Assembly (NCBI GenBank): GCA_946184595.1 | Contig: CAMHFM010000001.1 | Coordinates: 1-24,474, forward strand | Length of the DNA stretch: 24,474 nt | Source of the DNA: an uncultured Azospirillum sp. | GTDB taxonomy: Bacteria > Pseudomonadota > Alphaproteobacteria > RF32 > CAG-239 | Reading direction: 5' to 3' | Shown here: positions 1 to 24,474 of the stretch, one piece after another | Layout of the letters: the number at the start of each line of letters is the position of its first letter | Position numbering within the stretch: position 1 is the stretch's first letter | Position numbers and translations under genes: made by a program | The notes under the pieces: generated by a model | What the model was told of the DNA's origin: nothing | Database searches by the model: none | What the model saw: only the letters and a program-made list of their open reading frames with translations

Positions 1-374
1 TTAATTTTCAGCATTTTTTGCTGCCAAGGAGTTTTAAGTTCAATATCTTCTAACTTTGCATCGGAAGGATTAAGCCCTTGTTTTTCGTAGATATGGAGAT
101 AAGCTTGGTGTGCTTGTTCGGAGTAGTGTCCTTGTGCATCATATCCAGCTGCTTCAATGAGCTCTTTTAATGCATCAAAGGCATCGGTTGTCGAATTATC
201 AAAATCCACGTCATTATCAGCAATAGAAAATATTAAAGATTCTACAACGCCTTCAGCATGCTCATTTTGCATCTCAGGCTTGTTAATATATTTTCTGTTG
301 TAGCGAATAGCTCTGATGTAATCGTAAAGTATTGTACTATCAATATCAAATGGGCCGTATTTTATTTTTGTCAT
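1..374 (-). CDS. Hypothetical protein, partial (124 codons visible, runs off the left edge; not in the ORF track)
   Basis: Manual translation from ATG at 374 gives MTKIKYGPFDIDSTILYDYIRAIRYNRKYINKPEMQNEHAEGVVESLIFSIADNDVDFD...KTPWQQKMLKI with no stop. AAGGA RBS lies just upstream on the minus strand, and a candidate promoter is present. No family recognised. Confidence 0.8.
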   Translation of the reverse strand, partial: MTKIKYGPFDIDSTILYDYIRAIRYNRKYINKPEMQNEHAEGVVESLIFSIADNDVDFDNSTTDAFDALKELIEAAGYDAQGHYSEQAHQAYLHIYEKQGLNPSDAKLEDIELKTPWQQKMLKI

Positions 375-400
375 GTTTTTGTCCTTAAAAATTTTGTAAG

Positions 401-429
401 AATATGTCACACAGGAAATAAAGAGTCAA
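401..429 (-). promoter_or_regulatory. Candidate sigma70 promoter for the hypothetical gene
   Basis: Minus strand TTGACT-N17-CATATT with a TGn extended -10. The -35 overlaps a GANTC site (423-427). Confidence 0.5.
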
Positions 430-459
430 TAAAAAAGTAATGTTTTGTCTATTATATTG

Positions 460-480
460 ATATAGTCTCTGTGACTATAT
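460..480. promoter_or_regulatory. Perfect 8-bp inverted repeat, candidate transcription-factor site
   Basis: ATATAGTC-tctgt-GACTATAT between the divergent promoters. Confidence 0.45.
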
Positions 481-497
481 TTATATTTAAAAATATA

Positions 498-528
498 TTG
501 CAATTTATATTAGAGTATTCTAATATAA
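498..528 (+). promoter_or_regulatory. Candidate sigma70 promoter overlapped by a 10-bp palindromic operator
   Basis: TTGCAA (498-503)-N17-TAATAT (521-526). The inverted repeat TTATATTAGA-gtat-TCTAATATAA (505-528) covers the spacer and -10. Confidence 0.6.
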
Positions 529-531
529 TTC

Positions 532-617
532 TAATAAAAGTTGAGTAAAGGAAATAATTCAGCTTTTATTATTCAGCAGTCGGGGAGTCTGGGTAGCAAT
601 ATCCAGACTCTTTTATT
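532..617 (+). ncRNA. Candidate ~85-nt two-hairpin small RNA or attenuator, family unknown
   Basis: Starts where the 498-526 promoter would initiate. Hairpin 532-571 has a 15-bp stem including G-U pairs. Hairpin 582-613 has a GCAA tetraloop and a U-rich tail. No ORF inside. htpX has its own promoter downstream. Confidence 0.4.
582..617 (+). terminator. Intrinsic terminator-like hairpin upstream of htpX
   Basis: GAGTCTGG-GTA-GCAA-TAT-CCAGACTC followed by TTTTATT. Confidence 0.7.
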
Positions 618-644
618 GACCTTAGTTTCAAATCATCATAAAAT
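616..644 (+). promoter_or_regulatory. Candidate htpX sigma70 promoter
   Basis: TTGACC (616-621)-N17-TAAAAT (639-644); AAGGAAG RBS before the ATG at 678. Confidence 0.65.
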
Positions 645-677
645 AGCGCCACAATAGCAAACCTAAGGAAGACTGAA

Positions 678-1520
678 ATGGGAAAGACTTTTATATTAAT
701 GTTCGGACTGATTGCAATTTTTATGTGGCTCGGAGATATGCTTGCCGGTTACGAGGGAATGAAAGTTGCATTTTTAGCGGCATTAGGTATCAATTTTATC
801 GGATATTTTTTCAGCGATACATTAGTTCTCAAACAGTATCGCGCAACAGAGGTTAATGAAAGTCAGTCCCCTGAACTTTATGGAATAGTCCAACGTCTGT
901 CACAAAAAGCTGGGCTGCCGATGCCGAAAGTTTATATTATTCCGGAGCAAAGTCCGAATGCTTTTGCTACGGGGAGAAATCCAAAACACGCAGCAGTTGC
1001 GGCAACGCAAGGCTTGTTGGAACTGATGACACCGGAAGAGGTTGAAGGTGTTCTCGCTCACGAGATGAGTCACGTTAAACACTATGATATTTTAATCGGA
1101 TCGATAGCGGCCACATGGGCGGGCGCGATTTCGTTTTTAGCCAATACGGCAAGACGCGGAACGGTAAATAATCGCTCTCAAAATCAAAAGAACGGCTTAG
1201 CATTATTAATAGGCGTTGTATTGATGCCGTTAGCAGCCACGGTTATTCAAATGGCGATTTCGCGTACGCGAGAATATAAAGCGGACGAGGGTGCAGCATA
1301 TTTAACCAACCATCCTGAATGGCTAATGTCGGCGCTTTCTAAATTAGAAAATTATGCCGGACACCTTCCTCTCCGAAAAGCAAGTTCGCAAACGGCGCAT
1401 TTGTTTATTGTCAATCCGTTTGGCGGGATGAAAAGTAATTTTTCAAGTTTATTCAGTACGCATCCGAGCACAGCGGATCGAATTGCTCAGTTAGAAAAGA
1501 TTAGAACGAAATTACAATAA
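678..1520 (+). CDS. htpX: Membrane zinc metalloprotease HtpX (peptidase M48)
   Basis: HEMSH (HExxH), PNAFATGRNP, SRTREYKADEGA and FSTHP motifs, plus N-terminal and internal hydrophobic helices; 280 aa. Confidence 0.95.
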   Translation: MGKTFILMFGLIAIFMWLGDMLAGYEGMKVAFLAALGINFIGYFFSDTLVLKQYRATEVNESQSPELYGIVQRLSQKAGLPMPKVYIIPEQSPNAFATGRNPKHAAVAATQGLLELMTPEEVEGVLAHEMSHVKHYDILIGSIAATWAGAISFLANTARRGTVNNRSQNQKNGLALLIGVVLMPLAATVIQMAISRTREYKADEGAAYLTNHPEWLMSALSKLENYAGHLPLRKASSQTAHLFIVNPFGGMKSNFSSLFSTHPSTADRIAQLEKIRTKLQ

Positions 1521-1540
1521 TATATATAAACATCTAATAC

Positions 1541-1600
1541 AGTCACCCCTCCAAACCGTCAGGTTTGGTCAAGGGGGCTTCGGCTTTTAATTCTCTTTTT
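1541..1600 (+). terminator. GC-rich structured element after htpX, probable terminator
   Basis: CCCCT-CCAAACC-GTCA-GGTTTGG-TCA-AGGGG hairpin, an overlapping C(UUCG)G mini-hairpin, then T-rich tracts. Confidence 0.5.
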
Positions 1601-1901
1601 CGATTCCCAAAAAACACAATATCGATTCTTGCTTATATTCACGATTCTTTATTAAGAAAAAAAATTTATAAGCGCCTTCTAAAAAAACATCTGTGAATAA
1701 CTATATTAGAAAAACAAAGAGTAATCGGACTCGAAAAAAAGATGCTTTAAAAACATCGCAAAATAAGAAAGTGAGAAAAGATGACGATTCTCTGACTCGC
1801 AAAAAAATAAAAGAAAAATCGCAATCGCAAATAAAAGTAGCGATTCCCTCAAAATAAAAATTTTTTTGCGCGAAAAGCGAGAGTCAATAAGCCTTGACTC
1901 G
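1601..1901. promoter_or_regulatory. Cluster of nine GANTC sites with A-tracts upstream of the autotransporter
   Basis: GANTC at 1602, 1624, 1643, 1728, 1786, 1794, 1842, 1881 and 1896. Eight of nine read CGA(T/G)TC on one strand. The motif count is direct; its regulatory role is inferred. Confidence 0.7.
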
Positions 1902-1922
1902 CTGAAAAAAAGTGATTAAAAC
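1881..1922 (+). promoter_or_regulatory. Candidate autotransporter promoter with an inverted repeat over the -35
   Basis: GAGTCAA-N6-TTGACTC (1881-1900). TTGACT (1894-1899)-N17-TAAAAC (1917-1922; weak, lacks the last T). GGAGG RBS at 1956-1960. Confidence 0.5.
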
Positions 1923-1970
1923 TTTAGGCATCTATAATTTTTTAACCTATAAAATGGAGGATTTTCTGAT

Positions 1971-4900
1971 ATGCGTTATACAAGAACTGCTATCACTCAA
2001 TTAACCAAGATGTATAGAAGCGTACTGAAGAAGTGCGCTTTTTTAAATGCCTTAATTTTGACAGGTGTTGTCGCTGCATCACCGTCTTGGGCTGATTATA
2101 TCGATTATATCAATACTGAAACAACAGCGTTTCAGTTTGGTGACGTTTCAATCGCAGGCCAAGAATATATGGATAATACGGCATTCGGTGGTCGCCGTGG
2201 AGCATGGACAGATGGCAAATATCTGAACACCTTCCCGCAATATCAGCTGGAAGGTCGCTCTTTTGGATTAAGCGGTAGTAAAGCGTATGTCGGACCTGTT
2301 GAGTTGACTTTGCGTGAATTAACAGATGCCGATCATTTGATCTATAATTATCAATTGAATGGTGATGATGTCGACTTGGCAAATTTAGCACATGTTGATT
2401 TCGGTAATACTCAGAGTGAAATCGTTGCCGGTGTTGCCGGTGTTATTGGTGCAGACAATGCGCAATATACAGCTCCGGGTGTTGTTGCTTTCGCCAATCG
2501 CGATGATAGTAAAGCTGCAGGTTCAATGACCATTACTAATTCAAATATGGTTATTGATGGTGCAACCGTTAATGCAAATACAATTAACGTCAGCAGTTCA
2601 AATTTAACATTTGCCAAAAAAGGCGCTGATTTATTAACAGCAGGGTTATCTCCTGAAGTACGTTTTTATACGAATGCTGCAAGCATTGATTCAGATGGTA
2701 AGTCAGCCTTAAATGCTGATACAATGACATTTGATGGTTCTCGTGTCGTTGTTAATGCCGGTGCTGAATTGACAATCAACCCGACAACCAGTGCGACAAT
2801 TTCAAATGCAACAACAGAAGGAAATGGTGGTGCTGTTTATAACCAAGGTACAATGAATATTGGTTCTTCAACATTTGATGGTAACACCACGGCTTCAAGA
2901 GGTGGTGCTATATTCAACTATGGTACAACGTCAATCGATGGGGCTACATTTACAGGAAATAGGACAACAAGCACATCCTATCCTTCACAAGGTGGTGCGA
3001 TTTATAACGCAGGTGATGTAGAATATTTAGATAAATATGGTATATTGACTATTTCTAATTCTACTTTTGGTGATGCAAACGATAACACTAAAGGTAATAT
3101 TGCTATGCAGGGTGGTGCAATATCAAATGATAGTGGCAATGGATATAACGCAGAACTAACATTAAACAATACGAACTTCTATTATAACAAAGCACAAAGT
3201 TCAGCTGACGGAGGTTATAGTGCACTTGGTGGTGCTATTCATAGTACATTGAACGATGCTGATGTTATAGTAAATGGAGATACCACATTTAAAGGTAATT
3301 CGGCAATAGGTTATTCGGCAGAAGGTGGTGCAATCTATAATTCTTCTTGGGGTAAATTTACATTTAATGACACTGTAACTTTTGATTCAAACATAGCAGA
3401 AGATACAAACGGCGCTAATGGTGGCCAAGGTGGTGCTATATCAAATGCAGACGGCACTATGGTATTTAAGGATTTAGCAACATTTACGAATAACAAAGCT
3501 ATTGGTGATGGTCAAACATCAGGTGGTGCGCTTTATAATGCAAACGAAACAACATTTGAAAATGGTGCAACATTTACTGGTAACGAAGCTATGTATGGTG
3601 GCGCTATCTTTAACGGCGGTACTGTTAATTTAACAGATGCATCATTTACAGATAACACAGCAGGTGATGAAGGTGGCGCTATCTTTACTTATGGCGGTAC
3701 AGTAAATATTAATGCTGTAAACAGTGATGTAGCTTTCAGTAGCAACACTGCAAATGGTAATGCCAACGATATTACGAACTACAAGAGTACAATCAATCTA
3801 AATGCTGCATCGGGTAAAACAATTGCTCTTGAAGGTGGTATCGATGGTCTTGCTAGTATGGTAGCACAAAATAAAGTTAACATCACAGGTGCTGGTACGG
3901 TTGAAGCTTCTACAATCAAGAATCAAACTGTGGCTGTTAAAGGCGGTGAATTGCACTTGTCCAATGGTGAAGCCGACGGTTCTAACCTCGCCGGTTCAAC
4001 GGTTACTGTTGCTAGTGGCGCAATTGCTAATACAATTGATAAAACCATCAATAACTACTCAGACAAAATCACTCTTGCCGATGGTGCAAAAGTTAAACTC
4101 GATGCTGACTTAACTGGTACAGGAACAATTGATACTTTTGCCGGTAGTGGTAGTATAAATATTGATGGTGTTAACATCACCAGCGATGGCGCCGGTGGAT
4201 CATTGACAGTTGCCGCAGGTGCAACGATTGTTGTTGCAGAAAATACTACCGCTTATACAACAGATAAAAAATATAAAGTTACAGGTTCTGCAAGTGCAGG
4301 TGATGGTAATATTACAATTACACAACAAACCGGAGCAGGCGGTTTGGAACAGGCTGTTGATGACACAGTTCCAGGAACAACTCAAACAGTCACTTATAAT
4401 TTGACGAATAATGATACGGTTGATAGTGATGTAAAAGTAGAAAAAGCAAACTTTACAATCAATGGTGATGGTACAGGAGCATTAGACAAAGGCGTTACCC
4501 TTACCGCAGAATTAGGTGTAGATGGTAATTCTACCTTAACAATTGATAATACAAAAATTGCGGGTGATGGCGGCTCTTTGAGTAATGATGCCGGTGGTAC
4601 GGTCAATATCAATGAATCAAATATCGGTGTCAATATGAATATCAACGGTACGACAACTGTTAAGGACACAACTTTTGATCATAGTGTTATTCACGTTGGA
4701 GCAAATGGTAAATTAATCTCAGACCCGACGGTTTATAATGGTGGCGTAATTGTTCTTGATGATCCTACTGCTGTTGTTACAACGGATGGCGATACCTTCC
4801 AAAATACAGATAGAACAGGTTATAATGGTGGTGCTATTGATGCATCAGCCGGCGGAAGCGTAACACTAACAAATAACACAGTTACTAACAACAAGGCTGA

Positions 4901-7900
4901 TGCTGGTGCCGGTATCTATGCAGGTGCAAATGCAAATACGTCAATTACCGGTGGTGCATTTACATCTAACTCAGCAGTAGCTGGTAACGGTGGTGCAATC
5001 TACAACGCAGGTGCATTAACTGTTACTGATGCAAACTTTGATACAAATACGGCAACAGGCTTAGGTGGTGCTATCTACTCAACAGCCGCTGCAACAATCA
5101 ATGCAACTGGTGCTAATGTTTCATTCACAGGAAACACTGCAGGTGGTAATGCTAACGATATCTACATGCAAGGTGCTGACGGTGCTGATGTAACTTTAGC
5201 TCTTAATGCCGCAGACGGAAAATCAATCACTTTAGGTTCTGGTATTGGCGGTCAATACTATGATATCAATGTTAACGCAACAACAACCGGAAATGTTGCT
5301 CTCGGTGATGTTGCCGGTGTTGATGCAATCACGGTTGGCGGTGGTGCTGTTTCCGCAACCACAGTTGATGCAAATGCCTTAACCTTAAATGATGGTACTT
5401 TCACAACAACCGGTGTTTCAACAATCGATACGTTGAATACAGCGGCAGGTAAAACATTTACAGCTAATGCTGATCTGACTGTTCAAGGTGGTACCAACGC
5501 TGGTACAATCAATGGTACAGGTAATGTAACTCTCCTCGGTGCAGATATGACAAACGCCGGAACAATCAGTGGTACAGGTACAACTACTATCGGTAACGGT
5601 GTTGATGCTGCTAAATTAACCAACAGCGGAACAATTACAGGCAGTGATATCGTTATTTCGGCTAATGCTACATTAAATACTGCTGCTGATACAGTTACAG
5701 ATGCTGATGGTATCGCTAACGCCGGTACATTGAATCTTGCCGGTGGAGCTGGTGCAGGTACAGCTAAAGCTCTCACAAGTGCTATGACAGGTACAGGTAC
5801 TACAAATATCACAGGCTTTGTAACCAATGATAAGAGTATTGCACAAGGTACCGTTAATGTTGGAACAGATGATGGTCTTACTGTCGTTGCTGGTAATTTA
5901 GCCAACAGTGCGGCTATTGCTGCCGATGTTGTTGTTAATAACCAATCCACATTAACAAACAATGCAACAGGCGTTATCGGTTCAGCTGATCCTGCTGATA
6001 TTGCAACAGACGATTACTCATTAACAGTCGGTACACACGCAACTGCAACAAACTCTGGTACCATCAATGTTGCCGAACTCGGTACTTGGGGCAACTTCAC
6101 CAATGCTGCAGGTGCAACAATCAATGCTACGGGTATTGAAAATACATTTGACGGTACTGCTAATACAGGCGTCTTTACAAACGCAGGTACAATTAATGGT
6201 AATATTACAAACAAAGCAGGTGCTACAGGCGTTGCAGGTACTTTCACAAACGCCGCTACTGGTACTATCAATGGTCAATTTATTAACCAAACAGGTGGTA
6301 CATATACAAACAATAATAAATCATTAGGTGCAGTAGGCAACTTTGGTACTTTTAATAACGCAGGTCAACAGGGTACAAGATTAGGAACGGTAGCTGATTA
6401 TGCCGCAGGTGTTACCAACAATGCAAATGCGACATTAAATAACAATGCCAACGGTGACATCTTCTATGTTGTAAATAATGCAAACGGTACTGTTAACAAT
6501 GCAGAAGGTGCAACTATTAAGCATATAGATAACGGCGGTGCTGTTGTAAATAATGGTACTATCACAGGTGGTATTGAAAACTACGCAGGTGCTACTTTAA
6601 CATCAAATGCAAGCAATATTACTTCTGCAAGCAATTACTTCAAGAATGACGGTACTGTAACATTTACAGGTGGTACAATTCAGAGAGATATTGCTAAAGT
6701 AACAGCCGGCGGTGGTATTGTTGAAATTGCAGGCGATGTTGCTGTCTCTGCAAATAAGACAATTACAGATAACTCTGTTAAATTAACCAGTGGTAAATTT
6801 GATGTTACGGCTTTGGCTGATAGCGGTGCTATCGATCTTTCTACACTTGGTACAGGTCTTGTTGCTAACGGCGGTACATTAAGCGTTGTAGATAATGCTT
6901 ATGAAACAGTTACTTTGGGTGATGTTAATACAACAGCCGGTAATTTGAATGTTGCTATTGATGCTGCTTTAACAAGTACAGGTGATCCTGCTGTTGGTCA
7001 AGCCGATGTCATCAGTATTGCAGCTGGTAAAGCAGTAACAGGCACAAATACAATTGATATTAGCAATATTCATATCACAACCGAACCTGTAAAAACAGAG
7101 TTTACATTCCAAGTTGCTGACGATTCAGCTAAAGCAAATGTTTCTCTGTCAAAAACAACGATTACAGCCGGTACAGATATTCCAACGGCAAGTATTGGAA
7201 ACTTGTTGTTATCTTATGATAATACGACAGGTATTATTACCGGTGGTCACTCAGATTTAGCAAACGCAATAAATTCAACATTAGCAACCAAAGCATACAC
7301 AATGGGTGCTGATGAAGTTGTCGCTGCTAATAGTGTATTAGCCGGAACATCATTGTCTATCACAGGTGGCAATACAACAGCTGCTGGTGACTTGACAGTT
7401 GGTGATGGTAAAACATTAACACTCAACAACACAACATTTGCTGCTGATCTTGCTAATGCTGGCAATTTGAATCTTGGTGGTACAACCACAATCAACGGCA
7501 AAGTTTCCGGTGTTGGTGGTGCTACCGTTCTTGCAGACAGCACAGTTGCAATCAATGATACTTTCACTCAAAACAGCTTAACAATTGCTGCTCCGAGTGA
7601 TGGCGAACATGCAACGACTGTTACAGCTAATGCTTCTAATTTAATCATTGCAACTGGTATCGATAACGACGGTACTTTAAGCCTGACAGGTGGAACACTT
7701 GCTTCAGCTGTAAGTGGTGATGGTTCAACAGTTATTGATGGTACAGTCTCTTCAACTGCTGCAATCTCAAATACTGCAGGTATTACAGTAAAAGCAGCAA
7801 CCACAGCTGATCCTTCAGTAGCATCTCAATTAACAATTGGAGCATCAAATGTAGGAGCTGCAGTAGACAATGACGGTAAGTTAATCTTACAAGCAGGTGA

Positions 7901-10478
7901 ACTAGCAAAAGCTGTAAGCGGTGACGGTGCAACAGAAGTTACCGGAGCCGTTACAGTTAATAATACAACTGGTTCAATCGCTCAAGATATCGATATCACA
8001 GCCGGTAGCTTAACAGCAAATGCTGATAAACTCACAGGCGATGATATCAATATTAAGTATGATGCTGAATTAACCTTAACCGGTGGTGAGTTAGATGCAA
8101 ATATTAATGGCTATACTGTTGATCCTCTGGATCCAACAACGACCACATACGGTGCATTGCGTGTTACAGGTGATACAACATTAAACGGAACAACAACTGT
8201 TGATGCTCTCACAGTCGCTGATGATATAACCTTAGATGCTGATGACGATGTAACAGTTAATACCACATTGGCAAATACTGGTACAATTACCGGCGCTGGT
8301 GATTTAACATTACTCGGTGCAGCTATGAGCAATGCTGGTACAATTTCTGCCGCATCTGTAACAGTTGGTGATGGTACAAATGCTGCCGCATTTACCAACA
8401 ACGGTACAATTGGTTCTGCAACAACAGACACAAATGTAACGGTTAGCGATAATGCAGCATTAACAAACAATGCAAACAAGACAATTACTGGTAATGTTAC
8501 AAACGATGGTACGGTTACCAACAATGGTGATATCACAGGTAATGTAACAAACAATGCCGGTGCAACAGCTACCAACGCAGGTAAGATTGCTGGTAATGTA
8601 ACAAACAATGCCGGTGCAACGTTCACAACTGCAGGTGTTGATAATGTAGATGATCCTCAAACAGGTGTGACAGGTACAATTGCAAATGATGGTGCTTTAA
8701 CCTTAACAGATGGCACAGTTGTTGGTGCTGTAACAGGTACAGGTACAACCACAATTTCTGGCGCTGTTGAAAATGGTGCTAGCATTACAGGTAATAATAT
8801 TGCAGTTGCTGCCGGTGGTAAATTAACCACAGCTGCCGATACAATTACGGATAAAGATGGTAGCATTGCTAATGCTGGTACATTGGAATTAACTGGTGGT
8901 GATCTTAACCAAAATGTAACGGGTGGTAATTTGGATATCAATGGTGATGTTGCAATCGCAACAACAGCTGATGTTGTAAGTACCAGTGCAACCACAATTG
9001 AAGCCGGAAAGACATTAACTGCCGGAGATAAAGCTGTTACTTTAGGTGATACAACCATCAACGGTACATTAGATGTCGGCACGAATGATAACGTAACGAC
9101 AGGTAATACAACAGTTGGTGCTACTGGTTCTGTTGGTGTAAAAATCACAGATTTAGCCAATGGTTCTAGTACCTATACTGGTGGTCAATTAAATGTAAAC
9201 GGTAATCTCACAACCGACTCAGACAGTAAATTAAAACTGGATATTGCTGATGGCTTGTTAGAAGATCAACACAGTCATAGTGGTAGCTTAGATGTGGTTG
9301 ACGTAGCAGGTACTGGTGGATTCACAGGCGATCAAATTGAAGTCAGCGGAGACTACGAGGTTACAGTCAATCCGAATGGTTCAATTGTCATCGTTAACAA
9401 GAATTCTTACGCTGATGTCAGCAACGCCGCAATCGGTAGCGCTAACAACGTTGCAACCGCAACCGGTTGGGATAATGCAACCAACTTACCTGACGGTAGC
9501 TTGGCTAGAGACATTCAAAAGACTTTGAACAAGATTTCTAAGAATAATCCGGGCGCTTATGTCAATGCATTGACAAATCTCGCTCCGACAGATTCTGCAC
9601 TGTATCAAAGTGTAGCCTTAGAAGTCAGCAACTTGATCAACGAACAAGTTACAGATCGTCTGAAGTCTCAAGGTATGAACTCTGGTGATGTCTTTGAACG
9701 TCAAGGCGCTTGGGTCAAGACCTTCTATAGCCACGCTGAACAAGACAGCGATCGTAGCACTCCAGGCTTTACTGGTAAAACAAAAGGTATCGCTTTCGGT
9801 TTGGATGGACAAGTTGATGAGAATACAACAGTTGGTGTTGGTTATTCTTACAACACAACCGATGCAGACTCTCTGAACAGAGATATTGATATTACAGGCC
9901 ATAACATCTTTGCTTATGGAAAATATCAACCGTCTTCATGGTTCGTCCGTGGTATGGTCAACTATGGTTTGTCTGATTACGAAGAGAAATCACATGTTCT
10001 CGGTTTCGTAAAGACTGCTGATTATGATGTCAAGAACTATGGTTTTAGAACATATGTCGGCTATGACTTACCGAATGGTTTCACTCCGGAAGCTGGTTTA
10101 CGTTATACTCACCTGACTGTTGAGAACTATATGGATAGTTTAGGTCAAGTTGTTCGTACGGATGATATTGATATCTTGACGGCAACATTGGGTGTTAACT
10201 TCCAAAAAGACGTAGAAACCTTTGGTTACAAGTGGACACCAAAAGCTCACTTCGGCGTTACATATGATTTGGCTAACGACGGAGCTGACGCATCAGTCGT
10301 CCTCGGCAACAGTGCATATAATATCAACGGCGAAGCTTTAGATCGCTTTGGTATTGAAGCTGGTGTCGGTGCAGAAATAAATATGGGAGATTGGAGCTTA
10401 TCTGCTGAGTATGAATACGGATATCGTGATAATTTCGAAAATCATACAGGTATGTTACAATTGAAATATAATTTCTAA
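1971..10478 (+). CDS. Giant type Va autotransporter / adhesin with Pmp-like repeats (2835 aa)
   Basis: Long N-terminal signal region ending ..AASPSWA. 13 GGA(I/L/V) motifs with FxxN-type partners in two blocks. G/T/N/A/D-rich passenger with no Cys seen. C-terminal ~260 aa of alternating beta-strands (GAWVKTFYSH...QLKYNF) ending in Phe. Confidence 0.93.
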   Translation: MRYTRTAITQLTKMYRSVLKKCAFLNALILTGVVAASPSWADYIDYINTETTAFQFGDVSIAGQEYMDNTAFGGRRGAWTDGKYLNTFPQYQLEGRSFGLSGSKAYVGPVELTLRELTDADHLIYNYQLNGDDVDLANLAHVDFGNTQSEIVAGVAGVIGADNAQYTAPGVVAFANRDDSKAAGSMTITNSNMVIDGATVNANTINVSSSNLTFAKKGADLLTAGLSPEVRFYTNAASIDSDGKSALNADTMTFDGSRVVVNAGAELTINPTTSATISNATTEGNGGAVYNQGTMNIGSSTFDGNTTASRGGAIFNYGTTSIDGATFTGNRTTSTSYPSQGGAIYNAGDVEYLDKYGILTISNSTFGDANDNTKGNIAMQGGAISNDSGNGYNAELTLNNTNFYYNKAQSSADGGYSALGGAIHSTLNDADVIVNGDTTFKGNSAIGYSAEGGAIYNSSWGKFTFNDTVTFDSNIAEDTNGANGGQGGAISNADGTMVFKDLATFTNNKAIGDGQTSGGALYNANETTFENGATFTGNEAMYGGAIFNGGTVNLTDASFTDNTAGDEGGAIFTYGGTVNINAVNSDVAFSSNTANGNANDITNYKSTINLNAASGKTIALEGGIDGLASMVAQNKVNITGAGTVEASTIKNQTVAVKGGELHLSNGEADGSNLAGSTVTVASGAIANTIDKTINNYSDKITLADGAKVKLDADLTGTGTIDTFAGSGSINIDGVNITSDGAGGSLTVAAGATIVVAENTTAYTTDKKYKVTGSASAGDGNITITQQTGAGGLEQAVDDTVPGTTQTVTYNLTNNDTVDSDVKVEKANFTINGDGTGALDKGVTLTAELGVDGNSTLTIDNTKIAGDGGSLSNDAGGTVNINESNIGVNMNINGTTTVKDTTFDHSVIHVGANGKLISDPTVYNGGVIVLDDPTAVVTTDGDTFQNTDRTGYNGGAIDASAGGSVTLTNNTVTNNKADAGAGIYAGANANTSITGGAFTSNSAVAGNGGAIYNAGALTVTDANFDTNTATGLGGAIYSTAAATINATGANVSFTGNTAGGNANDIYMQGADGADVTLALNAADGKSITLGSGIGGQYYDINVNATTTGNVALGDVAGVDAITVGGGAVSATTVDANALTLNDGTFTTTGVSTIDTLNTAAGKTFTANADLTVQGGTNAGTINGTGNVTLLGADMTNAGTISGTGTTTIGNGVDAAKLTNSGTITGSDIVISANATLNTAADTVTDADGIANAGTLNLAGGAGAGTAKALTSAMTGTGTTNITGFVTNDKSIAQGTVNVGTDDGLTVVAGNLANSAAIAADVVVNNQSTLTNNATGVIGSADPADIATDDYSLTVGTHATATNSGTINVAELGTWGNFTNAAGATINATGIENTFDGTANTGVFTNAGTINGNITNKAGATGVAGTFTNAATGTINGQFINQTGGTYTNNNKSLGAVGNFGTFNNAGQQGTRLGTVADYAAGVTNNANATLNNNANGDIFYVVNNANGTVNNAEGATIKHIDNGGAVVNNGTITGGIENYAGATLTSNASNITSASNYFKNDGTVTFTGGTIQRDIAKVTAGGGIVEIAGDVAVSANKTITDNSVKLTSGKFDVTALADSGAIDLSTLGTGLVANGGTLSVVDNAYETVTLGDVNTTAGNLNVAIDAALTSTGDPAVGQADVISIAAGKAVTGTNTIDISNIHITTEPVKTEFTFQVADDSAKANVSLSKTTITAGTDIPTASIGNLLLSYDNTTGIITGGHSDLANAINSTLATKAYTMGADEVVAANSVLAGTSLSITGGNTTAAGDLTVGDGKTLTLNNTTFAADLANAGNLNLGGTTTINGKVSGVGGATVLADSTVAINDTFTQNSLTIAAPSDGEHATTVTANASNLIIATGIDNDGTLSLTGGTLASAVSGDGSTVIDGTVSSTAAISNTAGITVKAATTADPSVASQLTIGASNVGAAVDNDGKLILQAGELAKAVSGDGATEVTGAVTVNNTTGSIAQDIDITAGSLTANADKLTGDDINIKYDAELTLTGGELDANINGYTVDPLDPTTTTYGALRVTGDTTLNGTTTVDALTVADDITLDADDDVTVNTTLANTGTITGAGDLTLLGAAMSNAGTISAASVTVGDGTNAAAFTNNGTIGSATTDTNVTVSDNAALTNNANKTITGNVTNDGTVTNNGDITGNVTNNAGATATNAGKIAGNVTNNAGATFTTAGVDNVDDPQTGVTGTIANDGALTLTDGTVVGAVTGTGTTTISGAVENGASITGNNIAVAAGGKLTTAADTITDKDGSIANAGTLELTGGDLNQNVTGGNLDINGDVAIATTADVVSTSATTIEAGKTLTAGDKAVTLGDTTINGTLDVGTNDNVTTGNTTVGATGSVGVKITDLANGSSTYTGGQLNVNGNLTTDSDSKLKLDIADGLLEDQHSHSGSLDVVDVAGTGGFTGDQIEVSGDYEVTVNPNGSIVIVNKNSYADVSNAAIGSANNVATATGWDNATNLPDGSLARDIQKTLNKISKNNPGAYVNALTNLAPTDSALYQSVALEVSNLINEQVTDRLKSQGMNSGDVFERQGAWVKTFYSHAEQDSDRSTPGFTGKTKGIAFGLDGQVDENTTVGVGYSYNTTDADSLNRDIDITGHNIFAYGKYQPSSWFVRGMVNYGLSDYEEKSHVLGFVKTADYDVKNYGFRTYVGYDLPNGFTPEAGLRYTHLTVENYMDSLGQVVRTDDIDILTATLGVNFQKDVETFGYKWTPKAHFGVTYDLANDGADASVVLGNSAYNINGEALDRFGIEAGVGAEINMGDWSLSAEYEYGYRDNFENHTGMLQLKYNF
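8538..8620 (+). repeat. 29-bp perfect direct repeat, 54-bp period, inside the passenger
   Basis: GGTAATGTAACAAACAATGCCGGTGCAAC at 8538-8566 and 8592-8620 (GNVTNNAGAT twice), with a degenerate third copy upstream (GNVTNDG). Confidence 0.9.
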
Positions 10479-10493
10479 GAGACCTGAAAAAAT

Positions 10494-10527
10494 AAAAAAA
10501 ACCGCTGAGAAATCAGCGGTTTTTTTT
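10494..10527. terminator. Bidirectional intrinsic terminator
   Basis: A7-ACCGCTGA-GAAA-TCAGCGGT-T7 between the convergent autotransporter and HAD genes. Confidence 0.92.
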
Positions 10528-10530
10528 GTG

Positions 10531-11355
10531 TTAAGCTCTTAAATCGTGTTCGGCTTTGATTTTGCGTAACCAAGCTTTGATAATCTCATCCATCTTGCTT
10601 CCTTCTGAGTAATCAGCCGGAGCGATGTTATTGACACGCTCTTGAGCCAGAAGCTTTTCGGCATATCGACTACCTTGCTTGGTATGCGGACGATAAACAG
10701 CAATAGCGCATCCGTTGGAGTTACGAAGAGTTGCCATACAAGGTACGTCTGTTAAACCGTCACCGATATAAAGCATTTGCTCAAACGGAATAGCTCTTTG
10801 CTCATGAGGCATCTTTTCATTCACGGAGATATCTAACTCATCGAGACATCCTTTGTTGATACGGTAAAGATATTGTGTCTTAGTCGTGTAATTCACAATT
10901 TGTGCCGGCCAAAAAGGAACCCCGTTTGCATCATACATAAAGGAATTGGCATAAATCTTGGTAAATTCCTTACTGATAGGACAACCGGCAACAATCTCCT
11001 TTAATCCGGAAGAAAGCAGAAAATGCTGCAATTCAATACCATTCTTTTTTGCATAAGCGTTAATACGTTTGAACCATGTGTCAACACCGGGAAAAAGCGG
11101 AATATCTTTTCCGAAATTTGCCAAATCTTCTTTGCGGAATGAAATATGTTTTGCCTTAGCTTCCTCATACATAAGATACATGTAACACAAATTTTTATCG
11201 GCAAATTGAGTGGCAGAAAGAGTATCGGATTTTTTCCAGAAACTCTTAGGTGTTGTCTTTAAGGTTTTCATAAAACCGTACTCTTGCATATTGCCTGGGG
11301 CAAGAGTACCATCGAAGTCGTAGCATATAGCTACCTTAATCAAAGATTTCTTCAT
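10531..11355 (-). CDS. HAD-superfamily hydrolase (phosphatase-like), substrate unknown
   Basis: Motif I YDFDGT, motif II LSSG, motif IV YIGDGLTD; 274 aa. Confidence 0.88.
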   Translation of the reverse strand: MKKSLIKVAICYDFDGTLAPGNMQEYGFMKTLKTTPKSFWKKSDTLSATQFADKNLCYMYLMYEEAKAKHISFRKEDLANFGKDIPLFPGVDTWFKRINAYAKKNGIELQHFLLSSGLKEIVAGCPISKEFTKIYANSFMYDANGVPFWPAQIVNYTTKTQYLYRINKGCLDELDISVNEKMPHEQRAIPFEQMLYIGDGLTDVPCMATLRNSNGCAIAVYRPHTKQGSRYAEKLLAQERVNNIAPADYSEGSKMDEIIKAWLRKIKAEHDLRA

Positions 11356-11399
11356 AATAATCGGTATATATTTTTTTATAATAATTTATTTTCTGACTA

Positions 11400-11428
11400 T
11401 TTATAGGCTGATTTACCTTGAGAGTCAA
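11400..11428 (-). promoter_or_regulatory. Candidate sigma70 promoter for the HAD gene
   Basis: Minus strand TTGACT-N17-TATAAA; the -35 overlaps a GANTC site (11422-11426). Confidence 0.6.
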
Positions 11429-11518
11429 TAAAAGAGGTGTTTTAAAAAAGGAATTAAGACAAAATTAAAAATAAAATTATTATAATTTCATTCATACCGC
11501 ATATTGAGGATTTTTTTG

Positions 11519-12055
11519 ATGAATAATACAGTTATTGCTAACGAAGAAATAGATCAAAACAAATTAAATAAGGCTAAAAAAATCATTTTGGAATTGCAAA
11601 ATGACTTGAGAACATATATTGCAAACGGTTCCGGACCTTTTTTAGCCGCTATTTATGATGAAAAAGGAAATCTAATAGCAAAAGCCGCTAATAGTGTTGT
11701 TTCTGAAAAATGCAGTCATAATCATGCTGAAATGAATACGATAAAAGCAGCAGAAAAGGCTTTAGATACATACGATTTATCTTCTCATAACCTAAGCCTT
11801 TATGTGACAGCTGAGCCATGTATGATGTGTTTAGGGGGAATTATGTGGTCAGGTATTCGAGAAGTTTATTATGGTGTGCCGTCAAAAAGCGTTGAAACCA
11901 TAACCGGTTTTGACGAAGGATTTAAGCCGGATTGGTTGAATGAATTTAAAAACCGCAACATCACGGTTTATGGTAATATTGAGGTTGAAGCCGGAGAAAA
12001 TGTTTTGAGAGAATATGTTGCTCTCGGACATACGGTTTATCAGCCGGAAAGATAG
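11519..12055 (+). CDS. Zinc-dependent nucleoside/nucleobase deaminase (CDA fold, guanine-deaminase-like)
   Basis: HAE and EPCMMC zinc motifs, SGPFLAAI and GFDEG segments. Start reassigned to ATG 11519, which is 8 nt after GAGGA (11506-11510). Confidence 0.88.
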   Translation: MNNTVIANEEIDQNKLNKAKKIILELQNDLRTYIANGSGPFLAAIYDEKGNLIAKAANSVVSEKCSHNHAEMNTIKAAEKALDTYDLSSHNLSLYVTAEPCMMCLGGIMWSGIREVYYGVPSKSVETITGFDEGFKPDWLNEFKNRNITVYGNIEVEAGENVLREYVALGHTVYQPER

Positions 12056-12159
12056 TGTTAAAAACTAAATAATATACCCCAAAAGACTAATACTATAATC
12101 GATATTTTCAAGGGCCTGACTCTCATCTAAAATAACCTTGTAATGTTGGCAAAATTAAG

Positions 12160-12187
12160 TTGCAATATCCGAAAAAAAAACTATAAT
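12160..12187 (+). promoter_or_regulatory. Candidate hydCBA promoter
   Basis: TTGCAA-N16-TATAAT; the spacer contains an A9 run (12172-12180). Confidence 0.65.
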
Positions 12188-12195
12188 GCGGACAG

Positions 12196-12214
12196 AAAAT
12201 TAAACTTTAATTTT
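12196..12214. promoter_or_regulatory. 9-1-9 palindrome abutting the hydC RBS, possible operator
   Basis: AAAATTAAA-C-TTTAATTTT directly before AGGAG (12215-12219). The arms are A/T only, so chance occurrence is possible. Confidence 0.35.
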
Positions 12215-12225
12215 AGGAGATGAAT

Positions 12226-12705
12226 ATGGATAATGAGCCTTGTTTAGGTTGCCAAGTTGGTGACAAATGGCGCAAGAAACGCGGATCTCTTATTATGGCT
12301 TTGCACGAAATTCAAGGTGCTAAAGGCTATGTTGATTGGAAAGACGCAACAGATCTTTCTCAAACAATGGGAATTCCGCTTGCCCGCATTTATGAAGTTT
12401 TGACGTTTTATAACTTCTTTAAACTTGTTGCTCCGGGAAAAGCAGTTATTTCTGTCTGCACAGGAACAGCGTGCTATCTGAAAGGTAATGACAAGGTTCT
12501 CGAAAAATTCAAATCCGAACTGAAAATTAAAGAGGGAGAAAGTACTCCCGACGGACTGTTCCATTTACAATGCGTACGTTGTGTCGGTTGCTGCGGTTTG
12601 GCACCGGTTTGCGTCGTAAATGGTAAAACATACGGCCGTATGACACCGGAACAAGTGCCTGGAATCTTAAATGAATGGCGTGAAAAATTTAAGGAGGAGG
12701 CATAA
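12226..12705 (+). CDS. hydC: [FeFe]-hydrogenase gamma subunit, NuoE-like [2Fe-2S]
   Basis: YEVLTFYNFF, CTGTAC and CVRCVGCCGLAP motifs. The ATG at 12226 fits the RBS spacing better than 12220. Confidence 0.92.
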   Translation: MDNEPCLGCQVGDKWRKKRGSLIMALHEIQGAKGYVDWKDATDLSQTMGIPLARIYEVLTFYNFFKLVAPGKAVISVCTGTACYLKGNDKVLEKFKSELKIKEGESTPDGLFHLQCVRCVGCCGLAPVCVVNGKTYGRMTPEQVPGILNEWREKFKEEA

Positions 12706-12706
12706 T

Positions 12707-14386
12707 ATGGTAGATATGGCTGAAATTATGAAAAAGTTTGATATTCATGAAATTGCGAAAAACAAACTTGCTGAAATTGAAAAGTATGAATGTAGTATTT
12801 ATTGTTGTCATTCTACCGGTTGTAAGTCTTCCGGAAGTGATGATTTAATTGCTCTTATCCATAGCATCTTAGAAGAAAAAGGTTTAACTGATAAAGTTCG
12901 TGTTGTTGCAACCGGATGTATGGGACTTTGCGCACAAGGTCCGCTTATTAGGGTTGAGATTAAAGGTAAAAAAGACATTTTGTTTAAGCGCCTTAATCAA
13001 GAAGCAACTCGCTCTATTATGGAAAAATATGTCGTTCCGGCTCTCGGTACAAACGGTGAAATGCCTATTGCTGAAGAGTTAAAACCATATGTTTTATCTC
13101 TTGATTTGCCGTTCTTTACAAAACAAGAAAAAGTTGTTTTGAAAAATGCCGGACATATCGATCCTGAAGATATTACCGAATACATGGCTCGCGGTGGTTA
13201 CTTGGCTTTAGAAAAAGCTTTGAAGACAATGACCCCGGCACAAGTCGTTGATGAAATTAAAAAATCTGGTTTGCGTGGCCGTGGTGGCGGTGGTTTCTCA
13301 ACCGGTATGAAATGGGAATTAGCTGCTAAAGTTCCGACAATTGATGAAAAATTCATCATTTGTAATGGTGATGAAGGCGACCCAGGAGCTTATATGGATC
13401 GTTCTATTTTGGAAGGTGATCCGCATGCCGTTATTGAAGGTATGATGATTGCTGCTTATGCAATCGGTGCAACAGAAGGTTGGTTCTATGTTCGTGCTGA
13501 ATATCCGTTGGCTGTTGAACGCTTAAAGAAAGCTATCCAAGCCTGCAAAAAGAATATGTTGCTCGGTAAAAATATTATGGGTACGGATTTCTCATTTAAT
13601 GTTGATATTCGTTTGGGTGCCGGCGCATTCGTTTGCGGTGAGGAAACAGCGTTAATTCATTCTATTGAAGGCGCTCGCGGTACACCACGTCCGAGACCAC
13701 CATATCCGACGAATAAAGGTCTGTGGGGTAAGCCATCTTGCGTTAATAACGTTGAAACCTTGGCAAACGTTTCAAAGATTTTATTGAAGGGCGCTGATTG
13801 GTTTGCTTCTTTCGGAACAGAAACTTCTAAAGGAACAAAAGTTTTCGCCTTAACAGGACAAGTCGAACATTCCGGCTTGATTGAAGTTCCGATGGGAACA
13901 ACAATTAACGAAATCGTTAATGAAATCGGTGGCGGTGTTCCTCAGGGAAAAACTTTGAAAGCTGTTCAAACAGGTGGTCCGTCTGGAGGTGTTATTCCTG
14001 CTAAATATATGGATATGCCGGTTTGCTATGAAGAGTTGAAAAAACTTGGTTCTATTATGGGATCAGGTGGTATGATTGTTATTGATGACTCTTCTGATAT
14101 GGTTTCATTGGCTAAATTCTATTTGGATTTCACAGTTGATGAATCTTGCGGTAAATGCGCACCATGCCGAATTGGTGGTAAGCAGATGTTGATACTCCTT
14201 GATAAAATTAATCGTGGTCGCGGTAAAAAGAAAGATTTGGAGCAATTGAGAAAAATTGCTTATGCAATGCAGAAAGCTTCACTTTGCGGTTTAGGTCAGA
14301 CAGCGCCAAATCCGGTTTTATCAACGCTTCGTTTCTATGAAGAAGAATATACAAATAAACTGCTTGACGGTAAAGATAAGGAGTAA
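12707..14386 (+). CDS. hydB: [FeFe]-hydrogenase beta subunit, NuoF-like FMN/NAD(H)-binding, C-terminally shortened
   Basis: N-terminal thioredoxin-like Cys motifs (CCHSTGC, GCMGLC), GLRGRGGGGF, NGDEGDPGAYMDR, GAFVCGEET, ESCGKCAPCRIG...SLCGLG. AGGAGG RBS supports ATG 12707. Confidence 0.93.
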   Translation: MVDMAEIMKKFDIHEIAKNKLAEIEKYECSIYCCHSTGCKSSGSDDLIALIHSILEEKGLTDKVRVVATGCMGLCAQGPLIRVEIKGKKDILFKRLNQEATRSIMEKYVVPALGTNGEMPIAEELKPYVLSLDLPFFTKQEKVVLKNAGHIDPEDITEYMARGGYLALEKALKTMTPAQVVDEIKKSGLRGRGGGGFSTGMKWELAAKVPTIDEKFIICNGDEGDPGAYMDRSILEGDPHAVIEGMMIAAYAIGATEGWFYVRAEYPLAVERLKKAIQACKKNMLLGKNIMGTDFSFNVDIRLGAGAFVCGEETALIHSIEGARGTPRPRPPYPTNKGLWGKPSCVNNVETLANVSKILLKGADWFASFGTETSKGTKVFALTGQVEHSGLIEVPMGTTINEIVNEIGGGVPQGKTLKAVQTGGPSGGVIPAKYMDMPVCYEELKKLGSIMGSGGMIVIDDSSDMVSLAKFYLDFTVDESCGKCAPCRIGGKQMLILLDKINRGRGKKKDLEQLRKIAYAMQKASLCGLGQTAPNPVLSTLRFYEEEYTNKLLDGKDKE

Positions 14387-14391
14387 TCAAG

Positions 14392-16158
14392 ATGGTTAAA
14401 TTAAAAATTGATAATATTGAAGTCGAAGTCGAAGCCGGAACAAGCATTTTAGATGCCGCAAGAAAGGTGCAAATTAATATTCCAACTCTTTGTAAGCACC
14501 CTGATGTTGATCCGAGTGCAGGTTGCGGGTTGTGTATTGTTAAAGTTGGTGGACGTATTAACCGTTCTTGCTGCACACCTGTTGCAGAAGGAATGGAAGT
14601 TATTACGAATGACGAAGACCTTAAAGAAATCAGAAAAACAGTTTTGAAACTTATTTTGAGTAATCACCCGAATGATTGCTTGAATTGCTCTCGCAGTGGT
14701 CAGTGTGAATTACAAGAAATGACAGCTGAAATGGGTATTGATCAAAACGAAATTATCAAAATGGTTTCTCAAGAACCAAAAGATGATACATCCGGTGCGA
14801 TTGTTTTGGATCCGGCAAAATGTATTGTTTGCGGTCGCTGCGTCAATATCTGCCAAAATGTTCAAAACGTTTGGGCCTTGAGTTATTTACATCGAGGTTT
14901 TGTGACCAAAGTTACTGGTGCTGATGATACCAAATTGGGTGATTCTCCATGTATTCGTTGCGGACAATGTGCGGCACACTGCCCGACTGGTGCAATTACA
15001 GATTATGACAATACACAAAAAGTTTCTGCATTGCTCAGCAATAAAGAAAACGTTACGGTTGTTCAAATTGCTCCGGCTGTTCGTGTTGCTTTAGGCGAAG
15101 AATTCGGTTTCGATTTTGGTTCAAATTTAACCGGAAAAATCTATGCCGCTTTACGTCGCTTAGGATTTTCTAAAGTATTTGATACAAACTTCGGAGCTGA
15201 TTTAACGATTATTGAAGAAGCATCAGAGTTTGTTAAACGCTTTACATCTAATGATAATTTGCCAATGTTTACTTCTTGCTGTCCAGCATGGGTTGACTAT
15301 TTGGAAAAATATCATTCTGAAAACATTCCGAATTTGTCTTCTTGCAAATCTCCACACCAAATGGTAGGCGCTATTGCTAAGACATATTGGGCAGAAAAAG
15401 CCGGTATTGATCCATCTAAGGTTAAAGTTGTTTCAGTTATGCCATGTACCGCTAAAAAGTGGGAAATCGGTCGAGATGAAACAATGAATTCATCTGGTTA
15501 CAAAGATATTGATGAAGTTATTACCACACGTGAATTGGCTAAAATGATTAAAGCCGCTGGTATTAACTTTAAGGCCTTAAAAGAGGAAGAAGCTGACAAT
15601 CCGTTGGGTGAATACTCCGGTGCCGCAACCATCTTCGGCGTAACAGGTGGTGTGATGACAGCAGCTTTAAGAACCGCTTATTTCTACATCACAGGTGAAG
15701 AACTCGGAGAATTAAACTTCAAAGCAATAGAAGGATTAGATGCTGTTAAGGTAGCTGAAATTGATATTAAAGGAACCAAAGTTCGCATCGCTGTCGTCAA
15801 TGGTGTTGGCAATGTTGAACCGGTTATGGAAGCCATCAATAAAGCGAAAGCCGAAGGAACGGAATTACCATATCACTTCGTTGAAGTTATGGCTTGCCCG
15901 GGCGGCTGTATTGCCGGTGGTGGTCAACCGCGCGTTATGGGAGCTACCTTTGATAAACCTTGGGGTATTAATGATGAAATTCGTAAACTCCGTTCAAAAG
16001 GTTTGAATACGGAAGATGTTGAAGCTAAAAACCGTCTGTCTCACAAGAATGAGTCTATTAAAAAGCTCTATGCCGATTATCTCGGTGAGGCTGGTGGGGA
16101 ACGGTCACATCATTTGTTGCATACGAAATATCAAAAACGTCCTTTATATAAAAAATAA
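14392..16158 (+). CDS. hydA: [FeFe]-hydrogenase catalytic subunit, group A (A3 by gene context)
   Basis: [2Fe-2S] domain, His-ligated HPNDCLNC..C cluster, two CxxCxxCxxxC motifs, and H-cluster motifs TSCCPAW, MPCTAKKWE, EVMACPGGCIAGGGQP. Confidence 0.96.
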   Translation: MVKLKIDNIEVEVEAGTSILDAARKVQINIPTLCKHPDVDPSAGCGLCIVKVGGRINRSCCTPVAEGMEVITNDEDLKEIRKTVLKLILSNHPNDCLNCSRSGQCELQEMTAEMGIDQNEIIKMVSQEPKDDTSGAIVLDPAKCIVCGRCVNICQNVQNVWALSYLHRGFVTKVTGADDTKLGDSPCIRCGQCAAHCPTGAITDYDNTQKVSALLSNKENVTVVQIAPAVRVALGEEFGFDFGSNLTGKIYAALRRLGFSKVFDTNFGADLTIIEEASEFVKRFTSNDNLPMFTSCCPAWVDYLEKYHSENIPNLSSCKSPHQMVGAIAKTYWAEKAGIDPSKVKVVSVMPCTAKKWEIGRDETMNSSGYKDIDEVITTRELAKMIKAAGINFKALKEEEADNPLGEYSGAATIFGVTGGVMTAALRTAYFYITGEELGELNFKAIEGLDAVKVAEIDIKGTKVRIAVVNGVGNVEPVMEAINKAKAEGTELPYHFVEVMACPGGCIAGGGQPRVMGATFDKPWGINDEIRKLRSKGLNTEDVEAKNRLSHKNESIKKLYADYLGEAGGERSHHLLHTKYQKRPLYKK

Positions 16159-16170
16159 AGTGCAACAAAG

Positions 16171-16210
16171 TTATAAAAAAATCCTCCTGATTAGGAGGAT
16201 TTTTTTATAA
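16171..16210. terminator. Bidirectional terminator, 18-bp perfect inverted repeat
   Basis: TTATAAAAAAATCCTCCT-gatt-AGGAGGATTTTTTTATAA between the convergent hydA and adhE. Confidence 0.92.
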
Positions 16211-16221
16211 GCAATATTTAT

Positions 16222-18828
16222 TTAGAATTTACCTTTATAAGCATCAAGATAAATTTGTTTGATGTCGCTCATTAACGGATAAACCGGATTAGCGCCTGTA
16301 CATTGATCATCAAAGGCTAAACGGACAAGCTCATCAAGATTATCCTTAAAGACCTTCTCATCAATGCCGTATTCTTTAATAGAGGATGGAATGCCGATTG
16401 TCTTCTTCAAATCAACAATTGCTTTAAGGAGCAATTCAATCAACTCATCTTCACTGCTCTTATCATTACCAAGATAAAGAACATGGGCAATCTGTGCATA
16501 GCGTTTTTTAGCTTCAGGAGCTTTATATTGCGGGAAAATAGCCTGTTTTTTAGGACAATCTGTCGCATTATAACGAATAACCTGACATAACAGTAAAGCA
16601 TTAGCTACGCCATGTGGAATATTATACATAGCACCTAGCTTATGAGCCATAGAGTGGCATAATCCTAAGAAAGCATTAGCGAATGCCATACCGGCAATGG
16701 TAGCTGCATTATGCATTTTTTCTCTTGCAAAAGGATCTGCAGCGCCGTCTTTATAAGCTCGGGGCAAATAGCGGAAAATCTGCTTAATAGCTTCCAAAGC
16801 TAAAGAGTTTGTATAGTTTGTAGCCATGCAAGAAACGTAGGCTTCTATTGAGTGAACTAAAGCATCAATACCGCCGGCAGCCGTTAAGCCTTTAGGCATA
16901 CTATCGACAAAGTTTGCATCAATAATAGCCATTGATGGCGTTAAAGCATAATCAGCTAAAGCATATTTAACATGTGTCTCATCATCAGTAATGATTGAGA
17001 ACGGTGTAACTTCAGAACCGGTACCTGATGTTGTCGGAATACAAACTAACTTTGCTTTTTCTCCGAGTTCAGGAATACGGCAAATACGTTTTCTGATATC
17101 CATAAAACGCATAGAAATATCTTCAAAATTAGTTTCCGGATGCTCATACATTAACCAAATAATTTTAGCAACATCCATCGGAGATCCACCACCCAAAGCA
17201 ATAATTAAATCCGGTTGATAGGTGTTAACCATAGCCAGAGCTTTTTTAGCGGTTGATAAGGTCGGATCCGGCTGAACATCAAAGAAAATTTGAAAATCAG
17301 TACCGATTTCCTCTAAAGTATCTGTTACTGTACGAACGGCACCGGAATCAAATAAAAATCTATCGGTAATGATAAAGGCACGCTTTTTACCTTCGTACTC
17401 ACGCAAAGCCAAATCTGTTGAACCGCGCTTGAAATAGATTTTTGGCGGAACTCTGAACCACAACATATTTTCTCTCCTTTCTGCAACTGTTTTATAGTTG
17501 ACAAGATGCTTAACGCCGACATTTTCACTTACGGAGTTTCCACCCCAAGAACCGCAACCCAAAGTGAGGGATGGTTCTAAACGGAAATTATACAAATCAC
17601 CGATTCCGCCTTGAGAGGCCGGAGAATTAATTAAAATACGACCGGTTGGCATTTTTTGCGCATAAAAATCTATTCTGTCTTGGACTCTTTCGTCTGTATA
17701 AAGAACAGAAGTGTGTCCTAAACCACCATTATTAACCAAGGCAAAAGCAATATCCGTTGCTTGCTCAAAGTTCTTAGCTTTATACATGGTCAAGATTGGT
17801 GAAAGTTTTTCATGAGCGTAAGGATTTTTCATCGTATAATCTGTTTGCTCGGCTAATAAAATTTTTGCATCTTCCGGTACTTTAAATCCGGCAAGCTTGG
17901 CAATTTTATAGGCCGGTTGTCCGACGATATCTGCATTCACACCTTTTTCCGTTAAAATGATTTTGCCTAAAGCGGTCATTTCTTTTTTATTAAGCAAATA
18001 AGCGCCACGATAAACAAATTCTTTCTTAACTTCATCGTAAATATCGTCATCAACGATAACAGATTGCTCGGAAGCACAAATCATACCGTTATCAAAAGTT
18101 TTTGACATCAAAATTGAAGAAACGGCCATTTTAATATCGGCGGTTTCATCAATAATAGCAGGTGTATTTCCCGCACCGACACCAAGAGCTGGTTTTCCAC
18201 TTGAATAAGCTGCTTTAACCATTCCCGGACCACCGGTTGCTAAAATAGCTTGAATTTTCGGGTGCGTCATCAAACATTGCGTTAATTCAACGGAAGGCTC
18301 ATCAATCCAACCAATAATATCTTTCGGCGCTCCCGCAGCAACAGCCGCATCAAGGACGACTTTGGCAGCGGCAATCGTACTTTTCTTAGCACGTGGATGT
18401 GGGGAAAAGATAATACCGTTTCTGGTTTTTAAGCAAATTAAAGATTTAAAAATAGCTGTAGAAGTCGGATTGGTCGTGGGGACAACCCCGGCAATAACAC
18501 CCAAAGGAGAGGCAACAATTTTAACCCCATTAACCTTATCTCTTTTAATCAGACCACAAGTTTTAACATTTTTATGTTTGTTATAAATGTATTCTGAAGC
18601 AAAATGATTTTTAATAATCTTATCTTCTAATACACCCATACCAGTTTCTTGGACGGCTAATTCAGCCAAATCAATGCGCATTTTATTAGCAGCTGTCGCT
18701 GCTGCCTTAAAAATAGCGTCAACTTTTTCTTCTGAAAATGTCGCAAATTGATTTTGCGCAATATGAACGCGTTCAATTAACGCGTTCAAATCGTCCAGAG
18801 ACATTGCTTTTTGCTCTTTCGTTGCCAT
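16222..18828 (-). CDS. adhE: Bifunctional acetaldehyde-CoA/alcohol dehydrogenase
   Basis: ALDH domain (GAGNTP, FDNGMICASEQ, GCGSWGGNS) fused to an iron-dependent ADH domain (GGGSPMD, TTSGTGSE, HSMAHKLG..HG); 868 aa. Confidence 0.97.
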   Translation of the reverse strand: MATKEQKAMSLDDLNALIERVHIAQNQFATFSEEKVDAIFKAAATAANKMRIDLAELAVQETGMGVLEDKIIKNHFASEYIYNKHKNVKTCGLIKRDKVNGVKIVASPLGVIAGVVPTTNPTSTAIFKSLICLKTRNGIIFSPHPRAKKSTIAAAKVVLDAAVAAGAPKDIIGWIDEPSVELTQCLMTHPKIQAILATGGPGMVKAAYSSGKPALGVGAGNTPAIIDETADIKMAVSSILMSKTFDNGMICASEQSVIVDDDIYDEVKKEFVYRGAYLLNKKEMTALGKIILTEKGVNADIVGQPAYKIAKLAGFKVPEDAKILLAEQTDYTMKNPYAHEKLSPILTMYKAKNFEQATDIAFALVNNGGLGHTSVLYTDERVQDRIDFYAQKMPTGRILINSPASQGGIGDLYNFRLEPSLTLGCGSWGGNSVSENVGVKHLVNYKTVAERRENMLWFRVPPKIYFKRGSTDLALREYEGKKRAFIITDRFLFDSGAVRTVTDTLEEIGTDFQIFFDVQPDPTLSTAKKALAMVNTYQPDLIIALGGGSPMDVAKIIWLMYEHPETNFEDISMRFMDIRKRICRIPELGEKAKLVCIPTTSGTGSEVTPFSIITDDETHVKYALADYALTPSMAIIDANFVDSMPKGLTAAGGIDALVHSIEAYVSCMATNYTNSLALEAIKQIFRYLPRAYKDGAADPFAREKMHNAATIAGMAFANAFLGLCHSMAHKLGAMYNIPHGVANALLLCQVIRYNATDCPKKQAIFPQYKAPEAKKRYAQIAHVLYLGNDKSSEDELIELLLKAIVDLKKTIGIPSSIKEYGIDEKVFKDNLDELVRLAFDDQCTGANPVYPLMSDIKQIYLDAYKGKF

Positions 18829-18838
18829 TTTTTCCTCT

Positions 18839-20302
18839 CTATTTAGTATCCTTTAATGAATAACTTTGAGCCGAATAATCGGTTACTTTCTTTAATGCCA
18901 TTTTAACAGTATTTAATCCGGCATTACCGGCAATACAACCGCCTTCACAACTCATAACCTCAATTAAATTACCGAGTGGGCATTTCCCAGTTTTGGCATA
19001 TACTTTAAGATCACGAACGGTTGTTTTAGTCAGGCCGTTGATAATACCTGGTTTCAAAGCATCGGGATCGCCTTTCCAAGCAGCTTGAACAGAACGAGCA
19101 ACACCGCCGGATAATGGAAAATCTCGAGCTTCCTTAGAACTCTTAAATTTGTACTCTTTACTTTCGCAAGTATCAACTTCTATACCAAAAGCAATAAAGA
19201 TTGCCCCTAATTCCTCAAAGTTCAAAACATTATTGACGTTTGGATTGTCAAGAGCTTCTTTTCTTTTGGCAAAGCACGGGCTGATAAATACGGTTTCAGC
19301 ATTTGGGTGCTCCTTCTTAACAATTTCCGCTGTATAATAAAGCGGTGTATGCGCATCCGAAACATAAGGCTTAATTTCAGGAATATGCTTTTTAATCAGC
19401 TCATTGTATGCGGCACAACAAGATGTTGTCATAAACGGGGCACCTTGTTCTAATCTTTCAGCAAAATCACGGGCTTCAACCTGAATAGTCGTATCAGCGC
19501 CTTGAGCAACTTCATAAACATCAGAAAAACCGACTTTTTTGAAGGCTTCGATAAATTGTTCGGCTGAGCAAGGTAAATGTCCGACTAAAGCCGGTGCAAA
19601 CATAGCAATAACTTCCTTGCCTTGTTTGATTTTAGAAAGCACATCAATAATCTGACTTTTAGCATGTGTTGCGCCGAACGGACATGCAGAAACACATTTA
19701 CCGCAAGAGATGCACTTATCTTTATCAATATGAGCAAAACCATCTTCACCTTTAGCAATAGCACCGACAGGGCAGGCTTCTTCACAAGGAACAACGGTTT
19801 TAACAATTGCATGATAAGGGCAAGCATTCATGCACATACCGCATTTCTTACATTTTTCTTCATCAATAACTGAACGCTTACCGTTATTACTGATAGCACC
19901 AAAATTACAAGCCTTCATACAAGGTTTAGCAACACAGTTCTGACATAACTCCGTGACAAAAACTCTGGCAGAAGGACAACCTTTACAAGCATTTTGTAAA
20001 ACAGTTAATGGCTCAGATTCCGGACGTTCACGAGTTAATGCGCGCTTAGCAAAATCAGAAAGCAATGTACGCTCATCATCTTCTTCCATTGCAAAACCAA
20101 GTCCTGCAATTGTTCTGGAGCGCAAAATAGCTCTTTCTTTATAAACACAGCAGCGGAAAGGAACTTCACTTCCTTTCGGACGCATATCATAAGGGATAAG
20201 ACGGACATTTTCTTCAAAATTATCCGACATAAAAGCTTTAATAAGACGAATTAGAATTTCACGTTTTAATTTTTTAGTTTCTATTTCTGGTGCATTAGTC
20301 AT
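18839..20302 (-). CDS. Monomeric group B [FeFe]-hydrogenase (HfsD/HydA2-like), probably ferredoxin-dependent
   Basis: CCVYKERAIL N-terminus, several ferredoxin-type Cys motifs, FAPA, TSCCAAY, SPCFAKRKE, EVMSCEGGCIAG. Confidence 0.9.
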   Translation of the reverse strand: MTNAPEIETKKLKREILIRLIKAFMSDNFEENVRLIPYDMRPKGSEVPFRCCVYKERAILRSRTIAGLGFAMEEDDERTLLSDFAKRALTRERPESEPLTVLQNACKGCPSARVFVTELCQNCVAKPCMKACNFGAISNNGKRSVIDEEKCKKCGMCMNACPYHAIVKTVVPCEEACPVGAIAKGEDGFAHIDKDKCISCGKCVSACPFGATHAKSQIIDVLSKIKQGKEVIAMFAPALVGHLPCSAEQFIEAFKKVGFSDVYEVAQGADTTIQVEARDFAERLEQGAPFMTTSCCAAYNELIKKHIPEIKPYVSDAHTPLYYTAEIVKKEHPNAETVFISPCFAKRKEALDNPNVNNVLNFEELGAIFIAFGIEVDTCESKEYKFKSSKEARDFPLSGGVARSVQAAWKGDPDALKPGIINGLTKTTVRDLKVYAKTGKCPLGNLIEVMSCEGGCIAGNAGLNTVKMALKKVTDYSAQSYSLKDTK

Positions 20303-20555
20303 GTTTTAACTTACTTTCAATAATACTTATAACTTTTTCAACAGTTGCTGATGGAACAATTTCATCATCAATATAGATATATGGAGCTTGAGAAAAAGAA
20401 TCATTTTCATGGCAAGCTTCCAAACATCTGACAGGTAAAATTTCAACGGTATCCGCATATTTTTCTGCCAAGACTTCCTGTATTGCTTTAGTAACACTTC
20501 CCCCCATAACAAAACAAGTTGTTCCTTGGCAAATTTTAACTTTTATTTTTTCCAT
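20295..20555 (-). CDS. Small thioredoxin-like [2Fe-2S] protein (NuoE C-terminal/HfsA-like)
   Basis: CQGTTC...CLEAC (Cx4C...Cx3C); overlaps the downstream gene by 8 bp. Confidence 0.85.
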   Translation of the reverse strand: MEKIKVKICQGTTCFVMGGSVTKAIQEVLAEKYADTVEILPVRCLEACHENDSFSQAPYIYIDDEIVPSATVEKVISIIESKLKHD

Positions 20556-20564
20556 GTTGTCCTC

Positions 20565-21725
20565 CTACATATAGTGGATAATAGCCTGCTTAAAATACTT
20601 ATTTTCCAAAAGCTTTTTCATCTTTTTAATGATTGTTCTTCTGACTTCTATTTCAATAGGCAAAGATGGGTCATAGTGAGCCTGATTAAGCATAGCACCG
20701 ACCATAAATTCTATGATATCCGAGCTTAAAAGAAAATCGACAAGTTGTCCAGCGGCATCTTGATGAAAAAGTTCTTCTCGCTCTAAATATTCTGTTGCTC
20801 TGGTTAAGGTTAAAATTCCTTCCGTAACCAAATCAATACCTTCCATAGCAGCAATCGGCGGTAAATCTCCGGAGTTAGGGTGAGGAATATTAACAATTTC
20901 CCGCCGTAATTCTCGAGAAACCAAATTTGCGGTTGTTCCGCCGCAAATAGCTTTTTTACCGGCAAAACAATCAAAAGACATACAATATTCCCGGTCTTTC
21001 ATCTTGTTATATGGGGGGCCGGTAAATATCAAAGCTTTTCGCGGATTCCTAAAATATAAAACTGCACAGGAAATATCGTCTCCAGCATGCTCTTGTAACT
21101 CAACAGAAAGAGCTTTTTGAATAACTTGAGATGATAAATCAGTACTGGAAATATCAGAATTTTTAACCAAACATTCTTTAACAAAATGCAATAATCCTTC
21201 TCGCTTAAATCCCAAAGGATATGCTTGTGTTCCTATTCCTGCTTGAGTTACACCATCAGAGCAAAAGATAATTCGGTCACCGACTTCTGCTTTAAATTGA
21301 TATAATCTCAAATGTCTTTCCGGAAATTTAGGAGAAGTATATTCTTCATATTCCAGAGGAACTTCTTCCCCATGACGCATTAGTAAAAAGGAAGGATTAC
21401 CCTCTTCCACAATCCATGTCGTGCCATCACTTCGGCAGTCTATTGCGGAAAATGTCGCATAGCTGATTTTTCTGATTTGACACACCGGTAAGGAGTCCAT
21501 AATCGTTTGTGCGGCTTTTTGAATAGGAATATCCTCCTCAATAAAACGCATCAGCATGGTAGAAGTCATACAAGATAAAATATTGGCCTTGATACCGCTT
21601 CCCAAGCCGTCAGATAAAACGGCAATCAAACGCTCTTGGTTATCAGAACGTTTTGAGACGAAATAATCGCCAAAGGCATTTTGCCCGAACTTTTTTATTT
21701 GTGAACAATCTACATCAATGAACAT
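20565..21725 (-). CDS. SpoIIE/PP2C-type Ser/Thr protein phosphatase (HfsC-like)
   Basis: AFGD, VLSDGLGSG, FCSDG and GDDIS metal-binding motifs; C-terminal KKAICGGTTA domain; position next to the sensory hydrogenase. Confidence 0.9.
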   Translation of the reverse strand: MFIDVDCSQIKKFGQNAFGDYFVSKRSDNQERLIAVLSDGLGSGIKANILSCMTSTMLMRFIEEDIPIQKAAQTIMDSLPVCQIRKISYATFSAIDCRSDGTTWIVEEGNPSFLLMRHGEEVPLEYEEYTSPKFPERHLRLYQFKAEVGDRIIFCSDGVTQAGIGTQAYPLGFKREGLLHFVKECLVKNSDISSTDLSSQVIQKALSVELQEHAGDDISCAVLYFRNPRKALIFTGPPYNKMKDREYCMSFDCFAGKKAICGGTTANLVSRELRREIVNIPHPNSGDLPPIAAMEGIDLVTEGILTLTRATEYLEREELFHQDAAGQLVDFLLSSDIIEFMVGAMLNQAHYDPSLPIEIEVRRTIIKKMKKLLENKYFKQAIIHYM

Positions 21726-23435
21726 TTAGTCCTCGTCAGTATTATACTCATTAGCAATAGTGTTCAAAATGGTTTCGGTTTGCACCATATGTTCTCCGAG
21801 CAAACAAGCAATTTGTTGAACAGTAGAAATGTTTTTATCAATAACTTCTTTAGCCTTTTGCGCAACGATTTCACGAGAATGACTGGTGCTTGTGATATCG
21901 GTAATGGTCACACCAATACTAACATTCGGTTCAATCGGAAAAACATGGAGATCATAAAATTTGTTATTGTATTTATAATTTTCTTTATGAGCTTCATTTC
22001 CGCCGGTTAAAACCGAAGAAAAGATTTTCTGCGCATCAAAAAAGTTTTTAATTTCTTTTCCCGTTAGTTTTTGCGGATCTGATAAATAACTTCCTTGGTC
22101 ATTTCCTGTAAACATCTTAATGAAAGCCTCATTGGCCTCTATAATATCCAAATCTTTATCAAGCATAACCATAGCGGAAGGAATACTTTTAAGCATAGCG
22201 CTTGCTTTTTTAGTGGCTAACTTGCGCATATAAGAAACACACATTGAAGGTTCGGCATCACCATCCAGTAAAGCCTTTGCCATATCTTTACAAGTTTGAT
22301 ATCCGCAACCGGCGCAATTTAGTTCATCTTCTGGGAGATATTTGCCGATTTTATGCAAAGCTTCCTGAATTTCATCCATCGAATATGTTTTTTGTGAAAC
22401 CGGATTCGGTGTGTATTCTTGAGAGACAACAACATCAGGAGTAGTCGGAATATTTTCGCGATATTTAATATGAGATAAAACGCGAGACATATTATTGACA
22501 TCAGAAGATGTTGTCGCGATACAAGGGCCATGCATGCAACCGCCGGCACAAGCCAAAGCTTCTATGAAAACAGGATTTTTTAATTGATCTTTTGCAAAAG
22601 AATTAACTGCCAAATCAAAAGCTTCAAGCGAACAAACCTGACATAAATGGACATTATCTTTAACGCCGATTTTTTTGATGGTTTCATTCATACCACCATC
22701 CATCGGATAGAGATTACCCTCATAAGCATGAGAAGGGACAAAGTCTTCGCCGTAACAATCGCCTGTTGCTATCGGGGTATCACTTTCTTTAAGCCACAAT
22801 TTAAGTTCTTCAAAAGTCAGGGCAAAATCAATGAGATCTTTATGTGTATCTGATTCATTTTTTTTGGCGATACAAGGACCTACAAAAACAACGGAAATAT
22901 CTTCTCCCAAACTTTTTTTCAGCAATTTGGCATGTGTCAAGGCCGGAGAGGCAATTGGAACGATATATTCTGCCAATTCCGGTTTATAAAGTCTGATATA
23001 TTTGACAATAACCGGACAAGCACTTGAAATCAGTAAACCTTTATCTGTTTGATTAAGCAAACGAGCCGTTTCAATAGAAACTTCTTGTGCACCCAAAGCT
23101 GTTTCACTAACCCCGGCAAAACCTAATTTTTTCAAGGTCGCAATCATTTGTCTTCTGGTGCAAGAAAAAGAAGCGCGCCAACTTGGAGCTAAGGAAACAT
23201 ACACATTTTTACCAGCACCGATAAGTTGTTTAACTTTATCAATATCATTTCTGACACGTTTAGCCTGGCTTGGACAAGGGGCAACGCAACGGCCGCACTC
23301 TATGCATTTTTCTGATAAAACGCAAGCGTGTCCATCCTGAATACGGATTGATTTGACAGGACAACGGCGAACGCATTTATAACAGTCCTGACATTCATTA
23401 TATAAGGTATAAACGATTCCTGTATTTTCGCTCAT
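21726..23435 (-). CDS. hydS: Sensory group C [FeFe]-hydrogenase with PAS domain (HydS/HfsB-like)
   Basis: Two [4Fe-4S] motifs, variant H-cluster motifs SSACP (proton-relay Cys replaced by Ala), GPCIAKKNE and EALACAGGC, an extra Fe-S motif LNCAGCGYQTC, a PAS-like segment SIPSAMVMLDKDLDIIEAN, and a QQIACLLGE tail. Confidence 0.9.
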   Translation of the reverse strand: MSENTGIVYTLYNECQDCYKCVRRCPVKSIRIQDGHACVLSEKCIECGRCVAPCPSQAKRVRNDIDKVKQLIGAGKNVYVSLAPSWRASFSCTRRQMIATLKKLGFAGVSETALGAQEVSIETARLLNQTDKGLLISSACPVIVKYIRLYKPELAEYIVPIASPALTHAKLLKKSLGEDISVVFVGPCIAKKNESDTHKDLIDFALTFEELKLWLKESDTPIATGDCYGEDFVPSHAYEGNLYPMDGGMNETIKKIGVKDNVHLCQVCSLEAFDLAVNSFAKDQLKNPVFIEALACAGGCMHGPCIATTSSDVNNMSRVLSHIKYRENIPTTPDVVVSQEYTPNPVSQKTYSMDEIQEALHKIGKYLPEDELNCAGCGYQTCKDMAKALLDGDAEPSMCVSYMRKLATKKASAMLKSIPSAMVMLDKDLDIIEANEAFIKMFTGNDQGSYLSDPQKLTGKEIKNFFDAQKIFSSVLTGGNEAHKENYKYNNKFYDLHVFPIEPNVSIGVTITDITSTSHSREIVAQKAKEVIDKNISTVQQIACLLGEHMVQTETILNTIANEYNTDED

Positions 23436-23662
23436 AGTTTCTCCAAAAGTTCTACAAGTTCATTCTGTGAGGGGTGTGAATATTTGGTTTCCCCGATAAA
23501 AATATTTGGGCCGTCTTGGCATGAATTTGTGCATCTGCACCCTAATAACTCTATTGAAATATCTTTATTATTTTCCCGAATATAGTTTTCTAAAAAGGCA
23601 AGAGTCTTATCATTTCCTCGTACGTAACAAGAACTACCTAAACAAACTTTAATAACAGTCAT
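23432..23662 (-). CDS. Small thioredoxin-like [2Fe-2S] protein (HfsA-like), first gene of the operon
   Basis: CLGSSC...CTNSC motifs; ATGA overlap with hydS; GAGGA RBS. Confidence 0.85.
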   Translation of the reverse strand: MTVIKVCLGSSCYVRGNDKTLAFLENYIRENNKDISIELLGCRCTNSCQDGPNIFIGETKYSHPSQNELVELLEKL

Positions 23663-23689
23663 TACATCCTCTTTTATGATTTTTTTTCA

Positions 23690-23718
23690 CATATAACTTG
23701 GTGTATGCGTAAAATCAA
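23690..23718 (-). promoter_or_regulatory. Candidate promoter of the sensory hydrogenase-adhE operon
   Basis: Minus strand TTGATT-N17-TATATG. Confidence 0.45.
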
Positions 23719-23743
23719 GCAGAAAATATGCATCATAAAGCTT

Positions 23744-24474
23744 TTATTTTATAAAATTTTCAATACTTTTATAGAGATCTTCTTGGTTTTTTTGTATCTC
23801 AAAATTATGTTCGCTGCTTTTAACAACCGTATATGAGGCTTTAGGCATTATTCGGACCAAGTTTTTTACATCATCTGCCGCAATAATAATATCTTTATCG
23901 CCAGCAATAATAAGCGTTTTGGCTGTAATTGCCGGAGCCAAAGTATAAGCATTGTAAGATTTACTGTTAGTAACAACATTGTAAGGAATAACAGCTGTTT
24001 TATTAATCTTTGTATCAGTATATTCATAAGAGCCGTTTTGTTTCCATAATCGGCAAAATTCAGATAAGTTTTTCATACAAGATTTTTCCCAAAGATCCCC
24101 GCTGATAACCGGCGCAATCGGAACCAATATATTAACTTTTTCCGGATGACGGGCGCTGTATTGCAAAACAGATGCACCACCTAAAGAGTGTCCGGAAAGA
24201 GCAAAAGGTTCGCTATAAAAAGGTTGTTTTTTAGCCCAATCAATAACGGTTTCTAAATCTTCCGTAAAGGTTGATAAAAGAACTTTCTGTACATCGTTGC
24301 CACTTTTACCTAAAGAGTAACGACTGTCAAAAGTAATGACGACATAATGATGTGCAAGAAAAGCTTGTTTTGCCGTTTGAATGACTTGATGATCCATATT
24401 TGAGGCCAATCCATGTTGAATAAAAGCTAATTTTTTATAAGAAGCATTTTTCAATCCATCAACTTTGACATAGA
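23744..24474 (-). CDS. Alpha/beta-fold serine hydrolase, 5'-partial
   Basis: HG oxyanion segment (IQHGL), GHSLGG nucleophile elbow, AGDKD and SEHNF triad positions. The frame stays open to the window edge, so the TTG at 24454 is probably not the true start. Confidence 0.88.
   Translation of the reverse strand, partial: YVKVDGLKNASYKKLAFIQHGLASNMDHQVIQTAKQAFLAHHYVVITFDSRYSLGKSGNDVQKVLLSTFTEDLETVIDWAKKQPFYSEPFALSGHSLGGASVLQYSARHPEKVNILVPIAPVISGDLWEKSCMKNLSEFCRLWKQNGSYEYTDTKINKTAVIPYNVVTNSKSYNAYTLAPAITAKTLIIAGDKDIIIAADDVKNLVRIMPKASYTVVKSSEHNFEIQKNQEDLYKSIENFIK

Follow-up and report, generated by a model that had tools for sequence, protein, structure and literature searches.

Why does the 450-bp spacer between htpX and a giant autotransporter gene carry nine copies of GANTC, the target of the methyltransferase CcrM, in a genome that is otherwise poor in this sequence? 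An earlier note on this DNA proposed that the cluster is a methylation-based phase switch, which would turn a surface adhesin ON and OFF. The spacer is located near the start of the window, by which we mean the whole stretch of 24,474 nucleotides that was analysed. The genome assembly to which it belongs totals 966 kb in 171 contigs, is 81% complete, and has a GC content of 37%. The labels of close genomes describe them as rumen, reindeer, and roe-deer MAGs, that of the nearest reads 'uncultured Azospirillum sp.', and the stretch itself is present in animal-gut metagenomes, including those from sheep and bovine sources.

The gene downstream of the spacer encodes a classical (type Va) autotransporter with an extended signal peptide, Pmp repeats of the form GGAI/FxxN (PF02415, Chlam_PMP, E = 3.4e-18), and a C-terminal beta-barrel spanning residues 2580-2815 (PF03797, E = 3.2e-41). 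The upstream gene, htpX, encodes a Peptidase_M48 protein. The gap between the two genes would serve as the promoter and regulatory region of the autotransporter gene, and the following features can be recognized in and around it.

1545-1590, + strand: terminator hairpin of htpX, a stem-loop visible in the sequence and a copy of a dispersed repeat, which bounds the control region on its upstream side.
1601-1648, + strand: distal block of three same-strand CGATTC boxes (1602, 1624, and 1643) with spacings of 22 and 19 bp, belonging to repeat families D4 and D7.
1723-1733, − strand: CGAGTC box (+ strand GACTCG, 1728-1733) adjoining a CGATT half-site (1723-1727).
1785-1799, no strand assigned: tight GANTC doublet consisting of CGATTC, three bases, and GACTCG.
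1817-1827, − strand: two CGATT half-sites (+ strand AATCG) without the final C, and hence not CcrM targets.
1841-1846, + strand: CGATTC box whose extended context is that of the box at 1601 (D4).
1881-1900, no strand assigned: inverted repeat with two GANTC sites, of which the left one (AGAGTCA) is alone in having no C flank.
1893-1921, + strand: candidate sigma-70 promoter P1, proposed from sequence layout, with CTTGAC (1893-1898), a 17-nt spacer, and TTAAAA (1916-1921).
1956-1973, + strand: Shine-Dalgarno sequence GGAGG and ATG start codon of the autotransporter gene.
1971-10478, + strand: gene for the 2835-aa classical autotransporter, identified from profile matches and the translation.

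All nine GANTC sites listed in the earlier note are present, with start positions at 1602, 1624, 1643, 1728, 1786, 1794, 1842, 1881, and 1896 (within 1602-1900). Given the genome's own intergenic rate of 2.1 GANTC per kb, only 0.63 sites would be expected per 300 bp (Poisson P = 2.4e-8). When approximately 910 crude intergenic regions of the 81%-complete genome are ranked by GANTC density, the htpX-autotransporter gap comes first, and the genome-wide comparison that the note had suggested therefore identifies this region as the top outlier. Its surroundings are poor in the motif. Specifically, the whole window carries 43 sites compared to 67 expected from shuffles, and the whole genome carries 1838 compared to 3299 expected, for an observed/expected ratio of 0.56 (0.54 in coding DNA and 0.74 in intergenic DNA). 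The 8.5-kb autotransporter coding region, in which the note had found about ten sites by eye, contains 11. Genomic GANTC depletion with a relative intergenic excess has been described for Alphaproteobacteria that carry CcrM (PMC3973325), and the depletion and intergenic excess observed here match this published signature.

The genome encodes a full-length CcrM orthologue as well as GcrA, the two proteins whose presence the note had proposed to confirm. The CcrM orthologue is a 370-aa ORF on contig C168 that aligns with Caulobacter CcrM (6PBD) over residues 14-362, including the C-terminal domain, with E = 6.8e-156. Its score of 602 bits against the NCBIfam CcrM model is below the strict equivalog cut-off of 830. 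GcrA is recognized by PF07750 (E = 1.5e-37), aligns with both the DNA-binding domain (5YIU) and the sigma-interacting domain (5YIX) of Caulobacter GcrA, and is found in 29 of 30 high-quality family genomes. The presence of both CcrM and GcrA, combined with the first rank of the region among GANTC outliers, makes control linked to methylation plausible here, and this part of the earlier interpretation stands.

Additional proteins and sites related to methylation were noted. The promoter region of gcrA carries a CGAGTCT box approximately 60 nt upstream of the start codon (G000:C25:2436-2441, L004). Autoregulation of gcrA or its control by CcrM has been reported in other Alphaproteobacteria, and the box fits either arrangement. 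There is also a second CcrM-like methylase of 264 aa that is without the C-terminal domain (G000:C49, L002:1429-2223), and a ParB-methylase fusion of 455 aa (G000:C65, L003:1429-2796). The neighbour of the 264-aa methylase was considered as a possible restriction enzyme, but it encodes a D-Ala-D-Ala carboxypeptidase rather than a nuclease.

In Caulobacter crescentus, GcrA acts with sigma-70 RNA polymerase to activate promoters that carry methylated TGATTCG/YGAKTCK sites, which are positioned around −20 or in a second, broader zone (PMC4647560). GcrA-activated and CcrM-methylated sigma-70 promoters in this species include ctrA P1, mipZ, and ftsZ (PMC4647560, Haakonsen et al. 2015; PMC3667746, Fioravanti et al. 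2013). The array resembles these promoters in its GANTC target, in the YGAKTC flank and middle base, in the co-occurrence of CcrM with a two-domain GcrA, and in having one site on a candidate core promoter. When each GANTC is taken on the strand that gives G or T as the middle base, a 5′ C flank is found on eight of the nine sites compared to 19% genome-wide (binomial P = 1.5e-5), reflecting five occurrences of CGATTC and three of GACTCG as originally reported. Eight sites match YGAKTC and three match the full 7-mer YGAKTCK, a Caulobacter consensus that may differ in this organism. Unlike the Caulobacter promoters, which have one or two sites near −20 or the start, this region has nine sites over 300 bp, including a tight doublet and a distal same-strand triplet. 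Furthermore, the Caulobacter targets are cell-cycle genes, whereas the putative target here is a giant autotransporter gene and, in the family, also ribosomal-protein operons.

The enrichment extends to a word that is not identical to the CcrM target. CGATT/AATCG is the most enriched 5-mer in the region, with 8 copies compared to 0.5 expected (P = 7e-8), and the AATCG half-matches previously noticed at 1723, 1817, and 1823 are indeed present without a GANTC, each lacking the final C that CcrM needs. Extended contexts also recur, namely CGATTCCC twice, CGATTCTT twice, GACTCG(C)+A7 three times, and TCGCAAA..TAAAAG three times. These features would suit an operator array that functions independently of methylation, wherein a factor recognizes CGA(T/G)T (11 copies including the three half-sites), spreads on A-rich DNA, and represses or activates transcription, with GANTC being incidental. 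We consider such an array unlikely, given that the C flank itself belongs to the published GcrA preference and that no candidate factor is known; two further observations on this point are given below with the conserved arrays and the strain comparison. A-tracts are found downstream of most array sites, as the note had described, and neither the A-tracts nor the GANTC sites of the array exhibit a helical periodicity of 10-11 bp.

Some of the multiplicity might have arisen by duplication. The spacer contains a degenerate 66-bp direct repeat (families D2 and D6, with D1 in three copies), and TTGACTC occurs as a −35-like word at several promoters of the genome. No comparable array is found at related genes: a 3721-aa homologue in genome G009, which resides in another gene neighbourhood, has about two GANTC sites upstream, the paralogue on contig C8 has one, and the C122 paralogue has its upstream region truncated where the contig stops. 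On these grounds, together with strain data that reveal no significant constraint, the sites could be viewed as having no dedicated function, having arisen through local duplication within A-rich spacer DNA and through the chance presence of GACTC in a −35 element (TTGACTC). We regard this as very improbable. GANTC is avoided genome-wide (0.56), which makes the chance rise and persistence of nine sites very unlikely, and comparable arrays elsewhere are conserved. Moreover, duplication alone fails to explain the consistent C flank because the boxes are located on both strands and their contexts differ.

The two sites closest to the gene form a perfect inverted repeat, GAGTCAA-N6-TTGACTC at 1881-1900. 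Its right arm overlaps the −35-like sequence CTTGAC, in agreement with the earlier description, such that the GACTC at 1896 overlaps the −35 element of candidate promoter P1. The layout of this candidate is the same as that of the genome's family-conserved rpsJ promoter (CTTGCA, 17 nt, TTAAAA). The consensus for Caulobacter sigma-73 promoters is TTGACGS...GCTANAWC, which we presume P1 to resemble. A stricter scan for TTGACA/TATAAT promoters of the E. coli type called no promoter on the + strand. One RNA-library contig starts at 1761, which is a weak hint given that contigs do not define transcript starts.

Several other candidates in the spacer were considered and set aside. The TATAAT at 1933-1938 (+ strand) is probably not a −10 element, as it has no suitably spaced −35 and strains X1, X2, and X4 carry changed or shortened versions of it. 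A second promoter at approximately 1727-1752 was rejected because its −35 is poor, and the contig start at 1761 cannot mark a transcript start. A 54-aa lysine-rich ORF at 1693-1857 was judged to be non-coding because 1-nt indels break its frame in other strains. At the RNA level, no Rfam family was found in window positions 1-3700 at E values up to 0.1, and the predicted fold of the autotransporter 5′ UTR is not better than those of shuffled sequences (z = 0.38).

An informative comparison is provided by other GANTC-dense regions of the genome. The earlier note had asked whether such outliers also precede autotransporters; they precede none, and instead are found at the following locations.

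rpsJ (S10 operon) upstream region: 7 GANTC sites.
rpoB upstream region: tight doublet after a TTGACG hexamer.
rpsL upstream region: one site within the promoter spacer.
rpsB upstream region: GANTC-dense.
Omp25/opacity-type porin (OMP beta-barrel) gene upstream region: 6 GANTC sites.
apaG upstream region: GANTC-dense.
tRNA / lysine-rich protein locus: GANTC-dense.
Non-coding stretch on contig C36: 8 GANTC sites.

Tight doublets, defined as two GANTC sites separated by no more than 3 nt, occur 16 times in the genome and are intergenic in seven cases. All seven intergenic doublets, including the one at 1786/1794, are located in GANTC-dense upstream regions. Thus, the autotransporter region carries apparent cis elements (GANTC clusters with a tight doublet) that are also found at rpsJ, rpsL, rpsB, rpoB, and the porin gene. 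From the identity of these genes, and not from their expression, we infer that GANTC arrays mark strong promoters.

The array at rpsJ is maintained across genera. The 400 bp upstream of rpsJ contain an average of 4.5 GANTC sites in 30 family genomes representing approximately 23 genera. With the promoter (TTGCTTGCA, 17 nt, TGTTAcAA) used as the alignment anchor, a box of the form TTGACTC-N5-GAGTC, often followed by -N1-GAGTC, is observed at a fixed position approximately 55 bp upstream of the −35 element. The box (G000:C9:10057-10085, L006/L036; relatives L037-L065) is kept in most of the 29 aligned family genomes, which represent approximately 20 genera, and several family genomes also have a GACTC within the rpsJ promoter spacer. 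Elsewhere in the genome, the three-site box GACTC-N5-GANTC-N1-GAGTC occurs only once, in the C36 array, whose individual sites are themselves preserved in five genomes of the genus (alignment A1). A literature search found no paper describing the three-site rpsJ box. In both the rpsJ and C36 arrays, the full GANTC is conserved and the flanks vary, which argues against recognition of CGA(T/G)T independently of methylation. In our view, the family-wide presence of GANTC arrays at ribosomal-protein promoters is a more informative result than the autotransporter array itself.

Autotransporter genes of the family were surveyed in the same manner, using the start regions of 38 other such genes from approximately 20 family genomes. 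These exhibit a mean of 1.16 GANTC sites per 400 bp, which corresponds to background and rules out a general link between autotransporters and GANTC arrays. In 37 of the 38 cases there are 0-3 sites upstream, and five of these background genes have the same MRYTR...YRSVLKKC type of signal peptide as the giant gene. The single exception is the gene for a 1392-aa autotransporter in another genus, which is preceded by five CGATTC[T/G] boxes within 165 bp (L177; G024:C10:37514-38814, minus strand).

These results bear directly on the proposed phase switch, in which a DNA-binding protein would compete with CcrM so that heritable methylated and unmethylated patterns turn the adhesin ON or OFF. The idea has precedents among Dam-dependent phase switches such as pap (Lrp) and agn43 (OxyR) in E. 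coli and opvAB in Salmonella. As in those systems, methylation sites are clustered in the control region of a surface-protein gene, with agn43 likewise being an autotransporter gene, and pap and opvAB also have many methylation sites far upstream of the promoter. The methylase and motif are different here, however, and arrays are also present at housekeeping operons. The restriction of CcrM to part of the cell cycle in the species studied is another departure from the Dam logic.

A closer parallel comes from MucR, which protects GANTC sites from CcrM in Caulobacter, Sinorhizobium, and Brucella (Ardissone et al. 2016, PMC5172544), including a shielded site beside the Brucella autotransporter gene BAB2_1107 (bioRxiv 10.1101/2024.03.01.583015). 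The earlier note was aware of no described GANTC case, but these reports of local hypomethylation at MucR/CcrM loci show that protein shielding of GANTC is established. The MucR/CcrM loci resemble the present region in that their promoters are AT-rich, contain several GANTC sites (four in P169), and control surface or virulence genes. They differ in that MucR (PF05443) was not found in this 81%-complete genome or in 25 family genomes (22 of high quality), with Caulobacter serving as a positive control, and shielding here would need another protein. MucR is the only type of competitor for which these 26 genomes were searched.

In favour of a switch, then, are the location of the genome's densest GANTC cluster ahead of a surface adhesin gene, the operator-like inverted repeat over the −35 element, the many sites far upstream of the promoter, the published shielding of GANTC, and the similar array at L177. 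However, ON/OFF control is implausible for rpsJ, rpsL, rpsB, and rpoB. Because the same apparent cis elements are found at these housekeeping operons, a phase switch is less likely than a promoter region that is read through its methylation. Background site counts at 37 of 38 autotransporter genes and at the G009 homologue, the failure to find MucR, the loss of the left arm of the inverted repeat in G006, X2, and X4, and the cell-cycle restriction of CcrM further weaken the proposal. We consider the ON/OFF interpretation of the earlier note to be unsupported, and a phase switch at this locus to be distinctly unlikely.

Comparisons between strains offer a limited view of the individual sites. 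Among the genomes and metagenomes examined, the region is carried only by this genome, G006, and near-identical strains, and therefore provides no measure of selection on the sites. The metagenomic strains are represented by contigs assembled from short reads. Scans of JGI metagenomes, both by protein and by exact promoter DNA, yielded no further orthologous upstream regions. At identities of approximately 95-97%, eight of the nine GANTC sites are retained. The site that is lost, at 1881, is the sole one without a C flank, and its loss destroys the left arm of the inverted repeat in G006, X2, and X4. The distal block (1601-1648) is identical in G006, X1, X2, and X4, and no variation is seen at positions 1887-1937, either in G006 or in the strains of three metagenomes. 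The doublet becomes CGATTCG / TGATTCG in X2 and X4 through 1791 T>G and 1796 C>T, and both of these words fall within YGAKTCK.

The half-sites behave differently from the full boxes. The change 1727 G>T removes the half-site at 1723-1727 in G006, X2, and X4 but leaves the adjoining GANTC intact, and 1826 C>T removes the one at 1823 in X1. In other words, losses affect two of the three half-sites but none of the eight CGAKTC boxes among the near-identical strains, a difference that argues against the methylation-independent operator but involves numbers too small for significance. Likewise, the direction of the strain changes fits selection on GcrA-type boxes, again with numbers too small for significance. 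Retention of eight of nine sites at approximately 95% identity is the expectation under neutral drift; two variant positions fall within the 36 specified site positions compared to approximately 1.5 expected, and the strain data show no significant constraint.

The strains also differ in the hairpin repeat at the end of htpX. This repeat (window positions 1541-1577) is additionally found on contigs C33, C4, and C3 and in relatives, and its copy number is strain-dependent, with approximately 227 nt of extra hairpin-repeat copies at this spot in G006, X2, and X4.

Of the explanations considered, the one that we favour, with moderate confidence, is that the nine sites form an array of CcrM/GcrA-type boxes feeding the candidate sigma-70 promoter at 1893-1921, and that its role is strong expression coupled to replication rather than stochastic switching. 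The adenines of the array sites would be methylated by CcrM. GcrA, travelling with sigma-70 RNA polymerase, would read the methylated sites at and upstream of CTTGAC-N17-TTAAAA and would raise transcription. Temporary hemimethylation after passage of the replication fork might then tie expression to replication or growth, and the presumed output would be deterministic, strong expression of a major surface protein. The sites and their sequence context, the CcrM and GcrA proteins, and the family-wide parallels are the observations on which this model is built.

Several features fit this model poorly. The published GcrA model leaves unexplained seven of the nine sites, those located approximately 90-330 bp ahead of the candidate promoter. 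The half-sites, which lie beyond the reach of CcrM, hint that CGATT rather than GANTC could be the recognized word. The old 66-bp duplication may be the source of part of the site multiplicity, and the array is lineage-specific.

To our knowledge, epigenetic control by CcrM and GcrA has been known almost exclusively from free-living or plant- or animal-associated model Alphaproteobacteria, with one or two sites per promoter. Here, dense multi-site arrays are found in an uncultured, anaerobic, small-genome lineage of the ruminant gut. The loci that carry them include a giant adhesin gene and a conserved non-coding locus in addition to the genes most expressed in a growing cell, namely ribosomal-protein operons, rpoB, and a porin gene. 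If GcrA reads these arrays, growth-rate and surface-protein expression would have methylation state as one of their main inputs, and the conserved three-site rpsJ box would be a ready test object. If the autotransporter array were bistable, it would represent the first case of phase variation based on CcrM (GANTC). A true epigenetic switch that operates without MucR, in which CcrM together with GcrA or another methylation reader sets heritable alternative patterns that turn the Pmp-type adhesin ON or OFF, seems to us a doubtful prospect. Less radically, GANTC arrays bearing doublets may constitute a family-wide class of enhancers that couple the genes for ribosomal proteins, RNA polymerase, and major surface proteins to the replication/methylation cycle.

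Some additional non-coding elements were encountered at related loci. The GANTC-dense stretch on C36 (G000:C36:2368-2879, L005:2368-2879) is a 510-bp non-coding region between convergent ORFs with eight GANTC sites, and carries a conserved hairpin (CTTGCTCCGACAC..CAAG) plus a terminator. It matches no Rfam family at gathering thresholds. The stretch may encode a minus-strand non-coding RNA of approximately 350 nt, driven from the array.

The autotransporter paralogues of 830-1000 aa have a conserved leader of approximately 230 nt with a terminator-like hairpin at its end (..ctctccgaccacct..aggtggtttt), as observed at G000:C8:1700-2072 (L149) and at L015, L018, and L019. No Rfam match was obtained for this leader at E values up to 0.1; it looks like a riboswitch or attenuator. 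Finally, a non-coding tandem duplication of approximately 100 nt (..tgtacactgcgttcaaagactttcttcgtattaatctaattctcc..) is located upstream of a small ORF on the same contig (G000:C8:790-1000, L149).
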